In this document: positions 1-28,542 of the stretch, piece after piece | How positions within the stretch are numbered: the stretch's first letter is position 1 | How the letters are laid out: every line of letters starts with the position of its first letter | Origin: Candidatus Bathyarchaeota archaeon | GTDB taxonomy: Archaea; Thermoproteota; Bathyarchaeia; Bathyarchaeales; Bathycorpusculaceae | Length of the DNA stretch: 28,542 bases | Reading direction: 5' to 3' | NCBI GenBank assembly: GCA_030628925.1 | Contig: DAOVQA010000001.1 | Span: 1-28,542, forward strand | The notes under the pieces: model-generated | What the model was told of the DNA's origin: nothing | Databases searched by the model: none | The model's input: the letters and a program-made list of their open reading frames with translations, nothing else | Made by a program: the position numbers and the translations under genes

Positions 1-204
1 AAGAGCTTGCTGAACACTTGTTAACAAGCCAATGGCTGAGGAATACATCTCTGCATGCTTCACAGAATCCAAAGATATTCCCTTCAGAACTCCTCTGACA
101 GCTGGATTTCCAATCTCGCCTAAGGAACTATTCAACGAGTCGACGATTTCATTTTCAATCTTGATCTGTTCCTTAAGAAAATCTGTCAATTCATCCTTTG
201 ACAA
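1..204 (-). CDS. Ferritin-like (rubrerythrin-type four-helix) protein, truncated by the window edge; not in the ORF track
   Basis: Manual translation from TTG at 204 gives 68 open codons to the edge: MSKDELTDFLKEQIKIENEIVDSLNSSLGEIGNPAVRGVLKGISLDSVKHAEMYSSAIGLLTSVQQAL. GGAGG RBS at 215-211. The E..E helix and DSxKH (ExxH-like) motif fit a ferritin-like fold. Same strand as, and directly downstream of, the flavodoxin. Confidence 0.8.
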   Translation of the reverse strand, partial: MSKDELTDFLKEQIKIENEIVDSLNSSLGEIGNPAVRGVLKGISLDSVKHAEMYSSAIGLLTSVQQAL

Positions 205-231
205 ACATTCGCCTCCTTTCACAAAGATATG

Positions 232-675
232 CTAGGCTTTAGGAATAAATCTTTCCGCAATCTCTCTTCCAAACTTCCTGCACTTTTCAAGTCCAGCCTG
301 GTCCGGGGTATATTTAATCAGAAGCGGAGATTCGATCACGTCCATACCAAACTTGTGTTTCATGATCTCAAGAACCAACCGTGGTGCTTCACCACTCCAC
401 CCGTAAGAACCAAAAGCCGCCCCAATCTTATCTTTTAAGTCAATGTTTTTCACCGTGACTTCCTCGAAAAGCTTCTTCATGTCAACAGTCATGTCATGAT
501 GATAGGTCGGGATTCCAATTATTATAGCATCGAAATTCGTTAGCTCCTCTGGTGTGGCGTAGTACTTCACTTCAACTTCTACTCCCGAAATGGTTCTGGC
601 TCCTTCTGCAACCGCTCTAGCCATCTTCTGCGTGTTTCCAGTTCGACTATAATAAAGAATAAGGATTTTTGCCAT
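232..675 (-). CDS. Stand-alone flavodoxin (FprA C-terminal-like)
   Basis: FMN phosphate loop YYSRTGNTQKMA, GIPTY and GSYGWSGEA motifs. Confidence 0.93.
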   Translation of the reverse strand: MAKILILYYSRTGNTQKMARAVAEGARTISGVEVEVKYYATPEELTNFDAIIIGIPTYHHDMTVDMKKLFEEVTVKNIDLKDKIGAAFGSYGWSGEAPRLVLEIMKHKFGMDVIESPLLIKYTPDQAGLEKCRKFGREIAERFIPKA

Positions 676-692
676 AAAGACCCTCCACGTGA

Positions 693-1217
693 TTATGCAG
701 GGCTCTCCTCAGAAGTTGCTGGCGGCACAAATACCCGCGTCGCAAGTTCTTTGTCAATCATGAACAATCCGTTGCCTTCTTTTCCAACCAGTTTCAATGT
801 GGCAATAATGTCATTGTCGTTTGCTTCTTCCTCGATCTGCTCGGTGATGAACCATTGTAGAAAGATCTTTGTAGCATGGTCCTTCTGGTCAATCGCAAGG
901 TTAACAAGGTCATTGATGCACTTGGTCACAAACTTCTCGTGCTCCAAAGTCTTCTCAAAAATCTCCAAGGGAGAACCAAACTCCATTGGCGGCTGTTCAA
1001 CAGCCATAAGCTTAACCTGTCCCCCCTGATTGTTGATGTAATCATAGATTTTCATGGCATGAGTCATCTCTTCCTGATACTGAACCATAAACCAGTTGGC
1101 AAACCCCTTCAATCCTTTGAACGTGCTGTCAGCAGACATGGATAGATATAGATACGCTGAATAAATCTCCCTGTTGATCTGTTTATTTAGAGCCTCCGTC
1201 ATTCTCTCACTTAACAC
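693..1217 (-). CDS. ftnA: Non-heme ferritin
   Basis: Ferroxidase-centre motifs REIYSAYLY, QEEMTHA, EHEKFVT and QIEEE; 174 aa. Confidence 0.96.
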   Translation of the reverse strand: MLSERMTEALNKQINREIYSAYLYLSMSADSTFKGLKGFANWFMVQYQEEMTHAMKIYDYINNQGGQVKLMAVEQPPMEFGSPLEIFEKTLEHEKFVTKCINDLVNLAIDQKDHATKIFLQWFITEQIEEEANDNDIIATLKLVGKEGNGLFMIDKELATRVFVPPATSEESPA

Positions 1218-1232
1218 GCTATCACCTCCCCT

Positions 1233-2420
1233 TCAATCTACTAGGTTGTGCTGTTTATGCCTATTTAAAATATCATCAGCAAGTTTGTCTAGTGCCCTGA
1301 AATCATCTTCCCTCGGAAAGCCTTTTATGACAACAGGTTCAAGTAACTCAACCTTTAAGTTAGACAGCATCCCCGTGATTTGTTCCACCATTCTGCCACC
1401 CCAGCCATAAGATCCTATTATTGACGCAAACTTCACCTTCGGCCTTAAGGCATTTGCAAGATAGGCCGCATAAACAACATTTGGATGCGGTCCAACTAAG
1501 ACTGTAGGGGAACCTATTACGATTGTAGCAGCATCCACCAAGGCCATTGCCAATTTTCCAATGTCTGTTCCAGCTAAGTCAAACTGCTTCACGGTTACGC
1601 CTTTTTCGACTAAAACACCAACAAAGTATTCCACCATCTTCTTAGTACTACCGTGCATTGAAATATAAGGCAATACAACGATGTTTTTAGGCGGAGCGTA
1701 AGCCCAATCCCTGTATGCTTGAAGTATAAACTCTGGGTTATCATAGATGGGGCCGTGGCTGGGTGCTATCACGTCTATTTGCAAATCTTTTATTTTCTCT
1801 AAATTCTTCTGAATTACTGTTCTAAAAGGCATCATGATTTCTGCGTAATACCTTTTTGCCGCCTCGTAGACTGTTGCTTCATCAGTAACATACAAGTCAG
1901 ACGTTGCAAAATGGGAACCAAACAAATCGCAGGTGAAAAGCATTTTATCTTCTCTTAAGTATGTGAGCATTGTCTCTGGCCAATGAACCCAAGGAGCATG
2001 GATAAACTCTAACGTTTTATTCCCTAATGACAGTGTTCCCCTATCTTCTACAGGCTTGATTTTGCTTTCAGAGATTAGAAGCAAGTCCATGAGCAGATTT
2101 TTACATTTAGGTGTTGCAACGACCATCGCGTCTGGATATACCTTCAATATTTGAGGCAGTGCTCCTGAATGGTCTTGTTCCGCATGATTTGCAACTACAT
2201 AATCTATTGTTTTAACGTCCAGCTGACTCAGGTTGTTTATCAATTCATTTGCCATAGTTGGATCAACAGTGTCTATCAAAGCCGTTTTTTCACTGCCCTT
2301 AATTAGATAAGCGTTATAACTTGTCCCATCAGGAAGCGGAATAAGTTCATCAAAAAGTCGCCTATCCCAATCAACCGCTCCAACCCAGTAAACATCTTTT
2401 TTTAATTTTCTTGGTTTCAT
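1233..2420 (-). CDS. fprA: Flavodiiron protein (FprA / A-type flavoprotein)
   Basis: GTSYNAYLI, diiron motif NHAEQDHSG, HWPET, CDLFGSH, PSHG and a C-terminal flavodoxin domain with GSYGWGG. Confidence 0.96.
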   Translation of the reverse strand: MKPRKLKKDVYWVGAVDWDRRLFDELIPLPDGTSYNAYLIKGSEKTALIDTVDPTMANELINNLSQLDVKTIDYVVANHAEQDHSGALPQILKVYPDAMVVATPKCKNLLMDLLLISESKIKPVEDRGTLSLGNKTLEFIHAPWVHWPETMLTYLREDKMLFTCDLFGSHFATSDLYVTDEATVYEAAKRYYAEIMMPFRTVIQKNLEKIKDLQIDVIAPSHGPIYDNPEFILQAYRDWAYAPPKNIVVLPYISMHGSTKKMVEYFVGVLVEKGVTVKQFDLAGTDIGKLAMALVDAATIVIGSPTVLVGPHPNVVYAAYLANALRPKVKFASIIGSYGWGGRMVEQITGMLSNLKVELLEPVVIKGFPREDDFRALDKLADDILNRHKQHNLVD

Positions 2421-2421
2421 T

Positions 2422-2583
2422 TTATTCTACCTTTTCAAACTGATCTTTTGTTGCTCCGCAAAGTGGGCAGACCCAGTCATCCGGTAGTTCTTCAAACGGA
2501 GTTACCGGTTTTACGCCAGAGTCAGAATCACCCTTTTCCGGGTCGTATATATACCCACAAACAACACATTTGTATTTAGCCAT
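2422..2583 (-). CDS. Rubredoxin
   Basis: [10 protein letters not shown]...WVCPLCGA. The start is placed at ATG 2583 (MAKYK), preceded by a GTAGGTGA RBS, rather than at 2613. Confidence 0.96.
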
Positions 2584-2609
2584 TTTTTCACCTACATTCA
2601 CTTGACGTA

Positions 2610-3026
2610 TCATTCTTTTACATGCTTTAGATTATAGCTTATTTTCACGCCGGCCTGCTCGAAAAGTTTTCCAACTGGACAGTTTTTACGAGTTAGTTCA
2701 AAGATTCTATGAATTCTATTCTCGCTAACATCGCTTTTCACGGTTATGTTAAATTCTGCAGAGGCTATTGTGCCAGTTTCTTCCGATTTTTTGGCGCGTA
2801 GCTCAACTTCCAAGTCCTTCAGTTGAATTCTCATCTTCTTTGCAGTCAACGAAAAAATGGTGGCAAAACATCCAGAGAAGCTCATAACTCCAAGCTCTAA
2901 GGCGGTAGGCCCCATGTCTGTGCCAAGTTCGGCTGGTAGATCCAAACAAAGGCTGTGAGCTCTTCCATTATCAACCGCCACCCTTAAATCCTTTATCAGT
3001 TTAGCCTTCGAAGTTATAACAGCCAA
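2610..3026 (-). CDS. OsmC/Ohr/YcaO-like (OsmC family) protein
   Basis: GPTALEL...SGCFAT and KNCPVG two-cysteine pattern; TTG start. Confidence 0.88.
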
Positions 3027-3084
3027 TCACTTAACATCCTTCTTATTTTGTTATCTTATAGACTATATTATCAAAAAGGGGAAA

Positions 3085-3741
3085 TTACGGTGGAAGTTTC
3101 TTCTTGCACAGGAACCAGTCTACGCATTCATAGCCTTCCTGTAAACGTTTTTCTGCTGCTTCCTGTGTTGCTGGTGGAGGAACTATTACGTCGTCTCCTG
3201 GGCGCCAATTTGCTGGAGCAGCCACTTTGTATTTGTCAGCAGTTTGCAAAGCATCTACGAGTCTTAAAATTTCCTGCATGTTCCTGCCAACATTTAGCGG
3301 GTAGTAAATCATGGCTCTTAGTTTCATTTCAGGATCAATTACAAAGACGCATCTGACGGCTGCGGTTGTGCTTTCGCTTGGGTGTATCATGCCGAAAAGA
3401 TTAGCAACTTTCATGTCCAAATCAGCTATTACTGGAAATGGTATTGTTATTCCAAACTTTTCTTTAATTTTTCTTGTCCAAGCAATATGCGAGAAGACGC
3501 TGTCGATGCTTAATCCTATTAGCTTCACGTTCCTTTTCAGCAATTCATCGCTTATCCTAGCGAACGCAACAAATTCTGTTGTACAAACTGGAGTAAAATC
3601 TGCAGGATGAGAAAACAGAATAACCCATTTCCCCTTGAAATCTGAAAGCCTTATTTTTCCATGAGTGGTAACTGCCTCAAAGTCTGGAACAGTTTCACCT
3701 AATCGCAAGAACGGTTTCTTCTCTTCAACTTTCTCTTCCAT
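3085..3741 (-). CDS. Peroxiredoxin (Prx6/archaeal type)
   Basis: [12 protein letters not shown] peroxidatic motif, YYPLNVGRN and C-terminal CVDWFLC. Likely start is ATG 3741. Confidence 0.96.
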
Positions 3742-3795
3742 TTTCCACACCTTTCATTCATATTTTAGGAACAAAATATTTTTATCTCAGAGCTT

Positions 3796-3810
3796 CTTAT
3801 ATATTTTTCG
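3796..3810 (-). promoter_or_regulatory. BRE-TATA promoter of the peroxiredoxin operon
   Basis: Minus strand reads CGAAAAA-TATATAAG about 55 bp upstream of the prx start. Confidence 0.65.
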
Positions 3811-3823
3811 TAGGATATTCGAC

Positions 3824-3840
3824 GATAAAAGGATAAATAA
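3824..3840 (+). promoter_or_regulatory. BRE-TATA promoter of the Lrp/Ptr2-like gene (probably leaderless)
   Basis: GATAAAAGG-ATAAATA at 3833-3839, 27 bp before the ATG. The ATAAATA box recurs upstream of other genes in the window (6909, 13345, 20889 on the minus strand). Confidence 0.55.
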
Positions 3841-3865
3841 GTACTAAAATAGGAAAACAATAACC

Positions 3866-4300
3866 ATGGTTGAAGTTGACGCATTAGACTTGAAGATTCT
3901 GAAAATGCTTCAAGAAAATGGAAGACATTCATTCACAGAAATGGCAGGAAAACTAAGGTTAAGCGAATCAACAATCAGAAAAAGGGTTCAATCGCTCCAA
4001 AAGAAGGAGATTATAAAGAAATTCACCGTCGAGATCGACCCATCTAAAATAGGGATTCGTACTACCGCGATAGTTGGAGTTGACGTAGATCCAACGGAGC
4101 TTTTGGAGACAGCTCAAAAGCTCTGTGAAATAAAAGAGATTCGCTCAGTAGCTATATCAACGGGCGACCACATGATTATGACGGAAATATGGACTAGGGA
4201 TGGGCGAGAACTCACAAGGCTGATTTCCGAAAAAATTGGAGCAATTGAGGGTGTTAAAAAAATCTGCCCAGCAATAATATTGGAAAAGCTAAAAAGTTGA
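3866..4300 (+). CDS. ptr2: Lrp/AsnC family transcription factor, Ptr2-like
   Basis: N-terminal HTH (LSESTIRKRV) plus a RAM domain. The segments STGDHMIMTEIW.RDG and KIG.IEG.KKICPAIILE match, from memory, Methanocaldococcus jannaschii Ptr2; orthology needs confirming by alignment. Confidence 0.85.
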   Translation: MVEVDALDLKILKMLQENGRHSFTEMAGKLRLSESTIRKRVQSLQKKEIIKKFTVEIDPSKIGIRTTAIVGVDVDPTELLETAQKLCEIKEIRSVAISTGDHMIMTEIWTRDGRELTRLISEKIGAIEGVKKICPAIILEKLKS

Positions 4301-4316
4301 GTCTAACACACAAAAA

Positions 4317-6476
4317 TCAGGGCTTCCATCTTTTTAGCAGCATTGAGTTTCCAACAACTGTGATGTCGCTGAGTATCATCGTTGCCGCAGCGATTTCAGG
4401 TCTAACCAAAATACCGAGAGATGGATAGAGAACGCCTGCGGCTAACGGAATTGTTAGCATGTTATAGAAGAATGCCCAGAACAGGTTTTGTTTTATCTTC
4501 TGCAATGTCTTCTTGCTTAGGCTAATGCTTACTGCCACATCTCGTGGGTCGGCTTTGACTAGAACTATGTCTCCAGCTTCTATGGCAATATCTGTTCCGC
4601 CGCCAATGGCGATTCCTACGTTTGCTTGAGTGATTGCTGGTGCGTCATTTATTCCGTCGCCTACCATGGTAACGAATCTTCCTTCATTTTGCAGCTTCCT
4701 TATTTGCTCAACTTTTTCAGCTGGAAGAACCTCGGCTAAGACTTCATTGATGCCCAGCTGCTTTGCGATGGCTTCAGCTGTTCTTCTTGTGTCACCTGTA
4801 AGCATGACGACTTTTAGTCCCATCTTCTGAAGCCTTTCCACAGCGACTTTAGAGTGTTCTTTAATAGTGTCAGAAACAGCCAACAGTCCAACTGCTTTTC
4901 CGTCAGTAGCCACGATTAATACGGTTTTACCTTCTTTTTCCAGTCTCTCAATGTGGTCCTCTAACTTCTCTACTGCCACTTTACGGTTTCTCATTAATGC
5001 ACGGTTTCCAAGCAAGATATTCTTCCGTTCGAACTTTACCGTCACACCAAGTCCAGGCAATGCCTCAAAAGAATTTGGTTCAAGGACCTCAATTCCTTCA
5101 CTTTCAGCTTTTTTAACAATTGCTTCGCCAACTGGATGCTCAGACCTTTTCTCTGCAACAGCAGCGATTTTCAAAACGTGTTGCTTGTCTTCAGCGACAA
5201 TGTCTGTGATTTCCAACTCGCCTTTAGTCAATGTGCCAGTCTTGTCGAAAACAACAGTGTCAATTTTTTTCACAACCTCCAGCACTGCACTGTTTTTAAT
5301 CAGAACCCCATTTTCTGCTCCCTTGCCAACGCCAATCATGATTGCGGCAGGTGTTGCTATGCCTAAGGCGCATGGACAAGCGATTACCAAGACAGAAACG
5401 AGAGTAGTTAAGGCTAGTATTTCATTCTGAAAGAAGGAGAACCAAATCGCAAATGCTCCAACAGCAATAACGATAACTATAGGAACGAAAAAGTTAACAA
5501 CTTTATCAGCGAGCCTTTGGATCGGTGCCTTACTTGCCTGCACTTCACGGGTCAACCTCACAATCTGAGCTAGAGTTGTTTCCTTTCCAACCTTCACTGC
5601 CCCAAACTTCAAAGTGCCAGCTTTGTTAACCGTTCCACCAAAAACGGTGTCTCCAACGTTCTTCTCAACTGGAACAGATTCACCAGTTATCATTGATTCA
5701 TCTATGAACGAATGTCCTTTGACTACAACGCCGTCAACAGGAATTTTTTCTCCAGGTCTAACGATCACAATGTCGTTGACCTCAACTTCTTCAACTGAAA
5801 CTTCTCTCTCGCTTCCATCCTGCACTATAATAGCGGTTTTAGGTTGAAGCTCCATAAGTTTCTTAATTGTTTCTCCGGTTTTTTCAACAGCCATCTCTTC
5901 TAATAGCATGCCGAGAGTTATAGTAGTGATCACAACGGCTGAAGCTTCGTAAAAAACTGGGGCGTTAATGAAGACTGTTGAGAACAATGAATAAAAATAA
6001 GCGGCTGAAGCGCTTAAGGCGACAAGCACGTTCATGTCGGCAAACCTGTTTTTAAGTGAATTGTACGCGCCTTTGTAGAAGTGCCACCCTACGATAAACT
6101 GGATTGGAGTTGTTAGAACCAACAACAGAAGATTCTTTTCAGGGAAAAACAGAAAATATGTAATGGCAACTATTGGAATTGTTAGGGCAAGCCCAAAAAA
6201 GAAAAGCATCAACTTTCTCTTCATTACTTTCCTGCGCCTGTCAGCAGACAGGCCTTCTACTTGTTCCACAGCTTCGTATCCAGTTCTCTTAACAGTTGTC
6301 TTTATCTTTTCAATGTTTGTCTTGTCCGAATTGAATCTTACAATGACTTCTTTGGACGCGAAATTCACTTTGGCTTCTGTGATTCCGTCAAGTTTTGATA
6401 AATTATTTTCAATTCGTTGTGCGCATGCGGGGCAGTGCATCCCAAGGATTTGAAGGATAACTTCTTGCTCTTTCAT
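4317..6476 (-). CDS. copA: Heavy-metal P1B-type ATPase, Cu(I)-exporter type
   Basis: N-terminal HMA domain (GMHCPAC), TGES, CPC (IACPCALG), DKTGT, HP, GDGIND, TM YN and MxxS motifs. Confidence 0.93.
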
Positions 6477-6874
6477 TTACGAGACCTTCTAACCGTTATT
6501 AATTGGCAAATTCCGCATTTTTCAATGTCTATTGTTGGGTCAAATGCTTTATGCAATTTGCACATTAAGCCTTTTTCTCTAATTGTACTGCAGATTTCGC
6601 AAAACATAGAGATGAAGTCTTTAAGCGGTAAGTTTCCTTTGGCTAAGGATGCTGCTAGGTTTTCTATCAAGTTTGTAATATCACTTTCGTTTTTCAAATC
6701 AATTGCTTTTCCACGCTTCTTTCTGAAGTAGAGACTTATGGCGGGTTGACTGACTCCGAGAAGCTTGGCTGTTTCCACTTGTTTTAGTTTATGTTTTGTC
6801 ATGAGTTCTTCGGCTATCATGGCTCGAACTGCAGGTAATACGCATTTTACTGCAACTTCGCAAGGAACCAACAT
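6473..6874 (-). CDS. Cys-rich archaeal HTH transcriptional regulator (COG2522-like)
   Basis: PCE..VK.VLPAVRA N-terminus, HTH ([18 protein letters not shown]) and C-terminal CxxC-x9-CxxH...CxxC. Overlaps the copA start by 4 nt. Confidence 0.85.
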
Positions 6875-6920
6875 TAAGATACACTTCAGTTATAGTTTGC
6901 AGAAACGCATAAATAAAAGT

Positions 6921-6936
6921 TATTACAATTGTAATA
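6921..6936. promoter_or_regulatory. Perfect 16-bp palindrome TATTACAATTGTAATA, candidate operator between divergent promoters
   Basis: Exact inverted repeat read from the sequence, immediately downstream of the ATAAATA box (6909-6915) in the 86-bp divergent gap. Confidence 0.7.
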
Positions 6937-6961
6937 TTAAACAAGTAATTGGCGATTAAAA

Positions 6962-8185
6962 ATGATGGAAAATAAGAAGAACATGCTGAGAGAACTGATC
7001 AAGCAGTTACATGCTGGGGTGTCACCGTTAGAAGTTAAGGAAAGGTTTAAACAAGTTTTGGAGGGTGTAACCCCTTTAGAAATCAGCAAGATTGAACAAG
7101 AGCTCATTGAGGAAGGAATGCCCAGAGAGGAAATTCAAAGGTTATGCGACGTTCACCTAGCCGTTTTCAGGGAACAACTAGACAAACAAAAACTGGACAT
7201 TCCTGTTGGACATCCAATCAGCATTCTCATGGAAGAGCATAAGATTATGTTGCGACTTGCAGAAAAACTTGAAGCCATTGCTAATAAGGTTCAACAAGCC
7301 AGCGACATAAGTTACGTCAGCGACGAAATACATAGTCTCGAACATATAGCAGAAGACTTTCAGGACTCAGAAAAACACTATTTGCGAGAAGAAAACGTGC
7401 TTTTCCCTGTTCTGGAAAAACATGGGATCACAGGGCCACCTTCAATAATGTGGACGGAGCACAGCCAGATTAGAGAGAAAAAGAAGGAACTTCACAATAT
7501 AACTGAAAACCTTGACACTCTAAAATTTCAAGATTTTAAGGATCAACTGGGTGACATCGCTGGAGCTTTAGGCACCCTTCTTTCGAGTCATTTTTTCAAG
7601 GAGAGTAACATACTTTTTCCTACAGCTTTACAAGTGATTACAGACAATCAGTGGAAAGAAATTAGAAAGGAATTCGATGAAATTGGATATTGTTGTTTTA
7701 CGCCCACACAGGTGATTGCAATGCGAACCGAAGAAGTTAAAAAGCAAAAAATTGAAGAAGCAATTGAGGCTGAAGGGATGTTACAGTTTGAAACTGGTTC
7801 TCTTTCGAAAGAGGAAGTTGAGGCTGTCTTAGATTCGCTTCCAGTTGACATATCATTTATCGACAAAGAAGACCGTGTAAAATACTTCAACAAGGCTGAG
7901 AAAAGAATTTTTGTTCGAACAAAGGCGGTTATCGGAAGAAAAGTGCAACTATGCCATCCACAGAAAAGCGTTCACATTGTTAATAATATCCTTGAAGCGT
8001 TCAAAACAGGCAAGAAAGATGTAGCGGAATTCTGGATTAATCTGAATAGTCGTCTAATTCACATAAGATACTTCGCAGTAAGAGACAAAAACGGAAAATA
8101 TTTGGGAACTACAGAAGTAACACAAGATATAACTGACATCAAAAAAATCAAAGGACAAAAAAGACTCCTGGACTGGAAAACCTAG
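6962..8185 (+). CDS. DUF438 + hemerythrin-like + PAS_10 domain protein
   Basis: N-terminal LCDVH (DUF438), hemerythrin-like EEH / HYLREENVLFP / EH / HFFKESNILFP, and C-terminal PAS with GRKVQLCHPQKS. Confidence 0.9.
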   Translation: MMENKKNMLRELIKQLHAGVSPLEVKERFKQVLEGVTPLEISKIEQELIEEGMPREEIQRLCDVHLAVFREQLDKQKLDIPVGHPISILMEEHKIMLRLAEKLEAIANKVQQASDISYVSDEIHSLEHIAEDFQDSEKHYLREENVLFPVLEKHGITGPPSIMWTEHSQIREKKKELHNITENLDTLKFQDFKDQLGDIAGALGTLLSSHFFKESNILFPTALQVITDNQWKEIRKEFDEIGYCCFTPTQVIAMRTEEVKKQKIEEAIEAEGMLQFETGSLSKEEVEAVLDSLPVDISFIDKEDRVKYFNKAEKRIFVRTKAVIGRKVQLCHPQKSVHIVNNILEAFKTGKKDVAEFWINLNSRLIHIRYFAVRDKNGKYLGTTEVTQDITDIKKIKGQKRLLDWKT

Positions 8186-8609
8186 CCACAAATCTTAAGG
8201 GAACAAATGATACACACTACCAGATAGTATTCCTAAAAGCTACCAATTGATTTTATGAGTTACGTACCCAAACGTTGGGATAGTAAGATGCTTGCATCTT
8301 GAGAAAATGTTATGTTGCAACAAGTCAAAAAGCCAAGCATTCTGAAAGCAACAGGAAGGCAGTTTGAAGAAATGGAAAAGAATCTAAAGCGCGCGCGAAT
8401 TTTGTTGTTTTTGAATTCCCCGAATGGACGACAGTTTCTACCATAAAAAGCGAAACCATAAGCTATATCAATTTCCAAGCCAGAGAGCACATAAATAGGC
8501 TCAAAGAAATCCCTGAAATAAGTGATGGCTTGTTTTCTCCCACTTCTTTTCAGTGCGACAACATGTGAATATGAACCAAATGATTTATCTTTAAGCATGT
8601 TAGCGCATG

Positions 8610-8934
8610 CAGTGCAAAAGGAGTGATGAAATCTTGGAAAACCAGATGTCTCAAAGTCCACTTTACAATATTCCGACATTGGAAGGGTACAATGGAATAT
8701 CACCGCACCCGCGATCTCCTGTACGTAAAGCAGATCCTTGGACACAAAAGCATCCAGAACACAATGATATATATCCAATATGAAAAAGCACTCTTTGGAA
8801 CACCGGTGAATGAGGAGTTTACAGTCAAAGTCGCCACAAACATACAAGAAGCATACGCGCTTGCAGAAGTCAGCTTCGAATAGGTCACCGGAGAATACAA
8901 TGACGGCGGCAAAATCTTCAGGAAACAAAAATAA
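8610..8934 (+). pseudogene. Decayed tyrosine recombinase/integrase (C-terminal remnant)
   Basis: Reads ...FRHWKGTMEYHRTRDLLYVKQILGHKSIQNTMIY (RH, LGH and catalytic Tyr retained; the His of HxxR reads as Thr). After the in-frame TAG at 8881-8883 the frame continues VTGEYNDGGKIFRKQK* to 8934, resembling the usual integrase tail. No N-terminal half is recognisable. Confidence 0.85.
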
Positions 8935-9013
8935 AAAGTACTAAGGTTCGTTAAGAAAAGGGTAAGGTTTATTCGAGTGAAAAGACATTCTGCATGATGC
9001 TCCGCGTAGTAGG

Positions 9014-9115
9014 GCTCCGGTAGAAGAGTTTAATCAGCTCTACCGAATATAGCCCGGTTAAGTATTCCGGCCTTTCGAGCCGAAGACCCGGGTTCGAATC
9101 CCGGCCGGAGCACCA
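9014..9115 (+). tRNA. tRNA-Glu(UUC) with a 24-nt intron (9024-9047) between positions 10 and 11; CCA encoded
   Basis: Spliced sequence GCTCCGG TA GTA TAGCCCGGTTAAG TAT T CCGGC CTTTCGA GCCGA AGAC CCGGG TTCGAAT CCCGG CCGGAGC A CCA folds as a cloverleaf; anticodon TTC at 9074-9076; one C27-A43 mismatch. The intron forms a bulge-helix-bulge-type motif. Confidence 0.93.
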
Positions 9116-9265
9116 ACCCAAATGAAGTACAGATTAAGGTGAAAGCGCCATCACTATTTCTGCAGAACAGACAATGGTCTATTTAAAGCAAACGCCATCA
9201 CGTGTCATTTTGCAAAAACTTAAGAAGCCTGCATAAGTTAGTCTTTTAATCTGGAGTTTGTAAAG

Positions 9266-10801
9266 ATGGCTGAATCATTGGCTTCAAATTATAAAAAACT
9301 AATGGAAAAAGCAAAAAATCTCTTCATCCTACAGTCAGCAGCTGCAATCGTCCACTGGGACATGGAAACAAAGATGCCGCCTAAGGCAATTAGACTAAGA
9401 AGCCTACAGCTTGCTATGCTCAGTAAAATCGGACACAAAATGAGCACAGATCCTGAAATTGGAAAATTATTGGAAGAAATCATGCGACACCCAGAATACA
9501 ATAGTTTTAATGCTGTACAAAAGAGAAACGCATACCTAATTAAGAAGCACTATGATGAACAAACCAAGCTTCCCGAAGAACTTGTCGTTGAAACCGCAAA
9601 ACAACAAGCCATAACTATTGATATATGGAAGAAAGCGAAAGCCGCCAAAAACTTCTCTATGTTTAAGCCTGAACTTGAAAAGCTTCTCGACTTGAGAAAA
9701 AGAGCAGCAGAAATACTGATGAAAGTGAAAGAGACATCAACACCATACGATGCACTAGTAGACATTTTTGAACCGAAGATGAAAGCGGAATCAATCAGCA
9801 AAGTCTTCGCAGAACTAAGACAAGGCTTGATCTCGCTCATAAGGAAATGTGAGGTGGCTCCAAACCAGCCAGACATATCCATTCTGGAACGTCGAGTTCC
9901 CATTAACGTCCAACGTAGAATTGCGGGATCACTTGCTGAGTTCATCGGATATGACGTAAAGTCAAAGGAAGCTGGAGGTAGGATTGATGAGACCGAACAT
10001 CCTTTCACAACAGGATACTACGATGATGTGCGAATCACAACACACTACTACGAAGATAACTTCGCATCATCCATATTCTCAGTCCTGCACGAGGGAGGTC
10101 ACGCCCTTTATGAACAAAATCTAAAGCAAGAATGGATTTTCCAGCCAGTCGGCAAAGCATGCTCCTCAGGCTTCCATGAATCACAATCACGATCCATAGA
10201 AAACATAATAGGGAGATCACACGAATTCTGGAGCTACTTCCTGCCAAAACTCAAAGAACTCACAGGCAGCGTTCTTTCAGACGTGGACCTAGATAGGTTC
10301 GTTCACGCTGTTAACCAGGTCAAACCATCCAAGATTCGTGTTGAAGCAGACGAGGTCACCTATTGCCTTCACATCATTGTAAGATTCAACCTGGAACAAA
10401 GCTTGTTCGCTGACAAAATAACAGTAGCTGAACTTCCGCAAGTTTGGAACCAAACCTATAAGGAATATTTTGGTGTGGACATCGAAAACGATTCTGAAGG
10501 TGTCATGCAGGATATCCATTGGGCCAGCGGCGCATTCGGTTATTTCCCAAGCTATGCGCTAGGCAACATTTACAGCGGACAAATACTGGCTAACATGGAA
10601 AAAGAACTACCAAACTGGAAATCCCAACTCTCAAACGGCAACTTCCAAAACACAATACAGTGGTTAGCCAAAAATGTGCACAGCTACGGAAACCTCTACG
10701 ATCCACCAGACTTGATTAAAAGAATCACTGGGGAAGAACTAAACGTTAAACCATACTTCAATTATCTAAACAAGAAGTATTCGGAACTCTATGGCTTCTA
10801 A
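9266..10801 (+). CDS. Carboxypeptidase, M32 family (Taq-type)
   Basis: HEXXH (LHEGGH), HESQS, IRVEADE, QDIHW and GYFPSYALG motifs; 511 aa. Confidence 0.96.
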   Translation: MAESLASNYKKLMEKAKNLFILQSAAAIVHWDMETKMPPKAIRLRSLQLAMLSKIGHKMSTDPEIGKLLEEIMRHPEYNSFNAVQKRNAYLIKKHYDEQTKLPEELVVETAKQQAITIDIWKKAKAAKNFSMFKPELEKLLDLRKRAAEILMKVKETSTPYDALVDIFEPKMKAESISKVFAELRQGLISLIRKCEVAPNQPDISILERRVPINVQRRIAGSLAEFIGYDVKSKEAGGRIDETEHPFTTGYYDDVRITTHYYEDNFASSIFSVLHEGGHALYEQNLKQEWIFQPVGKACSSGFHESQSRSIENIIGRSHEFWSYFLPKLKELTGSVLSDVDLDRFVHAVNQVKPSKIRVEADEVTYCLHIIVRFNLEQSLFADKITVAELPQVWNQTYKEYFGVDIENDSEGVMQDIHWASGAFGYFPSYALGNIYSGQILANMEKELPNWKSQLSNGNFQNTIQWLAKNVHSYGNLYDPPDLIKRITGEELNVKPYFNYLNKKYSELYGF

Positions 10802-10989
10802 CCATCACCCTTCTTCTTCAAACTTTTTAAAATATCCCAGATTACAAGAACTATCTTCACAATAATACCAGCAACTACAAGGCACACCCCAGCCCAACCA
10901 ACCAATGCAACATAACAGTTAGCACCATAAAGAAACAAAACAAACCCCATAACTACTGAACACAGGCAAACCAAATCTTTCCACGACAC
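10798..10989 (-). CDS. Small two-TM membrane protein of unknown function
   Basis: Two hydrophobic segments flanking GAN.Y..LVGW and a basic C-terminus. Probable start is GTG 10989 (MSWKDLV...); the ORF track extends it to 11058. Confidence 0.6.
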   Translation of the reverse strand: MSWKDLVCLCSVVMGFVLFLYGANCYVALVGWAGVCLVVAGIIVKIVLVIWDILKSLKKKGDG

Positions 10990-11305
10990 ATTGCACACCC
11001 CAAGAGCTTCAATTTCAAACTTTTGAAGCTCTCGACATATATAGACTTTACTTATCAATCAACAGCTTCCTTCTACTCAACATAAAAGCCCACAATAAAA
11101 CATCTACAACACATCAGGACTGCTACAAAACCTTGCTCTCCGAAAAAAAAGTCCGACACATTCATTTCGAAACATCTGCAGCAAAACATCAAAAGACAGA
11201 ACACCCGACAACAAAACCAGAAAACTACAACAACAGAGGTAGGATAGCAAACATTGCCTACACAAACTAGCTAAAACGCCGTATTACCGCCGCGAACCCG
11301 ACACG

Positions 11306-11340
11306 TTTATATACAACCCTTCTCACACCCTTCTCAGGGT
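11306..11340 (+). promoter_or_regulatory. TATA box (TTTATATA) followed by a tandem 10-bp direct repeat and an overlapping inverted repeat
   Basis: TATA at 11306-11313; ACCCTTCTCA at 11316-11325 and 11327-11336; ACCCT-N4-AGGGT at 11327-11340. Confidence 0.65.
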
Positions 11341-11348
11341 AGAGTTGA

Positions 11349-12806
11349 ATGTCGGAACAGGATATAAAGAAGCCGGAAAACAAGGAGGAATTCACGAAAG
11401 TGTTAATGACCATCGCGAAAAAAGAGTCAGAAGCCCGCAGCTTCCTAAAGGGAAGGCCGACAAAACCTACAATTTCCGGCACAGCCAAATTGATGAACAT
11501 ACACAGAGATACTCTTTATACATGGCTTAAGGAGTTCAACGTCGACTTTAAAAGGATAGCTGACGTTGTATCGACAGCTCAAGCGATAGAAACTGTCGGA
11601 ACCCCTAGAAAGCATATCTATCTAATCGGAGAAGCTTTGATGGGACAGGGAAACGAGGTTGCCCACATAGACCTGTTAATAGGGGATAAAGAAGGCCCTG
11701 TCGGAGAAGCCTTCGCCACCGGCATATCCAACCTTTCCAAAGGACACACACCACTCCTAGCTGTTATACGACCAAACTTACCCCCTAAACCGCACACACT
11801 ACTTGTCCCAAAAGTCACCATAAAGAACACAGAAGACACAAACAAGATCTTTGGCCCAGCACAGGCAGCAGTCGCGAAGGCTGTTGCAGATTCTGTTGAA
11901 GAGGGACTAATTCCAAAAGACAAAGTAGATGATTGGGTCATAATATGCAGCGTTTTCATGCATCCAAAAGCAAAGGACTACCGAAAAATCTACCACTACA
12001 ATTATGGAGCAACCAAGCTAGCTCTGAAAAGAGCGTTAACAAACTATCCACCCTTAGAAAAGATCCTATATGACAAGGACAGAGCTAAACACCCGATAAT
12101 GGGATTCAAAGTGCCACGCCTATGGAGACCACCATACCTACAGATCGCACTCGACATACCAGATTTAAGACGAAACAAGAAAATCATAGCCTCACTTCCA
12201 AAGAGCGACAGAATAATACTTGAGATGGGTACACCCCTCATAAAAAGATATGGAACAAAAGTGATAAGCGAAATGAGAGAAGATGCCAGAGACTTATTCT
12301 TCGTTGCAGACCTAAAAACCCTAGATGTTGGTAAAGTTGAGGTTGACCTAGCCTACGAGGAAACAGCAGACGCAGTTGTTGCCGCCGGATTGGCACCCGT
12401 TGAAACATTAAATGCCTTTATCCACGAAGCAAAAAGACTTGGAATATACGCAGTGGTAGACATGTTAAATATGCAAGATCCAATCAGAAAACTCAGAATG
12501 CTTAAGGAATTCCCTGACATAGTGATTTTACACAGGGGAATAGATCAGGAAACCGGAAGAACCCTTGGCTTAGAACTCATTGAGGAACTACGGCAAGCCT
12601 TTAAGGACAGGAAATTCCTTATCGCCGTTGCAGGTGGAATAGTGCCGGAAACCGCAAAAGAAGCTCTACAAAAAGGAGCAGACATACTCATTGTTGGAAG
12701 GTTTGTGACACAATCTAGGGATGTTGAACGAGCTGTAAGAGAACTCCTTGAACTGACGCCTGAAATGCAAAAAGATATCGACTTATTCAGAGTACATGTA
12801 GAGTAA
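11349..12806 (+). CDS. fae-hps: Bifunctional formaldehyde-activating enzyme / 3-hexulose-6-phosphate synthase with an extra N-terminal HTH domain
   Basis: Fae motifs GEAL.G.GNEVAHIDLLIG and GPAQAAVAKAVADSV; Hps motifs LQIALD, E.GTPLIK, DLKTLD.G, HRGID and AVAGGI. Residues 1-89 form an extension containing TISGTAKLMNIHRDTLYTWLKEF. Confidence 0.93.
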   Translation: MSEQDIKKPENKEEFTKVLMTIAKKESEARSFLKGRPTKPTISGTAKLMNIHRDTLYTWLKEFNVDFKRIADVVSTAQAIETVGTPRKHIYLIGEALMGQGNEVAHIDLLIGDKEGPVGEAFATGISNLSKGHTPLLAVIRPNLPPKPHTLLVPKVTIKNTEDTNKIFGPAQAAVAKAVADSVEEGLIPKDKVDDWVIICSVFMHPKAKDYRKIYHYNYGATKLALKRALTNYPPLEKILYDKDRAKHPIMGFKVPRLWRPPYLQIALDIPDLRRNKKIIASLPKSDRIILEMGTPLIKRYGTKVISEMREDARDLFFVADLKTLDVGKVEVDLAYEETADAVVAAGLAPVETLNAFIHEAKRLGIYAVVDMLNMQDPIRKLRMLKEFPDIVILHRGIDQETGRTLGLELIEELRQAFKDRKFLIAVAGGIVPETAKEALQKGADILIVGRFVTQSRDVERAVRELLELTPEMQKDIDLFRVHVE

Positions 12807-12882
12807 CTGTTCGCCAGAAAATTTTCATAAATCCTTAATAGAGAGATTCCCAACTTTCATAACACTACTGGAGAGTTCACGT

Positions 12883-13305
12883 TTGGCTAAGTTCAAAATA
12901 ATCATTTCAGACCCCGATTCTGGAACTTCAAAAACTGTTGAATTAGAAGAAAACCGCACTGTCCCATTAATCGGAAGAAAACTAGGCGAAGTATTAGATG
13001 GAACAATAGTAGGTTTAACGGGACACAAACTGCGTATAACTGGAGGCTCGGATAAAGATGGGTTTCCAATGAGACCAAGCGTTCACGGTGGAGTTCGGAG
13101 AAAAATCATATTAGGCGGAGGGGTAGGCTTCAAGCCAAAGGATGAAGGAGAAAGAAGAAGGAAAACGGTTCGCGGAAACACAATAACAGATGAAATAGTG
13201 CAAATCAACATGAAAATAGTTGAAAAACCAAAGCAAACGAAAGAACAGAAAAAAAAGCAAACAAAAGAGGAAACACCTAAAGAAGAAGCTGAAACTAAGG
13301 ATTAG
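12883..13305 (+). CDS. rps6e: 30S ribosomal protein S6e
   Basis: FKIIISDP and ITGGSDKDGFPMR...G.RRRKTVRGN; charged C-terminal tail; TTG start. Confidence 0.97.
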   Translation: MAKFKIIISDPDSGTSKTVELEENRTVPLIGRKLGEVLDGTIVGLTGHKLRITGGSDKDGFPMRPSVHGGVRRKIILGGGVGFKPKDEGERRRKTVRGNTITDEIVQINMKIVEKPKQTKEQKKKQTKEETPKEEAETKD

Positions 13306-13368
13306 AACTATTTGACTCGCAAAATATAATCCTTTCAACAACCCATAAATACTTGAGGAAAAACCGAA

Positions 13369-14622
13369 ATGAGCAGAAAAAAAAGCAAAGCCTTATCAAA
13401 GCAACCTAAAGCAAACATCGGCACCATAGGTCATGTTGACCATGGCAAAACAACACTGGTGCAGGCATTAACAGGTATATGGGCAGCAAGACACAGTGAG
13501 GAGTTGAAAAGAGGCATAACAATAAGATTAGGATATGCAGACATGTTCATTTATAAATGCCAAGAATGCGAACCTCCGAAAAACTATTCAACAAAACCCG
13601 TCTGTCCTCATTGCAATTCAAAAACAACGCTCATCAGAACAGTCAGCTTTGTAGATGCACCGGGCCATGAAGCATTAATGGCGACAATGCTCTCAGGAGC
13701 CGCAATAATGGACGGAGCAATACTTGTGATAGCAGCAGACGAACCTTGCCCTCAACCACAAACGAGAGAGCACTTAGCAGCCGCAGAAATCGTCGGCATA
13801 AAAAACATCATTATCGCACAGAATAAGATTGACATCGTTAATGAGACAAGAGCACACGAAAGTTATGAAGAAATCAAGAACTTTATCAAGGGAACTATTG
13901 CTGAAAACGCTCCCATAATTCCCATTTCAGCACAACGAGCAGTAAATATGGATGTTCTCATTCAAGCCTTAGAAGAGTTTATTCCTACCCCAAAGAGAGA
14001 TGAAGCAAAACCTCCGTTGATGTACGTGGTCCGCTCATTCGACGTAAACAAGCCAGGCACCGCAGTGAAAGAACTGGAAGGAGGAGTTATCGGTGGCACA
14101 ATACTACAAGGCAAATTCACGGTTGGAGAAGAAATAGAGATTAACCCAGGAATCAGTACAGAAAAAGAAGGGAAAAAAATCTACAATCCTCTGATTAGCA
14201 AGATTACCAGCTTGCACGCAGGAGGAAGAAGCATAAAGGAAGCTCCCTGCGGCGGATTGATAGGAGTAGGAACCCTTCTGGACCCCTCATTTTCAAAAGC
14301 AGATGGACTAACAGGCAACGTAGCTGGAAGAAAAAATGAGCTACCCCCAACGTTCTCAGAATTAACCTTAGAGACACATATTCTTGAGCGAGCTGTAGGA
14401 ACAAAAGAACTCGTGAAAATCGAGAAAATAAAGATGGGGGAGACATTACTTCAACATGTAGGCTCAGCAATAACCGTTGGAAAAGTCACCTCCATAAAGA
14501 AAAACGCCATCGAAGTTCAGCTTACTACAAGACCAGTCTGTGCACAAATAGGATCAAGAGTTGCAATAAGTAGAAAAATAGCGGGCAGATGGAGACTAAT
14601 TGGATATGGAATGATAAAGTAA
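13369..14622 (+). CDS. eif2g: Translation initiation factor 2 gamma subunit (aIF2gamma)
   Basis: GHVDHGKTT, RGITIRLGY, Zn knuckle (CQEC...CPHC), DAPGH, NKID and WRLIGYG. Confidence 0.98.
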   Translation: MSRKKSKALSKQPKANIGTIGHVDHGKTTLVQALTGIWAARHSEELKRGITIRLGYADMFIYKCQECEPPKNYSTKPVCPHCNSKTTLIRTVSFVDAPGHEALMATMLSGAAIMDGAILVIAADEPCPQPQTREHLAAAEIVGIKNIIIAQNKIDIVNETRAHESYEEIKNFIKGTIAENAPIIPISAQRAVNMDVLIQALEEFIPTPKRDEAKPPLMYVVRSFDVNKPGTAVKELEGGVIGGTILQGKFTVGEEIEINPGISTEKEGKKIYNPLISKITSLHAGGRSIKEAPCGGLIGVGTLLDPSFSKADGLTGNVAGRKNELPPTFSELTLETHILERAVGTKELVKIEKIKMGETLLQHVGSAITVGKVTSIKKNAIEVQLTTRPVCAQIGSRVAISRKIAGRWRLIGYGMIK

Positions 14623-14623
14623 C

Positions 14624-15052
14624 ATGCCGCAAGAATCCAAACCTGTAAAGAAAACTTTGAAAATAATTTTGGACTCGAACGCTCTATTTGTTCCACTTCA
14701 GTTTAAAATAGATATCTTTGAGGAATTAACAAAGCTCTTGAACATGAAGTTTGAGTTAATTCTACTTTCGCCAATTCGACGCGAGCTTGAAAGGCTTGCG
14801 ACAAACGGTTCACCGAAAACGCGGAAAAACGCCTCCTACGCCTTGAAAATATCTGAAAAATGCAGGTTGATTGAATTGAACGAGCGAACCGCGGGGTTCT
14901 CTCCAGACGATGCCATTTTTCAAGTGGCACACGAGTGGAAGAGCCCGGTGTTCACAAATGATAGAGAGCTTAGGAAAAAGCTAAGAGATATAAACGTGCC
15001 AGTTATTTATGTGAGAGAAAAGTCACGTTTAGTAATTAACGGGAGGACATAA
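14624..15052 (+). CDS. PIN-domain protein (Fcf1/Utp24-like)
   Basis: IILDSNAL, ELE, DD.I and VFTND.ELR motifs; conserved position between eif2g and rpoE1. Confidence 0.9.
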   Translation: MPQESKPVKKTLKIILDSNALFVPLQFKIDIFEELTKLLNMKFELILLSPIRRELERLATNGSPKTRKNASYALKISEKCRLIELNERTAGFSPDDAIFQVAHEWKSPVFTNDRELRKKLRDINVPVIYVREKSRLVINGRT

Positions 15053-15056
15053 ACTT

Positions 15057-15668
15057 TTGTTTAGACTTATAACCCTTGAGGATACAATTCGCATTCCACC
15101 TGAAACTTTCGGTAATCCTTTAGAGGCTGTAGGACATCAGCAGGTTAGGGCAAAATATGAGGGCATTGTTGGTGAAGAATTAGGCTACGTTATAGCAGTG
15201 ACAGATGTGAAGGTAAGCCCAGTTGGCAAAATAATTCCCGGAGATGGAGCTACCTACCATAAAGTAAGCTTTTCTTTACTGACGTACTACCCAAAAATTC
15301 AAGAAGTGGTCGAAGGAGAAGTTGTTGAGATAGCTGATTTTGGAGCCTTTATACGTATAGGCCCAATTGACGCGTTACTTCATGTTTCGCAGCTTATGGA
15401 TGATTTCATCTCCTATGACGAAAAACAAGGCGTTCTAATAGGCAAGGAAACAAAAAAGAAGCTAACCAGCGGAGATCAGGTTCGTACTCGAATAACAGCG
15501 GTTTCACTTGGTAGAGCCGGAAGCTCTGGAAAAATAGGCGTAACAGCCAGACAACCTTTCCTTGGCAAGCTAGAATGGATCGAGCATAAAGTGCAGAAAA
15601 TAAGGGATAACCTGAAGGAAAAACCGTCGAAGGAACAAAACCAGAAGGAAGATGCATCGAATGACTGA
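15057..15668 (+). CDS. rpoE1: RNA polymerase subunit E' (Rpo7)
   Basis: DTIRIPP, GDGATYH, S1 domain FGAFIRIGPIDALLHVSQ and RQPFLGKLEWI. Confidence 0.97.
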   Translation: MFRLITLEDTIRIPPETFGNPLEAVGHQQVRAKYEGIVGEELGYVIAVTDVKVSPVGKIIPGDGATYHKVSFSLLTYYPKIQEVVEGEVVEIADFGAFIRIGPIDALLHVSQLMDDFISYDEKQGVLIGKETKKKLTSGDQVRTRITAVSLGRAGSSGKIGVTARQPFLGKLEWIEHKVQKIRDNLKEKPSKEQNQKEDASND

Positions 15669-15846
15669 AAAAGCTTGCACAACTTGTCGCCTCATAGTAA
15701 CCGGAAACGTCTGCCCAAGATGTAAAACGTCAACCCTAAGCGATGACTTCAGCGGATTAATCATAATATTTGACCCAGAAGAATCAGCAATAGCGAAAGT
15801 CATAAACATCGAAAAGAAAGGACGTTATGCCCTAAAGGTTAGGTAA
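15661..15846 (+). CDS. spt4: Transcription elongation factor Spt4 (RpoE'')
   Basis: ACTTC...CPRC Zn ribbon, S.IAK and G.YALKVR; start at ATG 15661. Confidence 0.96.
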   Translation: MTEKACTTCRLIVTGNVCPRCKTSTLSDDFSGLIIIFDPEESAIAKVINIEKKGRYALKVR

Positions 15847-15847
15847 A

Positions 15848-16438
15848 ATGACCACCCGGTACTTACTTACACCGGAACTTCGAAAAAGACTTCAGAAACC
15901 TATTGGCACACTTTTTCGAGGCTCACCCAAAGAAACAATAAGGAAACTCAAGGATTTAACAGACCAAGAAAACCCGCCGATGATAATTTCCGTAGGAGAT
16001 AGCATTTCCAAAAACCTCACAAGAAGCAACATTTTCCCGAAGTTATCCATCGTGGACAACAAAGTCATGAGAAGAAAAATACAGCCAATTACACTCAAAG
16101 CAGACAAGACTCTATACGCCAGAAATCCTCCAGGAACAATAACAGACGAAGCAATAACAACAATAAAAGAAGCAATAAAGCATGATGGTCACGTAAAAAT
16201 AGTTGTAGACGGAGAGGAGGACTTGCTTACGCTTGTTGCTGCTTTGTATGCACCGGAAAACTCTTTTGTCGTTTACGGTCAACCACTTGAAGGCATAGTT
16301 GTGGTTAAGGTTACAAATCAGAAGAAGAAGGAGGTAACCGAAATCATGAAAGCCATGGAAAAATTCGAAAAACTAAATAACGAGGAAACATATCAAGTCA
16401 ACACCGCATCTGAGGAAAAACCATGGAAATCAAAATAG
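15848..16438 (+). CDS. GTP-dependent dephospho-CoA kinase (DUF359 family)
   Basis: L.KPIG, VGD, IVDNK, NPPGTIT, V.GEEDLL and YGQP.EG.V motifs; conserved position after spt4. Confidence 0.93.
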   Translation: MTTRYLLTPELRKRLQKPIGTLFRGSPKETIRKLKDLTDQENPPMIISVGDSISKNLTRSNIFPKLSIVDNKVMRRKIQPITLKADKTLYARNPPGTITDEAITTIKEAIKHDGHVKIVVDGEEDLLTLVAALYAPENSFVVYGQPLEGIVVVKVTNQKKKEVTEIMKAMEKFEKLNNEETYQVNTASEEKPWKSK

Positions 16439-16740
16439 TATCAGAGAAAGAAAACCCATTACTAAAACGGAGAGAAATACACTTCCAAGTAAAACATGAG
16501 CAAAACGGCAGCACACCACCACGACTAGAATTTAGAAAAGCAATTGCCAACAAATTAAAGGCTAAAGTTGACCTAGTTTTTGTCAAAAAAATAGAAACCA
16601 AAACAGGCACGCATACAGCTGTTGGACTAGTAAATGTTTACGACTCCGTAGACCAAGCGAAACTTGTTGAACCAGAATATATCATTAAAAGGAACACACC
16701 ACCTGAAAAACCAGCAGAACCAGAAGAAGGAAAAGAGTAG
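16423..16740 (+). CDS. rps24e: 30S ribosomal protein S24e
   Basis: MEIKI..EKENPLLKRREI.F and TPPR motifs. Confidence 0.97.
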   Translation: MEIKIVSEKENPLLKRREIHFQVKHEQNGSTPPRLEFRKAIANKLKAKVDLVFVKKIETKTGTHTAVGLVNVYDSVDQAKLVEPEYIIKRNTPPEKPAEPEEGKE

Positions 16741-16741
16741 A

Positions 16742-16978
16742 ATGTCAGACAACATGGAAAAACCTAGAGAAAAGGAAGAAAAAGGGAAAACGGAGAAACG
16801 AAAGAAAAAAGAGAAAAAGATTTCCTCGCTTTACAAAACAGAAAACGACCAAATCACAAGGCTGCGACCTACATGTGAGCGATGTGGACCTGGATATTTC
16901 ATGGCAGATCACGGAAACAGATACACCTGTGGACACTGCGGCTTTACACGTTACAAACCTGCCGAAAACAAGAAATAA
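16742..16978 (+). CDS. rps27ae: 30S ribosomal protein S27ae
   Basis: CERCGPGYFMADH..RYTCGHCGFT Zn finger with a Lys-rich N-terminus; start at ATG 16742 (or 16754). Confidence 0.95.
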   Translation: MSDNMEKPREKEEKGKTEKRKKKEKKISSLYKTENDQITRLRPTCERCGPGYFMADHGNRYTCGHCGFTRYKPAENKK

Positions 16979-17022
16979 ACACCTTTAAATTACTCGTCAC
17001 AATGATAGATTTGATGGTTTGA

Positions 17023-17445
17023 ATGATTAGGGTGAACATTTCCATAACGAATGTTTCTGCTGAAAGATTTTGGGGCGCTCAAAAACCTATACCACCAATT
17101 AAAATAAACACAAACCTTAACCTAGTTGCCATAGAAAAAGAAAAGGAATTTCTAGAGGTGCCCTTTGTTTTAACAGTCAACTACAACCCCTCCATAGCTC
17201 AGATAAGTCTTAAGGGAAAAGCGTTTGTGACAGGAACCAAAGAAGAGATTGACGAAATCTACCACGGACACAAGGAAAAAAAACCGCCACCCCAAGTTAT
17301 AGTGCAGTCAATTTCCAACGTTGTCTTTGTGGAATCTGTATTGATATCCAGAACACTGAACATTCCTCCACCCATTCCTTTGCCTAAAATCCCAACCAGA
17401 AAAACGTCAGAAAAGAAGCCTTCAAAGTTAGATTACAGCACTTGA
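17023..17445 (+). CDS. Conserved archaeal hypothetical protein, possibly SecB-like fold
   Basis: Alternating beta-strand pattern, then a helix and a C-terminal NIPPPIPLP motif. It has its own TTTAAATT box at about 16985-16992. The fold assignment is recollection, not computed. Confidence 0.7.
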   Translation: MIRVNISITNVSAERFWGAQKPIPPIKINTNLNLVAIEKEKEFLEVPFVLTVNYNPSIAQISLKGKAFVTGTKEEIDEIYHGHKEKKPPPQVIVQSISNVVFVESVLISRTLNIPPPIPLPKIPTRKTSEKKPSKLDYST

Positions 17446-17464
17446 AACGTTTTTTATTGTTCTT

Positions 17465-17869
17465 TTACTTCAATGGAACATACATGGAAGAGCGAGATGC
17501 GCCGATTCCAGGTGTTCCATGCCTTACAGGTCTGTTAGTTATCGCGAATTCCCCTAAGTAGTGCCCAAGCATTCCCGGTTTTAGCTCTACCGAAACGAAG
17601 TCTTTGCCGTTGTGAACGAGAATTGTCAGACCGATCATTTCAGGTAGGATAATCATGTCGCGTATGTGGGACTTAACCGTCACATTGCTTCCTTTTTTAA
17701 TAGCCTCTCTTGCCATTCTTGACTTTTCAAGCAGCATTCTCTGTTCCGGTGTCAAACCTCGCTGAAGGCTTCTCCTCTGTCTCGATGGAAGCAAGTTTAT
17801 GAATTCATCCATTGACATACCCTGTAGTTGATCAATGGTATATCCGCGGTACACAAATTTCTTCGGCAT
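17465..17869 (-). CDS. rps19p: 30S ribosomal protein S19 (uS19)
   Basis: [27 protein letters not shown] and GHYLGEF. Confidence 0.98.
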
Positions 17870-17927
17870 TTTTTCTCAACCTATTTTGACGTTGAAATGC
17901 TATAAACCTTCCGAAAAGTGATTAAGT

Positions 17928-18665
17928 TTACCTTCTTCTCTTTTTTTGCCCGGCACGTCTAGCGGCTATCAAGCCAACTTTTTGCCCTGGCGGCGCATGA
18001 CGCGACACAGTAGTGACTTTTCTCGCACTTTTTTTGCTGCTACCATACGGATGCAATGCTGCAATCATGGCTCTTCCACTGGTTCTTGGATATTTATGCC
18101 CTTTTGCCTTCATCATGTGGAATTTTGCGCCTGCTTTCAGGAAAGGTTTCTCAGTTCTACCTGCGCCTGAAACTACACCAATCGTTGCCCTGCAGTAATC
18201 ATTCAAATATCTGGTTTTTCCAGATGGAAGCTTTATCATCGTTCCTTGTGGTGTGTGTCCCACGACTGTTGCATATGTTCCAGAAGACCTTGCGATTTTT
18301 CCGCCGTCTCCTGGCTGAAGTTCTAAATTGCACATTATAGTTCCTTCTGGGATTTTCCCCACAGGAATAATGTTCCCCACTTCAACCGGAGCTTTCCCAC
18401 CCATCTGTACAGGCTGTCTTGTATGAACACCTTCAGGAACAACAGTGTAACATGTTTCTCCATTCTCAAATTTTACAAGTGCAAGAGGTGATCCACGGCC
18501 AGGTTCGTGTACCAAGCCTTCAATAACTCCTTCTATTGCTGCTTGAAAATAATCATTTGGTTCTAACGATGGATATTTCGTCGGAGCAACCCTCTTATGA
18601 GTCGAAGCTTTAAAGGTAGGGCTTCTACCTCGTCCGCGTCTCTGAACACGAATTCTCTTTCCCAT
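17928..18665 (-). CDS. rpl2: 50S ribosomal protein L2 (uL2)
   Basis: MGKRIRVQRRGRG, HEPGRG.PLA and GGGR-equivalent GAGRTEKP. The GAGGTGA RBS favours ATG 18665 over 18671. Confidence 0.98.
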   Translation of the reverse strand: MGKRIRVQRRGRGRSPTFKASTHKRVAPTKYPSLEPNDYFQAAIEGVIEGLVHEPGRGSPLALVKFENGETCYTVVPEGVHTRQPVQMGGKAPVEVGNIIPVGKIPEGTIMCNLELQPGDGGKIARSSGTYATVVGHTPQGTMIKLPSGKTRYLNDYCRATIGVVSGAGRTEKPFLKAGAKFHMMKAKGHKYPRTSGRAMIAALHPYGSSKKSARKVTTVSRHAPPGQKVGLIAARRAGQKKRRR

Positions 18666-18686
18666 ACTCATTTCACCTCATTTATA

Positions 18687-18947
18687 CTACAATATTCCAA
18701 GCTTGATCGCAACATCAGCTGCGTTATAATCAGGGTGAAGCTTAACGAAAGCTTTCTTTTCACCTTTCGGTGAAATGAGAACGTTAACTTTTTCAACTTC
18801 AACTTCATAGAGTTCTTCAACTGCCCTTTTAACATCTATTTTATCCGCCTTAAGGTTGACCATGAACACTAGCTTATTTTCTTTTTCAATCATCAGGCTT
18901 GCAGATTCCGTCATCAAGGGATAAAGTATAACTGTGTAGGGATCCAT
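18687..18947 (-). CDS. rpl23: 50S ribosomal protein L23 (uL23)
   Basis: P..TE, NKLVF.V, VEKVN and KKAFVKL. Confidence 0.98.
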   Translation of the reverse strand: MDPYTVILYPLMTESASLMIEKENKLVFMVNLKADKIDVKRAVEELYEVEVEKVNVLISPKGEKKAFVKLHPDYNAADVAIKLGIL

Positions 18948-19747
18948 TATGGCTTCTCCCCTCCACCGTAAAGTTCATCCAGCTTTTCAACAGCACTGGC
19001 TGTCCAGATTGTAAGCCTTCCAGGATGCGTGCCCGGCGCTAAGACCTCAGCGTTTAGGTTGTCAACGGTCATCACATCTACGCCTGGTATGTTCCTTGCA
19101 GCTTTCACTATCCCTCTGTCTTTGGCAACAACTATTACTGGGCCTACAGCTTGTTTTGTTTTCCTGCCCCTCATCTTGCCCTTTCCAGCTCGAATTTTCC
19201 TGCTTTCTTTCACTCTGTAAATGTCTGATAAGACGCCTAAGTTTATGAGGAATTCTTCCACTTCTTTTGTCCTCTTTAACCCTTCCAGTTTGTCAGTAAC
19301 TATCGGAGGGATTTGCGGAACATCCTCAACAGAGTGACCACGAGCACCCACTATTTTCTTAGAGGCTGTGGCGGCTATTGAAGAAAACAGAGCGAGACGT
19401 TTCTCCTTTTTCGGGATCCTTTTCGCAATTTTTTTTTCGGAAACTGGCGGATGCGTTGCTCTTCCACCCACTGTTCCAGGGGCTAGGGCTGCTCTTCCAC
19501 CGGGTCCTTTCGTTCTCGGCATTCTGGATATACCCAGACCTACGCCTCTGGATTCTGCTGTTGTCCTTTTCCCAGCCAAAGGGTTTCTGCCTTGTGGTTG
19601 AAAACTGTGAGATTGAATGGCCAAAACCGCTCGTTTTATGACATCTGGTCTTAAGGGTGTGTCGAATATCTTTGGCAGTCTTATCTTCCCGACTGGTTTT
19701 CCTGCGAGGTCATAGATTTTTTTGATCTTTGCCATGGGCTTCACCAT
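18947..19747 (-). CDS. rpl4: 50S ribosomal protein L4 (uL4)
   Basis: RPDVIKRA, QPQGR, TAES.G.G, GGRATHPP and LAPGTHPGRLTIWT; TAATG coupling to rpl3 and rpl23. Confidence 0.98.
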   Translation of the reverse strand: MVKPMAKIKKIYDLAGKPVGKIRLPKIFDTPLRPDVIKRAVLAIQSHSFQPQGRNPLAGKRTTAESRGVGLGISRMPRTKGPGGRAALAPGTVGGRATHPPVSEKKIAKRIPKKEKRLALFSSIAATASKKIVGARGHSVEDVPQIPPIVTDKLEGLKRTKEVEEFLINLGVLSDIYRVKESRKIRAGKGKMRGRKTKQAVGPVIVVAKDRGIVKAARNIPGVDVMTVDNLNAEVLAPGTHPGRLTIWTASAVEKLDELYGGGEKP

Positions 19748-20760
19748 TATTTTCCTTGCGGAGGCTCCAGTGATATGTATGTGGTTTGCGGCGGTTGTTC
19801 TGGTATGTGTTTCGGTGGCCGTGTTGGATAGCGCAGCTTTATTGGTCTTTTTTCTGGGCCCGGTATGCTCCCGTCAAGTAATATGTAGTATCCGTGAATT
19901 ATGCCGTACCTTATAAATCCGCCATTTGGCGTTACTTCTTTTCCATCTGTTCCGATTTTTATGATGCGTTTGTTGAGTTCTGTTCTTTGGTGGAATCCCA
20001 TTTGTCCAGCTCTTGGGACACTAGGCATTATGTGCGCTGGTTTCCATGGACCTAGGGTTCCTACGCCTCTTTTTGTTTTTCTTGCTTTATGCTGAAGTAT
20101 TCTTACTCCCCAACGTTTCACAGGCCCCTGAAAGCCTTTACCAGTTGTCACTGCTACAGCATCTATATATTGACCCTCTTTGAATACGTCCCCTAAAGGC
20201 ACCGGTTTTCCAAGCAATGTATTTGCGTATTCAAATTGTTCCTGAACCGTTCCTCCGCCGAGCTCTATTTCCATCACGTCTGGTTTTTTCTTTGGTACAC
20301 TGGTCTGTTTCGGCTGTGTGATTGCAATAACACGTATTCTAGTCACTTTTTCCAGATTTTCTTTAATTTTTCTGAGGTTTTCGTCCATATTGAAGTTTTC
20401 AGGTAATGGGAAGATGCGTTCGAGTTCTTTTGGCGGATTTTTCATCCAAACTTCTGTTAGGGTTTGGAGACCATAGGAGTTTTTCGTGTAGACTCTTATG
20501 GCGCATACAATCATGGGTGGTGCTTCCAGCACCGTTGCGGATTTGCTTACTTCTTTGCCGTAGTTCGGTGAGCGTTTCCTGTCTTCCACTGCGAACACGT
20601 GAGTCATACCTGCTTTGTAACCAATGAAACCTAGAAGTGTGGGTGTGCCAGCCTCTATTTTCGGCCAGTGGCGGATCCTAGCCAGTATATTTTTGGCGCG
20701 TTTCCTAGGTGAATAAGAAAGGGAACCACGTTTTGGCGCATGTTTTTTTCTGTGACCCAT
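19747..20760 (-). CDS. rpl3: 50S ribosomal protein L3 (uL3)
   Basis: PKRGSL.YSPRKRA, GYKAGMTH, GKGFQGPVKRWG and AGQMGFHQRTE.NK. Confidence 0.98.
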   Translation of the reverse strand: MGHRKKHAPKRGSLSYSPRKRAKNILARIRHWPKIEAGTPTLLGFIGYKAGMTHVFAVEDRKRSPNYGKEVSKSATVLEAPPMIVCAIRVYTKNSYGLQTLTEVWMKNPPKELERIFPLPENFNMDENLRKIKENLEKVTRIRVIAITQPKQTSVPKKKPDVMEIELGGGTVQEQFEYANTLLGKPVPLGDVFKEGQYIDAVAVTTGKGFQGPVKRWGVRILQHKARKTKRGVGTLGPWKPAHIMPSVPRAGQMGFHQRTELNKRIIKIGTDGKEVTPNGGFIRYGIIHGYYILLDGSIPGPEKRPIKLRYPTRPPKHIPEQPPQTTYISLEPPQGK

Positions 20761-20781
20761 TATCTTCCCACTTCGTTCTTT

Positions 20782-20848
20782 AGGAATGAAAACAGCTAAT
20801 CATCCCTGACACCCTACAGGGCAACAGTAGCTTTAACTTTTCATTCCT
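20782..20848 (-). ncRNA. Candidate structured 5' leader of the rpl3 operon
   Basis: Nested complementary segments: 11-bp perfect stem (20838-20848 with 20782-20792), 5-bp stem (20828-20832 with 20794-20798) and 5-bp stem (20817-20821 with 20804-20808) closing an 8-nt loop. Ends 21 nt before the rpl3 ATG. Confidence 0.55.
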
Positions 20849-21354
20849 TATTCATAGTGCCTCATAAAAGGAGGTGGGGAAGTATTTATGTCTTTTTAAG
20901 CCTCCACACTGTTATCTCGCCATTGGTAATTTCGTTCGTTTCTAACCGGAAGCTTTAGCGTACACGTTACACAACAATTCCTAAGAAGATTCGATGAAAC
21001 AATTAGGCTCGACCTATCATGCTTTTCGCTCATGATCCAAGCCCATAAAAGCTAAACAGTTGAAACTTGTCTGTTTTAGTTAACCTGAACTTTCGGAGAT
21101 GAGTCAAAGTTGCATAGTTATCAAGATGGACAGCATCCACCTGAGAACATCAAACGACGTAACTGGCGAATTACAGATTATTAAGCAAATCGTGAAAGCT
21201 TTTGCACATCACATTGCTTAGGTAAAATTTTCCAGTATCAGCATTAGCCCCTTCCTACTTGCGTAATTGATTGCATGATTCATTTATATCCTAGCGTACA
21301 CAGTTCAGCTACTAGTACGTACAAGTGATATGATAGTCCTCGGCACGATGCATC

Positions 21355-22515
21355 TCAGTCTTTCTGTTCTTCAAGAACCTCTCTTAATGCTTGTAGAAGT
21401 AAGCGGCTCTGCATTGTAGCTAGTTTTTCTTTGTTGTGTTCCATCCATTCCGCTATTTTATGTGCTTCGCTTTTGACAATCCCTCTTTCAAGTAAGTATT
21501 GGGTTTGTGCCTTGATTGTGTTTATTTTATTGGGCAAAACATTAGAAGGTGTCAACATTGTGGCAGTACGGTGAATTAGAGGTTTATCCAACACTATGTT
21601 TTTGCTTAGGTTCATCCGTCCAAACTCGTGTCTTCCTTGTATAATGGATTTTACCATAGCTCCTTTAATGTTGTATTTCTCCAAGTGTTCCTTGATCTTT
21701 GGCAGATGAATTGTCTTGTTGAAGCTGCTGGTTTCGTAGGTTATACAGTACATCGGGCGGGCGGGTTTTATCTCCACGAACTCGCCTTTGCCATTATCAG
21801 TTTCTATGATGTAGAAACCTCGCTTCTTAGCTGGTTTAACAGTTTCTTCTCCGTTGTCTAAGTTTACTTCAATTTGTTCTGCTTGATCGAATGCCCAATA
21901 TTCAGGGGAACCTGAATTGAATAATCCTTTTTCTGAGTAGGCCACATGGTAATGACCCATCAGAATGTAGTCAAGTCCAAGACTTTTAAGGAAACCTCTG
22001 GACACTTCTGCTCTTTCCTCAGGCACTCCAGGATAGTCCAAGAGCTGATGAAAAACCCCTATTTTAGTCTCTACGTCGGTTTCAACGCTCTGAACAAGCT
22101 TCCTTATCTCTCGATCAGCTTGAAAACTTACATAGCCTAACCCGATAAAACAAGTGTCTCCAATCTCATAAATCGGATTTCTCTTGTCAAGGTAGACAGT
22201 GTCAGACACGTCGCGGATAAGGTGAAGGACGTCTCCTCCATATCTTTCAAAAAGGATTTGAGGCGAGTCATGATTACCGCGGATAAGGATTATAGGACAA
22301 TTTAGATTTGAGATTTCTTTCAGAAACTTACGAACAACTCCTGGATGAGGTCGATGAGTATGAAAAACATCTCCAGCTATCACATAAACGTCGACATTAC
22401 ACTGTTCAGCTTTTCGAGTAACCTTAACGAAAGCATCTAGAAAATCATTCCATCTTTGCTGAATGTTGAATTGACGCATACCTAAATGAAAGTCTGCGGA
22501 AAGAGCAATCTTCAA
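21355..22515 (-). CDS. mre11: Mre11 nuclease
   Basis: Phosphoesterase motifs ADFHLG, AGDVFH, GNHD, FHQ and GHYH, plus Mre11-typical G..QF...R..DF and YNSGSPE-like segments; TTG start. Confidence 0.92.
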   Translation of the reverse strand: MKIALSADFHLGMRQFNIQQRWNDFLDAFVKVTRKAEQCNVDVYVIAGDVFHTHRPHPGVVRKFLKEISNLNCPIILIRGNHDSPQILFERYGGDVLHLIRDVSDTVYLDKRNPIYEIGDTCFIGLGYVSFQADREIRKLVQSVETDVETKIGVFHQLLDYPGVPEERAEVSRGFLKSLGLDYILMGHYHVAYSEKGLFNSGSPEYWAFDQAEQIEVNLDNGEETVKPAKKRGFYIIETDNGKGEFVEIKPARPMYCITYETSSFNKTIHLPKIKEHLEKYNIKGAMVKSIIQGRHEFGRMNLSKNIVLDKPLIHRTATMLTPSNVLPNKINTIKAQTQYLLERGIVKSEAHKIAEWMEHNKEKLATMQSRLLLQALREVLEEQKD

Positions 22516-22536
22516 ATTGACACCTTACTGGGCTTT

Positions 22537-24045
22537 CTAAAGCTCGTCAGGAAACTCGAACCGTTTGATATCTTTTTTTGCAGCATCCTCAAGCCAAGCT
22601 TTTTCAAAGTCAACGTTTCTACCACCATGTTCAGTTTTCCTGTCTGACCGAACCTTGAACCGGATGGAAATTGGAAAGGCTTCCCCCATGATTAAGGCTT
22701 CACCCTTTTCAAATCTTGGGAGCTTACGAACTACTTCCTCAGTGACGTTCTCAGCGCTTTCCCTTATTCGAGTGAGGTCCATCGGATTTTTCACTTTCAT
22801 CACTATGTTAGTTACACATTGACTGAGAACTGTAGAATCCAACCTGCTAGGCCGTTGTGAAACTACTACCAAGCAGATGCCGAATTTGCGACCTTCAGCC
22901 GCCAAGGTGCGCATTATAGCGCTGCTGGACACCTTCTCTGCAGAAGGTGCAAAACGGTGGGCTTCTTCAATAATAAGGATTAGGGGAGGAATTCTGTCTT
23001 CTTTTCTCGCCTGAAAGATTCTTTGAAGAATGCTGGTTGCCACAAACTGTTGGATCCTTTCTTTAACTCCAGACATGGCTACCACTGATATTTGATTGGC
23101 ACCTGTCATTTCCTTAATGGGAGGTTCACTTGTACCAATAAAACCAGTATTCGCTAGGTTTCGCAAGTAGTTCCGAGCCCACATGGCAGCCGTAGCCTCT
23201 GAAGCCTGTCCATTCTGTGTTATGAAATCTAACCTGTTCAAAATGTCGAAGATCGTGTATTCTGGTTTGGTTCTTCTGAGGTTTTGGATAGTGTTTTGCA
23301 ACATGCTGGTAGAGCCTTCACGCATACCGGTGAAGTGTTGGAAATCGTAAGCTGATATCTTCTTCACATCTAATGTGTAGGTGTTTAAGCCAACTGCAGA
23401 GCCTACGCTGTAGAGCATTCTGTTCACTTCTTTAGGCATAGTTTGTGCCATAGGAAGGTATTCATTATGGGGATCAATTATGAGAATGGCGGCCTTGTGT
23501 TTAGCGAGTTCTTCGCATAGCAAACCTAAAAAGTAGGATTTTCCACAGCCTGTCATGCCTATGACGCTGAGGTGTCTCTGAAGCAGATCGTTTATTGGAA
23601 AAGCAACTTGGAACCCGTCTACTGTTCTACCAACCAACAGGTCACCGCGCTCATAGATGAGTTTCCGCTCTTTCGGGTTTAGACTTCGCACTTCAGGGGT
23701 TCTGTCAGCCATGAAGCTTATGGGTTCACTGAATATTTGTGGTCCATCACCTTCGTCACGAATCACGCCCACAGGAACGCAGCGGAGAACATAGCTTTTT
23801 GGGGATCGTTGGATGATTTTGTAGGCTAAACTCTCGTTCTCACTCATCAAGTAGAGGTCTTGCTCAGAAACGTCAGCCCAAGTAATCTTGTTAGTTACCT
23901 GTAATAGTATGGTCTCGTTCAGAGTGTCGTGGGCAATTATGGCTCCTCGCCTGAGGGTGCCAGTTCTCTCTACAGAAGAAACAATCAGAGTTTCTTCGGC
24001 TTTTCCTCCACTTAATATGCTTCCCAGAATCTCGGTTTCACTCAT
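22537..24045 (-). CDS. herA: HerA helicase/translocase
   Basis: N-terminal barrel, Walker A GMTGCGKS, IIDPHNEY, Walker B IIEEAHRFAP, EGRKFG and SQRPS.LD..VLSQ. Confidence 0.93.
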   Translation of the reverse strand: MSETEILGSILSGGKAEETLIVSSVERTGTLRRGAIIAHDTLNETILLQVTNKITWADVSEQDLYLMSENESLAYKIIQRSPKSYVLRCVPVGVIRDEGDGPQIFSEPISFMADRTPEVRSLNPKERKLIYERGDLLVGRTVDGFQVAFPINDLLQRHLSVIGMTGCGKSYFLGLLCEELAKHKAAILIIDPHNEYLPMAQTMPKEVNRMLYSVGSAVGLNTYTLDVKKISAYDFQHFTGMREGSTSMLQNTIQNLRRTKPEYTIFDILNRLDFITQNGQASEATAAMWARNYLRNLANTGFIGTSEPPIKEMTGANQISVVAMSGVKERIQQFVATSILQRIFQARKEDRIPPLILIIEEAHRFAPSAEKVSSSAIMRTLAAEGRKFGICLVVVSQRPSRLDSTVLSQCVTNIVMKVKNPMDLTRIRESAENVTEEVVRKLPRFEKGEALIMGEAFPISIRFKVRSDRKTEHGGRNVDFEKAWLEDAAKKDIKRFEFPDEL

Positions 24046-24060
24046 CTAAACAGCTCCTTC

Positions 24061-25056
24061 TTAACGGTTCACCAAACCTCTAGGCAGTCTTCTTGATCTG
24101 TAACCGAAATGTGTTCTCTTCCGTGCTTCCAGTCGCAGTTGAATCCGCTCATCTTTTGGTAAGCTGTGAACAACATAATTAAACATGAGGTTTGCATCCC
24201 TCTTAGTTACACGTGCATGCTCATCTGCCTTACTGAACACTGGGTTCATCCCGTAATGTGCCTCCGTTGCCCAAAACATCAAGTTTTCAATACACTCCAA
24301 AAATTGGCTTTCTTGCTGTTTCATAAGTTCGAAACGATAATTCCAGTTCTTCAAGTTAACGTAGAAAGTTACGTAGTTATGACGGACACCTACGCGCTCT
24401 GCTTGTGTATCAATGACGGGGATGGGTTCAATATACTGGCCGTTGCCTTGTAACTCTGAGTGTATGATGTAAATGTCATAGAGATCCTTGGTACCCAAGT
24501 GTGCCGCCAAGTATGTACTCCCGGTGCGCTTGAGAAAACCCAGAACAAGAATGTCGCTCTTGAGACATCGATTCATAAGGGGGGCATACAGTTCCTTGTA
24601 GAAGTTCTTGAAGTGTTTTCTATATTCCTTGTTATCCCGCCCAGTGGGATAGAAAACTGTTAGCGTGATTGTTCCATCAACCAGCACTATGGAACCTTTA
24701 GGCACTCCGGTTTCAACAGTCTTAGCTAAGGCCTCATACAACGTCTGCTGCATCAAGAGCCTCCTCAACCGGTCAGTTTGATAATTGTCCACATGAAAGA
24801 AGTAGATGCTGCTGCTGTGATCAACATCTATATTTTCATCCACCACCGCTGCTTTGAAAACTGTAAAAGAAGTATCATAAGCACTGTTGAATCCTGAATC
24901 CACTGCAAAAAGCTTCCTGGATCTTCGAGCTTCAGCTTGATAAACCTTCAATTTATCCTTTATCTCCATTAAGCTCCTGTCTTGTTCAAATAGAACATTC
25001 CGGATTCTTTTGCAGGTTTCTTCCAAGTTTTCGATGTCTAATTTGATATAGGACAC
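24061..25056 (-). CDS. nurA: NurA nuclease
   Basis: FAVDSG and VLVDGT acidic motifs, GFLKR, and C-terminal YG.NP...KADEHARV; sits between rad50 and herA. Confidence 0.85.
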   Translation of the reverse strand: MSYIKLDIENLEETCKRIRNVLFEQDRSLMEIKDKLKVYQAEARRSRKLFAVDSGFNSAYDTSFTVFKAAVVDENIDVDHSSSIYFFHVDNYQTDRLRRLLMQQTLYEALAKTVETGVPKGSIVLVDGTITLTVFYPTGRDNKEYRKHFKNFYKELYAPLMNRCLKSDILVLGFLKRTGSTYLAAHLGTKDLYDIYIIHSELQGNGQYIEPIPVIDTQAERVGVRHNYVTFYVNLKNWNYRFELMKQQESQFLECIENLMFWATEAHYGMNPVFSKADEHARVTKRDANLMFNYVVHSLPKDERIQLRLEARKRTHFGYRSRRLPRGLVNR

Positions 25057-27444
25057 TCAAGCGCCTCCTTCAAAACCATAGGAAGAAACTACGCTTTTAC
25101 CTCTTCGCTTTTCCACCTTAAAGATGTGGGCTGGCAGAGAGTCAAAGGTGTTGTCGTGTGTAACCACAATAAGCTGTTCAAAATTGTGGCTGCCCAGAAA
25201 TTCCCTCAGCTTGGCACGATACAATTCATCCAAATGAATAGTTGGTTCGTCAAGGAGCAAAAGCTGATTCTTAGTTAGAGAACTGCAGATGGCCAGACGG
25301 AGAGCCAAGGCTGCACACGTGGTTTCTCCTCCACTCAGAGAGTTCACTGGAGAAGGCTCCCCATTCCTTGTGACATCGATGTTTCCCTCTTCATCAATAG
25401 CGGCATAATCTATATTATCGTTGGAGAGTTCTTGGTAGAAGCCTTGAAAGACATGGGAAACTTTGAGTACATTGCTTTTACGCATGACAGGCTGCACTAC
25501 TTCCCTAAGGCTTTTTCTCAGAATCTCCAATATGGCGCTCTCCTTTTTTAGCTTCTTAACTTGTTTCCAAGCTTTTCCCTTTTCCTTCAGCTGTTTTTCA
25601 TCTAGCTTGATCCGGGATACATCTTCTTCAATGGATTTTTTCAGTCTTTCTATGCCTTCTGTAGTTTTCGCTTGATTCTTTTGGAGAATTTCAACAGCGT
25701 TCACCTGTTTTCTATGTTTATTAGGATCATATTTCTCTGCAGTTTCCTTGAATGAGGACTGCAACTCTTTCAATTGAAGCTGCAAATCATTGAGGATTCC
25801 TTTATCTTGAAGGAACATTGCCTCCAAATCCTTCTTTGCTGCCATCTGTTTTTCCGCTTTCTTAGCAACTTCTGCTTTTGCGGAAACGCTATGGAGTTTT
25901 TCTGTAACTTTCATTAAGGTTTCAGGGGTTTCGTTTATCTCATTTATCTTTTTTCTGTTTTTTCCAATGCTGGATTTGATTCCTTCAATTCTAACATTGA
26001 TCTCCGTCATTTCCTCTCTGCAACCTTTTAACATTTTAATCTGCCCGGATGCTCGGGCATATTTCTTGTCAGCCACCATAGCAAGCTCTATCTTCTTCTT
26101 CAAGTTATCCATCAGTTTTTGAACATGGTTTCTGGCTTTCTGGATAACGTCATATTCTGTTTTCAGTTTGATTACAGTTTTCCCTGTTTCTCTTCTAATC
26201 TTCTCTTTATGTCCTTCTGGCACAATCTGGAGACAAGTCGGACATTCTCCAAGTTCGGCAACTCTCTCAGCCTTTCTTTTTTGGTTTTCAATCTTAGTAA
26301 ATGCTTTAACAGCTTCCTCTTTCAGTTCATTCAGCTTTTTCTCAAGATCAGCCTGTTTCTCTTTTAGTTCCGGAAGGAGTTCTTTCTCCTCTTTCAGTGT
26401 CTTCAGGCGTGATTCAAGAACACTTAATGCCTCCAGTTGAGACTCGACCTTTCCCCGTCTCTTCAAAATCTCTTTAAGAGTGTCGTTATCTCTTTTCACA
26501 AATGTTTCCAAAATGCTCTTTTGCTGGAGTACAGTTTCTATTAGTCTCTTCTCTTGTTCCAGATCTTTTTCTAACTGGATGAAACGCTTGTTCTTTTTGA
26601 AAGCTTTCTCGGATGCCTTAGTCTTTTCAATCTTCTCTTTGAGGGATTTTAGGGTGGCTGAGGAATTCTTGATCTCGTTGTCTTTTCCTTTTATTTGAGT
26701 TTCTAGCTGATTTAGTCTTTGTTCCAAATTTTGAAGAGTATTTAGTTGCTGCTTTGCCGGTTGTAACCTGTCCTCAATTTCCCTTAGGAAAGATTTAAGC
26801 ATCTTCAGCTCTTGTTTGTTCTTTTTAAGATGAACGTTAAGATTGTTAATCTGTCTTTCCAGAACTGCGAAGCCGCTGGCCTTCTCTTGAACTTCAGTCA
26901 ACTCATCCAGAACCACAGTTCTTACATCGCCCAGATTGTTCCATATCTTTTCGTATGTATCGATGCCTAGAAGCTTATCCAAGCGTTCCCTCCTCTTCCC
27001 AGGCTGGGTTTCCAGCATCTCCTTGATTTCACTTTGGGACGCGTAGGTTGCAGCCAAGAAAGTGGCGGAATCCACATCTAACAGGTCTTCTATAGACCTG
27101 GAGACAGCTGTTGCACCTTCCACAACCAACTGCCAATCGCCTTCTTCAAAAATCAACAATCTAGCTTCTTGCCTCTTCTTTGAGTAGATTTTTCGGTTGA
27201 CTTTGTATTTGTCTAAATTCGTCGAGAAGACTAGTGAAATCTCAGCATTTTTCGTTCCTCGACGAATCAACTCATTTTTGGCGACGTTTCCAGCGTATTT
27301 TCCGAACAAAGCGAAGGAGATAGCTTCAAGAACACTGGTCTTCCCAGCTCCTACCTCGCCAAGAAAAACATTTAAACTAGGGTAGAACTTGATGTCAGAA
27401 TCCTTATGACTCTTAAAATCCTTTAAAATAAGCCTTTCAATCAT
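25057..27444 (-). CDS. rad50: Rad50 SMC-family ATPase
   Basis: Walker A GEVGAGKTS, Q-loop ASQ, coiled coil with central Zn hook CPTC, signature LSGGE, Walker B LLLDEPT and VTH. Probable start is ATG 27444. Confidence 0.95.
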   Translation of the reverse strand: MIERLILKDFKSHKDSDIKFYPSLNVFLGEVGAGKTSVLEAISFALFGKYAGNVAKNELIRRGTKNAEISLVFSTNLDKYKVNRKIYSKKRQEARLLIFEEGDWQLVVEGATAVSRSIEDLLDVDSATFLAATYASQSEIKEMLETQPGKRRERLDKLLGIDTYEKIWNNLGDVRTVVLDELTEVQEKASGFAVLERQINNLNVHLKKNKQELKMLKSFLREIEDRLQPAKQQLNTLQNLEQRLNQLETQIKGKDNEIKNSSATLKSLKEKIEKTKASEKAFKKNKRFIQLEKDLEQEKRLIETVLQQKSILETFVKRDNDTLKEILKRRGKVESQLEALSVLESRLKTLKEEKELLPELKEKQADLEKKLNELKEEAVKAFTKIENQKRKAERVAELGECPTCLQIVPEGHKEKIRRETGKTVIKLKTEYDVIQKARNHVQKLMDNLKKKIELAMVADKKYARASGQIKMLKGCREEMTEINVRIEGIKSSIGKNRKKINEINETPETLMKVTEKLHSVSAKAEVAKKAEKQMAAKKDLEAMFLQDKGILNDLQLQLKELQSSFKETAEKYDPNKHRKQVNAVEILQKNQAKTTEGIERLKKSIEEDVSRIKLDEKQLKEKGKAWKQVKKLKKESAILEILRKSLREVVQPVMRKSNVLKVSHVFQGFYQELSNDNIDYAAIDEEGNIDVTRNGEPSPVNSLSGGETTCAALALRLAICSSLTKNQLLLLDEPTIHLDELYRAKLREFLGSHNFEQLIVVTHDNTFDSLPAHIFKVEKRRGKSVVSSYGFEGGA

Positions 27445-27852
27445 GCAACCCAACCTCTTTAACTAATATCCGTTGTCACAGATAAAAGAACGCATAACAC
27501 CAATGTACGTTGCGAACAATAGTAACTTGTTCTTGAATGGTGGAGGGTTCAAACAAGCTTTCCTAGTCACGTGCTTGTTCTCTCTCGTTCGTGATTTGCC
27601 TGCAGATGTTGTACTTTATGGAAAAGTTAGATGTAGTATTCCGTTTCCGAGGCGCGCGCGCTCTGCCATTACTCATAGTCTTAACAATGGTTGCAATCGT
27701 CTTCTCAAAGGAAAAAACGGTCACGCCGCACACTCGCACATGAGATTTAAGCTTTCTAGTGAAAGCGCGCTCTCGCTTTAAACCCATTTGGACTGTGTAT
27801 TTTGTACATATTGCCTCTAGATGGAATAAACAGAAGAATCATTTATAGAATA

Positions 27853-28407
27853 TCAACAGCATTTTTCTATTTGCTCTTTGAAGATTTTTTGGGCAACCTG
27901 TTCAGGTGTGGATTTTGTTGTATCGATAGTTATTTCAGGATTCAGAGGAACCTGGTACGGTTGCCCAATGCCTGGCACAGTCAGAGCCTTGCCTTCTTGA
28001 GCCCGTCTATAGATTTGTTCAGGTGCTTTGTAGGTGTTTCTTCGTTTAGTTTCACGTTGGACACAGACGTTTAATGGGCAGTCTAAGTAGACTTCTATAT
28101 AGTTTGAGATTTGTTTTCTTGCGTTTTCTCTGTAACATCTTAGGTTGCCAGTGGCATCAATTATTACTTTTACATTATTTTGTGTTAGTAGCTTAGCTAT
28201 ATACACAAGAGTAGCGTAGACTATGTTACGCTCCTCAAGCGAGTAAGCAGGTTTAGGAGTTAAAATTTTGCGCAAAGCATCTGAAGATAATAGTTGGGCC
28301 TGAATGCCTTTCTGTCTAAGAAGATCAAGTAAAGCACGGGATATTACAGATTTTCCGCTTCCAGGTAAACCGGTAATCCAAACACACCAGCTGGTATGAC
28401 TATCCAT
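27853..28407 (-). CDS. cysC: Adenylylsulfate (APS) kinase family protein
   Basis: VWITGLPGSGKS P-loop, YS.EER, YIEVYLDCPL.VC.QR and VPGIGQPYQVP.NPEI.IDT. The GGTGA RBS favours ATG 28407. Confidence 0.85.
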   Translation of the reverse strand: MDSHTSWCVWITGLPGSGKSVISRALLDLLRQKGIQAQLLSSDALRKILTPKPAYSLEERNIVYATLVYIAKLLTQNNVKVIIDATGNLRCYRENARKQISNYIEVYLDCPLNVCVQRETKRRNTYKAPEQIYRRAQEGKALTVPGIGQPYQVPLNPEITIDTTKSTPEQVAQKIFKEQIEKCC

Positions 28408-28542
28408 AGGTATCACCATAGTATCGTTTCCAGTATGCTAAAGCTACTCTATTATTCGGCGAGAACTAATATTTTTTGATGCTCTATTGACAACAGAGCA
28501 TGATAGTAAATGGCGTATTGTAAAATTCGACAGGTACAAACC

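Follow-up and report, generated by a model that had tools for sequence, protein, structure and literature searches.

Analysis of gene neighborhoods, metal ligands, and the promoter region suggests that the 133-amino-acid protein encoded in front of copA probably regulates the response to redox stress rather than serving as a dedicated copper sensor. The initial annotation of this DNA had proposed possible copper sensing, which was for the most part not borne out: apart from a decayed remnant, the linkage to copA is limited to one clade of four members, and in nearly all other relatives the neighboring genes are related to O2 and NO. The palindrome between the regulator gene and its divergent partner is supported as a conserved operator-like site, positioned, as far as sequence can tell, for control of both divergent promoters.

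The window, i.e., the whole stretch of DNA analyzed, comprises 28,542 nt from an uncultured sediment archaeon of the Bathyarchaeia. The following features were considered:

4317 to 6476, minus strand: copA, encoding a Cu(I)-type P1B ATPase with one N-terminal HMA domain (profile matches)
6473 to 6874, minus strand: regulator gene, 133 amino acids (ORF call)
6909 to 6919, minus strand: TATA-like element with a putative TATA role for regulator-copA; it reads CTTTTATTTAT on the minus strand and is separated from the palindrome by 1 nt
6921 to 6936, no strand assigned: candidate operator, a perfect palindrome (TATTACAATTGTAATA) with arms TATTAC and GTAATA around AATT; core half-sites TTAC and GTAA, 4 bp apart
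6932 to 6942, plus strand: TAATATTAAAC, which may serve the DUF438-hemerythrin gene as a TATA-like element; it shares bases with the right palindrome arm
6962 to 8185, plus strand: divergent gene encoding DUF438, hemerythrin, and PAS_10 domains, 407 amino acids (Pfam)

Translation of the regulator ORF revealed seven Cys residues (5, 11, 92, 95, 105, 120, and 123) and His 108 in the motifs PCE, CxxC, CxxH, and CxxC, in agreement with the count given initially. The protein consists of an N-terminal helix with the C5-E6 motif, a helix-turn-helix (HTH) at approximately residues 32 to 50, and a helical C-terminal domain with C92xxC95, C105xxH108, and C120xxC123. The AlphaFold2 model (pLDDT 94.8) predicted helices throughout. 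Comparison of this model with the Protein Data Bank (PDB) by Foldseek and VIA-align gave matches confined to the HTH part, the best of which were the HTHs of DeoR/SorC and ParB/KorB (Z 6 to 7.6). The family is without a solved structure, and a PDB sequence search returned a best match no lower than E = 0.49. The HTH_3 profile (PF01381) scored 21.9 bits, just below the cut-off of 23, and matched 86 of 119 aligned relatives at E ≤ 0.001. DUF483 (PF04467), which occurs in M. jannaschii and S. acidocaldarius, was the nearest curated family. It scored 24.4 bits (E = 3.2e-5; residues 9 to 118 against profile positions 12 to 118 of 122) with a cut-off of 25, and 23.8 bits in a genome-wide profile search; the regulator is a borderline DUF483 relative, below formal membership. 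Since only 7 of the 119 relatives matched DUF483 at E ≤ 0.001 and the regulator itself stays below 25 bits, the family lies largely beyond present Pfam coverage. A literature search on DUF483, COG2522, and DUF438 found nothing relevant, and no study of stand-alone members of the family was found; these members appear to be unstudied. A second match in the same genome (contig C128) was rejected as a paralogue of the regulator and represents a decayed fragment.

The copA product scored 618.9 bits against TIGR01511 (cut-off 397). The TGA stop codon of the regulator gene (6475 to 6473) overlaps the copA ATG (6476 to 6474) as ATGA, which confirms the 4-nt overlap noted before and indicates that the two genes are probably co-transcribed. 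Profile searches for a TRASH domain, CsoR, and a free HMA/CopZ gene gave no match in the window, as had been stated, and none in the whole genome (79% complete). Such an arrangement might suit a copper sensor, in which Cu(I) would bind the thiolate site or sites, free the protein from its operator, and induce copA; CsoR and CopY, with their copper-responsive release and induction, provide the model, and three- and four-Cys sites are good Cu(I) binders. The orthologue set comprised 56 orthologous loci from GTDB species, and neighbor counts refer to these loci plus the window (57 in total). The ATGA-coupled regulator-copA operon was found in all four members of one genus-level clade (L045 to L047 and the window; bootstrap 98/91), and in one other family a decayed regulator remnant precedes copA. 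Linkage to copA thus extends beyond this genome, but it is absent from the other 53 of 57 loci and comes close to being a peculiarity of the genome itself. In other genomes, the gene in front of close copA orthologues encodes a thioredoxin-fold protein or a DUF166 protein, both unrelated to the regulator, which speaks against the copper sensor. A neighboring Lrp-type gene, whose product carries an AsnC ligand domain and no TRASH domain, is unlikely as a copA regulator; it lies tail-to-tail with copA and is divergent from a peroxiredoxin gene.

The perfect 16-bp palindrome that had been reported in the divergent promoter gap was recovered at 6921 to 6936, at distances of 46 and 25 nt from the ATG codons of the regulator gene and the divergent gene, respectively. 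The gap measures 87 nt here and approximately 100 nt in relatives. Rarity by chance was dropped as an argument, as a perfect palindrome of at least 16 bp turned up in 42% of windows simulated with a first-order Markov model; given this chance level, the site owes its significance solely to where it lies and to its conservation. The motif T[T/G/A]AC-N4-GTAA was located 57 to 63 nt (75 nt in one locus) 5′ of the regulator start in 56 of 56 orthologous loci, 38 of which carry the exact TTAC-N4-GTAA, and only 8 further matches to the latter were found elsewhere in 592 kb. Across the 56 loci the information content of the motif equals that of the adjoining TATA-like box, and a conserved block, gTATATTTATgcCTTTC, lies immediately beyond the palindrome. 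In the paralogous subfamily, another palindrome, ATGACAYACGTCAT, occupies the equivalent position, which is consistent with co-evolution of the site and its protein.

Scanning of the genome with a symmetrized position weight matrix from the 56 sites revealed the candidate operator as the sole strong match (26.9; next best, 13.1). A pattern search of the same genome allowing up to two mismatches gave 10 matches versus 6 for the control, i.e., no wider regulon, and a regulon beyond the local gene pair was rejected in the absence of a second strong matrix site. In five near-complete relatives the motif likewise occurs once per genome. These results have a bearing on copper: the candidate operator being the only strong site, copA is left without another obvious regulator, and because the predicted regulon here consists only of regulator-copA and the hemerythrin gene, copper may be a relevant signal in this genome.

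The possible TATA-like stretch at 6932 to 6942 lies approximately 25 nt before the ATG of the DUF438-hemerythrin gene and would imply a leaderless mRNA or one with a very short leader. Control of both directions from one site, as proposed initially, is upheld as regards the conserved operator-like placement between the two promoters, and the control itself is predicted. A site adjoining BRE/TATA could instead recruit TFB and activate. The sole run labeled RNA-Seq that contains the locus behaves like DNA contigs and is probably DNA.

Analysis of the 57 loci revealed conserved partners of the regulator among O2/NO enzymes rather than copper genes, a further point against the copper sensor. In 40 loci, a DUF438-hemerythrin gene is located no more than 2.6 kb upstream of the regulator, and a divergent operon encoding a flavodiiron protein and DUF438-hemerythrin is present in 33. 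The immediate divergent partner is DUF438-hemerythrin in 7 loci and a Zn-ribbon/ferredoxin gene in 8. The Asgard loci (Freyarchaeia and Jordarchaeia) carry genes for a hybrid-cluster protein and a cupin behind the ferredoxin gene, and superoxide reductase, rubrerythrin, and peroxiredoxin genes are nearby in other Thermoproteota. Genes for flavodoxin, ferritin, flavodiiron protein, OsmC, and peroxiredoxin make the window a stress island in its own right. In the divergent gene product, the hemerythrin part shows weak similarity to YtfE/RIC, which are di-iron proteins of Fe-S repair (E = 7e-8 with NCBIfam YtfE, below the cut-off). These neighbors are consistent with the other option raised in the initial annotation, namely, an Fe-S or Zn site perturbed by O2 or NO.

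The same neighborhoods could also be read as those of a sensor of iron or Fe-S status resembling IscR or RirA, with cluster loss derepressing the FTR1 permease, di-iron proteins, and copA, which would shield clusters from Cu(I). All targets are iron proteins, ferritin is encoded in the window, up to eight Cys/His ligands are present, and in 6 loci an FTR1 iron permease gene lies directly 3′ of the regulator. This linkage (6 of 57) is as patchy as that of copA, however, and no suf/isc cluster-assembly genes adjoin any locus inspected. We regard iron sensing as unlikely; it overlaps with sensing of O2/NO stress, and the sequence does not separate the two.

Alignment of the orthologues confirmed the conserved Cys/His set. 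Among relatives of the regulator, C105, H108 (or Cys), C120, and C123 are almost always retained, whereas C5 and C92, often together with C95, disappear jointly. This pattern points to two sites: a putative site A formed by C105, H108, C120, and C123, and a putative site B formed by C5, C92, and C95, with C11 added in the regulator's own subfamily. C11 is present in 57 of 57 orthologues versus 4% of the wider family. The eight core ligands and the operator are identical in copA-linked and other orthologues, which argues against a copper sensor. A ninth, C-terminal Cys occurs in 47 of 57 orthologues and is absent from the copA clade; this loss hints at changed chemistry and counts in favor of copper. 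On balance, we consider a copper sensor very unlikely.

ThiN- and TusA-fused relatives keep nearly the whole Cys module despite ligand domains of their own, so that both sites may be structural and the signal may be read otherwise. The Cys sites would then hold Zn for purely structural purposes, and the DUF438-hemerythrin-PAS protein would be the real O2/NO sensor, using its di-iron site and modulating the regulator by protein contact. This protein has sensor-type domains without an output domain, and to its linkage with the regulator (40 of 57) can be added that adjacency was kept in this genus, unlike that of the flavodiiron gene. Conversely, a DUF438 gene is lacking in the vicinity of the 8 loci of the Zn-ribbon/ferredoxin type and of the Asgard loci, the closest complete genome has the gene reduced to a PAS domain, and the subfamily-specific C11 speaks for a function of the Cys site as such. 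Sensing by the partner protein accordingly appears improbable to us.

The explanation that we prefer, with slightly more than even confidence, is that the regulator acts locally as an autorepressor of O2/NO-stress genes, with Cys-bound metal sites as its means of sensing, and that copA was recruited secondarily. The dimeric HTH factor would bind TATTAC-N4-GTAATA, which has a core promoter on either side, the two pointing away from each other. Bound to this one site, it would most likely repress both its own operon, which in this genus is regulator-copA, and the DUF438-hemerythrin-PAS gene on the opposite side. The C-terminal helical domain and the N-terminal Cys residues would hold metal sites A and B, one of which, an Fe-S cluster or a Zn-thiolate switch, would be damaged or oxidized by O2, reactive oxygen species, or NO. 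Damage to the site would abolish DNA binding and derepress the genes. The ancestral targets would be the flavodiiron protein, DUF438-hemerythrin, and ferredoxin with hybrid-cluster protein, i.e., O2/NO-detoxifying and iron-centre proteins; placement of copA behind the regulator in one genus-level clade would have switched on copper export by the same stress signal. The operator conservation, the one-site local regulon, the retained ligands, and the gene neighbors are observed here, whereas we infer repression rather than activation, and likewise the identity of the metal and of the signal.

Comparison with known systems revealed similar logic in unrelated families. MsvR has a winged-helix DNA-binding domain. 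To our knowledge, it is confined to methanogens, and in earlier work on the M. thermautotrophicus protein the oxidative-stress operon is said to be divergent from msvR and to include the flavodiiron gene fpaA. A published study describes MsvR from M. thermautotrophicus and Methanosarcina acetivorans as a homodimeric, Cys-dependent, redox-sensitive regulator with a V4R sensor domain; its target is an inverted repeat located in the promoter of msvR itself, and in Methanothermobacter thermautotrophicus it regulates an oxidative-stress operon (PMC3729527). The genomic logic is the same in relatives of the regulator, with the palindrome in the own promoter at 56 of 56 loci, where binding is predicted only, and a divergent flavodiiron operon at 33 of 57. 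The two families are unrelated, however: the regulator has an XRE/ParB-like HTH, a helical CxxC/CxxH/CxxC domain, and a different operator, and no V4R or ArsR-type match was found in it by Pfam search (E ≤ 0.1).

The ThiN domain (PF10120) was found in relatives of 320 to 344 amino acids (P0143, P0185, P0201, and P0226), which presumably share the architecture of ThiR. The latter is reportedly an archaeal HTH-ThiN regulator of thiamine genes (Rodionov et al. 2017, as cited in PMC10746257). The ThiN-fused proteins share the N-terminal 125-amino-acid module with 32 to 40% identity, including C5, E6, P14, the HTH, and the six C-terminal ligands. Alignment of fused and stand-alone proteins (alignment A2) revealed E6, P14, Q32, G40, Q43, Y49, C95, C105, H108, C120, and C123 as invariant. 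In contrast, the regulator ends at residue 133 without ThiN, has the subfamily-specific C11, and neighbors stress genes rather than thiamine genes.

NsrR is known as the regulator of hcp, of YtfE/RIC (a di-iron repair protein), and of enzymes that detoxify NO. The predicted function of the regulator may be analogous to that of NsrR/IscR of the bacterial Rrf2 family (winged-helix domain and C-terminal 3-Cys cluster site), as its relatives adjoin genes for hybrid-cluster protein, RIC-like hemerythrin, and flavodiiron protein. There is no relation in sequence or fold, however, and an Fe-S cluster in the regulator is only conjectured; Pfam gave no Rrf2 match at E ≤ 0.1, and PDB fold matches did not extend beyond the HTH. 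With CsoR, CopY, and CopR/CopT the regulator shares the operonic position with copA in this genus and its thiolate-rich character; CsoR (PF02583) and TRASH (PF08394) matches, in contrast, are absent from the regulator and from the 79%-complete genome. Structural kinship with CsoR/FrmR/CstR was rejected, as the helix overlaps (Z 5 to 6) are within noise for helical models.

The regulator family is distributed over Bathyarchaeia, other Thermoproteota, and Asgard archaea. We know of almost nothing on O2/NO sensing in uncultured anaerobic archaea such as the Bathyarchaeia and Asgard archaea. As a tentative and rather doubtful generalization, this may be a large archaeal transcription factor family with an HTH and two Cys/His metal sites, the C11-bearing subfamily of which would be the archaeal counterpart of NsrR/IscR, an O2/NO sensor (Fe-S or Zn-thiolate) that governs, through one operator, flavodiiron protein, hybrid-cluster protein, and RIC-like hemerythrin, with the switch rewired to copper export in this genus. 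The analysis offers a concrete pair of regulator and operator, in which the 16-bp site and the candidate ligand residues are defined and which is directly testable with recombinant protein. It also cautions that the gene order of a single genome is a poor guide to the signal of a regulator. The locus would be an example of a metal-export gene recruited to an existing stress regulon; if this is true, the rewired switch would connect copper toxicity with redox stress in sulfidic sediments.

Translation of the regulator gene and inspection of its surroundings revealed a Cys-rich regulator directly coupled to copA.

4317-6476, (-) strand: copA, copper-type P1B ATPase with a single HMA domain
6473-6874, (-) strand: regulator ORF, 133 aa
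6921-6936: perfect palindrome TATTACAATTGTAATA in the 87-nt gap between the regulator and the divergent gene
6962-8185, (+) strand: DUF438 + hemerythrin + PAS_10 gene, divergent from the regulator

The sequence belongs to a Bathyarchaeia MAG of cold-seep or marine-sediment origin. The regulator contains Cys at positions 5, 11, 92, 95, 105, 120, and 123 and His108, which agrees with the seven Cys and one His reported in the initial annotation. The 4-nt overlap with copA described there corresponds to ATGA, in which the TGA stop of the regulator overlaps the copA ATG, and the palindrome proposed for the divergent gap is present and perfect. The copA product scored 618.9 bits against TIGR01511 (cut-off 397). 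The lack of TRASH, CsoR, and CopZ-type genes noted earlier for the window extends further, as no TRASH, CsoR, or free HMA genes were found in the window or in the whole genome (79% complete).

Pfam gave no above-threshold match for the regulator; DUF483 (24.4, cut-off 25) and HTH_3 (21.9, cut-off 23) remained sub-threshold. Its family comprises 1,247 clusters (50% identity, E ≤ 0.001), with members mostly 120 to 140 aa long. An AlphaFold2 model generated from 119 sequences was of high confidence (pLDDT 94.8, pTM 0.88) and all-helical. Searching the PDB revealed DeoR/SorC and ParB/KorB proteins (Z 6 to 7.6), which matched the HTH part only, and no match outside the HTH; matching AlphaFold DB clusters held only unnamed archaeal "transcriptional regulators." ThiN- or TusA-fused forms occur among the relatives and retain nearly the whole Cys module. 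In their domain layout, the ThiN-fused forms appear to correspond to ThiR, a published archaeal regulator of thiamine genes (cited in PMC10746257).

The palindrome on its own is not beyond chance: a perfect palindrome of at least 16 bp occurred in 42% of first-order simulations of the 42%-GC window, so the case for it rests on comparison with relatives. A first survey of 60 relatives yielded 26 orthologous loci and a second, of GTDB species representatives, yielded 56; in both, the site was found at the same place. In the upstream motif search suggested in the initial annotation, T[T/G/A]AC-N4-GTAA is present in 56/56 loci, 57 to 63 nt (75 nt in one locus) 5' of the regulator start, and is a perfect TTAC-N4-GTAA in 38 of them. 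Across 592 kb of flanking sequence, there are only 8 further matches. An anchored conservation profile shows equal invariance for the palindrome and for the TATA-like block directly after it. The exact site is unique in its own genome, and five near-complete relatives carry the site once per genome. Freyarchaeia and Jordarchaeia, whose regulators are 70 to 75% identical, have the variant TTAC-TATA-GTAA at the equivalent place. In a paralogous subfamily (5 loci), this position is occupied by another palindrome, ATGACAYACGTCAT, the pattern expected if each protein recognizes its own promoter. These paralogous regulators (L027 to L031) are divergent from a 330- to 405-aa Cys-rich protein with two or three TrmB/HTH_45-like winged-helix domains, and the two could be a regulator pair.

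Neighbors of the regulator gene in the window and the 56 loci (n = 57). Related genomes are non-independent samples; the counts are descriptive and not statistical tests; the genomes are mostly MAGs, so "not found" does not equal absent.
Divergent upstream, flavodiiron protein, then DUF438-hemerythrin-PAS gene: 33
Divergent upstream, DUF438-hemerythrin gene directly: 7
Divergent upstream, small Zn-ribbon gene and/or ferredoxin: 8
Divergent upstream, other: 7
Divergent upstream, contig end: 2
Downstream, same strand, DUF2096: 21
Downstream, same strand, FTR1 iron permease: 6
Downstream, same strand, copA: 4

The flavodiiron and DUF438-hemerythrin-PAS genes overlap by 4 nt and therefore form an operon. 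Genes for a hybrid-cluster protein and a cupin follow the Zn-ribbon gene in Freyarchaeia and Jordarchaeia; the Freyarchaeia loci have a ferredoxin in between. Superoxide reductase, rubrerythrin, and peroxiredoxin, identified from sequence, are nearby in other Thermoproteota loci; flavodoxin, ferritin, a flavodiiron paralogue, OsmC, and peroxiredoxin lie within 6 kb in the window. The FTR1 linkage would fit a regulator that senses iron or Fe-S status, a reading that we consider improbable.

Several further features of these neighborhoods were observed. The commonest downstream context is DUF2096 followed by SMC-ScpA (21/57), and several loci of Bathyarchaeia (L038:5453-6001, L048, L072) have a DUF6448 gene after that for the regulator or FTR1. 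In the closest complete genome (G001), the gene divergent from the regulator (L105:4164-4568, (+) strand) encodes a 135-aa PAS_10-only protein without the DUF438 and hemerythrin parts seen in the window. The source genome holds a second regulator-like stretch (G000:C128:4462-4680; L002:1500-1720; 36% identity over residues 37 to 109), which has one internal TGA and no intact ORF and is probably a pseudogene.

Linkage to copA is found almost only in the genus of the window. The four copA-linked regulators form one well-supported clade (98/91), which corresponds to this genus. No other regulator among the 57 is followed by copA, and one further trace exists in another family of the order. There (L108:3675-3845, (-) strand; G048:C123), only the last ~57 regulator codons directly precede a 75%-identical copA. 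The fragment is 61% identical, with CxxC, CxxH, and CxxC intact and an in-frame TAG before it, and represents what is left of a regulator-copA operon that has decayed. Other close copA orthologues (73 to 84% identical) are preceded by a gene for a thioredoxin-fold or DUF166 protein. The single copA clade and the unrelated genes before other copA genes indicate that, judged from these sequences, the regulator-copA operon is a derived, local arrangement. This, together with an operator and eight core ligands that are unchanged in the copA-linked clade, argues against direct sensing of Cu(I) by the regulator, which is unlikely.

The copA surroundings vary in other respects. In genome G024 (L109:380-3660), a 73%-identical copA has upstream of it, on the same strand, an Lrp/AsnC gene and a gene for a 220-aa protein with a thioredoxin fold and two CxxC motifs, with OsmC adjacent. 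Like G024, both G001 and the window have an Lrp gene beside copA. Just past the copA 3' end (~4319), contigs of two public cold-seep runs (X10, X13) part from the window, which suggests a strain-level rearrangement at the copA/Lrp junction. A short ORF (8623-8883, (+) strand) with a tyrosine recombinase C-terminal motif (Phage_integrase, 20 bits, below the cut-off) lies ~150 nt from a tRNA-Glu gene (9037-9115, (+) strand), and for this reason the stress/copA block (232-8185) may form the margin of an element that integrated long ago.

Comparison of the putative metal ligands revealed two groups. Site A (C105, H108, at times Cys, C120, and C123) is retained almost always, and site B (C5 and C92, often with C95) is lost jointly. 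C11 is present in 57/57 orthologues compared to 4% of the wider family, which gives site B of this subfamily four Cys. A ninth Cys, ~9 residues past C123, occurs in 47/57 orthologues and is missing from all four copA-linked ones. E6 and P14 are conserved in 98% and 100%, respectively, of 125 diverse members, and both are invariant in alignment A1. That the Cys module merely holds a structural metal, with the signal coming from the DUF438-hemerythrin-PAS protein, seems doubtful.

The distance between the palindrome and the TATA-like box conserved in the regulator promoter is 1 nt, and that to the start codon of the divergent gene is 25 nt. A regulator dimer would occupy the two half-sites, whose centers are about one helical turn apart, and given these distances should overlap the BRE/TATA region in both promoters and prevent initiation from either. 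From this geometry, repression of both promoters is predicted, with activation as a possible alternative. The conserved neighbor and presumed target genes encode enzymes for O2 or NO removal or iron-centre repair. The bacterial regulators NsrR and NorR control the same set. By this analogy, oxidative or nitrosative stress is the most likely signal, sensed via one of the Cys sites, which would carry a putative Fe-S cluster or zinc. In the genus of the window, copper export would then be induced along with the hemerythrin gene.

Follow-up and report, generated by a model that had tools for sequence, protein, structure and literature searches.

A conserved leader strand as a candidate stand-in for the 5' acceptor strand of early-intron tRNAs in Bathyarchaeia and other archaea

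[quoted passage not shown] It is highly probable that the leader has some pairing role. Comparative and folding analyses further make it likely that its first six bases act in cis as a stand-in for the 5' acceptor strand while that strand is engaged in the splice motif of an intron located at position 10/11. In a broader sense, and with less assurance, we favour the view that archaea may have an undescribed and repeatedly evolved route in which a leader strand replaces the 5' acceptor strand, splicing comes first and RNase P acts last, and that the retention of introns between 3/4 and 10/11, those at 3/4 in Thermoproteales among them, may depend on this route. A placeholder strand had been one of two readings proposed when the sequence was first inspected by itself (the sequence-only reading). 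It is now well supported by comparative and folding evidence. The other reading, a relic att site, did not hold.

Organization of the tRNA-Glu gene and its splice motif

The window, by which we mean the whole 28,542-nucleotide stretch analysed and to which all positions refer, contains a Bathyarchaeia tRNA-Glu(UUC) gene at 9014-9115 (+ strand) with an intron between positions 10 and 11. Exon 1 (positions 1-10; 9014..9023, +) was delimited from the sequence and from the cloverleaf obtained after intron removal, the 24-nt intron occupies 9024..9047 (+), and exon 2 (positions 11-76, anticodon UUC; 9048..9115, +) was recognized by ARAGORN and Rfam RF00005. The 3' acceptor strand corresponds to 9105-9111 and the terminal ACCA is encoded at 9112-9115. 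ARAGORN detects the gene and puts the intron in the wrong place. Excision of 9024-9047 yields a 78-nt tRNA-Glu(UUC) cloverleaf with the 5' end GCTCCGGTAGTA. This bears out the earlier observation that a 13-mer of the leader equals mature positions 1-12 with one extra C. The 13-mer, GCTCCGCGTAGTA, lies at 8999-9011, begins 15 nt 5' of tRNA position 1 (9014), a distance that agrees with the one first given when counted start to start, and ends 2 nt (GG) before the tRNA. Within the leader, we distinguish the putative placeholder strand GCTCCG (8999..9004, +), which is complementary to C67-C72 of the tRNA (window 9106-9111) and probably provides the 5' bases of the transcript, from a variable spacer (9005..9013, +) whose GTAGTA resemblance to mature positions 7-12 is unconserved.

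[quoted passage not shown] C5-U8 (9018-9021) form the 5' side of the 4-bp central helix, in which C5G6G7U8 pair with the partner ACCG at 9042-9045. A9-G10 are the first two bases of one 3-nt bulge (AG|A) and 9046-9048 constitute the other (AA|U). The inner helix of the intron has 4 bp (9025-9028 with 9038-9041), and in the minimum free energy (MFE) fold the GG at the end of the spacer lengthens the outer helix (9012-9016 with 9051-9055) that involves the D-loop. Once the intron is taken out, a standard tRNA results, of the same type as the intron-less orthologues, which are joined at the same place. A gene for the PF01974 splicing endonuclease is present in the assembly of the window (G000) and two such genes were found in each of G001 and G759, which, as far as gene content can tell, suggests a two-subunit endonuclease in these complete relatives. 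Since C5, G6 and G7 belong both to the splice motif and to the mature acceptor stem, the two are mutually exclusive: the BHB of a 10/11 intron needs C5-U8 paired with the intron, which precludes the normal stem of 1-7 with 66-72.

Other features of the gene were also recorded. A C27-A43 mismatch (window 9068 and 9084) at the top of the anticodon stem is common to most Bathyarchaeia tRNA-Glu(UUC), and the U25-G30 strand could pair with the 3' acceptor strand as well, from which a misfold is predicted. DNA of the window was found in cold-seep and marine sediment runs.

Promoter and transcript start

The promoter of the tRNA gene consists of BRE and TATA elements at 8957..8977 (+), a segment which is also the probable att core of the integrase element. 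The TTTATT box is at 8968-8973, as had been noted, and the claim that transcription would start near the copy is supported by the spacing of this box. The distance from TATA to copy was 30.9±1.0 nt, compared with 44.6±2.9 nt from TATA to tRNA (n=86). The TATA box is thus spaced to the copy and not to the tRNA, and therefore the copy probably opens the transcript. The usual spacing of archaeal promoters would place the start at or beside G8999. A T is found immediately before the copy in the Glu and Met genes (90/98 for Glu). This base was considered as a partner of A73 and dropped, as it immediately precedes the predicted start (−1) and persists in genes without the intron, which is how an initiator pyrimidine would behave; the Lys GGC extension described below is the only one counted as pairing.

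Conservation of the leader copy among tRNA-Glu genes

Pooled relatives and a scan of all species genomes provided 98 distinct tRNA-Glu genes (UUC and CUC) with a 10/11 intron, whose hosts include Bathyarchaeia and Caldarchaeales/Nitrososphaeria (two classes). These counts include close kin and hence do not represent independent events. L140 (a chance match) and L144 (truncated) were left out of them, and the upstream match of L146 is the copy itself. GCTCCG, GCTCTG or GCTTCG was present within 26 nt of position 1 in all 98 genes, while a leader hexamer was found in 7/65 intron-less tRNA-Glu genes and a matching one in none of 35 control leaders of other tRNAs. By these sequence counts, the conservation of the hexamer portion of the copy is far beyond chance. 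The substitutions are solely C>T at positions 4 and 5, opposite G68 or G69, so wobble pairing, and with it the complementarity of the leader to 67-72, is kept. The start-to-start distance between copy and tRNA ranges from 9 to 24 nt and columns 8-13 vary. On the intron side, the partner tetramer is ACCG, GCCG or GCTG with its four pairs intact in 86/98 homologues. The homologous introns measure 16-38 nt, and their inner helices differ yet remain self-complementary.

The proposal that the copy spans the exon-exon junction has fared unevenly. The match is present in the window, and the GTAGTA tail is complete (6/6) in the genome of the window only, that is, in 1/98, with 5/6 in four others (shuffled-spacer expectations, 0.08 and 1.4, respectively); it is thus unconserved. 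In a related contig, recovered in two studies, G9009>A breaks the tail and leaves 8999-9004 intact. A metagenome scan for the copy followed by GTAGTA and the tRNA start gave 59 matches, none of them with a matching tRNA-Glu 3' arm downstream, and they were taken as chance.

Intron-less relatives retain the promoter and a leader, with the copy mostly decayed. In a 21-row tree built on the neighbouring gene they are nested among intron-bearing ones, with three changes of which at least two are forced. Intron loss followed by decay of the copy is the simplest reading of these sequence data. L233 (G048 C11:138780-139130), an intron-less tRNA-Glu gene with an integrase upstream and a leader nearly identical to that of the window, looks like a recent and precise intron loss. 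The retention of the hexamer in seven intron-less genes counts against the placeholder model. Separately, L098 and L139 are records titled Clostridia and Thorarchaeota that have Bathyarchaeia-like tRNA-Glu loci and are probably mis-binned contigs.

Complementary leaders in other tRNAs

As the Glu stem shows no variation, a test of covariation needs other tRNAs. In another order of Bathyarchaeia, tRNA-Met and tRNA-Lys have a 9/10 intron whose central helix uses positions 4-7. The Met leaders carry GGGCCC in 14/15 genes, vs. 0/16 controls without an early intron. The Lys leaders start with GGC-GGG in 38/42 genes and are complementary to C70-C75, including the G73 discriminator: the initial GGC faces C75-C74-G73, the letters facing G67-G69 are C or T in 106/114 cells, and the longest helix with 66-76 has a median of 10 bp (4 in controls). 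[quoted passage not shown] In a family of a further class, tRNA-Asp genes with a 3/4 intron have GCCCCGG or GCCTCGG in all seven distinct genes, compared with 0/13 of those without the intron, and one intron-less tRNA-Asp still has a long leader, in which a relic of the copy survives with one mismatch. A narrow phylum-wide pattern for the 3/4 intron gave 0/401 and a looser pattern then found such introns. The Asp family is probably Thermoproteaceae, as the passages of PMC4090602 dealing with intron positions report 3/4 for Thermoproteales.

The median duplex energies of the leader with its own 3' end were −15.9 (Glu), −20.6 (Lys), −18.7 (Asp), and −15.6 kcal/mol (Met), and those of control leaders ranged from −6.6 to −8.1 kcal/mol. 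Every set of leaders pairs best with its own 3' end, except for a tie of Met with the Lys 3' end, due to the fact that Met and Lys share the stem. Taken as a class, leaders complementary to their own 66/67-72 strand and located beside an intron at 3/4-10/11 were found in four tRNA types, at three intron positions and in three archaeal classes. Noted exceptions aside, D-loop and anticodon introns have no such leader.

Some further genes were observed in the course of this survey. In the Bathyarchaeia order with the Met and Lys introns, many tRNA genes have two to four introns (L248-L287; G759, G761, G762). The introns of two tRNA-Leu genes, L248 and L274 (G759), lie very early, and that of L274 fits position 8/9; L248 has GCGGGG about 21 nt upstream and L274 merely a 5-of-6 match about 33 nt upstream. 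L265 (G759 C30), a tRNA-Ser without an early intron, is preceded at about 23 nt by seven bases complementary to its 3' strand, which may be chance or a relic. L325 (G812 C1:159120-159440) is a tRNA with the 3' strand CCTCGGC and with GCCGAGG far 5' of the D arm, which would fit an intron at a very early position as well as a leader copy.

Folding and proposed order of maturation

In the MFE fold of 8999-9115 the hexamer pairs with 9106-9111 and the BHB hairpin is retained. A constrained comparison, with the anticodon and T arms fixed, was performed on 53 single-intron Glu precursors. The structure with placeholder and BHB lay below that with the true stem in 49/53 (median, −4.6 kcal/mol; window, −2.5 kcal/mol) and, when the copy was removed or replaced, the true, unspliceable stem won in 50/53 (median, +4.2 kcal/mol; window, +6.3 kcal/mol). 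In unconstrained ensembles the median probability of the central helix was 0.96 with the leader, 0.11 without it and 0.61 with the copy shuffled. In the unconstrained fold of the window the BHB helix forms even without the copy (0.96 vs. 0.98), because a misfold of the 3' half frees it. In the 3/4 Asp genes the BHB is likewise favoured without the copy, and therefore protection of the end may matter there as much as rescue of the BHB. After splicing, a two-dimensional model still prefers the stand-in (median, 3.5 kcal/mol; window, 1.6 kcal/mol), so its release would need tertiary folding, modification or trapping by RNase P.

We propose the following order of events. The transcript would begin with G8999 or a base adjacent to it, and the first structure to fold would be the BHB hairpin. 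The 3' strand, once made, would be captured by the leader, building a tRNA-like acceptor/T-arm helix from the transcript's own 5' end. A 3' strand captured in this way could not pull C5-U8 from the BHB, and RNase P would find no leader to cleave. After that, the intron would be removed by the splicing endonuclease and ligase. With the aid of the D-arm and tertiary contacts, the true 5' strand would displace the stand-in, and RNase P would cut off the 15-nt leader, thereby making the strand exchange irreversible. The net effect would be to force splicing ahead of 5' trimming. In M. kandleri, ends are trimmed before splicing (PMC3695527). That order, as a default, would strip the leader first, and the stand-in would therefore reverse it for early introns.

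Alternatively, the leader could be a platform for end protection or processing, pairing with the 3' strand to give a tRNA-like acceptor helix while the BHB forms anyway; stability, 3' trimming or CCA handling, hiding of the CCA, or denial of a substrate to RNase P could each be its role. The coverage of G73-C75 by the Lys leaders is in line with it, as are the inhibition of bacterial RNase P by leader pairing with 3'-RCCA (PMC9433436) and the copy-independent BHB of the window's unconstrained fold and of the Asp set. Nevertheless, the flip of 50/53 Glu precursors to the unspliceable stem on removal of the copy, together with the fall of the central-helix median from 0.96 to 0.11 and the lack of such leaders at D-loop and anticodon introns, makes this explanation unlikely in our opinion.

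It could also be argued that a tandem duplication affecting the tRNA 5' end, perhaps at the arrival of the intron, left the copy behind as a neutral relic, or that the copy reflects a preference for initiator sequences. A duplication origin is plausible, a few copies resemble mature positions 7-13 (L001, L006, L007, L147, L154), and the copy coincides with the start site, which favours a pyrimidine-purine step. However, six bases have been kept across two classes while the adjoining spacer drifted in length and sequence, all changes are wobble-compatible, the Lys GGC extension is no part of a 5' end, and intron-less genes start with different sequences behind an identical promoter. As an account of the maintenance of the copy, the relic is already contradicted, and overall we hold it to be very unlikely.

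The upstream integrase remnant and its attachment site

The C-terminal remnant of a tyrosine integrase (8623..8934, +) was identified by three-frame translation, with a match to PF00589 (E 6e-4) that lies under the curated cut-off. It has an in-frame stop at 8881-8883 and its last stop at 8932-8934, in accordance with the earlier statement that it ends 64 bp upstream, and frameshifted pieces are found farther upstream. This proximity, the match of the window copy across the exon junction, and L233, whose intron-less gene combines an integrase and a near-identical leader, speak for the copy as a relic att site left by an element whose target was the gene without its intron. Against this, an integrase was detected upstream at only 4/98 copy-bearing loci and at none of the remaining 94, and conservation of the copy in the absence of an integrase is the outcome that the sequence-only reading had itself named as fatal to the att site. 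Moreover, L016, L191, L222 and L247 are integrase-flanked, intron-less genes without a copy. No partner of the leader copy was found in the window's own assembly (G000, 79% complete), and the junction match is private to the genome of the window.

The genome that contains L233 (G048, of the same family and 100% complete) is informative about the actual target. There, the tRNA-Glu gene and its usual upstream neighbour lie on either side of a 12.3-kb element. The element is flanked by a 21-bp direct repeat consisting of the BRE/TATA promoter (C11:126618 and 138899; L384, L388); at the far end the repeat is followed by unrelated sequence, with no leader copy. In the window, the equivalent of this repeat is 8957-8977, and likeness to integrase-free relatives begins at 8958. 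G001, G004 and G872 yielded no orthologue of the upstream gene, and hence the assignment of the promoter as att site comes from one complete example (G048) and the boundary at 8958. The integrase family thus appears to dock in the tRNA promoter and not in the tRNA body. The copy is neither repeated at both ends of the element nor tied to the integrase, which leaves the att reading extremely unlikely. The remnant is real yet incidental, a neighbour and not the source of the leader copy. The locus no longer supports the idea that tRNA introns shield against integration, with which it had been said to fit, because the element appears to dock in the promoter, beyond the reach of any intron. Finally, there is next to no chance that the true exon 1 is the upstream copy, followed by a longer intron (12/13) extending to about 9049, as the resemblance of the copy to mature 1-12 in the window is offset by an extra C, by a seventh base that is G in 76/98 genes and not G in 22/98, by an eighth that is T in just 20/98, and by the lack of a fitting BHB that yields a proper tRNA.

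Upstream of the remnant, 1233-8185 encodes redox and metal stress functions (flavodiiron-like, peroxiredoxin, AsnC regulator, heavy-metal P-type ATPase, DUF438-hemerythrin-PAS) that may be cargo of the element, the left end of which is off the contig. Behind the tRNA gene are an M32 carboxypeptidase (9266-10801) and an HTH-Fae-HUMPS fusion (11349-12806; formaldehyde-activating enzyme/hexulose-phosphate synthase-like). Other integrase remnants in G000 were located at C36:816-956, C153:3-257, C74:158-415 and C117:2059-2337; they end just 5' of a tRNA-Arg (C36) or of a 5S-rRNA-like gene (C153, C74).

Relation to known tRNA gene arrangements

Non-canonical tRNA introns are usually put down to relaxed endonucleases alone. 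This leaves unsolved the folding conflict of introns at 3/4-10/11, in which splice signal and acceptor stem share bases. If the placeholder model is true, a conserved strand standing in for the 5' one would resolve it in a general way, in four tRNA types and three archaeal classes. The model makes a prediction as to which comes first, splicing or cleavage by RNase P, and would explain long leaders and mis-annotated genes such as the present one, in which ARAGORN misplaces the intron. The 3/4 tRNA-Asp case would probably correspond to a cultivable family.

Archaeal tRNA introns include the extreme 3/4 position in Thermoproteales (PMC4090602, citing Sugahara 2008). With the non-canonical BHB/HBh' introns described there, the intron of the window shares the 4-bp central helix, the two 3-nt bulges, the inner helix and an endonuclease gene in the genome; it differs in that 9/10 and 10/11 are not among the positions named in the sections of PMC4090602 drawn on here. 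The reviews and passages searched on non-canonical introns make no mention of a leader helper strand. In the literature searched as a whole no description of such a leader was found, and Marck and Grosjean (2003) or Sugahara (2008) may mention it.

As in the split tRNAs of Nanoarchaeum, Caldivirga and Aeropyrum (PMC3218864, PMC4033280), pairing by a non-tRNA leader or trailer would make the precursor spliceable. In split tRNAs the leader and the trailer pair in trans, build the inner BHB helix, and the leader is removed by the endonuclease. The leader of the window would pair in cis with the mature 3' acceptor strand, outside the BHB, and would presumably be removed by RNase P; moreover, this is a single contiguous gene with one promoter. 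Circularly permuted tRNAs (C. merolae, Thermofilum pendens; PMC3218864) also have an odd spacing between promoter and tRNA and are spliced before the acceptor-stem ends mature, the order proposed here. Unlike them, the gene of the window has the normal order and no circular intermediate, and its upstream piece copies the 5' strand and lies outside the mature tRNA. Bacterial leaders that pair with 3'-RCCA (PMC9433436) are similar in that pairing between the leader and the 3' end is what hinders cleavage on the 5' side, as predicted here, but one or two bases extend the true stem in that case, whereas 6-10 bases replace the 5' strand in leaders of the present type, which are linked to introns. 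As for elements that target tRNA genes (SSV-type; the tRNA-Thr fragment of Caldiarchaeum, PMC3293823), an integrase gene adjoins a tRNA gene here too, but the repeat is the 21-bp promoter upstream of the leader and the copy is outside it. In families of another class, L382, L383, L359 and L379 are tRNA-Asp/Glu 5' pieces without a 3' half, which may be split genes or att fragments.

Follow-up and report, generated by a model that had tools for sequence, protein, structure and literature searches.

A leader copy of the acceptor strand probably allows splicing of a position 10/11 intron in tRNA-Glu(UUC) of Bathyarchaeia

Our analysis points to a folding conflict built into a tRNA gene of a sediment archaeon of the Bathyarchaeia, and to a short element in the leader of the same transcript that would resolve it. 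In the window, by which we mean the whole analysed stretch of 28,542 nucleotides (positions 1 to 28,542 of contig DAOVQA010000001.1, assembly GCA_030628925.1), positions 9014-9115 of the + strand read as a tRNA-Glu(UUC) gene with an encoded CCA. We consider it likely, with a probability of roughly 0.8, that this is a functional, single-copy gene with a protein-spliced intron of the bulge-helix-bulge type at position 10/11, processed through a splicing-first pathway that involves a decoy in the leader. Modelling indicates that a spare copy of the first acceptor strand, carried by this leader, probably holds the 3' end of the tRNA so that the splicing signal can form. An earlier note, made from the letters of this DNA, had described the intron and its motif; the leader copy, which on the models would settle the conflict between splicing motif and acceptor stem, was absent from that finding. 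In the proposed pathway, transcription would start at the leader copy of the 5' acceptor strand, which would pair with the 3' strand of the tRNA (nucleotides 67-72) as a surrogate acceptor stem and leave the real 5' strand free for the splicing motif. An (alpha-beta)2 EndA that bears the crenarchaeal specificity loop would cut both sites and RtcB would join the exons; with the intron gone, the real 5' strand would retake the 3' strand, the cloverleaf would form, and RNase P would then remove the leader, an order in which splicing would come before 5' maturation. We infer splicing, cut sites, start site, decoy role and processing order from comparative sequence, enzyme content and modelling.

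The insertion lies within the 5' strand of the D stem, and its boundaries are set by intron-less orthologues. The 3' acceptor strand, CCGGAGC (9105-9111), finds its complement GCUCCGG at 9014-9020, 24 nt too far upstream for a normal tRNA, and intron-less orthologues in related genomes read GCTCCGGTAG and then directly TATAGYC, with no insert between. Exon 1 (9014-9023, +) accordingly supplies tRNA nucleotides 1-10, namely the 5' acceptor strand (1-7, complementary to 9105-9111), U8, A9 and G10; the 24-nt intron occupies 9024-9047 (+), with its first base and its last two (AA) bulged; and exon 2 (9048-9115, +), assigned from the sequence, Rfam and the intron option of ARAGORN, carries nucleotides 11-76, including the anticodon UUC at 9073-9075 and the T arm at 9088-9104 as read from the sequence, the 3' acceptor strand at 9105-9111, A73 at 9112 and the encoded CCA at 9113-9115. 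Excision of exactly 9024-9047 yields the same layout as in the intron-less tRNA-Glu genes and restores a canonical tRNA sequence, as removal of a protein-spliced (BHB) intron should, and the spliced form folds as a cloverleaf with a G10-U25 pair in the D stem. The predicted cut is fixed between nucleotides 10 and 11 because a shift of one base either way alters G10 or U11, and orthologues may have A, G, C or U as the final base of the intron, next to exon bases that do not vary. When 60 related genomes were searched at the DNA level, the matches fell into two groups, one over the whole stretch, in genomes of the same genus and further ones from its family and order, and one from 9048 onward only, comprising intron-less tRNA-Glu genes. 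The earlier note had placed a 24-nt intron at 9024-9047, position 10/11, and the orthologues that read across the junction bear this placement out. Dozens of species share the insertion, and their hairpins show compensatory changes; it is not a product of chance. Both exons are colinear on the + strand and 24 nt apart, which is not the arrangement of a split or permuted tRNA gene. Automated tRNA finding fares poorly on this layout: default ARAGORN reports a shifted gene at 9037-9115 and misses exon 1, the Rfam tRNA model also misses exon 1 and matches 9046-9104 only (model positions 9-63), and ARAGORN with the intron option returns the correct ends, 9014-9115, with a false 33-nt intron.

The whole splicing motif spans 9012-9055 (+). 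Its central 4-bp helix, referred to here as H, pairs 9018-9021 (CGGU, tRNA nucleotides 5-8) with the intron sequence ACCG at 9042-9045, and is accompanied by bulges at 9022-9024 and 9046-9048, an intron hairpin formed by 9025-9030 with 9036-9041 around a 5-nt loop, and an outer helix of 9012-9016 with 9051-9055 that includes the leader bases 9012-9013 (GG). The predicted 5' cut, between 9023 and 9024, falls after the G of the 3-nt bulge AGA that separates H from the hairpin. The predicted 3' cut, between 9047 and 9048, falls inside a 1 x 5 internal loop, in which five unpaired bases (two of the intron, then U11, A12 and U13) lie opposite C4, followed by the outer helix of U3-A14, C2-G15 and G1-Y16 and then by leader bases paired with D-loop bases. 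The 5' site is a textbook H-bulge-h' arrangement and the 3' site is relaxed, without a canonical 3-nt bulge; a strict hBHBh' motif, with two 3-nt bulges, a 4-bp helix and flanking outer helices, is thus matched at the 5' site and not at the 3' site. The motif is of the relaxed HBh' class, a recognised variant of the archaeal splicing motif (PMC6379350). Most of this architecture had been anticipated: the layout of helix, bulges and hairpin agrees base for base with the earlier proposal, the relaxed 3' side corresponds to the 1 x 5 loop, and the outer helix that was thought to borrow two leader nucleotides recurs among homologues, being at least 4 bp long and reaching into the leader in 64/76 intron-bearing genes against 16/60 intron-less ones. 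Pairing of leader positions -1 and -2 with D-loop bases is far commoner in intron-bearing genes, and the 64/76 versus 16/60 contrast argues that an outer helix with leader bases is a selected feature.

The same design was seen across 38 unique introns of 16-38 nt, part of which were retrieved with a pattern that itself fixes AAG...CCGAN, and it was seen again in a looser set in which only the exon edges were fixed. H is paired in 38/38 of the unique introns, with an intron strand of ACCG, GCCG or, once, GCUG placed immediately before the last two intron bases; in the same 38, the 5' bulge is always A9 and G10 followed across the cut by A, and the 3' side is always A and any base followed across the cut by U11. 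The hairpin of these 38 introns begins at intron base 2, has 2-9 bp and shows four to six pair types, Watson-Crick or wobble, at each of positions 3-7, so that compensatory changes across homologues support it. The minimum-energy fold given by RNAfold is a continuous 7-bp helix (CGGUAGA with UCUACCG) that absorbs the 5' bulge and is preferred over the bulged form; the UAG at the end of exon 1 and the AAGA at the start of the intron make this alternative possible. This preference within the model is a caveat for purely thermodynamic readings of the locus.

Because H is built from acceptor-stem nucleotides 5-8, the splicing motif and the cloverleaf are mutually exclusive, and it is here that the leader would matter. 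Folded explicitly under the Turner model, the transcript predicted for the window gene (8999-9115) reaches -40.7 kcal/mol in a splice-competent fold, made up of the copy paired with the 3' strand, the outer helix, H, the hairpin and the anticodon and T arms, against -32.5 kcal/mol in the fold with the real acceptor stem. For the precursor without leader the order is reversed, at -23.2 and -30.4 kcal/mol respectively. The same reversal was computed for 24 single-intron orthologues, with the splice-competent fold favoured in 24/24 when the leader is present and the acceptor stem favoured in 24/24 when it is removed; on these models, then, the splice-competent fold is favoured only when the leader is present. 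Ensemble calculations over 56 genes give a probability of 0.02 for the real acceptor stem and 0.86 for H with the native leader, 0.88 and 0.19 with no leader, and 0.19 and 0.71 with the copy scrambled. As H still reaches 0.71 with a scrambled copy, the rest of the leader (spacer and outer helix) matters as much as the copy in the ensemble model. For the spliced RNA with its leader attached, the cloverleaf of the window gene is computed at -26.1 kcal/mol and the copy-paired fold at -22.7 kcal/mol, and the cloverleaf is favoured in 15/24 orthologues, the other nine being ties within 0.6 kcal/mol. The modelled return to the cloverleaf is supported only among such tRNA-like folds; in the unconstrained ensemble of the spliced, leader-bearing RNA the pairing of copy and 3' strand is still preferred, and the return would depend on tertiary contacts or on RNase P capturing the RNA. 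The suggestion in the earlier note that splicing precedes RNase P cleavage agrees with these energies and stays a modelled order of events.

The leader copy, GCUCCG at 8999-9004 (+), is where the primary transcript is predicted to begin, and its ability to pair with 9106-9111 (tRNA 67-72) was verified base by base. It is followed by a variable spacer (9005-9013, +) whose last two bases, GG at 9012-9013, extend the outer helix. GCTC[CT]G is found in the leader of 74/74 true intron-bearing genes, counted as unique leader-plus-intron combinations, against a chance expectation of about 2% of such leaders; a T precedes the copy in 71/74 and a G follows it in 55/73, and the spacer from copy to G1 is 2-11 nt long in all but two genes and is not conserved in sequence. 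Upstream lies a TATA-like box (TTTATTCG, 8968-8975, +) preceded by a purine-rich, BRE-like stretch, and its function as a promoter is suggested by archaeal promoter geometry. In 63/74 orthologues an A/T-rich box with a purine-rich 5' flank stands 31-36 nt upstream of the G of the copy, whatever the length of the spacer. Archaeal transcription starts at a set distance from the TATA box, typically at a pyrimidine/purine pair, and together with the distance of the box this geometry leads us to infer that transcription starts at the leader copy. The possibility that the copy is an alternative exon 1 was considered and rejected, as most genomes lack the UAG that would have to follow it and the copy in the window has an extra base.

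Because the acceptor stem of tRNA-Glu is invariant, tRNA-Arg was compared in place of a formal analysis of covariation between copy and 3' strand. A tandem GGGCGGG pattern gave nine matches in 151 genomes, eight of which are tRNA-Arg genes with an intron after nucleotide 9 (position 9/10); these genes (L267-L274), from four families of Bathyarchaeia, carry a leader copy GGGCGGG 3-10 nt upstream. The copy in these 9/10-intron genes is one of their own acceptor strand, different from that of tRNA-Glu, and the leader copy thus varies with the acceptor sequence of the tRNA. Other leaders were noted along the way. Among truncated tRNA matches in the relative G001, the only other gene is a tRNA-Arg(UCU) with a D-loop intron and no leader copy. 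The tRNA-Asp(GUC) gene L240 (G001:C9, same genus) has an insertion in the variable region, no intron near its 5' end and, in its leader, two wobble-rich copies (GUCUUGA and GUCUUGG) of the 5' acceptor strand GCCCUGG. In three intron-less tRNA-Glu(CUC) genes of family f7 (L212, L217, L218) the leader copies tRNA nucleotides 7-18 (GTAGTATAGTTC...) and not the acceptor strand. The tRNA-Glu(CUC) genes L145-L159 (family f35, genus g113) have D-loop and T-loop introns, a leader (CTGGGAGCC) that resembles the 3' acceptor strand and a trailer that repeats part of the D-loop intron, which could be the mirror image of this design, suited to introns that lie close to the 3' strand.

A strict pattern recovered the same intron in 69 species-level genomes, the carriers being Bathyarchaeia; the few matches in bins labelled otherwise are probably mis-binned contigs. 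Bathyarchaeia are a TACK lineage, the kind in which, according to the earlier note, non-canonical positions are concentrated. With a loose pattern, in which only the two exon edges were fixed, 54/401 sampled Bathyarchaeia genomes of many families matched, a control pattern giving 0 on matching strands. The number becomes 53 once L195 is dropped: this apparent exception without a copy is a chance match of the pattern in coding sequence, and the 3' half of a tRNA is lacking downstream of it. All such counts overstate the support, given that orthologues are not independent of one another. The intron occurs in UUC genes of the order to which the window belongs and also in CUC genes belonging to other families; only a minority of the window's own family (6/103 genomes) has it, and intron-less tRNA-Glu junctions are common (216/401 genomes). 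Some tRNA-Glu genes, among them L050, L060, L065 and L080, have two or three introns, the one at 10/11 being joined by others in the D loop (about 20/21) and at 37/38, from which we gather that intron load varies widely between close lineages. In the window's own assembly (1.21 Mb, 79% complete) no second tRNA-Glu gene was found. Same-genus genomes, one of them 100% complete, have one intron-bearing UUC gene and one CUC gene each, the latter with an intron in the anticodon loop only. An intron-less Glu(UUC) copy, the existence of which would have undercut the earlier proposal, was found neither in the window's own assembly nor in the 100%-complete same-genus genome. With a sole Glu(UUC) gene, GAA codons therefore depend on the gene that bears the intron.

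The window's own genome encodes RtcB and one EndA protein of 186 aa (contig C190), which can be aligned from one end to the other with the S. tokodaii and A. pernix catalytic subunits (2CV8, 3P1Z_B) and keeps a His where the 3AJV sequence has Ala. In this alignment its crenarchaea-specific loop, GKPLGIPKPK, matches the region of A. pernix K44 and has Lys at the K44 position, a residue reported to confer broad specificity (PMC6379350). The protein thus shows the Tyr/His/Lys residues and the crenarchaea-specific loop lysine of an alpha subunit, and by sequence the endonuclease is of the broad-specificity crenarchaeal type, the kind that had been thought necessary for such an intron. A beta paralogue was not found in the 79%-complete assembly. 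Among five relatives searched, all four that are at least 94% complete have a second EndA paralogue of similar size, and the fifth (80% complete) has a single EndA match, of the second-paralogue type; the G001 copy, the sole one translated, has no His at the catalytic position as read from its sequence. This second paralogue, His-less in G001, points at the level of sequence to a probable (alpha-beta)2 EndA. As to the subunit type that the earlier note had asked for, an alpha subunit is assigned in the window's own genome and a putative beta subunit in its relatives. RNase P RNA is present in five relatives and was not found in the 79%-complete assembly of the window's organism.

It could be argued that the intron is spliced as described and that the leader copy itself is without a role, a relic of the origin of intron or gene through a local duplication of exon 1, or of the attachment site of an integrative element, the motif being able to form without it. 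The leader of G021 does contain a perfect 10-nt copy of exon 1, the copy in the window plus one extra base matches mature nucleotides 1-12, a tyrosine-recombinase remnant lies just upstream (8584-8883), scrambling the copy lowers the probability of H modestly (from 0.86 to 0.71), and a few intron-less genes keep a copy, namely one UUC gene (L213) and two CUC genes (L170 and L171). Against this, conservation is limited to the six to seven bases able to pair with the 3' strand, while the spacer and the remainder of any copy of exon 1 vary freely across families; the sole substitution in the core of the copy, C to U, stands opposite G68 and so leaves a wobble pair in place; and the tRNA-Arg genes with 9/10 introns have the same arrangement with a different sequence. 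Conservation confined to pairing-competent bases would be difficult to explain if the copy were a neutral relic of a duplication, and we regard a copy without function as fairly unlikely. An attachment site was rejected as a general explanation for the copy, as the two repeats are 9 nt apart and enclose no element, the integrase remnant is found outside the pair and accompanies the tRNA gene in only two further lineages although the copy is universal, and the part of the copy that spans the junction is not conserved. Alternatively, the copy may be functional in something other than splicing, as an initiation or promoter-proximal element, or through a pairing of leader and 3' end that controls 3' processing, CCA status, stability or the timing of RNase P whether or not an intron is present. 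Its position exactly at the predicted start site, with a pyrimidine/purine pair, would fit such a role, as would the two wobble copies in the leader of the congeneric tRNA-Asp gene, which has no 5'-proximal intron. The intron-less UUC genes of genus g45 (family f7), in which one genome still has the 10/11 intron, speak on both sides, the copy being intact in L213, wobble-compatible in L045 and L053, and decayed in L215 and L220, so that in some lineages it decays after loss of the intron. In 11 genomes with both kinds of Glu gene the copy is confined to the intron-bearing gene, the intron-less Glu(CUC) genes presumably being expressed without it, and those CUC genes in which the 10/11 intron is present carry the copy as well. 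We hold a role unconnected with splicing to be improbable.

A third reading, in which the insertion is not removed and the gene is a decaying pseudogene, or in which removal occurs at other sites or by another mechanism, appears to us highly improbable. It could appeal to the continuous, unbulged helix of the minimum-energy fold and to the public RNA runs, which gave no spliced reads: the four runs compared with the locus yielded only relatives' contigs or the conserved 3' exon and not a junction, and one run deposited as RNA, which contains an intron-bearing gene of a relative, is probably of DNA. What stands against it is the pattern of conservation, with the gene kept over many families, perfect conservation of the exons alongside drifting intron loops and covarying stems, the last intron base free (A, G, C or U) next to invariant exon bases, and this being the sole Glu(UUC) gene of a complete congener. 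Splicing at 10/11 with the help of the leader copy is the reading we retain.

Archaeal tRNA introns at non-canonical positions, including an acceptor-stem intron at 3/4, and relaxed motifs are known, as PMC4090602 and PMC6379350 describe. The tRNA-Glu intron resembles these cases in being short and outside 37/38, in having its sites set by a bulge-flanked 4-bp helix with one side relaxed (HBh'), and in occurring in a genome whose other tRNAs also carry non-canonical introns. It differs from them in its position, which is not in the lists of the reviews consulted, in drawing on acceptor-stem nucleotides 5-8 for the central helix and in being accompanied by a conserved leader copy of the acceptor strand. 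The positions given in PMC4090602 include 3/4, 20/21, 22/23 and others, and 10/11 is not among them; the earlier view that 10/11 is at least rare holds with respect to that list and fails inside Bathyarchaeia, where the intron is common and roughly 13% of the genomes sampled have it. Archaeal tRNA genes that are split or permuted, known from Nanoarchaeum equitans, Caldivirga and Thermofilum pendens (PMC4033280, PMC3218864), offer a second comparison: there too, sequence outside the mature tRNA (leader or trailer) pairs to give the structure that EndA needs, and RNA folding dictates the order of processing. Unlike in those genes, the tRNA-Glu exons are colinear, 24 nt apart and in one transcript, and the leader would occupy the competing strand while adding just 1-4 bp of outer helix to the cut motif. 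The tRNA-Arg genes of Bathyarchaeia with 9/10 introns are a further parallel, sharing a 5'-proximal intron and a leader copy of their own acceptor strand; the tRNA-Glu case differs in having the widest sampling in our hands, within-genome controls and examples of loss followed by decay. In the literature searched we found no description of such a leader copy or decoy, and the question of how a splicing motif forms against a very stable acceptor stem was not addressed there.

Several features of the neighbourhood and of the genome deserve mention in their own right. The tyrosine recombinase remnant just upstream of the tRNA-Glu promoter (8584-8883, +) has a C-terminal ...LGH...Y motif and frameshifted pieces back to about 8300, and the 222-aa ORF that runs opposite to it (8260-8928) matches no known family. 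Recombinase remnants of a similar kind lie upstream of tRNA-Glu in G004 and L105 and near the RNase P RNA loci of relatives. Further along the window, 11349-12806 (+) encodes a Fae-Hps fusion of a formaldehyde-activating enzyme and a HUMPS-family domain; at its N-terminus it has an additional stretch with a weak match to a helix-turn-helix. Among other tRNA genes of the same assembly, a CAU-anticodon tRNA (C159:620-729, -) has an insertion of about 33 nt in the variable region and no leader copy, and a tRNA-Arg(UCU) (C97:5802-5909, +) has D-loop and anticodon-loop insertions, again with no leader copy; its same-genus orthologue L265 has a D-loop insertion and a contiguous anticodon loop. A tRNA-Pro(GGG) gene on contig C2 (about 3120-3290, -) has its true 5' acceptor strand some 100 nt upstream of its T arm, and the interval contains two D-arm-like segments that resemble each other.

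Transfer RNA annotation is affected directly, as exon 1 escapes standard tRNA finders and the only Glu(UUC) gene would be annotated as truncated or missing in Bathyarchaeia genomes. Beyond this one gene, we lean, at slightly better than even odds, towards the view that Bathyarchaeia use a general cis-acting device, a decoy copy of the 5' acceptor strand at the very start of the transcript that makes introns directly after the acceptor stem (8/9 to 10/11) spliceable and enforces splicing first and RNase P second; it would amount to a conformational switch built into the pre-tRNA, with the tRNA-Glu 10/11 intron as its most widespread example. A surrogate strand encoded in the leader would turn a folding conflict into an ordered processing pathway, a proposal that can be tested on some 70 orthologues.

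Follow-up and report, generated by a model that had tools for sequence, protein, structure and literature searches.

A conserved CCGACA array as the candidate autoregulatory operator of a DNA-binding Fae-Hps enzyme in Bathyarchaeia

Introduction

Does an archaeal enzyme of central metabolism that carries its own DNA-binding domain control its own synthesis and, if so, through which DNA element? This question is raised by a gene of a Candidatus Bathyarchaeota archaeon (assembly GCA_030628925.1, 1.21 Mb), which lies in the stretch of 28,542 nucleotides that we analysed (contig DAOVQA010000001.1, positions 1 to 28,542; hereafter the window). In this gene, a 485-codon frame with its ATG at 11349, the enzyme Fae-Hps and a DNA-binding domain are joined in one continuous reading frame. 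Fae-Hps makes pentoses via the reverse ribulose-monophosphate route, and the formaldehyde released is captured. Bathyarchaeia, which abound in sediments, have not been brought into culture and, to our knowledge, almost nothing is known about their gene regulation. In public sequencing runs, the organism is found in cold-seep and marine sediments; over the locus, these runs contain fragmentary contigs and one 229-nt metatranscriptome piece that lies inside the gene.

The original prediction, made from the DNA of the window, was that the HTH-Fae-Hps protein closes an autoregulatory loop by binding repeats between the TATA box and the start codon of its gene. Comparison with related genomes supports the general idea of an HTH autoregulatory loop; the named repeat is not the operator, and the comparison points instead to the hexamer CCGACA and its reverse complement TGTCGG.

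Results

Fae-Hps carries an N-terminal HTH extension

The promoter and gene comprise the following features:

11306-11313, plus strand: TATA box TTTATATA, unchanged among close relatives; TTATATA or TTAAATA across the order
11349-11624, plus strand: N-terminal DNA-binding extension (aa 1-92), assigned from profile matches, an AlphaFold2 model and likeness to the HTH of terminase small subunits
11625-12806, plus strand: enzyme core including the stop codon, i.e. Fae (aa 93-251; 239.5 bits) and Hps (aa 262-465; OMPdecase, 108.9 bits)

The Hps part matches the profile of the OMP-decarboxylase fold, and the protein scores 582.8 bits against the NCBIfam equivalog NF009833 (bifunctional Fae/Hps; cut-off 274), which aligns from model position 2 to 390 of 392 with residues 91-484. 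HTH-less Fae-Hps relatives start with M-Y/F-L, and the same place in the window gene is occupied by the Ile within HIYLIGE. A protein search of the genomes of relatives recovered full-length orthologues (residues 1-485) throughout the order of the window.

The 547-bp spacer between the upstream M32 carboxypeptidase gene and fae-hps (10802-11348) has a GC skew of -0.3 to -0.7 (C over G) and more A than T on the plus strand, and the gene order M32 then fae-hps is retained in distant relatives (L177, L178). Elsewhere in the same genome (C77:1777-3194), a second Fae domain lies behind a DapA/DHDPS-like aldolase in a gene cut by the contig end; relatives of this DapA-Fae paralogue have the same frame of ~500 aa.

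The AlphaFold2 model of the N-terminal domain predicts four helices, and the extension is laid out as a long helix (residues 12-34), a GRPTKPT arm, the HTH (42-49 and 53-62; IHRDTLYTWLKEF) and a last helix (67-82/83); the mean pLDDT is moderate (70-72), and the linker to Fae (81-88) is of low confidence. The residues H52, R53, D54, T55, L56 and W59 of the recognition helix are invariant across orthologues. Among Pfam families, HTH_29, HTH_28, HTH_23 and GP3_package gave weak matches at residues 40-64 of the extension, all below their cut-offs. A search of 1.84 billion representative proteins with a profile of the HTH gave 77 matches, and the nearest non-fragment relatives were GP3_package terminase small subunits and tandem HTH repeat proteins. 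The terminase small subunits are 50-58% identical over 24-40 residues around IHRDTLYTWLKEF, with the motif PTIxGxAxxLxIHRDTLYxWxKEF. Moreover, 41 of 48 family members match PF16677 at E <=0.01, below the cut-off and with the HTH part only. Membership of GP3_package (PF16677) was rejected at a score of 16.7 against a cut-off of 29.4 bits with only model positions 33-72 of 105 aligned. Foldseek comparison of the N-terminal model with the PDB gave no match at E <1, with mostly HTH DNA-binding proteins at the top of the list, and a profile search of PDB sequences gave a weak match to a phage protein (2ao9, E = 0.03). On these matches, the domain appears to resemble a terminase-type or homeodomain-like HTH in its working and to stand outside that Pfam family.

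The HTH domain is present in one copy per genome and was seen only as a fusion to Fae-Hps. Three matches that resembled stand-alone homologues were rejected: the match in G025 is cut by a contig end, and P0011 and P0022 come from assemblies in which neighbouring genes are split by frameshifts. Two metagenomic proteins, P0051 (589 aa) and P0053 (409 aa), consist of about seven tandem short HTH units (AEILYRENKLTVAEIAKKLGI..TLYRYLRY) and are distant relatives of the HTH.

The repeats in the TATA-ATG spacer are real and private to the lineage

The original prediction placed the operator of the fused HTH in the spacer that probably holds the transcription start, and the elements that it named are present as described:

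11316-11325 and 11327-11336, plus strand: direct repeat, two exact copies of ACCCTTCTCA with a period of 11 bp
11327-11340, plus strand: inverted repeat ACCCT-TCTC-AGGGT with 5+5 arms, of which the second ACCCTTCTCA copy is part

Both elements lie between TTTATATA, which starts at 11306, and the ATG at 11349. That two copies of ACCCTTCTCA, one helical turn apart, together with the ACCCT/AGGGT inverted repeat form an operator over the transcription start is a reading with several points in its favour. An element with this geometry between TATA box and ATG would suit archaeal repression; the repeat is perfect and has no second occurrence in the genome (a scan for the 21-mer with <=3 mismatches returned the copy in the window only); and one environmental population (run X5) shows no change from 11184 to 11536. 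Against it stands the comparison with orthologues. We aligned 28 promoters on their start codons and then the ten closest among them. The ACCCTTCTCA repeat and the inverted repeat are absent from 27 of the 27 other order-level promoters first examined, those of the same genus included, and from every orthologous promoter examined, although the recognition helix is invariant. Three same-genus genes, the proteins of which are 85-87% identical, have no ACCCTTCTCA, and the TATA-to-ATG spacer is conserved in length and not in sequence, even within the genus. Absence of the motif upstream of orthologues had been named in advance as the outcome that refutes the repeat as an operator; because the orthologues lack it, we count this reading of the repeat as refuted.

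Repeats of this kind are, moreover, common in the genome. Exact direct repeats of >=10 nt with a period of 10-21 occur 60 times in 1.21 Mb compared to 12-20 times in local shuffles, i.e. about 1.4 per 28.5-kb window, and the studied window has two. The 10-mer with one mismatch has four matches in the window, where 2.3 are expected and 18 of 100 shuffles do equally well. The RNA hairpin of the 5+5 inverted repeat has a folding energy of -5.6 to -9 kcal/mol, which is no improvement on shuffled sequence (z = 0.0 to -0.6). The AGGGT arm overlaps a purine-rich stretch at which orthologues have a GAGG/GGAG or AAGG-like patch, and this patch is a likely ribosome-binding site. In total, these comparisons indicate that the direct and inverted repeats are true, private to the lineage and ordinary. 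We give almost no credence to their being the operator of the fused HTH; by itself, the ACCCTTCTCA repeat is not worth pursuing, and the surrounding locus matters more.

CCGACA hexamers flank the core promoter and continue into the coding sequence

In the alignment of close relatives, the sole invariant blocks are CCGACA, TTTATATA and ATGTCGG, the last of which contains the reverse complement of the first. The window contains seven copies of the hexamer around fae-hps:

11153-11158, plus strand: distal CCGACA, 52 bp upstream of the copy at 11205
11205-11210, plus strand: distal CCGACA, 93 bp upstream of the proximal copy
11298-11303, plus strand: proximal CCGACA, candidate core operator half-site in the position of the TFB-recognition element (BRE); it ends 2 nt upstream of TTTATATA and 3 nt before the TTATATA core
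11350-11355, minus strand: inverted copy, TGTCGG in ATG-TCG-G (start codon, Ser2 and the initial G of codon 3); 52 bp separate it from the proximal copy
11457-11462, plus strand: intragenic CCGACA in the codons for Pro37-Thr38 of the GRPTKPT arm before the HTH, with codon bias; present in 57/98 loci
11594-11599, minus strand: intragenic TGTCGG at +245, weaker and partly conserved (41 + 10 loci at +230..+249)
11699-11704, minus strand: intragenic TGTCGG at +350 inside the Fae motif GPVGEAF, with flanks conserved as coding sequence

Over 98 non-identical Bathyarchaeia loci, which are related orthologues so that the counts overstate independence, the TATA-proximal CCGACA at -47..-56, 3 nt upstream of the TATA box, is present in 94 and TGTCGG over the start codon in 91. 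Among the same loci, CCGACA at +95..+120 is found in 57, 39 copies lie at -101..-110 and weaker classes lie near +215, +235, +290 and +350. The flanks of the hexamers carry little information in the orthologue alignment. Some of the intragenic copies may be kept by protein constraint and, notably, the one at +350 by the protein sequence alone. In many orthologues, the distal copy is 52-54 bp upstream of the proximal copy, unlike the 93 bp in the window, and same-genus relatives have a short palindrome, CCGACA-N6-7-TGTCGG, at the position corresponding to 11153. In the environmental population of run X5, the first base of the intragenic TGTCGG at 11594 is changed (T>C).

Codon choice indicates constraint on nucleotides

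Two of the hexamers lie in codons that permit synonymous change. Ser2 is encoded by TCG in 26 of 27 loci compared to 14% TCG among the other Ser codons of the same genes (P = 3e-21), and the Pro-Thr pair before the HTH is encoded by CCGACA in 25 of 38 compared to 8% expected from codon usage (P = 1e-18), with both binomial P values overstating significance in that relatives are not independent. Moreover, residue 3 varies (E/D/G/A), and its codon always begins with G. With identity down to 50-60% in the N-terminal regions, unchanged synonymous sites would not be expected in the absence of selection. As judged from codon choice, the constraint acts on nucleotides and not on amino acids, with the synonymous sites fixed.

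Constraint of this kind would also be expected if the hexamers acted in RNA or translation, with AUGUCGG pairing with the CCGACA at +108 and masking the start, or serving as a favoured initiation context. The start-codon and +108 copies are indeed complementary, both are transcribed and both are held at synonymous sites. However, the presumed transcript would contain neither the copy with the highest conservation (94/98) nor the distal ones, all of which precede the TATA box; the flanking bases add nothing to the 6 paired bp, with A or G after the +108 CCGACA opposite the A of AUG; and copies of the gene from which the HTH has been deleted (see below) retain Met-Ser and lose TCG. We regard an RNA or translation role as very improbable.

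The paired hexamer is essentially limited to fae-hps

CCGACA is under-represented genome-wide, with 273 sites on both strands (observed/expected 0.69). Nevertheless, seven copies lie within 552 bp at fae-hps where about 0.12 are expected, and nowhere else in the assembly are more than two copies clustered. The genome contains a single CCGACA-N1-4-TATA junction in 1.21 Mb. A role for CCGACA as a general or lineage-wide BRE was rejected on this single junction and on the under-representation of the hexamer. A regulon beyond fae-hps was looked for and not found: the same genome has no other cluster above two copies, the promoter of the pathway partner phi (C28) has no CCGACA and neither does the region near the start of the DapA-Fae paralogue on C77.

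Among 121 genomes of the order, the paired site CCGACA-N42-50-TGTCGG occurs in 24 of 25, 22 of 25 and 18 of 25 genomes of three fusion-carrying families. The match is usually single, is located at fae-hps and has the TATA box inside, against a background of about 0.8 per genome. In the family in which no Fae-Hps was found, the paired site occurs in 6 of 24 genomes, equal to the reversed-pattern control. One genus has a second conserved stretch, CCGACA-N48-TGTCGG (G360:C49:22746-22805, G190:C12:16714-16773, G229:C2:141764-141823 and G178:C89:5843-5902), which is coding-like and has no TATA box inside.

The promoter motif tracks the type of the fused DNA-binding domain

A class-wide search for Fae-Hps, together with sixty further upstream regions, gave three groups outside the order of the window. 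In the first, the protein has no extension and starts with M-Y/F-L-I-G-E. In the second (loci L052, L055, L069, L071, L081 and 16 others), it has an extension of ~55 residues, RAPGRIT-x-EQY-x-FLE...S-x-SEAVRAAI, which resembles a ribbon-helix-helix (RHH) domain; RHH_1 scores 18.8-19.1 bits on this extension, below the gathering cut-off of 20.5, and the strand-helix-helix pattern fits. In the third (L036 and L042, from G051 and G073), it has a different, resolvase-like HTH, NVSRDTIERRLK, on which HTH_7 reaches 26.6 bits compared to a cut-off of 23.8, i.e. above it in L042; a search for more members returned the same two genomes only.

Counted from -200 to +10, the motifs are distributed as follows:

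Window-type HTH (98 loci): CCGACA 2.96 per locus (96/98 with >=2), GTGACA 0.13, GCGGCA 0.07
RHH-fused (21 loci): CCGACA 0.05 per locus, GTGACA 1.81 (16/21 with >=2), GCGGCA 0.05
Second HTH type (2 loci): CCGACA 0 per locus, GTGACA 0, GCGGCA 2.5
No DNA-binding domain (35 loci): CCGACA 0.03 per locus, GTGACA 0.06, GCGGCA 0

The RHH-fused promoters have GTGAC-N8-GTCAC in place of CCGACA. With the second HTH type (L036 and L042), TTTGCGGCA occurs two to three times around the TATA box, and one site directly follows it.

Two Fae-Hps genes belong to the window's own family and have lost the HTH by a clean deletion (MSGTEVKKPENRASGPTYL...), i.e. L089 (G159:C5) and L088 (G202:C58). In L089, each of the two hexamers is degraded by one change, to CCGgCA before the TATA box and ATGTCaGG at the start; L088 has ATGTCTG and no recognisable CCGACA. 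In G159, in which the sole copy found is the HTH-deleted one, CCGACA-N42-50-TGTCGG scores 0. G202 additionally has a copy with an intact HTH, and this copy has the CCGACA motif. The motif is also missing from a divergent second copy with IQLD in place of IHRD. Met-Ser is kept in all three of these genes, i.e. in the two HTH-deleted copies and in the IQLD copy.

Could a separate, unlinked transcription factor, and not the fused HTH, bind the array as a real operator? Short hexamers can suit many HTH proteins. However, the type of motif switches with the fused domain and decays on deletion of the HTH, so that the gain, exchange and loss of such a factor would all have had to follow those of the fused domain; moreover, the paired site is essentially limited to one promoter per genome, as expected for a self-regulating protein. 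We consider a separate factor improbable. Taken as a pattern across sequences, the covariation of domain and motif would be hard to explain unless the fused domain reads the motif.

Hexamer spacing is consistent with an oligomeric reader

The spacing of adjacent CCGACA copies peaks at 52-54 bp, and 37 loci have this same distance of 52-54 bp between the distal and the proximal copy in non-coding DNA. Distances between pairs of CCGACA copies are phased at 10.5 bp (R = 0.58 compared to 0.10 at 10.0 bp). In the RHH group, the proximal half-sites are at -33 and -20 from the TATA box (TTAAATA), the palindrome ends 8 nt upstream of this box and the distal site is at -85, 52 bp away. Since the 52-bp spacing is common to unrelated DNA-binding domains, it points to the shared enzyme core as the ruler. 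PDB entries contain five chains for Fae and two or four for Hps, and by this analogy the enzyme core is probably oligomeric. From the shared spacing together with these chain counts, we infer that the protein forms an oligomer with several HTHs tethered to it. In the PDB, residues 129-286 of 8ub7 chain B ('Avd', 290 aa) match the Fae domain (E = 1.8e-42; five chains per entry on average); this chain could be an engineered fusion.

Discussion

We consider it likely that the ACCCTTCTCA repeats are incidental and that the CCGACA array is a real cis-element read by the fused HTH, most likely in negative autoregulation. The comparison of orthologues and of domain types supports autoregulation through this array. 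Beyond the comparative pattern, we infer physical binding, wrapping of DNA around an oligomer, the sign of regulation and the existence of any effector, and the proposed mechanism is as follows. The N-terminal HTH of the 485-aa HTH-Fae-Hps protein would recognise the CCGACA hexamer. Because the enzyme core is probably oligomeric, several HTHs would be available on one particle and could engage hexamers about five helical turns apart, so that the promoter DNA would bend around the enzyme. With the BRE position and the early transcribed region occupied, TFB and RNA polymerase would be excluded. Repression might be tuned by a ligand, possibly hexulose-6-phosphate, ribulose-5-phosphate, formaldehyde or tetrahydromethanopterin.

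We favour negative autoregulation because a protein on these sites would keep TFB and RNA polymerase off the promoter; in archaea, a site at the BRE or shortly past the expected transcription start is in a repressor position. The site in the BRE position could in principle recruit TFB rather than exclude it. More broadly, the fused HTH might bind the array and activate the promoter, or mainly tether the enzyme to DNA without a regulatory effect. Such a role would be in keeping with the copies at -105 and beyond and with the RHH-type palindrome, which resemble archaeal activator positions. By contrast, the two best-conserved copies lie at the BRE position and at the start codon in the early transcribed region, and the second HTH type has a site directly after the TATA box. 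We regard activation or tethering as unlikely and negative autoregulation as the better reading of the array.

A more general proposal, which we put forward tentatively as a possibility, is that Fae-Hps of Bathyarchaeia is a metabolite-sensing trigger enzyme that has gained a DNA-binding domain at least two and probably three separate times, i.e. a terminase-type HTH, a ribbon-helix-helix and a resolvase-type HTH. Each gain would have come with a matching operator in the enzyme's own promoter, the ~52-bp spacing would stem from the oligomeric core wrapping the promoter and part of the operator would reside in synonymous positions of the codons for the DNA-binding domain.

At this locus, an enzyme of archaeal central metabolism apparently controls its own synthesis via the DNA-binding domain fused to it, and the case is clean and open to testing. 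The pattern behind this reading is unusually clear, with three domain types, three motifs and none where the domain is absent. Moreover, the protein and its candidate operator form a defined pair that can be tested in vitro, for which culture of the organism is not needed. Finally, operator copies at synonymous codon positions call for caution in codon-based analyses of selection.

Full-text literature searches found no paper on a DNA-binding Fae-Hps, and its likenesses lie with several known systems. Archaeal operators may overlap BRE/TATA or the transcription start, and the fae-hps array resembles them in that its proximal CCGACA is in the position of the BRE, the site of TFB recognition, and its inverted copy follows shortly after the expected start. 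However, in fae-hps, half-sites 52 bp apart bracket the core promoter in place of a compact palindrome, and further copies lie in the coding sequence. Terminase small subunits, the best non-fragment relatives of the HTH, form ring oligomers, the HTHs of which bind repeated sites with the DNA wrapped around them; this ring and wrapping resemble the mechanism proposed here. They differ in that Fae-Hps has neither the terminase oligomerisation core nor a viral context.

Among bacterial trigger enzymes, PutA (ribbon-helix-helix and proline dehydrogenase), BirA (winged HTH and biotin ligase) and NadR combine catalysis and DNA binding in one chain and regulate themselves or their pathway, with ligand control demonstrated. 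The N-terminal ribbon-helix-helix of PutA parallels the RHH-Fae-Hps of other Bathyarchaeia orders. The enzymes of PutA, BirA and NadR are unrelated to Fae-Hps, and the ligand control demonstrated for them is no more than a possibility for Fae-Hps.

The closest described archaeal precedent is RbkR, for which passages of the published report describe a riboflavin kinase of archaea that has a winged HTH joined to its N-terminus, with operators found by comparative genomics at the promoters that RbkR controls (PMC5397151). As portrayed in those passages, RbkR shares with HTH-Fae-Hps the combination of an archaeal metabolic enzyme and an N-terminal DNA-binding domain in one polypeptide, and differs from it in the enzyme, the type of HTH and the motif (PMC5397151). 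The Fae-Hps array, moreover, runs into the coding sequence in steps of ~52 bp. Relative to the literature searched, the DNA-binding Fae-Hps is a new variant of the known theme of enzyme-regulator fusion.

Follow-up and report, generated by a model that had tools for sequence, protein, structure and literature searches.

A predicted helix-turn-helix domain fused to Fae-Hps in Bathyarchaeia and a conserved hexamer array at its own gene: a candidate autoregulating enzyme

The window considered in this study, a stretch of 28,542 nucleotides from a Candidatus Bathyarchaeota archaeon (GenBank assembly GCA_030628925.1, contig DAOVQA010000001.1), carries on its forward strand an open reading frame (11349..12806) encoding a protein of 485 aa, in which an N-terminal extension of about 90 residues precedes the Fae (residues 93-251) and Hps (residues 262-465) domains. 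An earlier note on this DNA, made from the sequence alone, described a helix-turn-helix (HTH) pattern in the extension, and the segment in question, TISGTAKLMNIHRDTLYTWLKEF, does lie at residues 41-63. The elements of the gene are as follows.

11336..11344, forward strand: purine-rich, ribosome-binding-like stretch before the ATG (GAGG-type, 5-12 nt ahead of the ATG in relatives' upstream sequences, not counted)
11349..11558, forward strand: predicted N-terminal DNA-binding domain, residues 1-70 (helix 12-34, HTH helices 42-48 and 53-62, start of helix 67-84)
11559..11618, forward strand: variable linker, residues 71-90 (dN/dS 0.51, variation in length, pLDDT <50 at residues 81-87)
11625..12101, forward strand: Fae domain, residues 93-251 (PF08714, E 2e-71; PDB 1y5y, E 4.5e-43)
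12132..12743, forward strand: Hps (3-hexulose-6-phosphate synthase) domain, residues 262-465 (PF00215, E 4e-31; PDB 9lj9, 3f4w, 3ajx)

The Fae domain matches PF08714 at 239.5 bits (Pfam cut-off 27), covering profile positions 1-159 of 159, and H106 and D108 of its AHxD segment, which I take to be the equivalents of active-site His22 and Asp24 in the Methylorubrum enzyme, are invariant in 73 sequences. The Hps domain matches PF00215 (the OMPdecase/HUMPS family) at 108.9 bits (cut-off 27) and, in a PDB search, the Hps structures just listed; E292 (the metal-binding Glu), the suprafamily motif D321-x-K323-x-x-D326 and H395 are all invariant. So far as sequence can tell, the tests of membership in Fae and in Hps are both met, and the enzyme part is intact alongside a DNA-binding-like domain in one polypeptide.

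The earlier note, which pointed to the lack of a Met just before Fae, took the fusion to look genuine, and this judgment has held up. No in-frame ATG, GTG or TTG is present between M49 and M98, the latter already within the Fae domain. More than 100 homologues (76-98% identity) are without exception 480-489 aa long, the ATG is kept at the equivalent position in 73 related loci, and in all 80 loci read, the start codon stands at a fixed 51 or 47 codons ahead of the HRDTLY motif. A GAGG-type site precedes the ATG, and the extension is under purifying selection: dN/dS is 0.049 over codons 39-70, as compared to 0.037 in Fae and 0.060 in Hps, and only in the linker (codons 71-90) does it reach 0.51. 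Eleven residues do not vary across 75 sequences: T41, A46, H52, R53, D54, T55, W59, E62, F63, V65 and F67.

It is scarcely credible that the mature enzyme lacks the extension, translation beginning near residue 85-92. Some relatives are annotated by NCBI at 401-412 aa, and the characterised methanogen enzyme has no extension, but the window offers no in-frame start between M49 and M98, the upstream ATG and its ribosome site are conserved, dN/dS over codons 39-70 is 0.05, and the TATA box lies 43 nt ahead of the upstream ATG. The same conserved ATG, GAGG-type site and dN/dS contradict a start near residue 90, the outcome that would have refuted the note's claim. An internal start giving a short isoform was rejected on similar grounds, namely the absence of a start between M49 and M98 and strong purifying selection on the codons upstream. 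A split HTH gene was also considered, and rejected: three relatives have short reading frames (L087, L092, L101), but in these the frame switches several times over the full length of the gene, a pattern common with long-read assembly errors and no sign of separate genes, and an 89-aa frame in another genome (G025) is truncated by the end of its contig. Two cold-seep runs contained the stretch as contigs only; one run is probably of DNA, and the contig from RNA spans no more than 11594-11799, uninformative on transcript ends. Comparison of the loci confirms the extension as a translated, conserved protein and no chance open frame. In a number of public records the start of the protein is set about 80 residues too late, which hides the domain, an annotation corrected here.

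The predicted HTH fold is supported by an AlphaFold model of the full-length protein, which places four helices in the extension (12-34, 42-48, 53-62 and 67-84), the HTH at 42-62 being formed by the second and third with pLDDT 84-89. The generic features of an HTH are present, a tight turn between two helices that pack on a further helix, and the invariant residues are concentrated in the second HTH helix (H52-R53-D54-T55..W59). Residues 36-70 are basic (pI 10.2). Within residues 1-92, Pfam finds only HTH families, all on residues 35-65 and all below threshold: HTH_29 at 23.1 bits (cut-off 28.1), HTH_28 at 22.0 (25) and HTH_23 at 18.4 (24.6). The domain is therefore HTH-like but belongs to no curated HTH family. 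Matches from Pfam, PDB sequences and three fold searches are nearly all DNA-binding HTH domains, of types as varied as TetR, AraC, sigma region 4, homeodomain, Fis and small terminase. The structural matches are weak and individually not significant (best Z in VIA 5.4; Foldseek E no lower than 1.1 for PDB and 0.5 for AFDB), a PDB profile match to 2ao9 has an E-value of 0.008, no significant match placed the HTH in a structure-based family (Foldseek against PDB and AFDB clusters, VIA wide search), and a feature search of the ESM Atlas with the HTH gave no usable match. When residues 1-92 were compared to 1.84 billion representative proteins, 31 matches were found, most of them fragments of the same fusion cut by contig ends; among the others are one free-standing relative (108 aa, on a contig of 719 bp) and a few proteins with 4-7 tandem copies of a similar HTH.

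The DNA around the start of the gene is unusual in its own right. The hexamer CCGACA, in one orientation or the other (TGTCGG), occurs seven times in 552 nt (11153-11704), disposed about the promoter and the beginning of the coding sequence.

11153..11158, forward strand: distal CCGACA hexamer 2, a member of the genome's only cluster of at least three per 300 nt
11205..11210, forward strand: distal CCGACA hexamer 1, same cluster
11298..11303, forward strand: proximal CCGACA at the BRE position, 2 nt ahead of the TATA box (present in 73/73 loci)
11306..11313, forward strand: TATA box TTTATATA (in relatives, an invariant TTA[T/A]ATA core 42-46 nt before the ATG)
11350..11355, reverse strand: inverted TGTCGG overlapping the start codon, ATGTCGG (70/73 loci)
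11457..11462, forward strand: intragenic CCGACA, codons Pro37-Thr38 (98 sites at +90..+119 across 73 loci)
11594..11599, reverse strand: intragenic TGTCGG in the linker, weakly conserved (a site at +230..+249 in 18/73 loci)
11699..11704, reverse strand: intragenic TGTCGG in Fae, codons V118-G119 (a site near +350 in 10/73 loci)

The TATA box of the window is 43 nt upstream of the ATG, which, given the usual geometry of archaeal promoters, would put the start of the transcript about 13 nt ahead of the ATG. Successive hexamers are separated by 52, 93, 52, 107, 137 and 105 nt, only roughly whole helical turns. In relatives the distance from an upstream copy to the proximal one is for the most part 52-55 nt or 93-108 nt, and 34 of the 73 loci have a copy at -110..-100. 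The copy within Fae may be due to chance, since so few loci have a site there.

At the density of the hexamer in the genome as a whole (0.22 per kb), about 0.1 would be expected in 552 nt, as compared to the seven observed, and no other cluster of three or more per 300 nt exists in the 1.21-Mb draft genome. CCGACA emerged de novo as the top 6-mer, with two or more copies in -200..+10 at 72 of 73 loci, and the longer element CCGACANNYTTAWATA, in general form CCGACA-N3-TTAWATA, has exactly one occurrence in the genome of each of 24 relatives, in every case directly ahead of the Fae-Hps gene. These observations satisfy what one would ask of a conserved candidate operator in the gene's own promoter, on comparative evidence only.

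A wider regulon was sought within the genome, and only three other adjacent pairs of hexamers within 120 nt were found, about the level of chance. Single hexamers beside A/T-rich boxes elsewhere in the genome have no telling genes downstream, and none lie ahead of phi (C28:6248) or the DHDPS-Fae gene. With no second target gene found in the genome, there is no regulon against which the motif may be cross-checked.

The coding sequence itself bears the mark of the hexamer. At codon 2, 72 of 73 loci have TCG, which makes up only 14% of Ser codons elsewhere in these genes, and codon 3 begins with G in 70 of 73. Pro-Thr pairs within codons 1-92 are spelled CCG-ACA in 146 of 185 cases; for the remainder of the gene the figure is 4 of 29, and codon usage would predict about 10%. 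Judged by these codon choices, the hexamers are selected at the level of DNA within the coding sequence, including the DNA that encodes the HTH.

Such selection might act on RNA. The UGUCGG at the start codon could pair in the mRNA with a downstream CCGACA and so hide the start, a translational control with no need of the HTH. Both elements are transcribed and complementary, and in 19 of 67 loci the probability of pairing in register exceeds 0.5. It is only 0.001 in the window, however, with a median of 0.085, and is inconsistent from locus to locus; moreover, the best conserved copy (73/73) and the distal copies are upstream of the TATA box and hence outside the transcript. I regard an action of the hexamers in mRNA as highly unlikely.

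The earlier note had proposed a survey of homologues for the extension, and the survey finds it conserved throughout one order of Bathyarchaeia; the fusion occurs also in one genome of a second order of the class. The first order has the gene in ~310 genomes. Three of the outcomes that the note had named as refuting its claim (no predicted HTH fold, an extension missing or variable in close relatives, a start near residue 90) have thus failed to appear, which supports its interpretation. The exceptions are instructive with regard to the hexamers. In one genome (G266) the HTH has been deleted in frame, and both promoter sites are mutated (CCGGCA and ATGTCAG). One paralogue (G384:C58) has lost the HTH and another (G224:C94) has Q and L in place of H52 and R53; neither has hexamer sites. 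Among Fae-Hps genes of other orders or classes, none of ten without an N-terminal DNA-binding domain has hexamers, nor do two that have a different N-terminal DNA-binding domain. In the sequences at hand the array co-varies with the HTH, with the reservation that there are only two or three events of HTH loss, phylogenetically close.

This co-variation bears on the possibility that the HTH binds DNA but the hexamers are read by something else, for instance a special TFB or a transcription factor of their own, the HTH serving to tether a formaldehyde-handling enzyme non-specifically to the nucleoid or to regulate unrelated targets. The N-terminal domain is basic, no binding data link the HTH to the hexamer, and the proximal copy is at the BRE position; CCGACA resembles a canonical archaeal BRE (CGAAA-like), so that an atypical site for TFB could account for the proximal copy taken alone. 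A generic BRE, however, should recur at other promoters, and CCGACA was rejected as one: it adjoins TTTATATA just once in 1.21 Mb, and once per genome in relatives. Beyond that, the motif is at the Fae-Hps gene only, the hexamers have degenerated in just those genes whose HTH is deleted or has an altered recognition helix, and they are under selection inside the DNA encoding the HTH. A separate reader of the hexamers seems to me unlikely, though not to be dismissed.

Other Bathyarchaeia have attached different domains to the same enzyme. In 30 of 201 genomes sampled, Fae-Hps is fused to a ribbon-helix-helix module of 55-60 aa, CopG-type (RHH_1 in Pfam, 19.2 bits with a cut-off of 20.5), and these genes have a palindrome (inverted repeat), TGTGACAC..GTGTCACA, adjoining their own TATA box. 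This fusion seems to have arisen independently. In one bathyarchaeial family, Fae-Hps carries a third module, an unrelated HTH. Three different DNA-binding modules on the same enzyme argue for strong selection to couple the state of the enzyme to transcription. They also weigh on the proposal that the N-terminal domain is merely HTH-shaped, a module for oligomerisation or contact with protein, for example the docking of a partner enzyme, with no affinity for nucleic acid. The subthreshold Pfam scores and weak fold matches leave room for such a module, and the long first helix (12-34) could mediate association. What the domains put in this place by other lineages share, however, is DNA binding, the ribbon-helix-helix form has its palindrome at its own promoter, and conservation in the HTH peaks in the turn and second helix, as is typical of positions that contact bases. 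A purely protein-binding role appears quite improbable.

The reading I favor, and consider probable in the absence of any binding data and with its effector only inferred, is that Fae-Hps with the HTH is an enzyme-regulator of the 'trigger enzyme' kind that controls its own gene through the hexamer array. The protein has three parts: the predicted N-terminal HTH, a flexible linker some 20 residues long, and the Fae-Hps enzyme, itself intact, which converts hexulose-6-phosphate to ribulose-5-phosphate and formaldehyde and traps the latter on H4MPT. The HTH would recognize CCGACA, found at the BRE position against the TATA box, inverted on the start codon (about 15-20 nt past the inferred transcript start), and in further copies upstream and within the first ~230 nt of coding sequence. 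Occupancy of the hexamers would block TFB/TBP or RNA polymerase, and the enzyme would thereby repress its own gene, although this is a proposal and activation is not excluded. Solved structures show Fae as a pentamer and Hps as a dimer, so that several HTHs are to be expected on the assembled fusion, in keeping with the earlier note's idea of an oligomer presenting several at once, and phased single half-sites, rather than one palindrome, fit an oligomer that displays them. A core of pentamers and dimers is nonetheless an unusual scaffold for a transcription factor. That the HTH is what binds the hexamer, the sign of regulation and its tuning by occupancy of the enzyme domains with substrate or product are all inferred, as is the identity of the effector, whether formaldehyde, H4MPT or hexulose-6-phosphate.

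A more elaborate picture may be drawn, which taken as a whole I would sooner doubt than believe. Pentameric Fae rings joined by Hps dimers might present 5-10 tethered HTHs and wrap ~350-550 bp of DNA, comprising the gene's own promoter and the sequence encoding the HTH. Because the wrapped operator would cover the HTH-coding sequence, it would have left its mark on the protein: the codon for Ser2 and the Pro-Thr dipeptides would be there because they spell CCGACA/TGTCGG. Binding of formaldehyde, H4MPT or hexulose-phosphate would alter the assembly and free the DNA. If all this were true, then together with the ribbon-helix-helix and second HTH fusions it would make Fae-Hps a recurrent one-component sensor of C1/pentose status in Bathyarchaeia. 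It would also be the first transcription factor linked to formaldehyde or H4MPT to be proposed for archaea.

Few uncultured archaea of sediments are as abundant as the Bathyarchaeia, and the regulation of their carbon metabolism is almost unknown. Fae-Hps handles toxic formaldehyde at the junction of pentose synthesis and the H4MPT C1 pathway. An enzyme with its own DNA-binding-like domain and a candidate operator of six bases constitutes a directly testable circuit in an uncultured lineage, and the selection of candidate operator copies within the very DNA that encodes the DNA-binding-like domain is an unusual instance of overlapping codes.

Several known systems resemble parts of this arrangement. 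The canonical Fae-Hps of methanogens, and the Fae-Hps of other Thermoproteota that lacks a DNA-binding domain, share both catalytic domains and their order with the fusion, all catalytic motifs checked being invariant. These proteins begin at Fae, their reading frames being 403-440 aa long, and their genes lack CCGACA sites upstream; the fusion is longer by 90 residues. The ribbon-helix-helix fusion, for which no paper was located, likewise combines an N-terminal DNA-binding module with a conserved operator-like element at its own TATA box; it differs in fold and in having an inverted repeat instead of hexamers. BirA, NadR and PutA are enzyme-repressors, each repressing its own pathway, but these are proteins of bacteria, their domains are unrelated to those here, and their operators are of the classical dimeric type. 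The hps-phi operon is under the control of HxlR. HxlR of Bacillus subtilis and FrmR of E. coli/Salmonella are formaldehyde-responsive regulators of formaldehyde-handling genes (PMC7835342, PMC5016687), but they are separate small proteins of other families, not fused to an enzyme, that sense formaldehyde through cysteine chemistry. No homology of the Fae-Hps fusion to HxlR or FrmR was seen.

The closest parallel to the reading I favor may be RbkR, an archaeal riboflavin kinase with an N-terminal winged HTH that regulates its own gene, its binding to DNA responding to both substrate and product (PMC5397151). RbkR has been validated experimentally, whereas the Fae-Hps fusion is without binding data; its HTH is winged, as compared to the four-helix HTH here; enzyme and pathway are unrelated; and it has palindromic operators and a regulon, in contrast to an array of single hexamers with its own gene the sole target found. 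Nor does the fusion belong to the RbkR family, since Pfam shows only Fae and OMPdecase/Hps and no kinase domain, making it an analogue. What the two have in common is an archaeal metabolic enzyme and an N-terminal DNA-binding domain in one polypeptide. RbkR has operators in its own promoter and an enzyme domain that doubles as the sensor of ligand (PMC5397151), and it is this likeness that is claimed for the Fae-Hps fusion, the sensing being inferred.

The fae-hps ORF (11349..12806, plus strand) encodes 485 residues, in most of which Pfam recognizes two enzymatic domains:

Residues 93-251: Fae (PF08714), E 2e-71
Residues 262-465: OMPdecase/hexulose-phosphate synthase family (PF00215), E 4e-31

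Since the catalytic motifs of Fae-Hps are invariant in sequence comparison and a phi gene is present separately, the protein is inferred, without an assay of catalysis, to remain an enzyme. The only Pfam matches within residues 1-92 are to helix-turn-helix (HTH) families, at residues 35-65, and all fall under the curated thresholds (HTH_29, 23.1 bits vs 28.1; HTH_28, 22.0 bits vs 25). The HTH peptide picked out in the earlier note, and its coordinates, agree exactly with the translated ORF.

Judged by sequence conservation, this N-terminal extension is both translated and under constraint. More than 100 homologues with 76-98% identity, every one 480-489 aa long, came from a search of 5.8 billion proteins. 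The start codon, nearly always ATG, lies exactly 51 or 47 codons ahead of an HRDTLY motif in 80 loci taken from genomes of GTDB species; before it come a GAGG-type purine stretch and, 42-46 nt upstream, a TATA box. The earlier claim that no Met stands just before the Fae domain holds and can be widened: between M49 and M98 the window has no in-frame ATG, GTG or TTG. The dN/dS ratio, computed by region over 688 sequence pairs, is 0.20 for codons 1-38, 0.049 for codons 39-70, 0.51 for the linker (71-90), 0.037 for Fae and 0.060 for Hps, and 75 sequences show no variation at T41, A46, H52, R53, D54, T55, W59, E62, F63, V65 and F67. That the extension goes untranslated is, beside these values, scarcely credible.

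Some relatives have NCBI records with annotated lengths of 401-412 aa, in which the conserved HTH domain is cut off. Four of the proteins clustering with P0091 (P0129, P0133, P0135 and P0138; entries of 401-408 aa) start within the linker and are probably mis-called. Three metagenome-assembled genomes (loci L087, L092 and L101), two of which belong to a single isolate series (MFD...), have several frame switches each in fae-hps and intact promoter hexamers; the switches probably reflect errors of sequencing or assembly, so that the genes need not be pseudogenes.

AlphaFold2, given a 73-sequence alignment, predicts helices at 12-34, 42-48, 53-62 and 67-84, with pLDDT 84-89 for the blocks of 11-70 and <50 for the linker. 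Predicted on its own, the domain has these same helices, with lower confidence. No structural match was significant (the best, VIA, had Z 5.4), nor was any from Foldseek (E ≥1.1 for PDB, ≥0.5 for AFDB clusters). Nearly all entries in the lists of non-significant matches are DNA-binding HTH domains (TetR, AraC, sigma region 4, Fis/NtrC, homeodomain, transposase, small terminase). A profile search of PDB sequences matched 2ao9, a phage protein (E 0.008), and residues 36-70 have a pI of 10.2. Because the matches are sub-threshold yet almost all to HTH domains, and the region is basic, the predicted fold is best labelled an HTH-like four-helix domain outside every curated family, for which DNA binding is inferred. 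The domain might serve instead as a protein-protein module, which I consider quite unlikely. Five proteins of 314-589 aa (P0156, P0165, P0169, P0171, P0172) consist of 4-7 tandem HTH units similar to extension residues 25-80 (one such unit reads ...ITxxTLYxYLRxxNVP...).

The candidate operator word is the hexamer CCGACA (reverse complement TGTCGG), which occurs seven times in and before the gene:

11153, plus strand: distal
11205, plus strand: distal
11298, plus strand: 2 nt ahead of TTTATATA (11306-11313)
11350, minus strand: ATGTCGG, overlapping the start codon
11457, plus strand: intragenic
11594, minus strand: intragenic
11699, minus strand: intragenic

The 1.214-Mb draft genome has 273 copies of the hexamer, in either orientation (0.22 per kb), which predicts about 0.1 in the fae-hps span vs the 7 seen, and nowhere else in it are there at least 3 per 300 nt. 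CCGACA is the top 6-mer found de novo, with at least two copies from -200 to +10 in 72 of 73 loci. All 73 loci have CCGACA, then 3 nt, then TTA[T/A]ATA, and the rest of their upstream regions cannot be aligned. Of 41 relatives, 24 have a single genomic copy of the pattern CCGACANNYTTAWATA, always directly upstream of fae-hps; its reversed control gave two matches in total. In more distant families CCGACA or CGACA precedes TTTATA at slightly different spacing, with additional TGTCGG copies upstream. Among the 73 loci, the site at about -53 is kept in all, that at +2 in 70 and that at about -105 in 34; 98 sites fall within +90..+119, and 50 loci have one at +210..+229. Conservation is poor for the sites at 11594 and 11699, which could be chance occurrences.

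Codon choice suggests that the DNA word is under selection within the coding sequence of the extension. Codon 2 is TCG in 72/73 loci (14% of Ser codons elsewhere in the same genes) and codon 3 begins with G in 70/73, so ATGTCGG is kept. In codons 1-92, 146 of the 185 Pro-Thr pairs use CCG-ACA, vs 4/29 over the remainder of the gene and a codon-usage expectation of about 10%. The hexamers could conceivably work through mRNA pairing, but in-register pairing is predicted in only 19/67 loci and not in the window, and hexamers upstream of the TATA box would be left unexplained; I regard this as very unlikely.

Losses of HTH and hexamer all point the same way, though they are few and phylogenetically non-independent. 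In G266, a genome of the same family, an in-frame deletion has removed the HTH but spared the first 12 residues, and both the promoter site (CCGGCA) and the start site (ATGTCAG) are mutated. Second gene copies that have lost the HTH (G384) or carry a degenerate one (G224; H52 to Q, R53 to L) lack hexamer sites. In other orders and classes, no hexamer was found upstream of ten Fae-Hps genes without an N-terminal DNA-binding domain or of two with a different one. That some other factor binds the hexamers while the HTH has a different role is unlikely, if still a real possibility.

Among 41 near relatives, residues 1-485 match in full in families f1, f2, f3, f6, f7, f8 and f9, all of the same order. 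Residues 1-92 match in 37 of 401 genomes sampled evenly from the phylum (frames of about 480-610 aa), all from this order except G217, from a second order of the same class. The Fae-Hps enzyme is found in 310/401 genomes of the order, and among the 150 matches listed every complete frame is at least 477 aa. Since the domain is so confined, and Fae-Hps in other orders and classes (about 403-470 aa) lacks it, the fusion looks derived and lineage-specific. A 153-kb contig titled Candidatus Limnocylindrales bacterium (L067, DATHCJ010000047.1) ends in a block of M32 peptidase, small ORF and HTH-Fae-Hps, the last 71% identical to the window protein; the contig is probably mis-binned or chimeric.

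Other DNA-binding modules are fused to Fae-Hps. Genome G336 has a 61-residue ribbon-helix-helix-like N-terminal extension (RHH_1, 19.2 bits vs a Pfam cut-off of 20.5) and a perfect 18-nt palindrome adjoining the TATA box. Of 201 Bathyarchaeia genomes sampled, 32 have a match to this extension; 30 of the matches lie in frames long enough for Fae-Hps, mostly 434-488 aa, all in other orders (for example, 22/43 genomes of family f73 and 4/5 of f19). Repeats of the type TGTGACAC..GTGTCACA are present at the promoters of G336 and three of the ribbon-helix-helix loci read. Loci with this fusion are L122/L134 (G336:C22), L135, L136 and L139. This is apparently a parallel, independent enzyme-regulator, its regulation being inferred. 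A third module, an HTH of about 68 aa, is found in G068 and G447 (family f13). It passes Pfam only as PF07638 (ECF-sigma), weakly (22.9 vs 21.1 bits), with sigma-70 region 4-like, HTH_28 and HTH_29 matches under the cut-offs; its loci, L121/L140 (G068:C4) and L141 (G447:C202), encode a classical HTH. Because three unrelated DNA-binding modules occupy the same position on the same enzyme, I would argue that the selected trait is the coupling of enzyme to DNA.

The genome's own second Fae (L002:511-1893, contig C77:1810-3194), whose frame ends at the contig end, sits behind a complete DHDPS/DapA-family domain (PF00701, E 4.5e-80; Fae, E 1.5e-50). Frames of about 495-505 aa in many relatives contain a second Fae match, at about 50% identity. 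No function is known to have been described for fusions of DHDPS with Fae. Chain B of PDB 8ub7 (290 aa, deposited as 'Avd') matches Fae over residues 128-286 (E 1.5e-42) and is one more case in which a Fae-like domain is joined to a different part.

The gene is flanked by a Taq-type M32 carboxypeptidase, a small divergent ORF, ribosomal protein S6e and an ORF that, from its sequence, I take to be aIF2-gamma, an order common to most relatives. In the window, as in its closest relatives, S6e directly follows fae-hps; an additional ~1.3 kb separates fae-hps from rps6e at most other loci among L033-L106. The divergent ORF (10798-11058, minus strand; 86 aa) has hydrophobic stretches and no Pfam match, and its position and sequence are kept in 62 of 80 related loci. 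With both distal CCGACA copies situated between this ORF and fae-hps, the two genes may have a common control region.

By the usual archaeal promoter geometry, a TATA box whose centre is some 40 nt ahead of the ATG would place the transcript start ~13 nt before that codon, with the proximal hexamer at the BRE and the inverted copy at about +15..+20. The reading I favour, an inference without binding data, is that HTH-Fae-Hps bound there would block TFB/TBP or polymerase and so repress its own gene. The fusion is expected to be multimeric, since solved Fae has five chains per PDB entry and Hps two or four, and a multimer would suit several single hexamers 52-107 nt apart, not one dyad. Ligands of Fae-Hps, though not assayed, would be natural effector candidates. 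Enzyme-regulator fusions are already known as a kind, and the present architecture is without description in the full-text literature searched (Fae-Hps with Bathyarchaeota, helix-turn-helix and related terms). For the effectors, the parallel is RbkR, the archaeal riboflavin kinase/regulator (PMC5397151), in which the ligands of the enzyme act as effectors.
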